Shown piece by piece: positions 1-64,000 of a stretch of 64,000 nucleotides of DNA. The position numbers and the translations under genes were made by a program. Source of the stretch: the human T2T-CHM13v2.0 reference genome, Homo sapiens. The notes under the pieces were generated by a model. That model worked only from the letters and a program-made list of their open reading frames with translations. It was not told the origin of the DNA and searched no databases. Position 1 is the stretch's first letter. Every line of letters begins with the position of its first letter. The DNA is taken from the NCBI RefSeq assembly GCF_009914755.1, contig NC_060936.1; one strand, 5' to 3'.

Positions 1-491
1 GTATGAGCCTAGTGATACTTAAGAGATACGACTTGCTAGGGAAGTAAACACCCAGTGTTATTTATTAGTTATTTAAAAAACAAAGCTTTTCTTAGCTGGG
101 AGGTTTCAGATCAGTGACAATGTCAGCTCCAGTTTTCCTCTGTTAATAACAGGCCAGCCTCCTCCCCAGCCTGTGTCAGCGGCATTGAGAAGTGTGTCTG
201 GGGTCTGGGTGCACCTTTGGCATTTGATGATTCCCTGAGAGGAAGGGAAAATGGTACTGAAGACCCGGAAGGTTGTGCAGGGCCAGGACGGATCTCGTTG
301 TGAATAATAAAGCAAGCTGCCTTCCAGTGCTGGGCCTTTTGCTTTTATCTGTGTCCTCCCTCCATGTAGCCCCCTCCAGGACTGGGAGAGGGAGGGGCAG
401 CAGGTGGGGAGTCGGGGGGCCAGGAGATAGGGTGCTGATAGAGGCATCTCCTGTCTTCTTGATAGGGGAGGTGTTGGAGTTTGGGATCTAG

Positions 492-832
<341 letters not shown>

Positions 833-1109
833 TGCTTAGAGTTGAATGGAATCTGGAGATGAATGGGAGGGTTAGCTGGCTAGCTGGGAAGGCTGTGGAG
901 CAGGAGAAGGGCCCAGGGCAGGGGGCAAGGGCTGAGAGCTAAGGTTGAGGTGAGGTCTGATGAACTTGAGGGCCACTGCATTTTGACCTTGAGTAACTAT
1001 AGTATTGATAAGGACAGTACCTTTGCAGTATTGAGTACAAATTCTCCCCCGCTGAGCCTCATAGAAACAGGCCAGAGAGGGCAGAGCAGGTTTTATTATT
1101 TCCACTTAA

Positions 1110-1425
<316 letters not shown>

Positions 1426-1446
1426 TGAATGTGGTGTATTTTAAGA

Positions 1447-1640
1447 ATGTGGGTTTTTGAAGCTAGACACATGTGGGTTCAAGCTTAGCCCTCTGACCTT
1501 GACGAACCTCATTAGCCTCTGAATCTCAGTTTCTCCATCTGTAAAATGGGGAGACCAATGCTTGCCTCACTGGGTATTTTGTAAGGGATGAAAACCTAAA
1601 ATAGTCTTTGGCATATAGTAGACATTGAATAGTGAATAGC
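1447..1640 (+). mobile_element. MIR
   Basis: MIR core ...aatctcagtttctccatctgtaaaatggg... Confidence 0.7.
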
Positions 1641-2477
1641 AGCTGCTACTGCTGTCAGTGTAAACTAAGAAACAGACCTACAGAGGTCATCTGTCCTGCT
1701 GGAGGTCACAAGGGAAACAGCCAGGACTGGAACCACGGTCCCAGACCTTGTAGGCCGTGTTCTTCCATTCCCGGGACACTTCTTTCCCCTTCCCTGATCA
1801 GGTGGGCGCTGGGCAGACGCTGGCAGGCAGGCACCACCGCTGTCCAGGACGCATTTATGCCTGAATTGTAAGTTGTGGGCTGTGCCTGGCCTCAGACATG
1901 ATTATAGGGTGCTGACAAAAACAGCACCCCCTGATTAAGACGATGAGCGAAAACGCACCCGGGCTTTTGTTCACTGAGCAACTCCATTGTGTCTTTCTCC
2001 CCTTTTCCACCCCTCCCTTTATCTACTAAAAAAAAAGAAATGGAAAAGATGAAGGACTGTCAGCACCAGATCACAACACGGGCTCCAGGAGTTGGCGGCT
2101 TTTCAGTGCCTGCGGGGTTTCCTCTTCTTGCTTTCCTCGACCAAGTCTAATTGAGATAAATCTGAGGGCTCCCCTCGGAGCACAGGGCTTCCTGCTTCCC
2201 TGTGTCCCGGAGGAGCATCCCCTGGGGCTTGCTTTGTCAGCACTCTCCCCTGCCCCATGGATGCCTCCTACAAGATCTGTGGAAGTGGCTGTTCAGTCTG
2301 TCTGCTGCCTGTGGATGGAGCTACCTTTCCCCAGCACCCCACAGGTCATGTCACACTCCCTTTTCCTATCTCAGATCTGTGCTTCCATGTATAGTGTGCA
2401 AGGCTCTGCAGAACTTGACCTCAGCTTGTCTTTGTGCTGCCGTCCTCCACTGTTCCTTGCATAAAGCATAGGCTTCC

Positions 2478-2848
<371 letters not shown>

Positions 2849-3219
2849 TTAGCCTCTTTTGCTTGGACAGCCCTCACCCCAGTGGAATTAGGCACAGTCT
2901 TCGCGGATTAGCTGGAGTGCCAGCTCCTTTGTAAAGTGCGTCTTGCTTGGGAACGTACTCCTCCTTTGCCCGGCACGTCACAGATATGAAATTAATGTTG
3001 GCTTTGCTTAGGGCCCTCTGCTGTGACTGTGCAGGTCTCTTCCAGGGCCTCCTCAGAGCTTGATTGTCTGCGCTCCCCACCCCCTGCCAGGGAGCCTGTT
3101 TACACTTTTATTGTACATGATCTAAGTTCTTAGGCATTTTTCTTTCTAAGTTTAAAGTTCTCTTACTTTTCCCATTATTGTCTGTTGTTTCTGAGCCTCG
3201 GAGGCTACGGCAACAGGAG

Positions 3220-3390
3220 GGTGAAGTAGAAAGCACACTAGATTGAGAGCAGGAGCCGTGGCTTCTCCTCCCAGCTCTGCCTCTCACCAGCTGTGATTTG
3301 GGGCAAGCAGCTGACCTTGTCTGGGTCGGTCTCAGTTCCCCATCTGTAATACAAGGGGTGGGCTGGCTAATTTCTAGGATTTGTGGATGG
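3220..3390 (+). mobile_element. MIR
   Basis: Core ctcagttccccatctgtaatacaaggg preceded by ctgtgatttggggcaag. Confidence 0.65.
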
Positions 3391-3446
3391 GGTTTTAAAG
3401 AACAGTTTTCCTGAGATATAATTTGTACACCATCACACTCTCCCAT

Positions 3447-3974
3447 TGTTACAGGCTCAATTTTGCCCCTGCAAATCCTAACCCCATACCTCAGAATGTG
3501 ACTGTATTTGGAGGGAGAGAAGATCTTTAAAGAGGTGACTGAGGTTAAATGAGGTCACCAGGGCAGGCCCTAATCCACCATGACTGGTGCCGTTATAAGA
3601 GGATATTAGGGGCCTGGCACCATGGCTCACACCTAGAATCCCAGCACTTTGGGATGCCGAGGCAGGAAGACCACTTGAGTCCAGGAGTTTAAGACCAGCA
3701 TGGGCATCATGGCAAGACCCCTCATCTCAATTAAGAAACTGTATATATAGAGAGAGGATATTAAGATAGAAACAAACACAGAGGGAAGACAACGTGAAGA
3801 CGTAGGGAGAAGACGGCTATCTACAAGCCAAGAACAGAGAAAATGGAAGAAACCAATCCAGCTGACACCTTGATCTTGGACTCAGCCTCCAGAATCATGA
3901 GAAAATAAACTTCTGTTGTTTAAGCCACCCAGCCTGTGGTACTTTGGTTATGGCAGTCCTAGCAAACTGATACA
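3447..3974 (+). mobile_element. MaLR solo LTR (MLT1-type) carrying an Alu left monomer (~3611-3753)
   Basis: TG...CA ends; cctcagaatgtgactgtatttgga and ctgttgtttaagccacccag motifs; 5-bp TSD cccat/cctat; monomer flanked by agaggatatta duplication. Confidence 0.85.
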
Positions 3975-4801
3975 CCTATTTGTATATTTAATATACAACT
4001 CAATGGTTTAATCTGTTCAAGTTGTATAACCACTGCCACAATTTATATTTTGAACATGTTATCACCTCAGAAAGAAACCCCATACCCACTGGAAGCCATT
4101 CTCTATATCCTCCCAACCCTCATTCCTCCCCCAGCCCTGGGCAACCACTAATCTGTGTTCTGTCTGTGGTGTTGCTTATATTGTGGATGCTTATTTTAAA
4201 TGGAATCATGTAATACGGGTTTTGATTTTTTTGTGATTGGCTTCTTAGCATACTTAGCATAAGGTTTTCAGGGTTCATCCATGTTGTAGCATATGCCAGT
4301 ACTTCATTCCTTTTGATTACGCAATAATATTTCATTCCATGGGTATGCTACGTTTTGTTTATCCATTCATCACTTGATGGATATTTGGGTTGTTTCAGTT
4401 TTTTGGCTATTTTGAATAATGCTGCAATGAACATTTGTATATAGATTTTTGTGTGGACATGTTATTTATTTCAGGTATCTAGGAGTGAAATTGTTGGATC
4501 ATATAGTAACTCTATGTTTAACTTTTTGAGGAACCACCGAACTGGTTTCCAAAGTGGCTATACCATTTTACATTCCCACCAGTAATGTATTCCAATTGGG
4601 AATTAGACTCTTTTCCAATTTCTCCACATCCTTGTCCACACTTGTTAATTTCTGTCTTTTTGGAGCCATCCTAGTGAGTGTGAAATGGTATCTCATTGTG
4701 GTTTTCATTTGCATTTCCCTAGTGATGAATGATGTTGAGCATCTGTTCTTATACTTATTTGCCACTTGTGTATCTTCTATTCATATACTTTGTTTATTTT
4801 A

Positions 4802-5259
<458 letters not shown>

Positions 5260-5755
5260 AGTTTTTAATTTTACTGAAGTCCAATTTATCTAATTTTTCT
5301 TTTATTGTGTTTTTGGTGTCATATCTAAGGCATAATTGCCAAACCCAAGGTCACAAAGAGTTACACCTATCTTGTCTTCTAAGAGGTTTATAGTTTTAAC
5401 TCTTACATTTAGGTTCATGATTCATTTTGAGTTCCTTTTTGTGTATGGTGTGAGGTAGGGGGCCAACTACATTTTTCTCCTGTGGGTATGCAGGTGTCCC
5501 AGCACCATTTGTTGACATAAATAGGATCTTAAAGGACACCTGGAGCCCTTTAAAACCCACCACCTGGGGAGCAGGAGGTAGGTGGAGCACCTAGCGTGGG
5601 GCCTGGCCTGGGGAAAGTGCTCTTGGAAAATGCCCTTTCCTGCTGGAAGAGCACCAGTGAGCAGCTCCCCAGCCCCTGCTTCTCAGCCTTTTGTGTTGAT
5701 ATTGTACAATTCTGTGTGTGTGTAACTTGCTGTTCACTAGACCCAGAATGGTGCT

Positions 5756-5798
5756 TGCTATGGTTTGAATATTTGTCCTCTCCAAATCTTGGGTTGAA

Positions 5799-5842
<44 letters not shown>

Positions 5843-6383
5843 GTCTGTCTGTTGTTTTAGAGATAGGGTCTCACTCTGTCACCCAGGCTGGAGTGCAGTG
5901 GGTGCACTCCAGCTCACTGCAGCCTTGAATGCTGGGGCTCAAGCCATCTTCCCGCTTCAGCCTTCCGAAGTGTTGGGATTACAGGCATGAGCCATGGTGC
6001 CTGCCTGGCCTCCTCAGGTTGAAATTTGATCCCAGTGTTGGGGGTGTGGCCTAATGGGAGGTGTTTGGGTCATGAGGACGGATCCCTCATGAATAGATTA
6101 ATGTCCTCCCTGGCGAGTGAGTACATCCTCACTGTAATAGTTCCTGTGAGAGCTGATTGTTTAAGAGCTTGGCACCTGGCACCTCCCCCCACTGTCTTGC
6201 TTCCTCTCTCACCATGTGATATCTGCCTATGCCGACTCGCTTCTGCCTTCCACCATGAGCAGAAGCAGCCTGAGGCCTCAGCAGATGCTCAGACATCAGA
6301 ATCGTGAGCCAAATAAACCTTTTCCCTGATCAATCATCCAGCTTCAGGTATTCCTTTATAACAACACAAAACAGACTAAGACA
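5756..6383 (+). mobile_element. MaLR solo LTR (MST-type) interrupted by an antisense Alu monomer (~5851-6010)
   Basis: Starts tgctatggtttgaat and ends agactaagaca; perfect 5-bp TSD GTGCT at 5751-5755 and 6384-6388; internal AATAAA. Confidence 0.88.
5801..5852. repeat. Compound tetranucleotide STR (CTAT)10(CTGT)3 at the tail of an Alu monomer
   Basis: Directly visible. Confidence 0.95.
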
Positions 6384-9300
6384 GTGCTGTATGCAGCTGC
6401 ATGCTAAATAATTGATTCAGGTGATGGTGAAGGTCAGAACAGGAGGATGTGGGCTTACATCATAGCAGGGGAGTGTCCCTGGCTGAGAGACCTGCAGGAA
6501 CCAACAGCAGAGAGGTTATCAACTCTTGTTCTACCTGGAGAGGTATTTGAGGGCCCCTAGGTCCAGCTGATGGGGCTCTTGGAAGCTGTTGATCAAGCCA
6601 GGGAAAAGATGATAGTGACAGCCAAGACCAGAGGTGATGAATGTTTAGAAAAAAAAAAAGAAGTAATTTTCAGCTTTTTGGCTCCTTTAATCTAACCCTG
6701 CTTTTGGGCCAGAAGAAGACCATTTTCTTTCCCCTCAGCTCTTTCTCAGCAGAGCTAATAGGTCCCCCGGGTAGATTTAAGGGAAGTTAATGAAACAAGT
6801 TATGGTTATACCAGGCTCTAGGCTACATGTCGCCCTTCTCTCCCAGGCCTCCAGGGCTGAGGCTCAAGGCACCATCTCCCCTGCCGGGAGAGCTGAGGCA
6901 GCCCTGGAGGCCCCAGGCAGCCTATTGGAGAGAGTGTCAAGGTAGGGGCAGCAGAACGTCGGAGGGACACGTCTTCTCCTTCCTCCCACTGTGGACAGCA
7001 TGGGAAGGGAGAGTCTTGCCAGTCATTGGCGAATCTCCCCAGTAGGGCCCCAACTCTCTTCTCCAAGTGTATTCCCATCCCCTTCCATGGTCCCTGGCTG
7101 CGGTCCACACAGAGCACTCCCATGCTTGTTCGTGCAGCTCTCTGTGGAGTCCCCAGCATCTAGACACTGCCTGGCATGATCAATAGTGGTTGAATGAATG
7201 AATGCTTTTCTACCTTGAGCTCAAGCTATTCATTTCACCTCATTCCCCGTTGCTCTCTGGCTGTTTTCAGAAGCCTGCCAACTGTTCAAGGGCCAGCTTA
7301 AATGTCTTGTCTATAAGCCCCATAATTGAATATGACAATCCCATCTTTTGCTTCTCTCGCTCTTTTGTTTCTACCTCTGTTTGGCACTTTCCACACTCTA
7401 CCCCATGGTAAGATATTTGTGTGTCTGTTTTAACCCCAGCATTGAAACACCCTGTATAGGGCAGGGACCATGGCTTTCTGTTCTCATTTTATGTCATTTC
7501 TCCTCCCTTCCACCCCGCTACACCTAGGATGGTGTTTCATAGACCTTTGCCACTCAACAAAGTCTGCTTAACTATAGCACCTGGGTCACACATCGTTGGT
7601 GCTGGGTCTTTTTCCCGGGTTACTGTTCTGCCTACAGCTTTTTGCCACTCAGAGGATTTTCCTGGGTTTCACATCCTGGAGTAGGAGGTATTTACGAGAG
7701 ACAGATGTCAGCGTGTGGTGTTCCCAATCCATTGCGTATAATTTACATATCTCTGTGCAGCTAGCATCAGTGAGACCACACTACTAAGGTATTATGCTTG
7801 ACTCCTGGCAGGAAGAATTGGAGCAGATAACACATCAGTGGTAATCCCTTGCTCTGCCCTGGAGGATACAGAAAACCTCTGGTGTGAGTTACTGCCTGTG
7901 GATATTAGAGACTCACCTGCTGTCATTAATGTAGAGGCTGGATTTCCCTCTCCAATTGATTAGGCAGCTCTCTCTGTTCTCTCCTCTTTGCAGGGAGGAG
8001 GCCACTCCTTCACCCCAGTTCCTGATCTGGAGGGTGGGGCAGGAGGGCCAGCAGGAGGGGACCCACTTAGAAGGCCAAGCTATAGAGGTCCTTTGGGATA
8101 GACCAGTGGTACTGAGGCTGGACCGTTCATTAGGTGCAAAGTCCCTGATGAGAGGAAAGGGAAGGAAGGAAACGGTGGCCTGCTCTGTATTTAGATGAGC
8201 TTTCTCTTTCCTAAGGTGCTTTCGTATGAGTTTTTGCTTTCTATTATCAAAACAGTCCTGGGAGGTGGTTTATCTCTGTTTTCAGACATAGGGTCTACAA
8301 AGCAGAAAAGAAGGTGATGCACAGCAGAAATGAAAGAGGAGTTTGCTTTACACTCTGTGGTACGTAGCATTGATCAGGGAGCCACCATGGCTGGCATGCA
8401 GTGGGCATTTGATATGTGTTTGTCCAATAAATGAATAGCAGGCACTCAACAAATCATCCTTGATTTGAAATAAAAGTTTTTCTGGATTTTGCTTCCAGCT
8501 CACTCTGGTCTTCTTTACTCTCTGGCTGTTTCTTCTCTTCCCTGTTGGGTTAGCTCCTCTCCCTGGCCCTTGCACTTGTCCCAGGCCTGCGAGGGGAGAT
8601 TGACACCCAGAGGTTGCTGGATCGTGGTGATGCAGAGGCATCTTGCGGTGACTCCTGGGAGCCAGCAGTGTCGTGGTAGGTTGGCAAGTGCCGGCTGCAA
8701 AACCCTCCTCCTTTGCTGCAGGTGGATATTGCTACTTGATCACAGCACTGTTAACTCTGCAACCAGATTGAGCCTGCTGAGCCTTCTCGGTATAGCACTC
8801 CAGGTTGCTGCCACCAATGGGCCACAGTGGCATTTCGGATGGCAAGGAGGTCCTGTCTTGGGTAGAGTAAAGAGCATTAGGGTGAGGGTCAGAGGACCTA
8901 GCTCTGAATCCTGGCCTCTCCATTTCTGCTTTGTGACCTTGGGATAATCCCTGGACATTTCAGAGCCTTGAACGTGCGGGCTTCTCAGGTCCCTTCAAGC
9001 CCTGAAATTCTAGGATTCTGTGGTTCCTTTGGTTGGGAGGAAAGAGGCTCTCGTCTGGTGGCCTGGCCGTAGAGGGGTAGGATTAACCTCTGGGGTCAGC
9101 AAGCTTGCAGAGCTCAGGAAATGCCTCTCTGTGATCTGTATTTGGTCCAGAGACAGGTGGTGGAGCTAGAGGAGGGGAAGTTCACTCACAGCCCTAGGCT
9201 GGGGGAAGGGAGGCCTAACTCAGCTGCTGTTTTTCCTAATGGAATGAAGGTCTTTGGACCTGAGTCCTCAGTGCATCTAGATCTTAGCAAAGAAGCAGGA

Positions 9301-10589
9301 AGTACTGGCCACGAATCCCACTGCTCATCCTCTCTGTTGGTGGGGAAAATAGAGGGATTTCTTATTGCTAATTAATGGAGGTTTGCCAGGAATCAGGGTT
9401 CATTTGCTGATTTTTCAGTAAACTTTATGAAGTGTCAATTCCTTGGGCAGAATCTGCTCTTTGGACTTGGAGATGACCGCCAGGAAATCACTTCCTTTGA
9501 GACATACCCCATGCTGTCTTATTTCACGGGGGAGTCCAGAAGTATTTAAAATGTTAGTGAGTGAGTTCTGTTGCTGCCGCCGTACTGCAAGGCGAGGGTC
9601 ACGGAGTGTTTCTCCCCATTGTACAGAAGGAGATACTGAGGCCCAGAGAGAGTTGCTCGCAAAGCTGTGGGTCTGCTGGCAGCTGGGAGGGAGGCGCCTC
9701 TGCTTGTAAGCTCTCAAGGCCGCGAGTGAGCTGTAGGCAGTCCGTCTGTGTCTTTGTGAGGCGCCCGTGAGATTAGCCACTGAGCAGAGGTTTAATTTAT
9801 GATGGCGCCTAGTATTCTCGTCCTGCTGCCTCCTAGAATCTGCTGCATCATTGGAGTTGCCGAGCTCCCAGGGGTGTCTTAAGTCTCATAAGTAATCTGT
9901 GTCTCAGCCATGTTCGAGGCAGCCTCATGCAGGGGACGGGCCTCAAGGAGTGGCTCCGCACCGAGGCTCAGGCCAGGCTCAGATTTGCCCAGGTGTGGAT
10001 GGAACTCGTCGGTCTAACAGGGCCATGGAGGGAAGTGGCCGAGGTGTGGGAATTATAGGCATCTGAGTCAATGTTACTCTCTAAACGCTCTCATTTGGTC
10101 ACTAATGATACAGCAGATGTAATAGTTTGGCATTCATGACTCCTCTTGATGAAAATGGTTGAAATGAGGACCTAACATGGGAAAGACACAGAATTCTAAC
10201 AATATTCAAGCAGTATTAAGTAATGTAAGCCTAATGTATATTGTAATATTTTTCATTAACTTTAATTTAATAGACATTTATATTTTAATTTGTGATGTGC
10301 TTAGTTCTTGCAAGCAGTAACGCTGCCTTTCTTTAAACAAACGTTCCATATTTTGCACTTTCCACTAATTTAGAAAGGATTTGTTATTACTGATTAATGA
10401 GGTTTTACTAAGAATAGGATGAAAGCATCATACTATCTAAAGCTGGAAGGTTCCTTAGAGATTATCTCATATTCTTCATTTTAGAGATGAAAAAAGACTA
10501 GTATTATACATATAGATGATCAGTGATTTATTTTACATGAACAGCTTTGTCCTTTTATATGAAAGGGCTACCGGGATGAATAAATGGAC

Positions 10590-11300
<711 letters not shown>

Positions 11301-14300
11301 CCAGTGAAGATGAGCAGTAGGAATGGGATTTTGAACATAGATGGAGGTTTTTAGCTCTTCCATTAAGTTAGCTACTCTGTGCCAGCCAATGAGGACACAG
11401 AGAGACTACGACACATTTTAGGGATGATAGGTAAACATATAACTTGAGTGCAGTATTGATCAGCTTAGGAAAAAACTGTGAGCCCCTGGAGATTGGGCTT
11501 ATCTCTTGTGTACTTTTGCACACCTTTCTTCTTAATGATTAGGATGGTGCTTGGTGTACAGGTGCTAATAAAACTAGTGGGAGGGTCAGCCCAAGGTTGG
11601 GCTGGAAGGGATGATGGTGATGGGCTGGGGTGGATGTGGAGTCATTAGCTCATGATGAGCTGGATTTGGGGCATGCACAGCCCTCACAAATGTGGCTCCA
11701 AGTCCAGGCAACTGCTGCCTAAGTGCTGTGAGCATGGTCTCCCGCTTGGGATCGGGATGGCAGGGGCTAGGAGCTGCTGGGGGCCAGATGTGGCTGCTGA
11801 CCTGGTGTGCAGGGGCCAGGGCTGACTGACTTTCCTCCGGGGGCTTTGGCTGGCATCAGTCTGGCTGGGGGTGGGGGAGCCTTAGACCACACCTGCAGAG
11901 TTCCCATCTGGGGCAATGTGCCTGTTTGCCTGGACCACCCTCCTGGGCCCATCCCACTGGCTCCTTTGGGAGCTCTGGGTCTTATTCTGCAGGGTCAGGT
12001 CATGGGCCTGTCCTCCTGGGAGGATTGGGGTCAGTTTGGTTTGCAGGCCTTTGTGGATAAAAGCATGTCCTGGGGTCCAGCGGACAAGCAGCAGCAGGAG
12101 ATACCCTCCCATGTCACTCATTCTGTGCCACAGAAGCCCAGGCCGGGGGAGACCACACCACCGTTCCACCGTTTAGCTCAGTGCCCTGCAAGGCAGGAGT
12201 AGCACCGGTCATCCTTGGCAGAGAATCATTCGCTCTTTTCTCTATCATGGGAAAAATCTTCATCCCTCTACACTGTGCCAGCTCTTTCCAGATGCTTCAA
12301 ACCTTTTTAGTTGCTAAGGTCTTCATAAAATCTCCCCTCTAGCGCTCGTCTTTTTGCTTCCTTCAATTCAAGACCCAGAGGGGAGCCAAAATCTGTGCCT
12401 TCGCAATATGTTCCGGGTGCTGTAGGGGTGCTGGGTGAACAAGAACTGGGCCTGTCTGCAGCTGCTCAGCGTCAAGCACACAGGACAGAATGAATTCAGG
12501 ACAGAGTCTAAGAAGAGGCTGCAAGGGGTAAGAAGAGAGTGTCACAAGCTGGGAGGTGCCAGAGCTGGGGGGCGGTGGGGAGCTGACTTACTTTCTCTTT
12601 GCCCCCCTCTATTTCTATGTGTGAGTCATTGTCACTTGCTTGTGAAGTGCTGCATCCAATCTCTTTACGAATGGATGTCTCAAGAGCAGTTACAGGCATT
12701 GGGAAAAAATTGAGCTCTGGATAGAGAGGATTTGATAAATCTTAATTCTCTTCCCAGACCAGGTCCTGTCTCTCTGGGAAGCTGAGGCCACTCTCCGCCC
12801 CCTCTCTTTTCTGTGTCTCCACCATAAAGTACTCGTTGAGTAAATGAATGAATCAGATGCGCTGCCTCGATGGCCCCGCCTCCCTCCCGGCCAGTGTGGG
12901 CGTGCAGATGGATGAGCTCAGGTTTGGACGTGACTCAGAAGGAAGGTAGTGGGGAAATACAAGGTGGTGATCTCATGTGGCATTAAACGGAGCTGGGAAC
13001 ATGAAGTGTGTGTACGCTTCTCTTTTCGTCATTTCTCTCCTCATTCCAGACCCCCTGGCAACAGTCTGCCAGGATGAGACTATGGGGCAGCCAGAGGAGA
13101 GAAAACTGGCTCCATTTTCACCCGCCTGTGAGTTCTCAGGGACCATTCTATCTTCTGCACGTGGAGTGTGGGAGAGGGGCAGAGGCCGTCACTGCACAGC
13201 CCACCTTCAATGCTCTGTCTTCCTCCTTAGTCTGCAGAACGCACCCAACTCTGTTTCGGGTGGGTGTGGGCAGGTTGACCTCAGGGCTGGGGGAAGGTTT
13301 GATTGGCTTTGGCATTCTCTGAGAGAGGAGTGGAAGAAGCCCCTGCTTTAGAAGTCAGGGCAGAGAGAGGGAGTTCATGTGATCTGGTGGAAAGACCTTT
13401 GGCTTAGAAAGGAGAAGCTCTGATTTCTAATTCTGGTTTGGATATTAGTTTGGTGTCCTGGGAAAAGTCCTTTATCCCCTAGATCTCAGCTTCTCCACCT
13501 GTCAAATGGGCAACACGTGTACCTGCCCTCCCTACCGCCCAGAGTGGCCATAAGGACCACATGAGTTAATGGTATGACAGCCTGGGAAAAGTGAAAAATG
13601 CTGATAAAAGTAATGTGATCCATTATTAATAACAAACCCTGTGAACACTCAGCACCCTAGGCATCAGTCTGGATGTGGGAATCACAGCTAGAAAAGGCCT
13701 AGATCCCTGCCTGGGCATTTGGGAAAGGCTTCCATGCCTGTGAGCTTGTTGGAGGAGTGGGAACCATGCGAGTGAGTTTGGAAGACTTATCAAGGAGGCA
13801 GTTTTGAATGACATTTGAAGGCAGGAAGAAGATCGTATCAGGTGTCAGGGTGGGCAGGGTGGCTTCCTGGAGCCTGGGGGAGGTGGAGGGTACAGAGAAG
13901 CTTAGAGGTGTATGCAGCTCCCTGAGTGGGACTCAAGCCATCCACTTGAACCCAACCATGGGGCACCTTCTCTCCTCATTTTTGCTAGGCAGCATGGGGA
14001 AGGAAAGAGCCCTGATGGAGGAGTCAGAATGTCTTGGGGTGGGGGTGGGGGCATCCTGAATCTCATCTCTGCTACTTTCTGGCTGCCGTGACCTTGAGCA
14101 AGTCCCTTTACTTCTCTCTGTTCCACGTCCTTCATCTGGGAATAATAATACCTGTCTCACTGGGTTGCTGTGAGGATTGAGTGAGGCAAACAGCCTGTAA
14201 ATAGAGGGTGCTCAATAAATGTCACTTACATCTGAATTTCTCTCCCATCCATCTCGTTTATGGTGTTTACAGGGAATATTCTGCACTGATCCCTGCCAGG

Positions 14301-17300
14301 GCTCAGTATTTTCCTTCCTTTTCCATGGAGACAGATTTTGCAGTTACTCCAGTTTTATACCTATAGCCCAAACTCCTGCGTTGGACACACCAATCTACGG
14401 CTAGCTTGCTCCAGATAGCATGTAGCATAGGATTCCACATGTAATATACATCTGTGGGAAGAAACTCAGACTCCAAAGGCAAACCTTATAATTAAAAGAC
14501 TTTTAGAAGCAGAGATTTTGTTTTTCTGTTCCTCCTTGTCAAAATTACATTGTTGGAAACAAAATCTGATCTGGTGGATGTGCGTGGCGTAGATAAGAGA
14601 TCACTGAGTCAGTTCTGTGTGGGGGGGTCGTGATGGGGGAGCAGATGGCCCTGGTCATGCATGTGGCTTCTCCTGGCCACAGAGCACCTTATCTGTAGAA
14701 TGAGATGGCTGCAGAGATCAGGCCTACCCAGCTGAAAACACTGCAGGAGAGTTGGGGAGGATGGCAGGAGGTAGAGCGGAAGGACCTGCACAGCTGTGGC
14801 ACCTGTGGGGCTGCTGGCTGAGGCTTCGAGGTCCACCATCACCTCGTTTTCTGCCGGGCAGGGACTCCTGGGTTGGCGCTCTCTAAAGCCGCTTCTGTTT
14901 CTAAAGTTCTTTGACTCATTTCTTAAGCATTGCATCTGCGTCTCCACTTGGATGACTAATAGACGTCCTAATGTACTGAAAAGCACACTCGTTGCCTCCC
15001 CACTCCTGTGTTCCTTTGTAGATCAACCAGGATTCTTCCTCCTTTTGCTGCTTCTGTGGCTATAGCCCTGATCCAGCCACCGTTCGTCACCTCGTGCTTG
15101 GATTATGGGAACAGTTTCCCAGCACATCTCCCTGCTGCTGCCCTGTCCCGACGCGCGCCGAGACCTTCTGACTTTTCTGTTTAAAGCAGCTGCCCCTGCC
15201 CAGTCCTATCTTCCTTATCCCTCTTTATTTTTCTACGTAGCATATGATATATATATTCTTTTTTCTTTATTTGTCACCCTCATGTCCTCAAATTGGAATG
15301 CAAGCTATAGGAGGGCTTGTTTGTTTTTCCTCCTGGTTTTGTGCACTGCCGTAAACCCAGTAACTAGATCACATGACTAATCCGTAATCCACAGAAACTG
15401 TTTGCTATCAGTCTGCAAATGATTGCCCACTCTCTTCTCATGTTTTCCATAATGCCAGCCCCAACCTTGAGGATCCCTTAACCCTGGATGTCCTGATAGC
15501 CCCTGCTGTCCCCTCTCTCATTCATCAGACCCACCTATCCTTCCTGTGTTGTTAGTTACCCATCCCTGTGTGTCCCTGTGAATAGATCTGATAGATAAGA
15601 TAATTGAGTACTTGGTCTTATACTTCTAACCCCCTTTACCCAGCACAGACCTAGTATGTAATAGAAAATGCCCAGTAAATTCAGCATTCATTCATTTACT
15701 GCCAAATTTCTTGATGAACTGCTATTGACAGATGATTAAAATTCAATCCCAGAAATATTCTGGGCCTTTGAAAGGTGTGTCCTACTGGCCTGAAGAAGGG
15801 GCTGTGACCAGATGGTGGTTCTGCACTCGTAGGTAGGGTGTGGTCCTTGTTTGCAGTGAATCTCTGGGAGCGTGGCAGTTTCTTCCGTGTGTCACGTTCT
15901 CCCTGTGTCTGCATCCAGAGTGGCCGCAGTCCCCAGGGGATGAAGGGTGCACCTATTTCTTTAAATTTCCATGGAGGGTCGAAACTGCTCCTTGAGATTT
16001 TAAAATACGCTTCATGGTCCCCACGGTGTCAGGTAGCTAGTTTATGGGTCCCATCCTGGTTGTGATAACTCAGGCTGAGCTGGATGATAAACGAAAGTGG
16101 GACAGAGCTGCAGGATAAATATTGCTACAGGGCATCTCCAGCGGCACAAATCACAGGGAAAATATCTCCCAGGCTTTTCATTTCTCCTCTTCCTCCCTGG
16201 CCCTCTGGTAGCAGCCAGCAAAGCAGGATCCATCCGTCACCCTTCCCCCGCCCCCACCCCAGCCTCAGCTCTCAGCGCACTGCTGGGGAGCGAGGGATGC
16301 AGATTGGTCCTGGTGCAGGCGGCCCTCTCTGTCTTGCGGCCCTCTGCCTCCCCGCCCAGCTCTGGAGGCAGCCCCGGGGAGCCGGCATGGTCAGGGTCAT
16401 GCTGTTTTCAGTTGTGGACGAGTGCTTAGCTTTGCAGACCTGATTCTTTATCTCTAAAACGAGAGAGATTAATAACTGGTGGTTCTTAGTCTGGCGCGAG
16501 CGGGTGCTCGTGTCACTCACCGGGGGAACTTAAACGCCGCTTGCTGAGTCCCACCCTAGCGCATAGAATCATAACCGCGGGGGTCTGGTCTGGGGTGTTT
16601 TCACTGACGTTTGGTTGGCCCTGCCAGCGGTGCTCACGAGGCCCACTCCTGGCCAAGAGCCACTCCTGGTACAAGTGAGGACTGAGATGGGCGATGGGGT
16701 GGGCGGTGCGATGGGCCAGTTCGTTGACCAGCTCTTGTACTAGATCCATCAGCAATGTCGCTTAGCGAGGCTTTCTTCAGCTTTGGAGGCATGCTGGCTT
16801 CGTAATCAGCGTCACCCTGTAGGTGTTGATTGAGCCTGCAGGGAATACCAAGCACGTAGGCATGGAAAGGTAACTAACCGCACGCGGCAGGCGAGTCTAT
16901 TAAACAGAGAGGCTGGTCCCAGCGCAGGTTGTTACCACCGCTGGGCCCTCCCACCACCTGACCTTGAAGCGCACTCAGAGGTTTCTCTCACTCCACGCCC
17001 GGGTTCTGCTGACTGTGCCTCTGCCTTGTCTCTGGATGCCACTTTCCCAGTTCAGGTGCTCAAGGCGTCTTACCTGAACATTACCACAGCTTCCTGACAA
17101 GTCTCTCCAAGCTGTCCTTTGCTGTCCTGCAAAGTGGCTGTGCCCACTGACCTGGTCGGCTGTGCCTGGTTGGCTGTGCCTGGCATGTGGAGGGTGCTCA
17201 CTGTGCCCGGGTGGATGAGTTCAGTGGTTCCCTGTCTTCCCGAGGAAAGCCCAGAGTCTGTGTGGCTGCAGCCCTGCCCGTGGCCCTCACGAGCTGTATG

Positions 17301-17527
17301 ACCACCCGCTAGACTCTTCTTGTGCTTTCTTGATTCTGCCACGTCCTTGCCGTCCGCTGGGTCTCGCCTGTGCTATTTGCTCTCCCTGCAATGCCCTTTC
17401 TCTTCCCTCTGCCAGGCAGACTGTACTCACCCGCTGGGCGTAGCACAGGTACTCCCATGGGACACCTCCTCATCTATGCCCATACTGGCATTGTAGCACT
17501 TACCACATGCTTGTGCTGTTGAAAGAG

Positions 17528-17821
17528 TTTGTTTTTGTGTATTTTTTTATTTTTAGAGATGAGGGCCAGGCTGGAGTGCGGTTGCATGATCATGGCTCAC
17601 TGTAGCCTTGACCTCCTAGGCTCAAGTGATCCTCCAACCTCAGCCTTCCAAGTACTTAGAACTACAGGTGGACACCACCATGCCTGGCTAATTTTTAAGT
17701 TTTTGTAGAGATGGGGGTCTTGCTATATTGCCCCTGGTCTTGACCTCCTGGTCTCAAGTGATCCTGTTCCTCGGCCTCCCAAGTTGCTGGGGGATTACAG
17801 GTGTTAGCCACTGTGCCTGGC
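17528..17821 (-). mobile_element. AluJ-like
   Basis: J diagnostics catggctcactgtagccttgacctcc and ggctcaagtgatcc. Confidence 0.85.
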
Positions 17822-18104
17822 TCTGCCGTTTGTTTAAAGATCTCTCTCTCTCCTTTCTGTCTTCCTCCCTCCCTCCCTCCTCCTCCTTAAATTATAAGCT
17901 GCTTGAAAACAGGAACCAGCTGAGTTGAGCCCATCTACCAAGTGAAATGCCCAGCAGATCTCTGCCTGATAAATGTTTGTTGAATGACTACAGCGTGGTG
18001 TTAAGGATGTGGACCAGGAAGGGATGTTTGTATTTGTTGTGTTCTGACCTTGCTAGATGACCCTGAATAAATTCATTTATCCTCCAAAACTTCGTTCTCC
18101 CTCA

Positions 18105-18935
<831 letters not shown>

Positions 18936-21155
18936 TTAATACCTGAGGAGCTCCTGATTTGGTAGTGTGAGAAGGCCGCCCGGACCTTACACCCCCTGCC
19001 CTGCCTGTCTTCTTTTCTTCCTTATTTTCTGAGGAGGTGGCCAGGAGAACTGGTGAGGCTTTTGTCCGCAGCTCTGCGCCTTGTGTGATATGAAGTGTTG
19101 TGGACACACCCCTGAGTGCTGTGCACACGACCCCTGCAGGGCGAGGCTGGGGGCATCATTTGGGATGAATGTGCTGTCCTGCAGGACCTAGGAGCAGCGG
19201 CAGCATCTCACCTGGGGTGAGACCTGGCAAGCAGGAGTGCGCTAAGCCTGCAACCAGAACTGGGAGGGAGAAGTGGCACGAGAGCGGTCAGTCTTCCTCG
19301 GCCTTGACCTTGAGGACATCAGGGTGTCTGGGCTCCTGGAGGCGGGTGTGAGACAGAGAGGCAGAGAAGGAGGTGGAGGTCAGCGCCCGGCAGGGGCCTG
19401 CCAAGCTGTGGCAGCCCCTGTGAGCTGCAGTGGCACGGGCTGCCTTGCAGGAGGTGTGAGATAGAGAGCTGCAGACACCAGGAAGGTCAGAAGTGTGGCC
19501 AAGGGAAAGCCAGGCACCTCGTCCTTCCCATCTCTCTGGGTTCATTTCCTTTGGTACTTGTAGAATAACTTTGAAAGACCCAGCCTCTCTCGCTGTGCTC
19601 ACGGGAGCCCAGAGCAAGAGCTGCACTTCCCAGCTTGTCTGGAGGCCTCTAAAGTGAGCAGGCCCCAGGGTCGCGGGAGGGAGTGCATCTAGCCCAGATT
19701 TCTTTCGCTGTTGCAGTAAGTACCTGGCCTTTCTGGTGTCTTGTTTCCAGGCCTCAGTTTCTCCTTCTGTGCTACCCTGCCCCACCTCTGTGGCTGGGTG
19801 TGGGACCGGCATCGCACCACTGCAGCCGAGTTGCTTTATAAATAGAAAGATACTTAACACCGACCCTGGAATCAAACAGGGAGGTGGCTCTGGGGAGCAG
19901 AGTTTTAAAAATGAGCATTGATTTCTGGGAATCGGCACACTGCATATTAAACAGACCCACATTGGCTCCCAGGGCACTGCTCAGCCCTGCCTGTATGCCT
20001 TTCTCCTTCCCAGAACAAGCCCTGCCCATCCAAGCTCTCAGAGGGTCTGAAGAGCCACGGGAATGAGATTCGTCCCAGCCCTCACCTCTGTGGGTGCTCC
20101 CTACCTGAAGTGGCTCTCACGCGCTTCTGTTCCCTGGCTTGTTCATCCATTTGTCCCCTGCTGTGAGCCAGGGACGGTGCTAGGTTCTGGGATTGAAAGA
20201 TGAACAACAATCACCCCAGTGCCCCTTCTCCTCTTGTCTCAGCATCGAGCCTTACGGAGCAGTGTGCAGAGTGAGAGTCTGAATGGGGGGAGCCCAGCGA
20301 TTGGAGAAGAGAAGGTCCAATTTTGCCTGGGCTGGGGAAGGAAGAGCCTTCATGGAGAAAACTGAGCGTCCAAGAGAGGGGCATGTGCTCTGCACAGGGA
20401 ACAGAATGTGCGAAGGCATGAGGAACCACGCGGCTGTGTGCAAGCAGCTGGCATATACCAGGCACCTCATGGCTGCTAGTTAAGTGTGGGCTGGGGATTG
20501 TCACATCCGTGTGCTGCCTGCCACCTTCTTTTAGCCTCCTGTGGTAATGAAGGACATTCCGTCCACATCTGTTGATTGATTAAGATATTTTTGTCTCTTG
20601 GTCCAATCACAATTTAAAAGTTAGCTGTGAAAGAAGACTAAATAGTTTAAGAACATAGCTGCTGCTGAGACTTCCTTCCTTTTCCTTTGGTGGCTCAGAC
20701 TCTATTCTGGGCCCTTGTCTCAGCGAAGAAAGTATCTGTCCTACATTAGGGAAAATCCCAAGAAAAACCGAAAGCAGCTCTCCCATCTTTACATCATCTG
20801 CCTCCACACCTGGCTGAGAATCGTGCACCTTTCAGGCCCTCCTGAGTTGCCTGGTCTTTCCTTGATTACCCACCAGAGCCCGTCTTTAAATATTCCATGA
20901 AAATTGGGGCCACTGAAGTGTGTCAGCTGCGAGTGAAATGCACAGAGCCGAGTATTAGGAAGGTGCCCCGCATTAGCGGGAAGAGTACCATGGACAGCAG
21001 GGCAAAACGAGGAGTGGCTGGGAGGCCAGTTAGGAGTCCATGAGCAAGAGGTGGCCGGGGGAGTGGGGAGGTGGTGGGACCCCCAGGAGATGCGCCACAC
21101 TCTTGCCAGCATTGAGTAGCCTTGTTTAAATAAAAAAAAAAATTTAAGCTGATAG

Positions 21156-21466
<311 letters not shown>

Positions 21467-21473
21467 AAGAAAA

Positions 21474-21762
21474 TTTTTTTGAGATGGAGTCTCGCTCTGT
21501 TGCCCAGGCTGGAGCACAGTGGCTCAATCTTGGCTCACTGCACTCTCCGCCTCCTGGTTTCAAGAGATTCTCCTGCCTCAGCCTCCCAACTAGCTGGGAT
21601 TACAGGTGACTGCCACCATGCCCAGCTAGTTTTTGTATTTTTAGTAGAGATGGGGTTTTGCCATGTTGGCCAAGCTGTCCTTGAACTTCTGACCTCAGGT
21701 GATTTGCCTGCCTCAGCCTCCCAAAGTACTGGGATTACAGGTGTGAGCAACCGCACCCAGCC
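21474..21762 (-). mobile_element. AluSx-like
   Basis: Reverse Alu consensus with gacctcaggtgat. Confidence 0.9.
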
Positions 21763-22316
21763 TTAACCTGCTAGGTAAACAGTGATGGCTTGGTTGTTTT
21801 AATTTGGATTTCCATGATTTGTAATATTCCCAAGTTTACAACCAGGAAACAAAGAAGTGAAATTCCTAATCACAGAATGATTCAGTCAGAGCCCTCTTAC
21901 TCAAGAAGGACAGGCGGGTGACGGCCAGTGTCCTCGTCCGCCAGGGTGTGAGGTCCTGTCGGCTGTGTCTGGGCCGTGTCTTGCCCGCCGATGGGTCTCT
22001 GGGCAGATGGTTAGCCCCTGGCCCTCAGTCGTGCAGGTTTCTGTTCTGCAGGTGGCATGGTGTCATGGGCACACAGGGCAGTGGTGTTTTCCTGTGGTGG
22101 TATTGATCAGGGATGGGTAGTGCCGGCCTTTCCCCGCTGTATGCTTTTGTATCTGCCATTCTTATCTTTTTTTATGAACTTTCCTCACCGTCTCCGCTAC
22201 CCACGTATCCACTCCCCATACAGTGCTTAGCATAACAGCTGTGCTTTGTTTTTTCCCTCCATTTGCATTTCTGTCTTCAGCTGTGGCCGGTGACCCATGG
22301 AGATGAAGGGGTTTCT

Positions 22317-22620
<304 letters not shown>

Positions 22621-24264
22621 AGATGAAGGGGTTTCTGATGCTCGTGCTTATCCCGGTGCCTGACGCTTAGTAGGCACTCCATAAACATCTCTTCTTCCCT
22701 TTCCTGAGAGTTTAGTTGCAGTTTTCACAAAATGTCAACGAGACGGGTGGTGTAGAACATTAACACTTAGAATGTGGTGTGTCTGGGTGGGGGTACAGGT
22801 GGGCCTCTGGTCGCGCTCACTTGCCCTTGGCTGTGTGGTTTGAGGGTGGGCTTAGCTGTGGGTCAGGCAGGTTAGCTTTCTGGGCATTCTGTGCATCTGC
22901 TGTGGGGGATCTGATGGACAATGGTGGAGACACCCTGTGGCTCGCGCCCATCCCCCTTGGTCCCCATCACATGTGGGGATCTGGTTGCTTATTCTCTGAT
23001 GTGGTTTCTCCTGGGAGGGCGGAGGAATGAGAGTTATTCTGTAGCTTTTTCTGAAGAGGAATGTGTGATTTGAACAATGCTGGGCCCAGGATGCCCTGGA
23101 TTCCTCTGTCAATGTTGGCATTAGACAGGAACTATCAGGAGCTGGAAATAGGCTGCGGGGCCCGGCCGAGAGGGCTCATTGTTTGTGGCAACCCCACACT
23201 CATCATCCTGCCTCATCCTGGAACCATGGATGCCGCAGACAGGAAGGCACCTCCCAAAGTCATCTAGGAAGGAAGGGACCATGCTGGGTGCATTACACAC
23301 CCCGACACTCACCCCACTCTGACTCCAGGTGGGGTGGGGTTCAACCGGCCCAGGGTGGTAGCTAGCACCTGCTTCAGTCACCTGTTCCCGTCTTTAACAG
23401 CTCTGTCTTCTGCAGGCTTCCTGTTGCATTTTAAGCCCATTCCTCTCATTCTGCCCTAAGTGAAACAAGAGAGGAAGCCACTGTCCCCCTGCTTGGAGCC
23501 TTCAGATGCGTGAGGGCGTGATGTTTTCCTTCTGTTTTGGAGAACCAGCAGGAGGTGGTGTCTACTCTAGACATGTGAGGCAGACAGCTGAGTAGAATTT
23601 GTAACGGGTAAGATATTGGCTTGGTTTACAATTGGTTTTCTCTAATTTAATAGGTTAGGAAGGTATAGTTGTATTCTGAGCTAACATCATGCATTTTTTT
23701 AAACCAACATTGATTTGTTTCAGCAATCAAGTGATGAATCCATGAATAAAGAGTCCACATTACATATTGTCCATTCCAGATTTGGGGCACGATTCTCCCC
23801 ATTTTGCAGGCGAGCATGTTAAATCCAGATTCTCAGCCAGAGTTCTATCTGGCAGATAGTGGTGAGATTGACGGACTCAGAACACATTTCCACTGACAAG
23901 ACGTGCACCGTCTCTTCTCACGGTACACGTAACGTTTTGGCACATCTCCATCTTGAGAGTGAATCCCAGTGTATTTCCTGCAGCTGGTAAAGCTTCCTGG
24001 CCAGGTGCAGCTCCTTGCAGAAAGTAAGCAGCTCTGAGTTTCATACCTAGAAAGTGCGAATTCTCATGGGCGGTCTACCCATGTTCCAAGACTTGTGGGC
24101 CATTCGTGTCACCATTAAAGACCCAGGGCATTGTTTCTCCAAACATTGTAATTCAGCGCACACACAGCTACACCTGAGAAAACGTTTCATTAATTAATTC
24201 TTATCTTTACTGTGTGAGATACCTTCTGGTGTTTTCTGTTTTATTTTTAAAAAATACTCTTCTG

Positions 24265-24524
24265 GGCTCGGCACAGTGGCTCACACTTGTAATCCCAGCA
24301 CTTCATGAGGCCAAGGTGGGAAGGTTGCTTGAGTAACATAGTGAGACCCTGTCTCTACAGAAAAAATAAAATTAGCCAGGATGGTGGCCCATACCTGTAG
24401 TTCTAGCTACTCAGGAGAATCACTTGAACCTGGGAGTTGAAGAGTGTAGTCAGCTGTGATTGTACCACTGCACTCCAGCCCAGGCAGCAGAGCGAGATGC
24501 TGTATCTAAAAGAAAAAAAAAAAA
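24265..24524 (+). mobile_element. AluJ-like with internal deletions
   Basis: Alu consensus missing segments in both arms; A tail. Confidence 0.85.
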
Positions 24525-27500
24525 GTCTTCTGACCCACTCAGCCGATTTTATAACCCAATAATGGGTCACAGCCTGCAGTTTGAAAAGCATGGATCGAGG
24601 GGTTGCTACAGATGAAAGCAAATGGAAACAATTAACAGGTTAACTTATTTGGCTCACAGTTAAATATCTGTTATAACTCAGATGCTTTATTTCTTGAAAT
24701 TGGATTTTCACCTTCTTTATTTTCGTCCATGTTTCCAGAGTAAGTGCCTGTCACCTAGGAAGCTTGGATGGGCCCTTTTTAACAAGGTCTCCATCACCTT
24801 AACATCACCTTTCTAAAATAAATTTGATCTTGAGACAGAGGTCTTAGGATCTTAGGTTAACAGGATTATTTTTCATACTAAAATGATAAACAGAGCTCTG
24901 ACTTGTGAATCCACGAAGTTATTCTATTTTTCTGTGCACCTGCTGTGTGCCAGGCGCTTAGGTGGTGCTAGAGGTACCGCACGGCTCAGATGTAGGAGTT
25001 CAGGGCCCTGCATTTTAGGGAGGGCACTGGTAGACCAGGAGGGACAAGGAGGAGACTGGACAGGGGGCTTCGGCATGAGTCACAGTGGAAAGATGGGTGG
25101 GGGGGATGTTTGCTTGGGGAAGAGAAGACTCGGGGCCCATGGCACCATCTTATGTGCGAGCGGCTGGCGCCCGGGAGAGGAATTAGGCCTCTGCTTTACT
25201 ACTCCAGAGGGGAAGACTAATTGCATTAGCCAGAATCATGATGGGGATGATAATTAAAAGAAATATTATCTACTGTGTATGAAGTGTGGTGTGTGCCAGG
25301 CACGGAATCGGGCCCTGGACGTAGATCATCAACTGTGTGTGGTTGGACATTTATTGTATCCATAATTCAGACAAGGAAACTGAGATGCAGAGAAGGAAAG
25401 TGCCTTGTCACGGGGCAGAGCTGGGATTTGAATATGATAGGACTGATTTGACCCATGTCTCCCTACCACCTCATCCGCATCTCTCAGGCAGAAAGTGGAG
25501 GTAGGCAGGTGGGGGCCCAGAATGCTAAGGCAGTGCCCATGGTAGTGAGAGCTGAGAAATGACAGCAAGGCTGCCTGGTGACCTCTGGCCTGTGCAGAGG
25601 GGAGGAGATTGGACATAAGTAACACCTAATGAGCTCATTTCATCCTAGGACAGCCCAGAAGGGAGGTGGGCTTTATGCCCCATGAAGCTCATGGGGTTAA
25701 GTGACACGCCCAAAGTCACATTGTCCCTAGGAGATAGAACTGGGACTCACACCTGGGCCTTCTGACCCCAGCCCTCGTGCCCTTCCCTCTGCCCTGCACT
25801 GCCTCTTACTTTCTGTGATTCACTTCATCAGTCTTTTCTCCAGATTCATTTTACCTGCTTCTCCTTGCTCCTTTGCTGTATCTGACAGGCCACCTGCAGC
25901 GTCCCATGGGTGCCTGAGCTCAAAACTGGAACCACAGCCAGAATCCAAGCTGACTGAGAGGTGTTCCCACAGTCAGTGTGTGGACATGCACGTGCACATG
26001 TGTTGTGTGCTTGTGTTTGTGTGTTGGAGGCCTGTGTGCCTTGGGAGGGGGCTTTGAGGTCTTTGGAGGGCCCGTGTGTGATGTAGGGTAGACAGGAATT
26101 TTTGGCAAGTTGGGGCTGGTGGAGAAGGCTGTAGCCCCCTGGACCCCCGGCCCCCAGTCAACCCTCCTGTGGGGCGCTACCAACCCTTTCTGAAAGGTGG
26201 GCTGGGAGGGAGCAGATCAGGGAAGTTAATTACTCGATTAATTCACCCAGATCAGACTGGCTTTCTGCTTGGGGGATGCTCTGCTTGATGGAATGAAGAA
26301 ACTGCTAATTTGCTAATTCTGGTTACTGATGGAGGGTGGGGGGCTTCAGGGTTTTGGAGGTAGGAAGGCTGTTGCTGCGCCCACCCGAGGCTGCCTGGGG
26401 CCCACAGCCTCCTCTGAGCTGATGGCCTTGTTCTTGGCCTAAGGTGAGGGAGCTCTTTTCTCTTTCTCTTCCTATGACTTTCTTCCCTCTTCCTACCTTT
26501 TTTTTTTTCACTAGATACCACCAGAAAAGTTGGCCGGGCTGCAGTTCATTCATTCGTCTGCCCATTCATTCATTCAACAGTGCTATTGAGCAACTGGCAC
26601 ACGACTAGGTTGTGGGAGATGCTAAAGGTGACTCAGCAGGAATACAACTGGCACCCCATTCTCTTGCAGCTGACAGGTCTGTCCGCAAAGAGAGACCTGC
26701 CCCTCAGGCTGTCAGCCAGGCCATGTGATCGAGAGGCAGTGAGGGGGAGAAAGTGGGAGGAAGTTGTGTGTTGGGACCACCAGGAGGGGATCTGTGACTG
26801 GGCCATCAGCCTGAGAAGCCTCCATGCCAAGGGAGGGGAGGCTAATTGGAGCCTAGAATTGGGGCAGGCAGAGAGGTGAGCCAGGCCACGCAGCCCTCCC
26901 TGAGGCTGCAACAGCCAGTCAGGAGCTGAGCACAACACAGAGTGGCGGAGACAGGGTCAGGGCCGCATGGTCGGAGACAGATGCCCGAGGCAGGTTGAGA
27001 GCTGTCTCCAGGACTGAGGCTCGGAATACTGGGGATCTGCTCTGTCGGCTTTGCTGGGGTTAGGGCGTACCTGAAAGTGAACAGTCAAAGGCAGAGCTAG
27101 CGCCATTGCTGATGACACATGCAAGTAGGAGCACCCGCGGTGGCCAAGTGCTCAGAGAAGGCTTCTGGAGGGGTGGGGGCCCCAGGGTGCCATAAGGAAA
27201 GGCCACTCTGGAGTGATTTCATGCTGCTTCTTCCTTTCCTTTCTCTCCCACTGCATCCCTCTGTGCTAGGCACATCTGGAATATGGGCTTGGGCTGAACA
27301 GAGGGATTTAGGCAGATCTGAGATCTGTCCCCTCTCAAAGTGGGGAGGGGAGATTTTGGCCAGGATTTTCTCCGCAGCTGGCGTGACTTCCAGTTCTTGA
27401 CAGAAATGTGTAAGGGTTACCTTGGCGATTAGGTGCAAATGTATCTTCAGGGAGATGAACCCAAGGACAGCAATGGAGGTTTTATACCCAGAGAGGCTCT

Positions 27501-28140
27501 AGTTTGGGGAGAGTTGCTGGCGGAGGTAGGAGATTAGCTGCTGCTTGGTTAGTGAAAGGATGAGCCAGTCAGATCCAGTCAACAAAGAAAGCAGGGGCTC
27601 TCAGGGTTGAACACAGTTCAGAATCCCCCACAGAGCATTCACAGGGCAGGTTATCAACATTCTGCCTCCAGATACTTTTAGGCCAGAGTGGGCCCCAGAA
27701 TTTGCATTCATCACCAAATACCCAAGGATTCTGGAGCAACTGGCCTGGGACCCACGCTTGGAGAAGTAGTTTTAGAGGGAACTCGGCATTTGGGAAAGAA
27801 CACTGGACTAGATGTATGAAGACCCGGGTTCCAGTCTACTCGGTGATTGGCCTCAGGTGTGTGCCACTTCACCTTTGGAATCTTTTTGTAAGTTGGGTAC
27901 AATGATGTCTGCTGCAGTGACTTCCTAGGGCTTTTGTGATGGTCGCGTATGTGAAATCCCTTTGAACAGCATACATTTTTCTATAATTGCAGGCTGTTGT
28001 CATTGCTTCTACAGTTATAATAGAAATGTCCAGAAGGGTCTGGATTGATTGAAGCCAGGGAAGGGAGGGGGAGGGAGAAGTAGACCAAATGATCTCTGAC
28101 GGCCCATGGCTTCTGGGATCTTCCTTCAATAAGAAAATCC

Positions 28141-28503
28141 AGCCAGGCACGGTGCACACCTGTAATCCCAGCACTTTGGGGGGCCGAGGTGGGCAGCTTG
28201 CTTGAGTTCAGGAGTTCAGGAGTTTGAGACCAGTCTGGGCAACATGGCAAAATCCCATCTCTAGAAAAAATACAAAAATTAGCTGGGCGTGGTGGTGCAC
28301 ACTTGTAGTCCCAGCTACTTGGGAGGCTGAAGTGGGAGGCTCACTTGAACGCAGGAAGTGGAGGCTGCAGTGAGCTGAGATTGTGCCACTGTGTTCCAGC
28401 CTGGGTGACAGAGTGAGACCCTATTAAAAAAAGAAAAAAAGAAAGAAAGAGAAAGAGAGAGAGAGAAAGAAAGAGAGAAAGAGAAAGAGAAAAAAAAGAA
28501 AGA
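28141..28503 (+). mobile_element. AluJ-like with a GA/GAAA microsatellite tail (28426-28503)
   Basis: Alu consensus with duplicated gagttcag and a purine-rich expanded tail. Confidence 0.88.
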
Positions 28504-30249
28504 GTCCAAGGAATGTCCCTCTTCCCCCAAATCCAGGTAGTGAATCTATTTCTTTAAGGTGTGGGTGCTGGTTTGGTCTTGAGAGAGACAGGTAGCAAGG
28601 GGAAAGGTAGCAGGGCTCCCCGATGATAGCACCGTCTGGATTTCCTTCCTCTTTCCCTGGTGCTGATGTTGCTTCAGCTGAGCGATTAGAGCCACGGGAT
28701 GCTGCCGGGAGCCCCGGGCATGTGTGACCCGTCCTGCCCTGCATGGTTTTGCTGACGTTCTGCGGCATGAGGTTGGGGATGGGAATAGCTTGCACCCGGA
28801 GTTCCTGTTCTGTGCGTTCCTTCTCAAGCCAGCTCTCGGAGGCTTGGGTGTCCATGGCAGAGCAGGGTTGGAACAGGGCCTCTGTGTTGCACACCTTCAG
28901 GGGGCACAGTTCACAGGGAATGCAGTGTAACTGTCCTGCTGGAGTGGTGCAATGGCAGACTTCCTCCCTGGCCAGCAGGGAGGCATCCTTGCTTTGTTAC
29001 TAAACTCCGCTGGTTCCTTGGTTCTATAGTCTCTATTCTGTTTCAGTGTGCAATGAGGTCAGCAGAAACACAGATAATAACGAGGCTCATGATAAGAGTA
29101 GTGAAGACTGTGTTCTCCCTAGACCACTTCCATCATGTTTGGTTTCAGCATGCATTTGGAAGCAGTCATTTAATCAGCAAGTATTTATTGAGTGTGGCTG
29201 TGTGCCTGGCACTGTGCACAGTCACTGAGGGGAGACGGGGCGGGAGAAGGGAGTTGGGGGACTCGGCGGATAAGCTATCTCAGACAGTAGCAGGTTAGCT
29301 CCTTTCTTTGGCCTGTGCTTTTGGTATCTGTCTCATGTTGTTAGCACTTGGAAGATGGGTGCTGTGCTTGTTCTAGCTTTGCTGGAATTTCTAGGGGTTG
29401 GCAGGGTGGGGCTAGGAGTCATTTTGCTGTGGAAACTCAGGGGGTCACTTTCAGAAATGGAATGTAGGCGTGCCCAATGCAGCTCCTGACTCACTTTCCC
29501 CATGGCTGGTGGATTTGAGGGTGGGCCTGGGAGTTTCCAGTCTGTGTAGAGAAGGGGTGGTGGTAAGGGGATGACCAGTCTCCCCCTTCGGAGCGCCTCA
29601 GGTCAGCACTCCTTAGTGAGTTTGCTTCCCTACCTCCACCCCGGCTGTCAGCCTGCTGTGGCTCTACGTGCTGCAGCTGGGCCCGCAGAGCTTAAAATAG
29701 CAGCGTGAGCTGGCCGCTGGGCATGTGGGGAGCCCGCCTGAGGCCTGATGGGGCAGCCGCCTGGGCTTGGGGCTCTACTGGCTTTAACCACTGGGGTAGA
29801 GAGTGTTTTGGGGGGTTTCTTCTAGGCCCAGAGCTGGAGAATGGGGAATGGATGTAGCTGGAGTTCGGGTGTGGCTGGTGCAGAGGGGAAGCAAAGGGCT
29901 TGTCTTTCCTAGACCTTTGAATAAAGGGAATGCCTCGAACCTGACCTTGGAGGCTCTCACTGTGGAGCTCAGGGGCCTTCAGACTTGGTGTTCTGTTTGG
30001 CCTTAGCTCCGGCCCTCGGTACTGCCCAGGGTTAGCCATGTAGGGTCCCATTAGAGGCTAAATGAAGTGCGAAGGTGGGATGGAGGATGCAGCTGTGCCA
30101 GGTCACAGATGTCAGGGCCAGGGCAAGAACGCAGGTATCCTGAGTCTCAGCTGGGCAGGCGCTAACTACAGGGCTCCCTCACTCGCCAGTTGCCTGCTCT
30201 TGGGAAGCCAAGATGGCACCTAGGGGTTTGGGAGAGACCTTTCCCAGGC

Positions 30250-30700
30250 ATTCATACATTCTTTCAAAAATACTTACACCTGTCTTGTGTGAAACTGTTC
30301 GTAGCTTTGGGAATACAGCAGTAAGTGAAGCAGAGCAGGAGAAGAGAGATGGAGTGTGCTGGGGGAGGTACAGTTTTGAATGGGGTGGTCAGGGAAGGCC
30401 TCATGGAGAAGATGCCATTTGAGTGGAGGTTTACAGGAGCTGAGAGGAGTGGCAGTGCTGAGATCTAGGAGAAGAATGTTCCAGGCAGAGGGGACAGCCA
30501 ATGTAAAGTCTCCAATGTAAGAAACAGCACAGAGGACAATGTCGCTGGAGTGGAGTGAGTGGGCCAGGAGTTTGTGTGTGTGTGTGTGTGTGTGTGTATA
30601 CACACAAGTTCTTCTAAGAACTTTGTCTTTCTTTGAGAGACATGAGAAGGCATTAGGGGGTTTTGCACAGATCAGTGGCATGGTCTCACTTAAGAGACAC
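30250..30700 (-). mobile_element. L2 fragment containing (GT)n at ~30573-30596
   Basis: L2 motifs tcagggaaggcctc and gttccaggcagagggg...gctggagtggagtgag. Confidence 0.65.
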
Positions 30701-30927
30701 GATCACTGTAGTATAAGAGCTAATTTCAGTTGTGTTTTTCTTGGGGAGGCCCCAGGAGACCAGACAGGGGGCTGCCCCATCCTTTCCCTATGACTCGTCC
30801 AGCCTCTGTTTCTATTCCCCAAGCTCTGACCTGAGACTTTTACTCCTGGGGAGGAGGGGGCAGGATGGTGCTGGATTTCTTTTCTCTGCCTGGAGTTTCT
30901 TTTGGAGGGAGGGAGATGGGTTTGTTA

Positions 30928-31115
30928 CAGTTGTTTGCTGGAGCCTACTTGTACTGGTTCTTGAGAGCCTATTAGAAAGTAATTAGAACATTTGCCTGCC
31001 AGTAGCTTGAAATTGGCTGTGGTGGGAGTACTTACACCATGGCATTGGCAAGCGCTCTGAATCGGGGCTTTTCCCCTGTAGAGCTGATTGTTGAACGTCT
31101 GCCAGCCCACCACTG
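30928..31115. mobile_element. Non-autonomous hAT DNA transposon (MER63-like)
   Basis: Degenerate TIRs cagttgtttgctgg / ccagcccaccactg; internal ggtgggagtacttacaccatgg. Confidence 0.6.
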
Positions 31116-34100
31116 GATTGTTACCTCTACTCTACCTGTGCTGTGCTTTCAGAGGGGAGGGCCTCTGTTTTCTTTCACTTGGCAGATCACCTGTGTTCAT
31201 GCCGTGTGGTCAGAAAGAGCACAGGGGACACTGGATGAGGGTGATGAAGGTTGGGGTTGGCGGGGCAGTGGTGTGTTTTCCAGGATTGGCAGGGCTTGTC
31301 CTTTGGTGTTGTGATGTGGGGCGTCTCTGCTTTTCCTAGCTGGGTAATCCTAAATGCATGAGTGTCCTCTCAGCCTGCTTCCTTCCTTCCTCTGCCTGCC
31401 TTTGTGCAGGTGGCATGGGTACGTGTATGTCCAGGAGTGGCCAGCTTCGTCCATAAAAGCAGGGCCCAGCACTGGACCCAGGTAAGGCCGCTTGGTGTAA
31501 GGAAAGATCACTGTTTTCACTGTTTTGGAAGTCAGGAGACATAGGTTCCAGTCCCAGCTCTCCTTACTTGCTTAGACGAGTGCTCTCCCCTCTTTGGCCC
31601 TTTGTTCCCTCTTTTACAAACGGAGACAACTTCCCTGCTTATCTTGCAGGGGTGGGTGAGGGCCAGATGTGATCATTAGTGTGAGAGCCCCTCAAAAAAG
31701 CTGCAAGAGTCACCATGAACAGGTCTTGGCTTGCGGTATTCAGGCACGCAGGCCTCTCTCTCCTCTGTCCTCATTCTGTTTGGATGCCATGCAAGCCCAG
31801 CACGTACCCCTTCTCCAAGAAGCCCTTCCTGATGGGCCAGACTCTCCCTGGGCAGGTCCTCGGGGCACTCCCAGGCTGAACCTCCAGTCCTTGCATGTAC
31901 TCAGGGGTACTTCTGTCCCACCCTTTCATTTGATTGCTCTTTGCCCAGATGCAGATGGAGCGTTTGCTCTGTAATGCTAATTCTCCTTGGCAGCATCTGC
32001 AGTGGCAAACCCAGGGTGGCGTACCTATGGGTGCTGGGGAACTCTGCAGGGACTGATTCATCAGCATAGGTGTCTCGCTTTTATCGAGCTCCTATGAAGT
32101 GTGATGGCTGGCTGTGGTGTGTGGGGGTGAAAGGTTCCAAAGACAAGTGCCTCCCACTTGATAAAGTAGTTTCCCAGACACTGCCTCATCTGTCCCTCAT
32201 GGTCACACTTAACCCCATTATACTGATGAGGAAACAGAGGCATGCTCACATTCATTCATTCATTCATTCATTCAAGACATGTGTCCTGCACTCAGGGAGC
32301 TGTCAGTGTCTCCCCGGGTTCCACAGCACTGGGGTGGCCTGCTCTGTGCCCTGCCAGGCTCCTGCGGTACTACTGTGCTTGCTGTGTGTTCATCTCTGCA
32401 GGAAGCAGACAGAGCGGCAGGGGGAATATGCATTCATGGAGGGATGGGGGCTGCACCAGGGTGCTAGTCAGGTACCCGGGCCTGGGTGGCAGAGGAAGGG
32501 AGGGGGCAGCATCAGTGCCCAGGGTGTGTCCCTGCTGTGTCCGGCTGGCCGTGGCTTCGGGCTGGCATTTCCTCTGGCAGCAGTGTGGGGGAGGGGAAGA
32601 GCAGGTGTGCCCTGGCGCCTGGCCTGGCTGGGATGTGGAAGCGCCTCTTGGGGCCGGAGCTTGGGGGATGAGTGACGTGCAGCCACCTGGACACATTGGG
32701 CCTCACGGAGCCCAGCCACATTCTCAGAGCTCCAGGCTGGACATCTGAGCCCCCCGGTGGTTTCTGTAGATGGCTGGATCTGGTGGGTGACTCCAGAGAG
32801 GGCCTCCAGAGAGGACTCATGGTGGTGATCTATCAAGGTGAATACCTCCCAGATAGGCTGAGGGCAGTGTTAGAGGGTGTCCGATACATACACTGAGGTG
32901 AGTATGTGTGGTGAAGGTGGGGGTGAGGCTCGGGGGCTCTGTGCATTGTGGGAGGGACTCAGTTTCTCTTTAGTTTCCTAAGTGTGCACCATGTATGGGG
33001 CTGCGCTGGTTGCCGCAGAGGAGCGCGGGTGAGCTCTCCCCGCTTGGAGCTTCTAGTCTTGTACAAAGGAAAAGCATTTATGCAAATAGCTGTCATGCAA
33101 TGCAGAGTAAAATCAGTGTCCAAAAGAGATGACTAGAACAAGAAGAGTGCCTCTTCATTTTGGGGGATCTTTCTTGGAGGATGTGGCATTTGAGATGAAC
33201 CTTGAAACATCTCCTCAAGGCTGAGCAGGATGGGGGAGGCTTCGGAGGTGGAGGGCAGGTGCATGCAGGCACAGGGGTGGGCTGCACCTTGAGGGGTTGG
33301 TGTTGCTGGAAGCAGAGGGCACAGCTCTGGGATTTGTGGGGAAGAAGGCTGACAGAGTACCATGTAGAAGGGCCCCAGTGACAAGCTTGAGTATTTGTGT
33401 TTAAATCCCTGGGGAAGTTTTTGAGCTGATGGCATGTGCCAAGCTCTGCCTTGGGCCAGTACTAGTGGCAGCATGTGGCAGGGTGACTGCAGAGGGAGAG
33501 GGTGCAGGGAGCCTGGTCAGGAGACTGGCAGACAGGAGGCAGCCCAGTCACGTGTGACTGGGTTACAACAGGAACAGACCTGGGCTGGAGCAACCTAAGA
33601 GCCTTTGAAAGCACCTTTTGGGACTGTAAGAGGCTTGGTAGCCTGGATGGCTGATTCGAGGGTGTGAGTTGTGACTATTTTCACCTCAAGTACCTTGAAA
33701 TGAGAAAAGATGCCTCCAGGTTTCAGACGGGCTGGATGCCTTTAGGAGGCCCCTTCAGTGGGAGGCACCTTGAATGACAGCCCCATAGCAGTGGGCCAGC
33801 CTGATGGGGAGGAGGGAAGAGAGATGGAGTGAGACGACAGCCAGTGCTCCTGCCTTACTTTACAGAGCAGCCGATGGCAGTTCAGAGGCCACAAGTGACT
33901 TAATGCACTGCGGGCCTTCGAGCCATAAGACAGCCATTAGGGATGCCCAAGTCTGTCCCTGCCACCCATCCAGACACCTCTCACTCTATCAGCGAGAGTG
34001 GAACATGCACAGGCTCCCTCCCATGAGGGCTGCAGAGCAGTGTGGAATCTGGGGCGCTGGTTCTTCTCCATCTTCTTCACTTTACAGCACCCCCAAGTGC

Positions 34101-35689
34101 TGCTCACACACTGCCTTCTTCCACATTGGCTCTAGTACCAGCCCCATAGAGGGAGAGTGGGCCGAGGGAGGCAGCAGGCAGCAGCTCCTGAAATCAGCAG
34201 AAGGGTCCCAGCTGCACGGTCAGGCTGGATGTGAGGTTGCAGAGCGCCGTCCCAGCTGGCAAGTCAGCACCCTCCGTGGAGTGGTTTAGGAATATTGGAT
34301 TTGCTGGGTCAGTCCATTTCCACTGGTGCATGGTAATAAGTCACAGGCTTCATCACACTTCCGTGTGCCCGGCGGTCTGCCTTATCTCATCCTCCCCGCA
34401 GCCACCTGCCTTCCTTGATAAGTGCTAATAACAAATGCCTTCTTTCTCCTGTTTTCCAGGAGCAGTGGGCTCAGTGTGTGCATATGTGTATGGGCAGGTA
34501 CATCTGTCTGTCCAGCACAGTGGCTCTTACTCCAGGCCCTTTTGAGGATCTGACAGGGATGCTGATTGGCCTTAGGATGAAAGATGGGCTGCTTTGGAAC
34601 TTTCCTGCAAAACAGGGCCTGAGAGCCCAGAGTGGGTGACTCTTTGTCCAGGCAGACTATCAGCCCCGTTCTTCTAGGGCCCAATCTCTGCTGCCCCCTC
34701 TTACCTGGTAAACCTTCTCTAAGAGGAGATGCCTGTCCTGCAGGAGTGGCCATTCTGACTCTTTTTGTAAAGCTTGCCCTGCTCCAAGCAAAGGCTGATT
34801 TTTCTAAAGAGCTGCTCTCACCTTAAGGTGCACACAAAGGTTCTTCCTGTTGCTACTCATGCATTTAGCAGTGACTTTAGAGCACCAGTGTGCTAGACAA
34901 ATGCCAAGTGCTTAGAAGACAAAGAGGAGGGACACAGTCCTTGCATTCAAGGAGCTCACAATTTGGGAGCGGGGGAAGGTCAGGGAACAGGTGGCATCAT
35001 GGCAGGATTAACTGTGTGTTATTGGTATACCAATGAGGCTTCCTGGAGGAGGTGACAGCACCCTGATGCCAACTGGATTGTGGATGTTAGCCATTCGGGG
35101 TGTGGGGGAAAGGGGGTTTCAGGCGGAGGGAGCATCCAGTGCAAAGGCCAGGGGATGAGGGGGAATTTGATGTGGGTTAATTTGGTGGGAGTGTAGGCCA
35201 AGAAAGGTATAGGAGATGGAGTTGCTGAGAGGAGTGGGATGGGCAAGCACCTGTACAGATTTTAAACTGGCATCCAGGGTCATCTGTGCTCTGGCCCACC
35301 CTCCTTTCAGGCTCCCTTTCTGCAAAGCTTCATTCCAGTGGAGCGTGTGGGTGCCTCCCAAATGTCCTGGGCCCTCTGCTGTGCCCTGGCTCTGCCCAGC
35401 TGCCCCCCTGCCAGGGTGCTCTTCCCCTTCCCCCCTGCCTGTCCAGTGCCATTTCATAGGGTGCGGATTTCAGGGCTCCAAGGAACCTTAGAGAAACAAC
35501 TAGTCCAGCCTGCTGGTTTTGTAGTTGAGGAACCAGAGGTTGAGCAACTAGAGGCCACACAGGTCATCAGTGTCCTCAGGCTTTGTTCCTTAGGTGGCAC
35601 GAGGTGATCAGACACCTGGAAAGCCCCGGAAGCCCTCCCTGCTGGCCCTGCCTGCCCTGTGCCTGCCCTCCCTTGAGCTCCTCTGCATG

Positions 35690-36800
35690 TGTTCATCAGG
35701 TATTGATTGGGCCCCTAATGTAGGTCAGGAATAGTACTGGGTACTGGGTGTAAAGCAGTGAGGGAGACATAGGCAGTCTCTGCCTTTCTGGGGTTCATGG
35801 TCTAGTAGAAGAATCAGACAGTAACATTGCCACCCTAACAAACATGGATTTTCCAATGATGGTGACTGCTATGAGAAAAAAAGGGGCAAATGGTGCTGTG
35901 AGGAGTTGTATTGAAAGAAAGGGGGCTTTAGTTTTGACAGTGGGGGGCAGCCAGAAAACTAGAATAGACCTTCTTCAATAATTCACAAGAGCTCAGGGGT
36001 GAGTAGAGTGAAGCCAGGCAGTGGGCCCAGGAAGAGCATCCAGGCAGAGGGAACAGCATGGGCGGAGGCTCTGAGGAGGTCAGAGCACCGAGAGTTCACG
36101 GCTGTGGCAATAATGGGTGAGCAGAGAATGTTGGACGGGGGCTGGAGAGAAAGGCAGGGATCAGTCATGCCGGCCGTTTAGGGTTGCTCTAAGGATTTGG
36201 ACTGTACTAGAAAAGTAGACTAGGAAACACACAGGCACACACACAATTGTAATCCAAGTAAGATGGGAAGCCACTGATGAGGTTACAGTGGAGAGGCACA
36301 TGAGTGGGAAGATTGCATTGGCTGCTCTTGGTGAATGGGTGGGCGCAGGAGGGAATGGAAGGCTGCAGGGGCTGCCGCAGGACCCCAGGCGAGCCATGAA
36401 GCAGGGCTGGACAAGGGCGGGGACGAGGAGGATGCCAGGTGCAGGGAGGCTCTGCGGCTTGGACTTGTGTTTGCTTCGAGGTGGGAGCAAGTGACAACCG
36501 GGAGCCAAGGATGAGTCTGAGGCTTCTGGCATAAGCAGTGGGGTGAAAACTTAAGCCGTTTGTTGAGAAGGAGCGGATAGTGCCAGGGAGCACATCCGGG
36601 GCAAGGTCAGTCCCTCCTGGAGCTGTCTGGGAGACAGCCAGGGGGATGACAAGCAGGAGTTGGGGACCTGTGCTTGGGGCTCAGGAGACAAGTCAGGTCC
36701 AGGTGTGCATTTAGGGGGTCAACAGCATGCAGATGGCCCTGGAACGGAGGAGATGGTCATATAGAGGAAAGTTGGGCAGAAGAGAAGAGGGCTCAGAGCT
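35690..36800 (-). mobile_element. L2 fragments
   Basis: L2 motifs atccaggcagagggaacagcatg and ggctcaggagacaagtcagg. Confidence 0.6.
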
Positions 36801-38375
36801 GAGGGCCTCCCTGAGGAGGAGGAGGAGGGCAGCCAGCATTTCCCTTAGAATTTCAGCCACACAACATTAGCTATTGATGATGTTTCTTTCTCTGTTCAGC
36901 TACACTGTAGCTAGACAGGAGCTGGTTCCATGTTGACTATAATAAGTATTGTTGGGAATGATAATAGTGCCTCCATCCATTGAACAGCTTCTGTGTTCCC
37001 TCGTAACCTTTATTCCTTATTTTTTTACATAGTGCTGGGGAAGGTGCATATTATTTCCATTTTCTAGCTGAAGAAACTGAGATATGGAGCAATTAAGTGG
37101 TCATTCTAGGCATCCAGCAGTGGGGTAACTCACTCTAGATGGGATTTGGACACAGATTCATCTAGTCCCAAGGCCCAGAGTGTTCCCCCTTTGTTATTTT
37201 ACTAGAGTTTTGTTCTCTGTGGTTGAGTTGGATAGTGGTATGGACAGGGGTCATTGAAGGCATCTGAGCCCAGCTGACCCACAGTAACCAGGGCATGTGG
37301 TGTGAGCCGATTTCGGGGACAGTGGGAGTGAGGTTGGCTTTGTGACAATCCACACCACCTGCCTGGCTCCTCATGGTCCAGAAGCCACATTTTCAGTACT
37401 CCTGGCTGGGGCAGGATTGCTGTAGCTGGTTTATAGCTGTGCCCGTGTTTCCTCGGCGCTAAGCTAACTGATCTTTCCGAAGGCCCCAGTACATGCTCTG
37501 AGCAGTGTGCCCACCTGTCGTGGGTAGACTGTACACACAGCCAAGGGTCTCTGCATGGCCGTGTTTTCTGGTAGCCAGAAGTGGCCTCTGACAAGGGCTG
37601 ACCGTAGCCGGGGGGCAGCTTTGCTCTTGGGCTTTGAGAGGTGACACGCAACACTAGGGAATGTGTAAGGGTTCACCAGAGACTTGGAGCTGGGGCAGCA
37701 GTGCTCCTGGCTGTGCTCCGTGGAGCCCCTTCAAGAGGCCCAGCCCACTCCGATTGGGCAGAGGTCGAGGGGCTGCCTGTCCCTGACTTGCTCCTGTCTC
37801 AGTCTTCTCTTTTTTCTACCTCAGATCTTTCCCACTTCTTCCTCCATACATTTGTTTATCTGTCCTTCTGTCTGTCCATCCATCCATCCATTCCAGGCTG
37901 TGCCACGTGCTGGGGATATGGCTGTGAGTGAGACAGTTGACCGCATGGCATTTGCACTCTTATCTGTAGCTGGGTGTTTCAGCTCGTCAGGTTCAGACGC
38001 CCTTGGATAGCCTGCTTTCCAGGAACAATTCCATAGATTTCTGGCTTGGGCCCCATCCTTTAGTTAATGAACTCAGGGCTATCAGGCTGTCCTTGAGGAG
38101 AGCTCAAGATTTAGGCACGCTGGTCTGCCTTTCGCCTCCGTCCTCCAGCACTTCCTGAGTACCTGCTGTGGGGTGGTCACTGACAGGCACTGAGGGGTGG
38201 GGTAAAATGACCCAGACACAGCCTCTGCTTTCTTATAGAAGCTCAGTGACCGGAGCAGAGGCAGGTGGGCAAACTGTAGTTGGAGTCTGAACAAAGGGCC
38301 AAGAAGGAGGGAGGAGCAGACCTTTCTCCAGAGAGGGAGGTACCCTGGCCACCCTTTGTGTCCCTCTGTCTGTGA

Positions 38376-38704
<329 letters not shown>

Positions 38705-41667
38705 TTTCTTTTCTTTACTAGTCTCAGAAACTTAAAAAAACAAACAGATTAAAAACAAGTAACAGTACCATTCCTTCTTTTCTACCCCAACCCTTTCACC
38801 ATCGATGTTACCGTCCTTCCTGAATCACGGCCAAGTATGGTAACACCCAATCTCCTAGCCCCTGCCCTGTAGCCTCCCCCCACCATGTGGGCCCCCTGCT
38901 AGGGATCTCTCCATTGTTCTCTTTTGGCACGGTTGCTAAATGGTTTGCTCGGCAACGAAAGCATTTTCTGTACTGTACAGTGGAAGAAGATCCCAAATTT
39001 GGAGTTTAAAAATTGGGGGGAGGTGAGTAGCTCTCCCTTCTAAAATGGTGCCCGTCTCACAGGCTCTTTTGGGTGGCAGTCAGCGCTTTGTGTCTAACCT
39101 GAACCCTGGCTTTGTGGGAGGCTGCCTTGTTTGAGGCTTAAAGGCACAGGGTGCCTCACAAGCTGTACCTTGTGTCAAATGTGGGAATATTCAGCATGGG
39201 TCAGAAAGGGGCTGTGGGCTGGCCCATTGGTTCTGATTGTGTGTGGGTGAGGGAGAGACCAAAGACTGAGCCCTGTCTCATGCTGCCAGCCTGAGGAATT
39301 CACAGAGAGGCAGAGAGAGCTTGGCATTTACTCCAAAGCCCACATCTCCCCAGTTGCCAACCAGCAGAGATGTGGCATGTTGATTTCATTTATTCACTTT
39401 TCTTCTTCCCCTCTGAGAATGCTGTACTTACTTCACTTTTTTTGTTAAAAAAAAAATAAAAGAAAAGTGAAGTCAGGCTGCCTTGTTCACATGCTCAGAG
39501 AGCCCCCTGAAGGGCAGCCTGCACCTGCCAGCTTGCCTGGGTGGCAAGCTGAGAATGATCGGGAGCTGCCAGAGGGATGATGTCTCACAGCACCATTTCT
39601 ATCTGATTGTTCCATCTGTACCCCCAATCTAAGGAACTGAGGCAGCCACAGCCACTGGTCTTTTCATCTCTTGCCTCTCCTCCACCCCGATGCCAGTGCC
39701 AGGCCCAGCTTCCTAGGGCACCAGTTAATCATGGGCCCCACTGCTTGGGACCCTGCAGGATGCAGCCCAGGCTTTTCATATGCCATGCAAGGCTTCACAG
39801 GGTAGCTCACTTTGACCTCTAAGCACCTTCTCTTGCTTCAGTCAGGCCTGTCCCCTCCCTGCCTCCCGAAGGTACCACACTCACGCCTTTCTAGGGTGGC
39901 CACCCACTTCAGAGAGCCCTTCTGCAAGGGACAGCTCGGTGCCCATCCTGCCACGGTCTGTGCTCTGTGCATCAGTCTGCTTTGGGCTTCTCTAGCTGCA
40001 GTCGTGAGTGGGGGTAGAAGGTGGGTCGCTTCAGCTAGATCTGAGCTCCTTGAGGCCCACGCCTTGTCTTACTCAGCTCAGCTTTGTGTCTTCCGTGGGT
40101 CCTTGTTCCGCGTCCTCTTATCTTGAACAAACCAGCACCAATGGATGGTGTGCTCATGGTGAGAGAGGGAGGAGGAGGGACGTGTTCCTAGAGCTGCCTT
40201 CCTGAGGCTGCTCTACCACCTTCCCCCTAAGATAGGACTAGATTACGCTGCGTCTCCCCACACCAGCTTCCTTCTTCCAGCCTGTGTCAGGTAACTCAAG
40301 GCCATCTGGGTGATGACTCGCCTTTCTTATTAGCAGTCCAGGAGCACTGCCCCTTACTCAGGGTCCTTTCATCTAATGACATCACATCAGGACATGATAT
40401 TTCAGGTTCCCCGTTGTGCTTTAAGAGTCTGTTAGCCTGGAAGATTCTTAAGGGCAGAAACTTGTAGAGTCTAAGAGAGTGTGGTGCATGGGCTGTGAAA
40501 TCAGTTTTCTTTTCTGTAAAATGGGGATAATAGGGTGTACCTATCTTGTAGGGTTGTTATGAAGATTGAGTGAGTTACTTTGTGGGAAGCTGGGTCCCTG
40601 GGGTAAATAAAGACTTATACGTTAAAGTTGCTTTTATGATTCTGATGACTAAGCTGAGTGCCCTGATGGGACTTCACTGCAGCTTTGCTCAGGGACTGAC
40701 AGGTGTGACTTCAGTGCCCTTTGACAAGTGTGACCAGAGGAGGCAGAACTGTTGCATTGCAGCCTCCACTTCCTCTCCTACCTGCCTGTTGTTTCCCCTA
40801 CCTGCTGGGGACCATCCCAACCCCAAGGCCCTCAGACTTCTGAGGAAATGGTTAGTGGCACAAATTCATTTATAATCAGAAATGAAGATGGAAAGATCCA
40901 GGGACAATGAGGCAACTATTCTGCCTGGACAAAGTGTGAGCTGGGCAGAAGAGATGAAAAAGGGTTAGGAAGTGGAGGGGGCCACCCTGCGAGGGCCCTC
41001 CGTGACACCAGGCCCCCATCTGAGACTGGTAGGATCAGCCCCTCCAATTTGTTCAGTCTCATGTCCTCAGACTCTCCTCACATCCACCAACTGACTTTAT
41101 GCTTGTAACACCTCTAGGGGGTAGGCTCTTTTAATCCCCATGTTAAAGAAGAGGAAACGGGAGCTCAGAAAAGCAAACTGCCTTGCCCTTGATCACACAG
41201 CTAAAAAGAGCTCAAAGTGAAAAACAGGTCTCTTGACTCTTGGTCCAGCTGGTAAATGATCTATCCCTGCATCAAAGAAGTAATGTTGTGAGAATGAAGC
41301 GGCAGCTGTGGGCCCCTCAGGAGCGGCCAGGTGAGGCTGCAGAGGACAAAAGGCATTAGCCATGCCAGTCAGGCAGCCCTGATGCTACATCAGGAGGCGA
41401 CTAGACATCTGCCCCTTCATCTCCAGACAGCATCGGTGGGACTGCTGTGCCGAACCCAGAGAGAGTAGCTGCTGGTGGCTGTAATACACACTAGGTTTTA
41501 TTCTTGGGCTCCCCATCTGAGTTGGGAAGGGGCTCAGGATGGTAAAACCACTGCAGTTTCCTTTAAAGTAGGGGAGCTGCACTCAGAATGGGAGAGCTCC
41601 ACTCAGAATGGGAGAGCTCTCACCTCTAGGAGGCGGGCCTGCCAGGGAGCCAGTGAGGCTGCAGGTT

Positions 41668-43396
41668 CACCAGCACAAGTCACCACCAGCACAGGTCACC
41701 ACCAGCACAGGTCACACCAGCACAGGTCACCACCAGCACAGGTCACCACCAGCACAGGCCACCACCAGCACAGGTCACCAGCACAGGCCACCACCAGCAC
41801 AGGTCACCATCAGCACAGGCCACCACCAGCACAGGTCACCACCAGCACAGGCCACCACCAGCACAGGCCACCACCAGCACAGGTCACCACCAGCACAGGT
41901 CACACCAGCACAGGTCACCACCAGCACAGGTCACCACCAGCACAGGCCACCACCAGCACAGGTCACCAGCACAGGCCACCACCAGCACAGGTCACCATCA
42001 GCACAGGCCACCACCAGCACAGGTCACCACCAGCACAGGCCACCACCAGCACAGGTCACCAGCACAGGCCACCACCAGCACAGGTCACCACCAGCACAGC
42101 TCACCACCAGCACAGGCCACCACCAGCACAGGCCACCACCAGCACAGGTCACCACCAGCACAGGCCACCACCAGCACAGCTCACCACCAGCACAGGCCAC
42201 CACCAGCACAGGTCACCACCAGCACAGGTCACCATCAGCACAGGTCACCACCAGCACAGCTCACCACCAGCACAGGCCACCACCAGCACAGCTCACCACC
42301 AGCACAGGCCACCACCAGCACCATCAGCACAGGCCACCACCAGCACAGCTCACCGTACCAGCACAGGCCACCACCAGCACAGGCCACCACCAGCACAGGC
42401 CACCACCAGCACAGGTCACACCAGCACAGCTCACCACCAGCACAGGTCACACCAGCACAGGCCACCACCAGCACAGGCCACCACCAGCACAGGTCACCAG
42501 CACAGGCCACCACCAGCACAGGTCACACCAGCACAGGCCACCACCAGCACAGGCCACCACCAGCACAGGTCACCACCAGCACAGGCCACCACCAGCACAG
42601 GTCACACCAGCACAGGTCACCACCAGCACAGGCCACCACCAGCACAGCTCACCACCAGCACAGCTCACCACCAGCACAGGCCACCACCAGCACAGGCCAC
42701 CACCAGCACAGGTCACCACCAGCACAGGCCACCACCAGCACAGGTCACCACCAGCACAGGCCACCACCAGCACCATCAGCACAGGCCACCACCAGCACAG
42801 CTCACCACCAGCACAGGCCACCACCAGCACAGGCCACCACCAGCACAGGTCACACCAGCACAGGTCACACCAGCACAGCTCACCACCAGCACAGGTCACA
42901 CCAGCACAGGCCACCACCAGCACAGGCCACCACCAGCACAGGTCACCAGCACAGGCCACCACCAGCACAGGTCACACCAGCACAGGCCACCACCAGCACA
43001 GGCCACCACCAGCACAGGTCACCACCAGCACAGGCCACCACCAGCACAGGTCACACCAGCACAGGTCACCACCAGCACAGGCCACCACCAGCACAGCTCA
43101 CCACCAGCACAGCTCACCACCAGCACAGGCCACCACCAGCACAGGCCACCACCAGCACAGGTCACCACCAGCACAGGCCACCACCAGCACAGGTCACCAC
43201 CAGCACAGGCCACCACCAGCACCATCAGCACAGGCCACCACCAGCACAGCTCACCACCAGCACAGGCCACCACCAGCACAGGTCACACCAGCACAGGTCA
43301 CCACCAGCACAGGTCACACCAGCACAGGTCACCACCAGCACAGGTCACCACCAGCACAGGCCACCACCAGCACAGGTCACCACCAGCACAGGTCAC
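41668..43396. repeat. Minisatellite/VNTR, 16-bp unit CAGCACAGG(T/C)CACCAC with 9-, 13- and 15-bp variant units, about 110 copies (estimated from length)
   Basis: Directly visible tandem array; the translation repeats every 16 aa (= 3 units). Confidence 0.97.
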
Positions 43397-44129
43397 TACC
43401 ACAGCTCTGTGATGAGGGTCTGGAAGTCCCTCTGGCTGGAATTCATGTCCCCCTCCCACCATGGCCATGCCTGTTGTGGTAGCTCTGTGTCTGCCCATTT
43501 GTGCTGCCTTGGTGATTAATGCCCTCCTGTCTTCCTAACTGGATTGTGGCTCCCTGAAGGGCAGGGAGCCCCACTTCTCATATCTGTTTCTTCGAGGGCC
43601 TGGCCCAGGGTTTAGCACACAGTTCTAGGTGTGACATGAATACCTGCTGGGATCCAGGGAGGACTTTTCACACCCACCGCCCCAGGTAGGACATGAATTC
43701 TTCCATCCAGCCATCCCTATTGAGCACCTCCCAGAGGCCAAGCCCTGTGGTAGGGGATGGGGTTACAGAACCTGGTAAAATGTGGCTCTTGCCCTCGGGT
43801 GCTCTCAGTACTCTCTTCCTGAGCGACTGGAAGGGTAGCAGAAAAGAGAGGTGGGCTCCCCACCCGCAAGTCTTCTAATCCTCATCATTTGCAAAGTGTG
43901 GTGTCCCGGTCGGCAATGCAGACTTCTGCACTAGCCCAAGGGAGGCTGCCCAGTTGCAGTGCTTTACGGTAGGATGTTCCCAAGCCCCGAGCAAAAGCTC
44001 GTTTCTCTGACCTCACGGGAGAGCACCCAGACAGTGGCCAAGGGCACCCCTACATCACTCTTGGCACAGGCGGGGTGAGGAAAGGCAAGGTAGGACCCCG
44101 CTTCGTCCACCTGTCCCTGTCAGCCTGCC

Positions 44130-45640
44130 TGGGGTTCCAGCCGCCGCAGCGTCCCAACCGAGAACGCGGGGCAAGGGTTCGCGCAGCTGCAGGAGCCTGG
44201 CGGAGCGCCTTGTGTGCGCGCCCGTGCGTGCGCGCCGAGGGGGCGGGGAGGGCGGCGCGCACCCCGCAGAGGCCCCCGGCGCTTTCCGATACCTCGCGCC
44301 TCCCTGCGGTCCCTTCTCCCTGTGCGCCCTAGCCAGACCCACGTGTGCAAAGGCATGGAGGGGGGCGTGTGTGTGAGAGTGTGTGTAGGTCTATCCGGGA
44401 GACCGCGTGCCCTGGCCGGACAGGCCCCCAAGTGCATAGGGGGCGGCGGCCAGCTCGACAGCGGCCGCGCTTCTGTCCCCCTCCAGTCCTTCTCCCCAGA
44501 CCTTTCCTCTGGCTTGCTTGGGCCGTGGGTACCTCCAGCCATCCCCCTCCTTTCGCCGCCCCCTTGCTCGGGTAAAAGAGACCAGCGCTTTCCGTTGAAG
44601 GTTCTGGTTCACCCCTCAGCTGCAGAGCCCTTGACATTTAGCGAGTGCTCGCGGCGCACTTGTTTAGGCACACAGCAGAACGCTAATCCCATTAAAGATA
44701 GTGTGTCATTGGGGAGGGGGTGGCTCCCCAGCGGGGCCGGGAAGGCCTCGCGCCCATTGGTCGAATGCAAAGCAGGGGGCGGGGCCGAGGGCCCGGGGAG
44801 GGGGCTCCAGGCGATTTCAGAGTCGCGAGTCGGGGCCGGGATTTCGCAGGGAAAGCCCAGCGGTTGCAGCTGCGGCGGATCCCTCGGCACTGTCCGCCGC
44901 GCGCCGGGGCAGCCCAGGGCCGGCGGCAGCTCCGCAAAGTCGCGGAACGAGAGGAGGCGGAGCGCCGGCCAAGTGGTGGGGCTCAGCGCTGGGGCTGGGC
45001 TGGGCTGGGAGAGGTGTGCCCAGGGAGCCTGGATCCCGGTGCCCTTCTCCCTCGTGTGGAGCGGCCAGTGCGGCCAGAGGCGAGCTGACGGCCTGGAAAG
45101 AGAAATCAAATTGCAGCCTCCCCAAAGACGCTGAGTTACGCGGGCGAGCCGGTTCCCGGGGATCGTTCGCGAGCGCGCAGAGAGCCGCGCCGCGCCGCAG
45201 AGCCCTCCCGGGGCCGCCGGCCAGAAGCGGGGCGCCGTCCGACAGGCAGCAGCCCCTGGGCGCGGGGTTCGGCCGCGAGTGAGCCCCTGTGCAGAGAGGG
45301 GGCGTGCAAGGCTCCGCCGGCCCCCCCGCAGCCCGCGCCCGACTTGGGCGCCCCCTCCGTCCCATTCTGGGAGCGATGCCCCCCGCTCCTCGCACCCCCC
45401 GGGAACGCCGCGAGCATGGAGAAGTCGAGTAGCGAGGATTCTTCGATCCATCGGAGTCCATCTTTGGACAGCAAGGACTCGGACTTTGCCAAGCCGTCCA
45501 CCTCCGGCCGCCCGTTCGGCCGCGGCTTCACGGCCGGCGCCTTCTACGGCACCGCGGGCTCCCGGGGCCAGAGCCGCGCCGAGGCCGGCGTTAAGACCGA
45601 CAAGTGCAATGCACCCAAAGGCAGCAAGTACGTGGTGTTT
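44130..45640 (+). promoter_or_regulatory. Intragenic CpG island / alternative TSPAN9 promoter
   Basis: Very high GC and CpG density. Two reverse CCAAT boxes (ATTGG 44708-44712 and 44756-44760), a GC box GGGGCGGGG at 44776-44784, and direct adjacency to the first coding exon. Confidence 0.88.
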
Positions 45641-45688
45641 TACCTGGACCTGTCCTTTGTGTTTCTCCTAGAATTTAAGAAGTGCAAC
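45416..45688 (+). CDS. TSPAN9: Putative 91-aa in-frame N-terminal extension of TSPAN9 (alternative first exon from the internal CpG-island promoter)
   Basis: AGCATGG (A at -3, G at +4) lies 273 nt upstream of, and in frame with, ATG 45689, with no stop between them. 73/91 codons end in G/C. Confidence 0.6.
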
Positions 45689-45751
45689 ATGGCCAGGGGC
45701 TGCCTCTGCTGCTTGAAGTACATGATGTTCCTCTTCAATTTGATATTCTGG
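45689..45751 (+). CDS. TSPAN9: Tetraspanin-9, first coding exon (codons 1-21, MARGCLCCLKYMMFLFNLIFW); exon spans 45672-45751 including 17 nt of 5'UTR; the rest of the CDS lies outside the window
   Basis: Peptide matches the TSPAN9 N-terminus and the tetraspanin motif CLKYxxFxFNxxFW. Polypyrimidine acceptor ...tcctttgtgtttctcctAG ends at 45671; phase-0 donor TGG|GTAAGT at 45752. Confidence 0.96.
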
Positions 45752-48700
45752 GTAAGTCCTTCCGTTTCTCTCTCCCTTCGCCCTCTTCTCCTCCTCTTGG
45801 CTTACCATAGCGTGAATACCCTCTCCCTCTTCTGTGCTGCATTGCTCTGCTCTCTGCACAGTGGTAAGTGTGCTTTTAAAAAAAAATTGCCCCCGCCCCC
45901 CTTTCATGCACCTTTGTCTTTCCTTTCTCCCTCTCTTTGGTGGCTGAATGGGGGCTCCAGCTTGCCTGTCTTCAGGAGAGACTTGCTCTACTCCTAGGAG
46001 GCTGGCAAAGTTTGGCACCACCTCCTTCCCCTATAAGAAAACCCAGGCTGGAAGTGCCTCCGACTGGGCAGCCTGCAGTAATGGCTGTGGGCTCAGAATT
46101 TTTAACAGCTGTGAGCCTGAGTTGGAGATAGGCACAAGTGAGGATGTATTTCTGAGTTTCTTCTTGTATTCCTCCTGAATGCACAAGAATACAATCTGCA
46201 GCATTTTATGGGAGTGGGTTGGAGGGGGGCGGGGTGTAGAGGCCACATGTTCCCACTCCTTTCGGTGAATCCTAGGAAAAAGAGGAGGAGCCCCTGGCTC
46301 AAGCCGATGGACCTGCTTGCTAGTCCTCAGATATGCTCCCGAGTTGGGGCCTGGGTGGGAAAGGAGGGGTGTGGGGGCTTGCTGCCATCGGGTGGCTGGC
46401 TGCTGCTTTTGAGGGATTGCAGTGGACCGGGCAGGGAGCTGGCTGGCCACGTGCTTCCAGGTTCTGGGAGCCCCAGTGGCCGGAAGGGACAAAGGGAGAC
46501 AAGCAGGGTGCCCCTGTCCTTGGTGAGAGGCACTTTTGTAGAGAAGGTATGAATGGGTAGGGCAGCTGGGAATTGCTCTCTGTCCTCTGTGTGACTCTGG
46601 AGGCTGTGCGCACATATGTGCACGTGCATAAGAAATACTGGTTAGGAACATTTGAAAACTTCTTAAATTCATCTCGAATCGTTCCTTCATCCCAATTGCC
46701 GTCTCTGCCTTTCTTCACCCAAGCCCCGACGTAGCACAGATGTTTGGCTCAGTCCCAGAGTCTGTCCTGCCCTCTGGAGGCTGTCAGCTGCCCACTGCCC
46801 GTGGTCCAGGAGGAGCACTGGGGGCAGGAGAAAGTCATTCAGAGTGAAGTTGGGAAGAAGCAGTTGTGCCGAAGAGGCATTCAGCTTTTGTGTGGAGTGA
46901 TCCACATTAGCCGAAACACTTTTTAGGGTGGGGGTGTGTGTGGAGGGGTGACTTTTCCCATAGAATGACAAGCGCAGGAAGAAGACTGGGCTCTAGTCTT
47001 GGTTCTGCATTAGCTTCTTGTGTGACCTTGGGCAAATCACTTGGTCCCTGAAGGACTGGGCTTCCTTTCCAGTCCAATAGGGGCTGTCGTGATGGTCTCC
47101 CTGCTTGTCCTCACGTCACTAGTTACATGCCATCTGGGGTGGGGGCAGGCATCCTCATCTTCTCTCTTGGGGAGAGAAGCCCCCCTCCCTGCCTGGGGTG
47201 TGGGCTGCTTTTCCAAGGAGACTGGTTTGAAGTGACTTGAGTTGGATTCCCCTAGTTGTCACCATGGGTTGGGCCCTCCAGCCACCCTAGTAGGAAGTTA
47301 CCTGTCATGTGCCTAGAGTTTTATGGAAGCTGGGGCAGATAGTCTCATTCTTTTTCTGGTGGCAAGCACCACTGGAATGTCTCTGGCTGCCTTGTGGGCC
47401 AGTGCCTCCTGGTCCTGTGACCCATCTGCCAGCATCTGTCAGCCAAGTACTGGTGTGTGCTTCCCTGGTGCCTTTGGATTCACACGAATGCTGTCCTTTT
47501 CATTGTTCACAGCTTCCTTCTCCATTCTTTTTTGTAGTCTCAACTTACCTTTTTGTTTTGTCCCACCCTGCCTATATTAAGCCTTATTAGGAAGACAGAC
47601 CCTGGGGCTTGTAACCCCACTCAGCTGCGCTCACTCCTCCCCACCCCCACCCTGCCACCTGCTGGCCGGAGTTGGTATAACTGCCTGCGGTGCCTTTCTT
47701 CTCCAGGATGAGCCCAACGTGGTTTGGTGACCTCCTCACTGGCTAGTACAGTGATCTGTACCCTGCACGTTGTAGGCCCTCATTATATGTTTGTGAATGA
47801 ATGCATGGAGGGCCAGAGCTGTAAATCCACAACATGTTGTCATGTGGTAGTGGTTCCTGAGTTCCACTTGATGGGGAAGAGAAGTTAGATCTCACACTTG
47901 CCTCTGATAAAGGCTCTCCGAGCGCCATAGCTATGGGATGACAAGCAATTCTTCCCATCTTCCCTTAAAACCTTGGCAGAGGTTAATGAGCTAGTTGGTG
48001 GAATATATTTTCGTTACGGTTGATAGCGAGAGAACTTGCTGTCGCTTCCTAATTAGAAGGTACTGATTACATTCTCTTTACCAGGCAAGGAGTTGTTCTC
48101 TCCTGGATTCTGACTTTTCTGATTACTTAATATTTCCAGAATTCCCATGACATGCTGTAAGCAGGGAAAAATTGAATCTCCAAGACCCACTTCTTGTATG
48201 CTAGTAGCAAATGAGATGATTAAATAAGACATAGACCTTAGGTAAGATGGGGAATTTAGCAGAAGACAAGTTCATGCTTGTGTGTAAGAGTGTTTGCCAC
48301 TGTGTTTATCGGGAGGTGGAGGAGCAGGTGCAGGAGGGTGTTGGCCAGGATGTGGGGGCTGTGGGTCACTGTGCTCCACTCAAATGAAGGCTTCCTGCAG
48401 GCTGGTGCTTGGCCTGATACTGGGGAAGGAGCAGAGGAAAGAGCAGAATGGGAAGGGAAAACATCAAAGGCAGGTGGGGTGTTGATGAGTCAGGGTCCCT
48501 GGGAGGCCTCTGTTGCTGTCTTGTGCAGGGGGGCAGGGGGAGCATGCAGGCTGGGTCAAGCCCAGCCCTCTGGGACCGGGTGCAATTGTTAGGAATTTTG
48601 TAGCCTTAACTTGTTGTAGTCTTGTGGCTCAGATCCAAAAAGGAGGCTTTTCTGAAGGATTAGAGTTGAACCTGAGGGCTGCGATCAATAGATAGAACTC

Positions 48701-51700
48701 TTCCCATAGATCCCGGAGCCTACCAGGTATTTCTCCAAACTCACCGCTGCCGCCACACCACCCCGCCCCGTGCCTCTGAGCGCTTGGGAGGATTCCCATG
48801 TGGAAGAGAGGTGCAGCTGTCGTACACTGCAACCCTTCAGAGGCGTGCATAGGTTCCTCACCACTGGGCGGAGCTTCTAGGGTACTAGTATTGGTGAGGG
48901 CTGGGTGACATCACTGGGGGTAGGTTGGCAGGTGGAGCCACACAGCCCATGGTCCTCCTCCTTACTAAGAAAAGGGCAGGTGCCTCACAGGCTGCTGGGT
49001 GCCTGCCTGCCTGTGGGGGTCCAGGTCTGCTCCTGACACTGCGACTTCAACCAGACAGTTCTAGCCATGTTGGCAGCCCAGTGCACTGTGGGAATCTGGG
49101 GCCTCCAGGAGGGCAGCAAGGTGAGGGTAGAGGAGAGGGAGTCAGTGGTCACTCCTGACTGAGTCCCATCTCCTCTTTGTCTTCTGCATCCCCTGCCCCG
49201 ACTCTCAGGGCTAAAGACAATGCTGGCTTCTAGGTGGATAGGGAATAGGAGATTTGAATTGGGACAAAAGTTTCCCCATACTGAGGATCCTGTTCTCCAG
49301 TAAGCACACTCACCCTAAGGGATTTCTCCTAGCAGTGAAAACCATCTGGGCATTTTCCTCAGTCAGCCCCATCTCTGGGTCCTCCCGGGGCCATCTGGTA
49401 GAATACTGGTAGTAGAGATTAAATGATTCTAAGCCCCTCCCAGGGGGCAAAGGAGACTCGGAGCTTCAAACTGTGAGTAGAGAAGAACGTATAGGGGTGG
49501 GCTGGAAAAGGGACCTCTGAATGCTGGGGTCATGTGTACCCTTCCTGGGGCAGCAAGTCCTGATCCCGCCCAGCTCTTCCCAGCCCAAATCAAGTTCCTG
49601 TCTGATGTGGAGGGGTGGGGGCGGGGCTGGGGCTGCTGGCGTAATTGCTACTTAGGATAATGGTCATTTTTCATGCTTGCCAGCAGAGCTGTCCCATCAC
49701 TTTAAATTATGGCTGGCAGAGCAGTGACATTCTGGCCCATTGGAAAGCCTATTCCTTGTGGATCGCTCCCTTAATGAAGGCTAATTAGCTGAGGAGGCCG
49801 TGTTCAGCCAGCCTGCTGGAACAGGGAAAAGGTTGGCGCAGGGTGGCCCCGGGCAGAGTGCTGATGGGGCCCTGATTAAACTCCCTTAAGTGAGGTCAGG
49901 GCCCTCGCAGACGCTGGCTGCCTTTGGGTGCAGGCAGCATGGTCGGGCTCTCCAGCTGCATTGGTGGCACGTGCTTAGTACTGGCTCGGCCATGTCACGA
50001 GTGCCTCTGTGGGCTCGGGCTGAGGTCTGTGCATGGTCAGTGTTGGGTGGCCTAGAGTGTCATAAGGAGTCTATGGGGTGCCTTCTGTCTGAAAACAGGA
50101 GTAGTGAGTGGGCTCAAGGGTCCCAGCAGGGAGCTTGGGTTCAGACCTGGCCTCACCTGGCATCTCCAGGCAGAGGAGACACAGGGTAACCTGGGCAGCA
50201 AGAGGCACTTAGGCCCCCCCCCCCCAGAGTGCTCAGGTGTGAGGGGTTCAGGCTGTCTTCCTAGGGGGCTGCAACAAGTAGATCTTAAGGGTGGGTCAGG
50301 CTGGCCTCTGCTGGGGGAAGGGGGACAGGTGCGGGGCCTGGCAGATACCCCAAGACTCCTGGAATGTGGCCGTGAGGGAATGCCAGGTCTGTGTTCACTT
50401 CCTCTCCACAGCATTAAAAATTAAACTTCCTTGTCTTAATGTCTATTTTTAAATCTTGTCAGAGCAAGCATTGGTGTCAATCAGGAGGGGGTGGGGAGGA
50501 GGCGGGTAGAGAAGAGAAAGTCCCAGTTGAAAAAGGGTAAGCAGCTCGCTCTAGCCTGAGGAAGGGGCCGCTGGGCCCTCCACCCTGGCCTGTGAAGAGC
50601 ACAGAAAACACCCTCCGGCCTGCTCCTATCTCCATGTGCCTGGCTGCCCTTGGCTGAACTTGGTGGCAGACTCTGTGGCCAGAGGCCTCCTGTGGCTTAT
50701 CAGGGTGCTGGGGTCCCAGTTGGGTCCATTCACTCATGCCACAGCTATTTACTGAATGCCCACTCTGTGCACAGGATCCTCCAGTTGGTGAGAATGGGCT
50801 GACTGGGCTCGCAGAGGGCGGATCAGTTTTCTCGTGCCAGGAAGTCGTGGAATCGGGAGGTCATCTGGCTCGTCCTGCGCTGAGCATTTGAACACAGGGC
50901 TGTCAAGGGAGAGGTGAGAGCATTCTAGGGTGAGGCAGCAGCAGGCCTGCACCCAGAGCCCTGGTGGCCTGACTTGTCCTTTCCTCCCCTCTACACCCAC
51001 ACAGCCACTTTCTGACTCTCCTGCTCTGAAATGTTTATTCCTGTCAGTAAGAGAGGCAAGAAAAACAGCCTTCCTTTTGTTTTGTTTTGTTTTTTTTTTT
51101 CCTTAGTTTGAAAAAAAGAATCAGCGAATCCTGTGGCCTTTCTGTTTCTTCCACTGAAAGGGCTGGCAGATGCTCTGTGGCTAGTTGAGCACCTGCCGTA
51201 AGCCGGGACTTTGAGCTGCTCAGAGTTGCATGGAGAAGTCAGACACATAAGCAGATCATTACAGTTCTGAGTGGTAGCTGCTTAATAGAGCTCCTTAATG
51301 GAGTAACTAATACTGCGTATTAGAGACAAGATATAGAGATAACAGAGTAGAGCAAGTGACACCTGGGTTTTGAAGGATGAATAGGAGCTTGCTGATTAGA
51401 TCAGACTAGAGGGTCCAGGGCAGGGAGAAGGGTGGGAAGAGAGAACACATTGGTCCAGAGCCTATGCCAGGGGAGAGCTAGCAGTCCAAGGGGGAGACAG
51501 CACCTGCTGGACACATGCAATGGGCTGAACCCAGAGAAACAAAGGGTCGTGCCAGTCTGGTGGCACCCTTCAGGAATGGCTTCTGGGGGTGGAGAGTTCG
51601 GAGTGGGTTCCGAAGTAGAGGGGCACTGCAGCAGTGCCTGGGGATGCTGGCTTTCCAGGGCTCCTAGGACAGGGTTGTTTTGTTTTTCTGGCAGAGACCA

Positions 51701-53450
51701 CCGTGACAGGTCTTGCTGTGTCACTCGGGCTCAAGCTGTCACTGTAGGTAATCCAGCTTCAGAGAGATGCCCCTGTTTTCTCCCCCCTTTCCAGCCTCTC
51801 CCATCCAGCTGTGATATGCCTGTTTATTTGGTTCCAGTTAGGAAGCTTTGAAGCTGAGCTAAACCCATCGGGCAGAGTTAAGTCTTCTGAGCCAGCTTTG
51901 TCTCTGCTCACATTTGAAAGCTAATCTGCCAGTAGAAGTGGTGGGGGGTTGGGGTCTGATCCTGGCAGGGATGTTAAAAATGGCACACGGTCAGGCGGGG
52001 GAGCAGCACAAGGTCGAGATGTGGCTTCTAACTCGACTCTTTAACCAGCCATGGGACATCAGGGGAGATCTGAAACCTCTTCTCACTTAGTGAGTCCCTG
52101 GTTTGATTCAGGTGGGGTCTACCTCCTCTCCTGTGCGCCCCAGCAAACTTTGAGGCTCCCAGGAGAACTGGAGAAGCCCTTGGGCAGGGGAGGCTGCAGG
52201 ATTTCAAATCTCCCTTGCAGTGGCTAGCTCACTGCGTCAGGACCACGCAGAGAGGCCCTGTTTTAGTGGCTGGTGGGGGGTGGGTGACCGGCCAAGGAGG
52301 AGAGGGACAGGGCCCTGCTTTCAGGTAGCTTTCTTTCCACTCCAGGGGTTCTTCACTAGAGTGGATGTTCGCATCAGCCAGGCAGCTTTTACATGAACAA
52401 AGCCCCTCCTGAGTGGGCGCCTCCAGAAGTGAGGGCTGTGTTTTGAAGGTATTCCTTTAACCTCTTGCTATCTGGTTTCCTCACCTTGGACTATACCACC
52501 TCTCCTGTAGGGCCGTGCTGAGGCCTGCAGGAGGTGCTGTGTGCATGATGCAGGTGTACTGCTCAGCAGGAGGCCTGGCGCCTTGGACTTCGTGCGCAGG
52601 AGCTGTGGTTGTTAGTATTACTGTCGCTCCTGCGGTGAGAGCGTATGAACAGGAAGTTAGGTGCCCACGGGTTGGAGTATGGACCGCTTGGATGACAATG
52701 CCAGGCAGGGCGGTTGGAGCCCTGGGAGGATCCCCAAGTGTCCCTCGGGCTGGGGATTGCTCTGAATGTCTTCGGGCCTTCGGGGTATATGGGAGAATGG
52801 GGGCAGCTGGGAGGGCCAGGGGGGTTTCTTGGAATGAGAGTTATAGGTAGGGAGAAGGCAGTGGAGAAGGATGTGGTCTCTGACCCCAAGGCCTGCAGCT
52901 GCACCTGCCATGCCTCTGGGCCTCCCAGAAGGGGCAGCTCCACATACTTCTTCTGCCTCCCTTTGTCCTAGGGGTGACAAGTGGGGCCTGGACCCAGCCA
53001 GCTGGGCTGGTGGTCACAGTGCGGGGCCCCCACAGGCCCTTTGGTGGATGTTGGATTCCACTGGGCAGCTTGGCTTGTGACCTGGGCTGACCAGGACACA
53101 GAGCACACAGGGCTCCAGGTCCGGGTCACTTTCCCAACCAGAAACACCGTCACCCAAAATAAGTGACAGTTGTAAAATACATCATATGTAAATTCACGTA
53201 CTTAAAAAAATCATAAAACAAACGCCTACCCACTTGGAAGCCTAGCTTATGAAATAGAGGACTTTCTATGCCCATGAGCCTCTGTGACCCCCAGCTTCTG
53301 CCTGAGAGAGCACCATTCTCTTTGAATCTTGTGTGAAGTGTACTCCACATGTATTGGCATTCTTAAACACGGCATCATTTAGTTTGACTGATTTTTCAAC
53401 TTTTGGTAAACAGAATAGTTCTGGATGTAGTTTTAAAAATTCGGCGTTGT

Positions 53451-53749
<299 letters not shown>

Positions 53750-53969
53750 CTAAAAATTCAGCGTTGTGTTTCTGGATTCACGCACGTTGATAGTCGTGGC
53801 CATAGTGCACACCTTTCCATGGCTCTTGGTATTTCATTACATGAATGTGCTGCAGGTGTATTCTTCTGGTGATGAACATTTGGGTTATTTCCTCCTTTTT
53901 CTAAACAACACTTCTGTAAACATTCTCGTATAAGTCTTCTGGTGTACATGTGGAGGCGTTTCTTTAGGA

Positions 53970-54692
<723 letters not shown>

Positions 54693-55226
54693 CTCTGGGT
54701 ATATAGTAGTGTAATGGCACCGTGGAGCTTCAGGGTATGTACCTGCCACCTTTCCTAGATAATGCCAGATTGTTTTCCAGTGAGGATGTATCAGTGGACA
54801 TTCCCACCAGTGGAGAGTCAATGGGGAATGGTTTTTGGCATTCTCCAGTACAGTGGATGTAAAATGCTATATTATAATGGTTTTAATTTGCATTTCTTTG
54901 ATCACTAGTGGACATCTTTTCATATGTTCCTTAGCCATTCTTTCATCTTCTGTGAATGCATGTTTGTCTTTTGTTCATTTTTTATTGAGTTACGTTTTTT
55001 CTAACAATTTTTAGGAGTTTTATTTATGTTTTGAATACTAATGTGTTAATTAAATGTATTGCAAACAGTATGTAGCTTCCAGTTTATAGTTTGTCTTTTC
55101 ACTTTCTTCATGGGGTCTCTTGGTAAACAGAAATTCTTTATTGTAATATAGTCAAATTTTCAGCCTCTTCTTTGTTAGACTGTACTTTTTATGTATTTAA
55201 GAAATACATGTTATCTCATGGATGTC

Positions 55227-55532
55227 TTTTTTTTTTTTTTTTTCCTTTTGAGGCAGGGTCTCACTCCTGTCAGCCAGGCTGGAGTGCAGTGGCACAATCA
55301 TGGCTCACTGCAGCCTTGACTTCTCTAGGCTCAAGTGATCCTTCCATACCAGCCTCCTGAGTAGCTCAAACTATAGGCACGTGCTACCAAGCCTGGCTAA
55401 TTTTTGTATTTTTTGTAAAGGTAGGGTTTCCCTATGTTGCCCAGGCTGGTCTCAACCTCCTGGGCTCAAGCAATCCTTCTGCCTCGGCCTTCCAAAGTGC
55501 TGGGATTACAGACGTGAGCCACGGCGCCCTGC
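55227..55532 (-). mobile_element. AluJ-like
   Basis: Reverse Alu with J diagnostics. Confidence 0.87.
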
Positions 55533-56077
55533 TTCAGCTTTACAGCCTGGTAGTAAGACAGTGCTTGTCGCAACATAATCAGTGCCTGTGAATTGTTGAA
55601 TGAATGAGTAAGTGACTGAAGAGTTCCTGGACTGATTTCTGGAAGCTTTTCTTTTTATATTTAAGTCCTTAGTATATTTGGAATTTATATTTGTATATAA
55701 GATAGGGCTCTGATTTTTCCTCCATAGCTCCATTGATTAACTAGTCCACCTTTCCCCACAGACCTGTACTGCCACCTGTGTTTCTGTGTATGCCTGGGTC
55801 TTTTCCACTGGACTGTTTGTCTATCCTGATGCCGCACTGTCTTCATTACTACAACTTTATAATAAGTCTCAATATCTGGTAGGGCAAATCCTTTCCTCTT
55901 ACGCTTTTTCAAGAGTATTCTGGCTGTTCTTGGCCCTTTGTTCTTTTGCGTACATTTCAGAATTAGTTTGTCTTGTTTCACCAAAAATCAGTCAGCCAGC
56001 CTCTTCCCCCAAACCCTTTTGATATTTTGGTTGACCTTTCATTGAATTCATTCATCATCTTAGGGAAAATTGCTGTC

Positions 56078-56754
<677 letters not shown>

Positions 56755-56910
56755 TTATCTTTATATTTCTATTCATGAATATGAATAGTATTCTACTTAT
56801 CTATTTCTATTCATGAACATGGTATATTTCACCATACATTAGGTCTTCTTTAATGTCTTTCTGTAAAGTTTCATGAAGGTTTTATACATCTTATGTTATA
56901 TAGAGACTTC

Positions 56911-57061
56911 TTTTTATATATTTTTTAAAGTTTTTAATTTTTTGTAGAAACAGGGTCTCCCTGTGTTGTCCAGGCTGGTCTTGAACTCCTGGCCTTAAGC
57001 AATCCTCCTGCCTTGGCCTCCAAAGTGCTGCGATTACAGGTGTGAGCCACTGCATCTAGCC
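56911..57061 (-). mobile_element. Alu left monomer (FLAM-like)
   Basis: Left arm only; TSD tagagacttct. Confidence 0.8.
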
Positions 57062-60000
57062 TAGAGACTTCTGATCTTCCATGCTTTGCCACCCTCCCCC
57101 AGGGTTCAGCTGAGCTCTTGTGCACACGCACTGCAGACCTGATGAGGGAATGGGGCACCCAGAGGTGAGAGGGTGGAGGAGCCCGCTAGCCAGCTAGTCT
57201 TCTAGTGGGTGCAGGTCAGGGGTGAGCACCAGGTATGGTGCTCAGTGCTCTTGCCTAGCAAGGGGGGCCTAGTGTCTGTGTTCATGTCCTGCACCTGCCA
57301 TCTGTCTTCTGATCAGAACAGGGTTTGTAGAGGAGGCAGGCTCTCCAGGGACTATGAGAAGGGTGAAAAGGAGAGGGCTCGAGGATCTGGAGGATGGAAG
57401 ATGTACAACGTGGGAGGATGCCTATCCGGTGAAGGGATTGTGGACAAGCAGAGGGAGTGGGGAGGGTGGAGAAGGAGAAGGCAGGAAAAACATGGTGATA
57501 TTGGAAGCCAGAGAAAGGGGCTAATGCAAAGGGTGTCAAACAGATCTGTGGAGCGCTAGGAATTGCTTGGGTACAGCGGTGTGCTGGTTGCAGAAGACCC
57601 CTTTTAGCAATGGCACTTTGGATCATGCGGGGAAGGGCATTAAAGAACGCCAGGTGGAGGAAGGTCTGGAGGACATGGGACTGTGGCTGGGCGGGCAACC
57701 TGGGGAGTCTGTCTGCAGGGGTCTCTAAGCAAACGGCAGTTGCTGGCGGTGAGGATCCTGTGCCTTCTGTTCTCTGTACAGTGAGGGCGGGTGTGTTCTG
57801 AAGCCTCACTCTGCCCCCTGCCCTCTCAAGGGGGGCTTCCCCCGCTTGTTGGCAAGAGCTCATTGGACCCAAATCAGAGCGACAGCTTGTCAGGCCGATA
57901 AGCCTGGGCTCTGGGCAGGAGCTCTTTATGTCTGAGCCATTTAGGACACTCATCGTGACCAGTCCCTGGGGCTCAGAGGCCTGGTTGGGGAGGAGGTTCA
58001 GGGACCCTCAGGAGAGAGCAAGGGTGGAGGGAGGAACGCTGATGTGGTACTGAGTGCACGAGGTGCTCACTTTGTTCCCATTTATGGCAGCTAAAGAGAG
58101 CTGCAGCGAAGCCCCCCTCCCCCTTCCAGCCCCCCTTCACCTGTCCCTTTCTCAGCCTGCCTGCTGGGAGGAGGGGAGTCTGAAAAGTGCATATTTCACA
58201 AAAGCCACTCCGTAGAGGGCTGTGGGTCTTACTCAGGAGCTGTGGGAGGAATATTGACAAGATTCTCTGCATTGCCGATTAGCTTTCTGTCTTCCCACCT
58301 AAATGGAGACTTCTCACAACTTGGGGCAGGGAGGGGCTGGGCTGGGTGGCCACCCAAACAGCCTGCGGGATCCTGGGGTGCCTGGCCATGCATCCTGCAT
58401 TTCCTCCCCACTCCTACAAATGCAGGTGTGCAGCTCTTCTTGGAAGATGCATGCCAGTTAACTCTCGCTTGTATCTGGGATCAAAGTGGCAGAGTGGAAA
58501 AGAGCAGGGAGTTGATCCCAGAGACCTGGGTTCTAGTCCCCGGCATGCTTGCTAACTAGCCGTGTGATCCTGGGCAAACTGCTTCTGTCTCTGGGCCTCA
58601 GTTTCCACATCTGGAAAATGATAGACTTGGACCAGCTCATCTCTGAGGTCTCTCTGGGCCCTGACATTCTGTGGTTGTATATGTTTCTTTTGTTCCCTTT
58701 GTCTTTTTTAAGGAGCTGATGATTATTGAGATATTTTATCTTCCTTATCCTCATAGTAGCGTCGGTAGAGTGATGGACCACGGATGAGTTTCTTCTGTCT
58801 CATAGGTGGTGACACTGAAAGGGGACTGCCTCACCTGGACTACGTGTGTGCTCAGTGTGCTGGAACTCACTGCCTGGACAAAGCTGCCCTAGATTTTGCC
58901 ATTCCTGGAGCTCACAGGCCTGGAGTGAGCGGCTGCCTGCCGCGGGGCTGGGTCGGGACAGGAGCGCTGGGTTCCAGGGTGGACGAACTCCTGTTGGATT
59001 TGCCTCTTCGGACCTCCAGTTCCTTGCTTAGTGGTGGGGGGAGAATCTTCCCTGTTAGCCCATTTCCCACTTCAGGGTAGCAAGAAATGGAAGTCGTTTC
59101 TGGGCCTGGGCAGGAGATGGGGCCACAGCCACAGCAGTCAGTTGATTTGAACACGCCCTCCCCCCTGCAGGGGAGGGCCTTCACGCCCTCTAAGCAGGTA
59201 ATGAGGGGGCGGGCTGCCGTATTAAGCACCCTGGCTACGCTGGGGAGAAGCTCTGCACCTTGTTTGACACACAGAACTGTCGCGGCTCCTTCCTATTGTT
59301 AGAAGCCTTAATTACTATTGTTCCAATTCCTCCCTCCAGCGATCGTCATTAGGAAGAGCGTTCTTGTTTCTTCCTCCTTCCCCCCATCCCCCTGAACACG
59401 TCTTCAGGGCTGTTCCCTGGCGCTGCCTGCCTCTCACCCGGCTCTACCCTGTTCACTGTGCCCTTCTACCCAGGGCAGCCCCTGACAGCCCACCTCCCTC
59501 ATCCCCTGGCCCTGGCCTGCGCTCCCACCTGCTACCTCTTTAGGAAACAAACACATACCCTTCCCACCCCCATCCCCAAGTCTCCCCATTAAAACTCATG
59601 GCTCAAAGCCAGGGATGCTTTACCTTGTGTGTGGATTCAAGAACCTGTCCTACCCGCTTCTCTGGTGGTTGTGAGAATCCAAACCAAGAGAAGGGTGGTG
59701 CCTTAAACTGGAAAGTACTGCACACATTTAGGGGGTGTCCGTGCACCAGCGCCGCAGGCCATAGCTGGCTGGGGGAAGGCTTGGGCTACCCTGCTGCTCT
59801 GCCATTGACTCCCTGGGAGGATCTTTGACTTCAGCTTCTCCTCGGTAAGGTGGGAATCAAATCTTAATCAAACTTGCCTGGCCAACCTGGGAGCCTTGTC
59901 AGTGGGCTGCAATGGGATGGTGATCCTGAAAGTACTCTGAGGCCTAGGAAGGGTTCTGCTGATTGGAATCAGGATCGCCAGCTTATTTTTCTTTTCATGA

Positions 60001-60277
60001 CTTCCTGTTGTTCTCTGTATCTATTTCCATCCCATCTCTCAGCCTTCCTAGAGGGCCCTAAAGCTGTGCAATGATTTGTTCCCTGGGGAATTTCTCCACC
60101 AGGCAGCCCCAAGTCATGTTGCTGGCTCCTGCAGTTGCCTGCTGAGGCACCCCAGCGTCTGACACCTGGGGAACCCCACTTGTGGGCTGTCTGGGAAGTG
60201 TGGGGGTGGGAGGGGCCCCTCATTTCCCTCCAGCTGCCATTTGCTGCTCTCTCCAGGCTCCGTGGTGGGCCCGGCAC

Positions 60278-60409
60278 AGCCTGTATCGGAGTGGAGAACG
60301 TAGGTTGGTCCAGAGCACGTTCCACCGGGACCTCTCCGTCTGGAGCCTGTATCAGAGTGGAGAACGTAGGTTGGTCCAGAGCACGTTCCACCGGGACCTC
60401 TCTGTCTGG
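60278..60409. repeat. Tandem duplication, 2 x 66 bp
   Basis: Copies 60278-60343 and 60344-60409 differ at 2 positions, both CpG transitions. Confidence 0.95.
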
Positions 60410-61892
60410 CTTGCTCAGGCTCATTTCTTCTGTCTGGGGACTTACGGGGATGAGCATGAAAACCTGTGCATCCTGGAATCACAGGGACACGGCTCCATGT
60501 TCCCAGCGGTTGATCCATTATCCCTGGTCGCCCTGCTTCCTTCTCAGTCGCTCTGGCCTCTGCTCCCTCCTGGAGTCCTGGGCTGGGAAGTAACCTCAGT
60601 CCATGCTCAGAGCCACCCCATCCCCACCCCACCCCCACCCCAGCCCTGGGGCCCTCTGGGGGCTGGGGAGTCTGTGCTGTGATTGGCAGGAGTTGGACAG
60701 ATTTGCTTGCTTGGGCTATCTGCCTGTGGGGCTCTCAGCTGGATCATCCTGCGACTACTGACTAAGCAGCCAGATGGCTTTTGCTGGGACCTTCCAGATG
60801 TGGGAGTAGGTTTTGGAGGTGCTCATTCGTGCCCACATGGCCCTGGGTCCACATCTCTTTTGCTCCCCCGAGATGTCCAAGCTCACACTGGGCACTCGCT
60901 GGTCAGAGTGGTTGGGGTTCTGGAGGCGGGGCTTGGGAGGATATGGGGAGCTTCTCCAGCATCAAGCCTCCCTTTTACCAGGATTTTCGTACCGTCTCAA
61001 AGCACCCAAAGCTCTTCTCAAACACATCTCGTCAGTGGGGAGGCTTATACAGAGAGGGAGATGGGGTGCCTGGTGTCCAGGTCCCACTGGGCACAGGGCC
61101 TGCAGGGCTGAGGTGGAACCCACTGGAACCCGGAGTGGCCCTAATGGGCCTGGAAGCCCGTTTGTCACAGGTGTGGTCCGGAGGTGGTTCTGGCTTCCAG
61201 ATTCAGCCATGTGGATCCCCTAAGGGGTCACCTGCTGCCTTTCTCTGCTTCCCAAAAACGTCCACGTGGGCTTTTTTCTCTGCAGGCACCCTAGGGAGGT
61301 GGAACCTCCTTGGCCAAGGCCCTCATCTCTAGCCTTCAGACACAGATCCCCAAGGCCCCTGCTTTGGAGGGCTCTGAGGGCTCCCTGGGTCCTGGTGAAG
61401 GTCCAGGCCAGGCCACCACCCCAAGGGCCCACTGTCCTGGGGGAAGCTGAGCCTCCTGAGTAGGCCCCTGAACTGCAGTTGGAGGAAGGGCTGGAGAGGA
61501 GATGAGAAGTGGCAGACTGGCTGAGAGACTGCTCAGAGGGCAGCCTGTTGCCCGGCTGTTTAATTTACTGGAGTTATTTTTCCTCATCGTTCCCTTTCTT
61601 TGGTGTTCCCAGGCTGCTATTCGTGGCTCTTTCCCTGCTGAGCTCTCTTCACGTCACTGTATTTAGGAGATAACTGAGGAGCTGAGCCTTCCACCTGCCC
61701 CTGGGCCTCATGCCCGGACCTTGGATGCCAGGGGCTGAGGTGTAGCATCCTGGGGTCCCTGATGGCAATGTCCCCTGAGTTGGCTGGGGTTGGGCTTAGA
61801 TCTTGCACTCTACGTGACCGGCAAGGGAGGTGGTCAGAGACACCCTCAGCTTCTCTGACATCTGTCTAGCTATGGAAGTGTCATCTGGAAAG

Positions 61893-61950
61893 ATCCTGCC
61901 CAGTGTTGCTGGGAATGAGCCATCCTGCCCAGTGTTGCTGGGAATGAGCC
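61893..61950. repeat. Perfect tandem duplication, 2 x 29 bp
   Basis: atcctgcccagtgttgctgggaatgagcc occurs twice in tandem. Confidence 0.95.
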
Positions 61951-64000
61951 ACTCCTTCTCTTCTGTCATGCTGGGTCTGTGATGTCCAGAGGCCCCGTGT
62001 CATTGAGGCAGCGGTGAGGGCCCTGTTTGGGCTTGTTCTTGGAGAGGAGGAAGTTGAGTCACCCCAGACCATATTACTCCCTTTCACTTTCCCCAGGGAA
62101 TTCAGAGACTTTTCCCTTTGGGAGGGGGAGAAGATGACCAGAACCCGCAGGGACTCAACTCCCCTGGCTTCAGCTGTCTGCTGCCTGCATCCCTTCACCC
62201 CTTCACCCCTTCACCCCAGCATCTGATCATCTGTCCCTTCCCTGCTTCCAGGCCTTCTCTAGCCTGGTCTGGAAAGTGAGACGTAATATGGGGAAGACAG
62301 CACGTGCTCTAGGGATGGGTGAGCTTGCTTCTCGGTGTCACCACTTCCTGTGTGTACAGTACAGAGCAAGGTGCTTAACTTTTAGAACCTTGACCTTCTC
62401 ATCTATAAAATGGGTTGATGATGAGACTACTTTCTAGATGGGTTCAAGGAGCAACTGAAACACTGTATGAAGAGGTTTCAGGTCATTGTGTGGTGTGTGG
62501 CGGGTGTGTTGGGGCCAGCTGAGTTTTGCATGGGATAATGATACCCTCTGGGGTGGCATAGCCATGCTCCTTGGCAGGACAATATGGGATGTGTACAGAT
62601 TTTGGGTGTGCATGCCTGCGTCCTGTGCTCAGCCCCCATTTTTTCTGTGGGCCCTGGTTTTCTCTAGGCTTTGTTTTGGCTTTCTCTTCAGCAGAATGAG
62701 GTGTTCTGTGTCTCCCACCAACCCCAACTTCCTCGGGGCAGGGAGCAAAGGACAGATGGGGAGTGAGCTCACAGCTCTGAGTGCTTTGAGATCGCAGCTG
62801 AGGTCAGGGAGGAAAGAGGAGGAGGCGTGTTCTCTGCTTTTAGGATGCTCCCTTGAGACTGCATGTTTAAGCTAGATTTGAAACCTCTTACTGAGCTCTC
62901 AAAAGGACCGCCAGGAGGAGACCTTTGGGGCCTGCAGTGGCCAGACTAGCTAGGGATCTGGTTGGGGCTATGATGGCCAGGACTTCTCACCTGGCCTTCT
63001 CAGGCAAGCCTGGGTGGGCCAGGGGTGATGGCGGTAGGAGCGGGCCTGGCTGCCTTCCTGAGGGCCTTGGCAGAGATGGAGTAAAAGATAAAAGTAGGAC
63101 CTGGGAATGGGGAGGAGGAGAGGAAAAACGCAAAGGGGAAAGGAAGGAGAAGGCACCAGGAAGGCTAGCTACTCTAGCACTGGGGGCTGAGCCCGCTTGG
63201 CTGGGTGCCTCGGGCCGCCTCCCTTCCTCTCTGCAGTGATTAAGACATCACCAGCTGCCTGTGTTCTTAGCCCCGCTGGCTCTCCGCTGCCAATAACAAA
63301 TGCATCTGGCTGGAATCTGGGTCATTAAAAAAAACAACCTGATATTTCTCTTTTTCCTTTACCCCCCGGCAATCCATCCTCTGGAATATAGCTGGAGCCC
63401 CCCAAAGAGAGGTCAGAGGTCGCAGAAAACCATGGTGGACATGTCAGCTGTCAGGGCCACTCAGGCAGCCAGCCAGCCACTCTTGCTGGATGTCTGTTTT
63501 CTGTTGTGTCTGAGTTGTTGTGAAGTGAAGGCCCCAAATACAGAGCGATGTGCCAGAGACAAGGGCTTACAGGTGGCCCTTCCCACCCGTGGGCGGCCGG
63601 GGGAGGCCGGACGGTGTAGTGGCTGTGATGGGGGCTGTGTGTGTAAGCTCGGAGTTGGACAGCCTTGGGTGTCAGTCACTGTTGCCTGTGTGATCTAGCA
63701 AGAATGTTCGACCTCTCTAGACTCAGTTTTGTTCCTTTTTGTGAACAATGACAGTGACATGCAACCTGCCCTGTGCGGTTGTTGAGTGGGATGCACAGGG
63801 ACTGTCCTGGCACAACACTCAAGGAAGGGTGGCCACTGCCTTAGTTTGTCACCATCATTATCCTATCTCTGTTGAGTGGCACCTCCTGCGGGAGCTGTGT
63901 TTGCTCAGCCGCAGTACCGACCCCCATCTCCCGGTGTGGGTCGGGCACCTGTCCAAGGCGGACCTTCTGTGAGGATGGAGGGAGGGCGCCTTCACCTCCT

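What the first reader, a model, noticed from the sequence alone, without database searches (positions are those of the whole stretch)
45416..45751. Hidden long TSPAN9 isoform: 91-aa N-terminal extension encoded in 'intronic' CpG-island sequence
Seen: ATG 45416 in strong Kozak context (AGCATGG) is the first in-frame ATG after an in-frame TGA (45086-45088). It reads MEKSSSEDSSIHRSPSLDSKDSDFAKPSTSGRPFGRGFTAGAFYGTAGSRGQSRAEAGVKTDKCNAPKGSKYVVFYLDLSFVFLLEFKKCN without a stop into the canonical MARGCLCC. The composition switches from low-complexity GC to coding-like at this ATG; 73/91 codons end in G/C, including 34 in a row (codons 25-58). Known: tetraspanins normally have very short cytoplasmic N-termini, and canonical TSPAN9 is ~239 aa. 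Inference: transcripts starting in this island would make a ~330-aa TSPAN9 with a large N-terminal domain, while transcripts from the distal promoter splice in at 45672 and make the short form, so promoter choice would set the N-terminus. It may already exist as a predicted isoform; I cannot check that.
Basis: partly seen in the sequence, partly recalled or inferred. Interest (0 to 1): 0.82.

Follow-up and report, generated by a model that had tools for sequence, protein, structure and literature searches.

The report
Conserved long TSPAN9 N-terminal extension
The 273 bases just upstream of the usual TSPAN9 start codon are a real, anciently conserved coding extension that would add 91 residues to the protein's inner end; automatic annotation has glimpsed it, but I found no study of it.

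Summary
ATG 45416 (a at -3, g at +4) opens 91 codons that run without a stop into the canonical ATG 45689. An open frame means little in this CpG island, which has 130-306-aa ORFs in all six frames. Two results do matter. The period-3 G+C signal (GC1/2/3 = 0.50/0.51/0.80) is the strongest in the 64-kb window. The peptide is conserved in TSPAN9 models from chimaera and sharks to mammals at 62-99% identity, as well as the tetraspanin body. TSPAN4 carries a homologous extension, intact in the human genome with the same embedded splice acceptor. It is therefore an old coding module of jawed vertebrates with no Pfam or PDB match.

It is not truly hidden. RefSeq XM_054370839.1 already starts its CDS at 45416, but it encodes only a truncated 136-aa product. 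About 330-aa "isoform X1" models exist in many other species. A full-length 330-aa human transcript, its translation and its function remain unshown. I found no paper describing it.

The parts
44700..45407 (+). CpG-island sequence upstream of the extended exon. It is the presumed internal promoter and 5' leader; the true start sites are unknown.
   Evidence: G+C is 0.73-0.76 and CpG observed/expected is 0.77-0.98. An inverted CCAAT lies at 44756 and a GC box at 44777; there is no TATA. Only one ATG (45376) lies between 44766 and 45415. No repeat of 100 bp or more is masked here. The promoter role is inferred, not tested.
45376..45432 (+). Short out-of-frame upstream ORF (18 codons) that overlaps ATG 45416. 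It matters only for transcripts that start upstream of 45376.
   Evidence: ATG 45376 (gcgATGc) is in another frame, with its stop ending at 45432. A regulatory effect is inferred.
45408..45751 (+). Extended first-exon form of the canonical first coding exon. The same exon serves as an internal exon from 45672.
   Evidence: XM_054370839.1 and XR_008488508.1 (Gnomon) both begin at 45408 and use the donor after 45751. Eight other TSPAN9 mRNA models enter at 45672.
45416..45514 (+). Extension codons 1-33: start codon and a serine-rich acidic block that contains the invariant HRSPS motif.
   Evidence: Identity to the bat reference is 0.97-1.00 in mammals, lizards and birds, about 0.82 in frogs and teleosts, 0.48-0.76 in cartilaginous fish, and 0.45-0.52 in TSPAN4. 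M1 and three serines are invariant in 49 of 49 aligned sequences. AF2 pLDDT is below 50, with no secondary structure.
45515..45565 (+). Extension codons 34-50: Gly/Phe/Tyr-rich block (FGRGF..AFYG).
   Evidence: Identity is 0.71-0.94 in TSPAN9 sequences and 0.18-0.24 in TSPAN4. It lies inside the run of 34 G/C-ending codons.
45566..45613 (+). Extension codons 51-66: variable linker.
   Evidence: Identity outside mammals is 0.12-0.62, and all length variation of the extension sits here or next to it.
45614..45688 (+). Extension codons 67-91: near-invariant hydrophobic juxtamembrane block (PKGSKYVVFYLDLSFVFLLEFKKCN). The same bases form the polypyrimidine tract and acceptor of the canonical exon.
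   Evidence: Identity is 0.84-1.00 in 44 TSPAN9 sequences and 0.76-0.84 in 4 TSPAN4 sequences. Human TSPAN9 versus TSPAN4: pN 0.138, pS 0.475. AF2 gives a helix at residues 79-89 (pLDDT 50-63) running on into TM1. The Kyte-Doolittle 15-residue maximum is 1.99 at residue 73.
45670..45671 (+). AG of the canonical 3' splice site, formed by the third base of Leu codon CTA and the first base of Glu codon GAA.
   Evidence: The same CTC CTA GAA is found at the homologous spot of human TSPAN4, even though 95% of the codons there end in G/C.
45689..45751 (+). Canonical start codon and the first 21 codons of TSPAN9 (start of TM1), followed by the GT donor at 45752.
   Evidence: The RefSeq CDS of NM_006675.5 and NM_001168320.2 begins at 45689.

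Best explanation
Bases 45416-45688 are genuine protein-coding sequence. They are the 5' part of an alternative first exon, which is simply the canonical first coding exon extended upstream into an internal CpG-island promoter.

Transcripts that start in the island keep this sequence. Their first AUG in good context (45416) is in frame with the canonical AUG. Joined to the normal downstream exons, they would encode a 330-aa TSPAN9 with 91 extra cytoplasmic residues ahead of TM1. Transcripts from the distal promoters splice into an acceptor that lies inside the extension (AG 45670-71), lose it, and make the 239-aa form.

The extension consists of a disordered serine-rich acidic block with an invariant HRSPS motif, a Gly/aromatic block, a variable linker, and a near-invariant hydrophobic segment that probably prolongs or flanks TM1 at the inner membrane face.

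The module arose before TSPAN9 and TSPAN4 separated and has been kept in both throughout jawed vertebrates.

Shown: the open frame, the codon periodicity, the amino-acid conservation, the paralogue, and the annotated models. Inferred: the human full-length transcript, its translation, its cytoplasmic location, and any role as a phospho-regulated trafficking or partner-binding tail or as a membrane-shaping segment.
For: - ORF and start context.
- Codon periodicity: GC3 is 0.80 against 0.50 and 0.51, the top phase statistic in the 64-kb window, with 0 of 20000 shuffles reaching it.
- Homologue search: 164 of 164 word-sharing candidates scored E <= 0.01 against the 91 aa alone. The 120 listed rows cover mammals (94-99% over the full extension; two partial or divergent rodent models are lower), lizards (about 85%), birds (79-82%), frogs (80-84%), bichir, sturgeon and paddlefish (78-82%), teleosts (48-75%), and chimaera, sharks and rays (62-79%).
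- Conservation relative to the body: the extension is as conserved as the tetraspanin body, for example chimaera 0.78 against 0.71 and a shark 0.73 against 0.65.
- Start codon: all 49 of 49 aligned full-length models begin at the homologous Met, and length changes cluster in the linker.
- Paralogue: a human genome search with the 112 aa finds one other locus, inside TSPAN4. It has 53% identity, no stop, its own ATG, the same embedded acceptor and the same donor.
- Boundaries of similarity: paralogue DNA similarity starts at the ATG and stops at the donor.
- Codon positions: identity by position is 0.72/0.71/0.50, with pN 0.305 and pS 0.527.
- TSPAN4 long models occur from sharks to primates and rodents.
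- RefSeq already places a CDS start at 45416 on a model beginning at 45408.
Against: - Human RefSeq on T2T has no model joining this first exon to the full set of downstream coding exons. XM_054370839.1 ends in an alternative exon and gives 136 aa, and XR_008488508.1 is non-coding.
- The only mouse model I saw is also truncated (201 aa, reading into the intron).
- No row labelled human, and no row marked as encoded by the window, appeared in three protein searches. However, 127, 50 and 115 candidates were left out unseen, and only cluster representatives are named.
- The annotated 5' end leaves an 8-nt leader, which from recalled knowledge is short for efficient initiation. A start further upstream would include the overlapping out-of-frame uATG 45376.
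- The orthologues are predicted proteins, and some pipelines use homology. Genomes with a broken frame would not be listed. 4 of the 120 listed rows are flagged LOW QUALITY.
- AF2 gives no fold for residues 1-78.
- I found no paper or peptide evidence. Supplementary tables, where such peptides or Ribo-seq calls would sit, were closed.
Confidence: 0.75

Rival explanations
1. The extension is a real conserved coding module in vertebrates. In human, and perhaps mouse, the internal promoter yields only truncated or non-coding transcripts, so no full-length 330-aa protein is made in meaningful amounts.
For: The only human models from 45408 are a 136-aa truncated CDS and a non-coding XR. The mouse model seen is a 201-aa read-through. 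No human-labelled long protein was seen.
Against: Macaque differs from human at 1 of 91 residues and mouse at 3 of 91. That is far less than neutral drift would give (established knowledge of mammalian divergence), so selection on the peptide continues in these lineages. Bonobo and macaque models join the extension to tetraspanin-body exons: bonobo to the full body, macaque to part of it. XR_008488508.1 shows that transcripts from this start do reach exon 122895.
Confidence: 0.15
2. The extension matters mainly as a translational control leader. Initiation at 45416 and at the small out-of-frame ORFs (45376-45432, 45609-45671) tunes how much short TSPAN9 is made from island transcripts, and the peptide itself is dispensable.
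For: Two short out-of-frame ORFs flank or overlap the start region. The canonical AUG also has a strong context, aacATGg.
Against: A leader selected only for being translated would not keep 62-99% amino-acid identity from sharks to human. Nor would it keep the same motifs in a paralogue with third-position divergence.
Confidence: 0.05
3. It is a chance open frame in a G+C-rich island. Its conservation reflects promoter, CpG-island or splice-acceptor constraints on the DNA, not a protein.
For: Long ORFs occur in all six frames here. The last 30 or so bases are the polypyrimidine tract and acceptor of the canonical exon.
Against: The period-3 composition is found in this frame only. The start Met is conserved in 49 of 49 aligned models. 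The N-terminal block, far from the acceptor, is conserved. Paralogue similarity begins exactly at the ATG, and third positions diverge most. Four competing ORFs have no Pfam match. The extension has none either, so that result is a weak control.
Confidence: 0.03

Closest known systems
TSPAN4 long isoform (predicted 'tetraspanin-4 isoform X1' or 'tetraspanin-4a' models; human locus chr11:901407-901745 in T2T)
   Same: It has a homologous N-terminal extension of about 90 aa with the HRSPS motif and the KYVVFYLDLSF..FLLE block. Its ATG is at the homologous position. The same CTA-GAA acceptor lies inside the coding sequence, and the donor is the same.
   Different: Identity to TSPAN9 is only 42-53%, and the middle block is different (0.18-0.24 identity). 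The human TSPAN4 N-block has drifted from the form seen in birds and sharks. I could not see whether human RefSeq annotates it, because only chr12 transcripts were supplied.
[quoted passage not shown]
   Same: It is a tetraspanin with a long cytoplasmic N-terminal region. This comes from passages of PMC6773723.
   Different: I made no sequence comparison with TSPAN10. The TSPAN9 extension found only TSPAN9 and TSPAN4 in the human genome, so it is not detectably related. In TSPAN10 the long N-terminus belongs to the curated main isoform, whereas here it depends on the promoter used.
N-terminal proteoforms made by alternative promoters, through exons used both as first and as internal exons ('hybrid exons')
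   Same: One exon serves as a first exon from 45408 or as an internal exon from 45672, and the upstream part adds in-frame coding sequence. A review of N-terminal proteoform diversity (PMC13082882) was seen only in a search listing and abstract. The term 'hybrid exon' is recalled, not read here.
   Different: The extension here is older and better conserved than is usual for alternative N-termini, and it is duplicated in a paralogue.
PRPH2 C-terminal amphipathic helix that partitions into the cytosolic leaflet
   Same: It is a possible functional analogy for the hydrophobic juxtamembrane block. The analogy comes from the introduction passage of PMC6773723.
   Different: That helix is at the other end of the protein, shows no sequence relation, and the TSPAN9 segment is not clearly amphipathic as a helix (alpha moment 0.49, beta-type moment 1.03). 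This is an analogy only.

Membership tests
Tetraspanin family (Pfam PF00335) | Match to the tetraspanin profile covering four transmembrane helices and the large extracellular loop | tested here: met
   The orthologous 330-aa model P0005 matches PF00335 at residues 100-320 with E = 6.2e-61. In the window only the first 21 codons of the body (45689-45751) are present; the rest is annotated outside it.
Tetraspanin family (Pfam PF00335) | The extension itself belongs to the tetraspanin domain or to any named domain | tested here: not met
   There is no Pfam family at E <= 1 for the 91 aa or for the human TSPAN4 counterpart. No PDB chain matches at E <= 1, and the Atlas search gave no usable hit.
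Promoter-dependent N-terminally extended isoform | An in-frame upstream AUG with no intervening stop, in a good initiation context | tested here: met
Promoter-dependent N-terminally extended isoform | Transcripts that start upstream of that AUG and are contiguous with the exon | tested here: inconclusive
   Two Gnomon models start at 45408. I could not see the reads or cDNAs behind them, and the leader is only 8 nt.
Promoter-dependent N-terminally extended isoform | Such transcripts are joined to the full downstream coding exons in human | tested here: not met
   None of the 10 human TSPAN9 models on T2T does this. Models in bonobo, bat, tree shrew, tenrec and many non-mammals do.
Promoter-dependent N-terminally extended isoform | Amino-acid-level selection on the extension | tested here: met
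Promoter-dependent N-terminally extended isoform | Evidence of translation (ribosome footprints, peptides) | not testable with these tools
   No such data could be reached. The peptide-string literature search returned 0 papers, and supplements were closed.
TSPAN9/TSPAN4 long-form N-terminal module (unnamed; defined here) | A Met-started region of about 90 aa directly ahead of the canonical Met, with the HRSPS motif and the KYVVFYLDLSF..FLLE block | tested here: met
Chance ORF of a CpG island | No codon-position signal and no conservation of the translated sequence | tested here: not met
   Both signals are present.

The most novel reading that the evidence does not exclude
The 91 residues are an unnamed cytoplasmic regulatory module shared by all jawed vertebrates and carried by both TSPAN9 and TSPAN4. 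A conserved serine cluster around HRSPS would act as a phospho-switch. The invariant hydrophobic block next to the palmitoylatable cysteines would sit in or on the inner leaflet, changing how these tetraspanins traffic, pick partners or shape membrane. The long form would be the ancestral principal product of the gene pair. Work done only with the short constructs would then have missed part of their biology, and the textbook statement that tetraspanins other than TSPAN10 lack an N-terminal domain would need revising.
Probability: 0.4. Interest if true: 0.75.

Novelty: new member of a known kind. Interest (0 to 1): 0.58.

Why it matters
Tetraspanins are described as having very short cytoplasmic N-termini. 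A 2019 survey of curated isoforms lists only one TSPAN9 protein and names Tspan10 as the only member with a large N-terminus (PMC6773723, passages).

The extension is about 90 residues long and is kept at 62-99% identity from cartilaginous fish to human in TSPAN9. It is present in TSPAN4 too, so these two genes have a second, promoter-selected protein form with its own conserved motifs.

If the long form is made in human cells, three things follow:
- Expression constructs, antibodies and knock-outs designed on the short form may miss it or treat the two forms unequally.
- Variants in 45416-45688, now read as intronic or 5'-UTR on the reference transcript, would be coding in the long form.
- The module offers a handle for studying how these tetraspanins are regulated from the cytoplasmic side.

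Tried and rejected
- Open-frame length as evidence was rejected. Six-frame ORFs of 130-306 aa are common in this island.
- Named domains or solved structures for the extension: none in Pfam, none in the PDB sequence search, and no usable Atlas hit.
- AF2 on a 49-sequence alignment gave no fold for residues 1-78 and only a low-confidence helix at 79-89. I therefore ran no fold search.
- An RNA-family explanation was checked and dropped. Rfam gave no match in 43500-47000.
- Competing ORFs on both strands: 4 were tested and none has a Pfam match. No repeat is masked here.
- Origin before jawed vertebrates: the shark TSPAN4a extension found only jawed-vertebrate TSPAN4 and TSPAN9 (107 of 108 candidates at E <= 0.01). 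The search depends on shared words and on length, so absence in lampreys or invertebrates is not shown.
- A third human paralogue: only TSPAN9 and TSPAN4 matched. The third match, on chr4, had E = 9.45 and is noise.
- A human protein record with the extension: none was visible, but cluster members and left-out candidates could not be seen.
- Literature: six searches and passages of four papers gave nothing on a long TSPAN9 or TSPAN4 N-terminus. The two papers were irrelevant.
- Specific kinase or adaptor motifs were considered from memory only and are not claimed.
- The 49 sequences aligned were chosen from the 120 rows. I took models of 321-345 aa that carry PF00335 and dropped fragments, longer models and LOW QUALITY rows. 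Statements such as "49 of 49" apply to that selection only.
Full report
**What is in the sequence**

The window lies inside TSPAN9. Position 45416 carries an ATG in the context agcATGg. It is the first in-frame ATG after TGA 45086-88. It opens 91 codons that run without a stop into the canonical ATG at 45689 and on to the splice donor after 45751. The canonical exon starts at 45672, after an AG at 45670-71. That AG is built from the third base of a CTA leucine codon and the first base of a GAA glutamate codon of the extension.

**Is it more than chance?**

The open frame is not. The island carries ORFs of 306, 280, 214, 193, 131 and 130 aa spread over both strands.

The codon-position signal is. 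G+C at positions 1, 2 and 3 is 0.495, 0.505 and 0.802. The other two frames have longest G/C-ending runs of 6 and 7 codons. I took as a statistic the best phase minus the mean of the other two. No shuffle out of 20000 reached the observed 0.302. Among all 63727 windows of 273 nt in the 64-kb window, the only ones that reach it start at 45415-45589, on this same stretch.

**What the annotation already says**

The finding is not hidden from RefSeq. Two Gnomon models begin at 45408. XM_054370839.1 has its CDS from 45416 to 45751 and then uses an alternative terminal exon, giving 112 + 24 = 136 aa. XR_008488508.1 is non-coding and goes on through 58806-59844 to exon 122895. The other eight TSPAN9 mRNA models enter at 45672 from upstream exons. 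Five of them use ATG 45689 and three use a later ATG in the next coding exon. No human model on T2T joins the extended first exon to the whole downstream coding region. Arithmetic on the annotated CDS gives 239 aa for the short form and 330 aa for the long form.

**Conservation**

I searched named public proteins with the 91 aa alone. To bring proteins of about 330 aa within the tool's length rule, the query was a longer stop-free window stretch and only the 91 aa were scored. All 164 of 164 word-sharing candidates scored E <= 0.01; 120 were listed, and 127 further candidates were left out unseen.

About 90 of the listed rows are TSPAN9-type. Many are 326-345-aa models named 'tetraspanin-9 isoform X1'. 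Identity to the human extension by group:

| Group | Identity |
|---|---|
| Macaque | 99% |
| Mouse | 97% |
| Other mammals | 94-98% over the full extension; two partial or divergent rodent models are lower |
| Lizards | about 85% |
| Birds | 79-82% |
| Frogs | 80-84% |
| Bichir, sturgeon, paddlefish | 78-82% |
| Teleosts | 48-75% |
| Chimaera, sharks, rays | 62-79% |

Some rows have only a UniRef source and others are 'hypothetical protein' entries from genome projects, so more than one annotation route produced them. Four of the 120 rows are flagged LOW QUALITY.

I aligned 49 full-length models (45 TSPAN9, 4 TSPAN4), selected by length and Pfam content:
- All 49 start at the homologous Met.
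- Length differences cluster in a linker.
- The extension is as conserved as the tetraspanin body, for example chimaera 0.78 against 0.71 and a shark 0.73 against 0.65.
- The last 25 residues are 0.84-1.00 identical in all 44 TSPAN9 comparisons.

**The paralogue**

About 29 rows are TSPAN4 models with a related extension (42-48% identity). A search with the shark TSPAN4a extension returned 107 hits among 108 candidates. All are TSPAN4 or TSPAN9 of jawed vertebrates, including gibbon (330 aa), vole (333 aa) and zebrafish (321 aa) models.

In the human genome the 112-aa query finds exactly one other convincing place, chr11:901407-901745 inside TSPAN4, with 53% identity and no stop. That locus has its own ATG, a 92-codon extension, the same CTC CTA GAA with the AG acceptor, and the same donor.

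A DNA alignment of the two human loci shows similarity that begins at the ATG and ends at the donor. Over 82 aligned extension codons, identity by codon position is 0.72, 0.71 and 0.50, with pN 0.305 and pS 0.527. In the C-terminal block, pN is 0.138 and pS is 0.475. The TSPAN4 extension has GC1/2/3 of 0.62/0.55/0.95, which makes its retained A-ending CTA codon at the acceptor conspicuous.

These results are direct evidence, from DNA I could read, that the peptide and the embedded splice site are both under constraint. They also show that the module predates the split of the two genes.

**What the extension looks like as protein**

It has no Pfam family, no PDB relative and no Atlas hit. AF2 on the 49-sequence alignment (bat orthologue, 97% identical in the extension) gave mean pLDDT 64. 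Residues 1-78 have pLDDT below 50 and no secondary structure. A helix at 79-89 (pLDDT about 50-63) leads into a long helix at 91-128 that contains TM1.

The first 70 residues are rich in Ser (14), Gly (9) and Ala (7). The hydrophobic block peaks at Kyte-Doolittle 1.99 over 15 residues, but it contains Asp and Glu and is short for a membrane span.

My reading is a disordered cytoplasmic tail with short conserved motifs, plus a hydrophobic juxtamembrane segment next to the cysteines that precede TM1. Roles in phospho-regulated sorting, partner binding or membrane shaping are inference. The kinase and adaptor motifs I considered come from memory and are not claimed.

**Mechanism and its weak points**

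The best-supported account is promoter choice. Island-initiated transcripts retain 45416-45671 and start translation at 45416. Distal-promoter transcripts splice in at 45672 and start at 45689.

The weak points are all on the human expression side:
- There is no full-length human model, and the mouse model I saw is truncated.
- The annotated leader is only 8 nt.
- An out-of-frame uATG at 45376 has an 18-codon ORF that overlaps the start, which matters if transcription begins further upstream.
- An out-of-frame ATG lies at 45609.
- I could reach no read, footprint or peptide data.
- The orthologues are predictions, and genomes with broken frames would not be listed.

Against a merely vestigial human copy, macaque differs at 1 and mouse at 3 of 91 residues. 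The bonobo model joins the extension to the full tetraspanin body, and the macaque model joins it to part of the body.

**Comparison with what is known, and novelty**

The kind of event is ordinary: an N-terminal proteoform made by an alternative promoter through an exon used as both first and internal exon. The particular module appears undescribed.

[quoted passage not shown] A C. elegans study that aligns TSPAN4 and TSPAN9 used the short forms (PMC4433240, passages). Six literature searches found nothing on a long form. Supplements, GENCODE and UniProt records could not be consulted.

I therefore file it as a new member of a known kind, already present in automatic annotation, and of moderate to good interest for tetraspanin biology.

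Noticed in passing
L002:1501-1840 (G000 chr11:901407-901745, inside TSPAN4): Human TSPAN4 has an intact ATG-started 92-codon extension homologous to the TSPAN9 one, with the same embedded acceptor and donor. Its N-terminal block has drifted from the form kept in birds, turtles and sharks. Whether human RefSeq annotates it could not be seen.
   Followed up: partly
window 45668-45673: The canonical 3' splice site AG is made by an A-ending CTA leucine codon followed by GAA. The identical CTC CTA GAA is kept in human TSPAN4, where 95% of extension codons end in G/C. The site therefore serves as both coding sequence and splice signal.
   Followed up: partly
window 45376-45432 and 45609-45671: There are two short out-of-frame ORFs. 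One overlaps ATG 45416 and the other ends just before the canonical exon start. They could modulate which start codon is used on island-derived transcripts.
   Followed up: no
window 45605-45607 (codon 64 of the extension): The reference reads TGC (Cys), whereas the macaque, bonobo, mouse and most other mammalian models have Tyr. An anole model and one teleost model also have Cys. The residue lies in the variable linker.
   Followed up: no
window 44701-45415, compared with P0182: A 570-aa bonobo 'tetraspanin-9 isoform X1' model extends a further 240 aa upstream through the G+C-rich open frames of the island. It starts at a position that is GTG in human and matches two different human frames. 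It looks like an over-extended prediction rather than real coding sequence.
   Followed up: partly
window 45408-45751, then chr12:3278194-3278268 (L004:45-119): RefSeq XM_054370839.1 joins the extended exon to an alternative terminal exon. This gives a 136-aa product made of the extension, the start of TM1 and a 24-aa unrelated tail. The mouse X5 model (201 aa) instead reads into the intron.
   Followed up: partly
window 44756-44782: An inverted CCAAT box is followed about 20 bp later by a GC box, at the 5' edge of the island and about 640 bp upstream of ATG 45416. Only one ATG lies in between. This layout is compatible with a TATA-less promoter and a long leader.
   Followed up: no
window 41650-42713 and 59182-59721: RefSeq functional elements list hESC enhancer marks (H3K27ac/H3K4me1, and one with NANOG) near the island and in the downstream intron.
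   Followed up: no
window 56091-56437 (- strand): This is the annotated processed pseudogene RPS27P3, lying in the intron downstream. I did not examine it.
   Followed up: no
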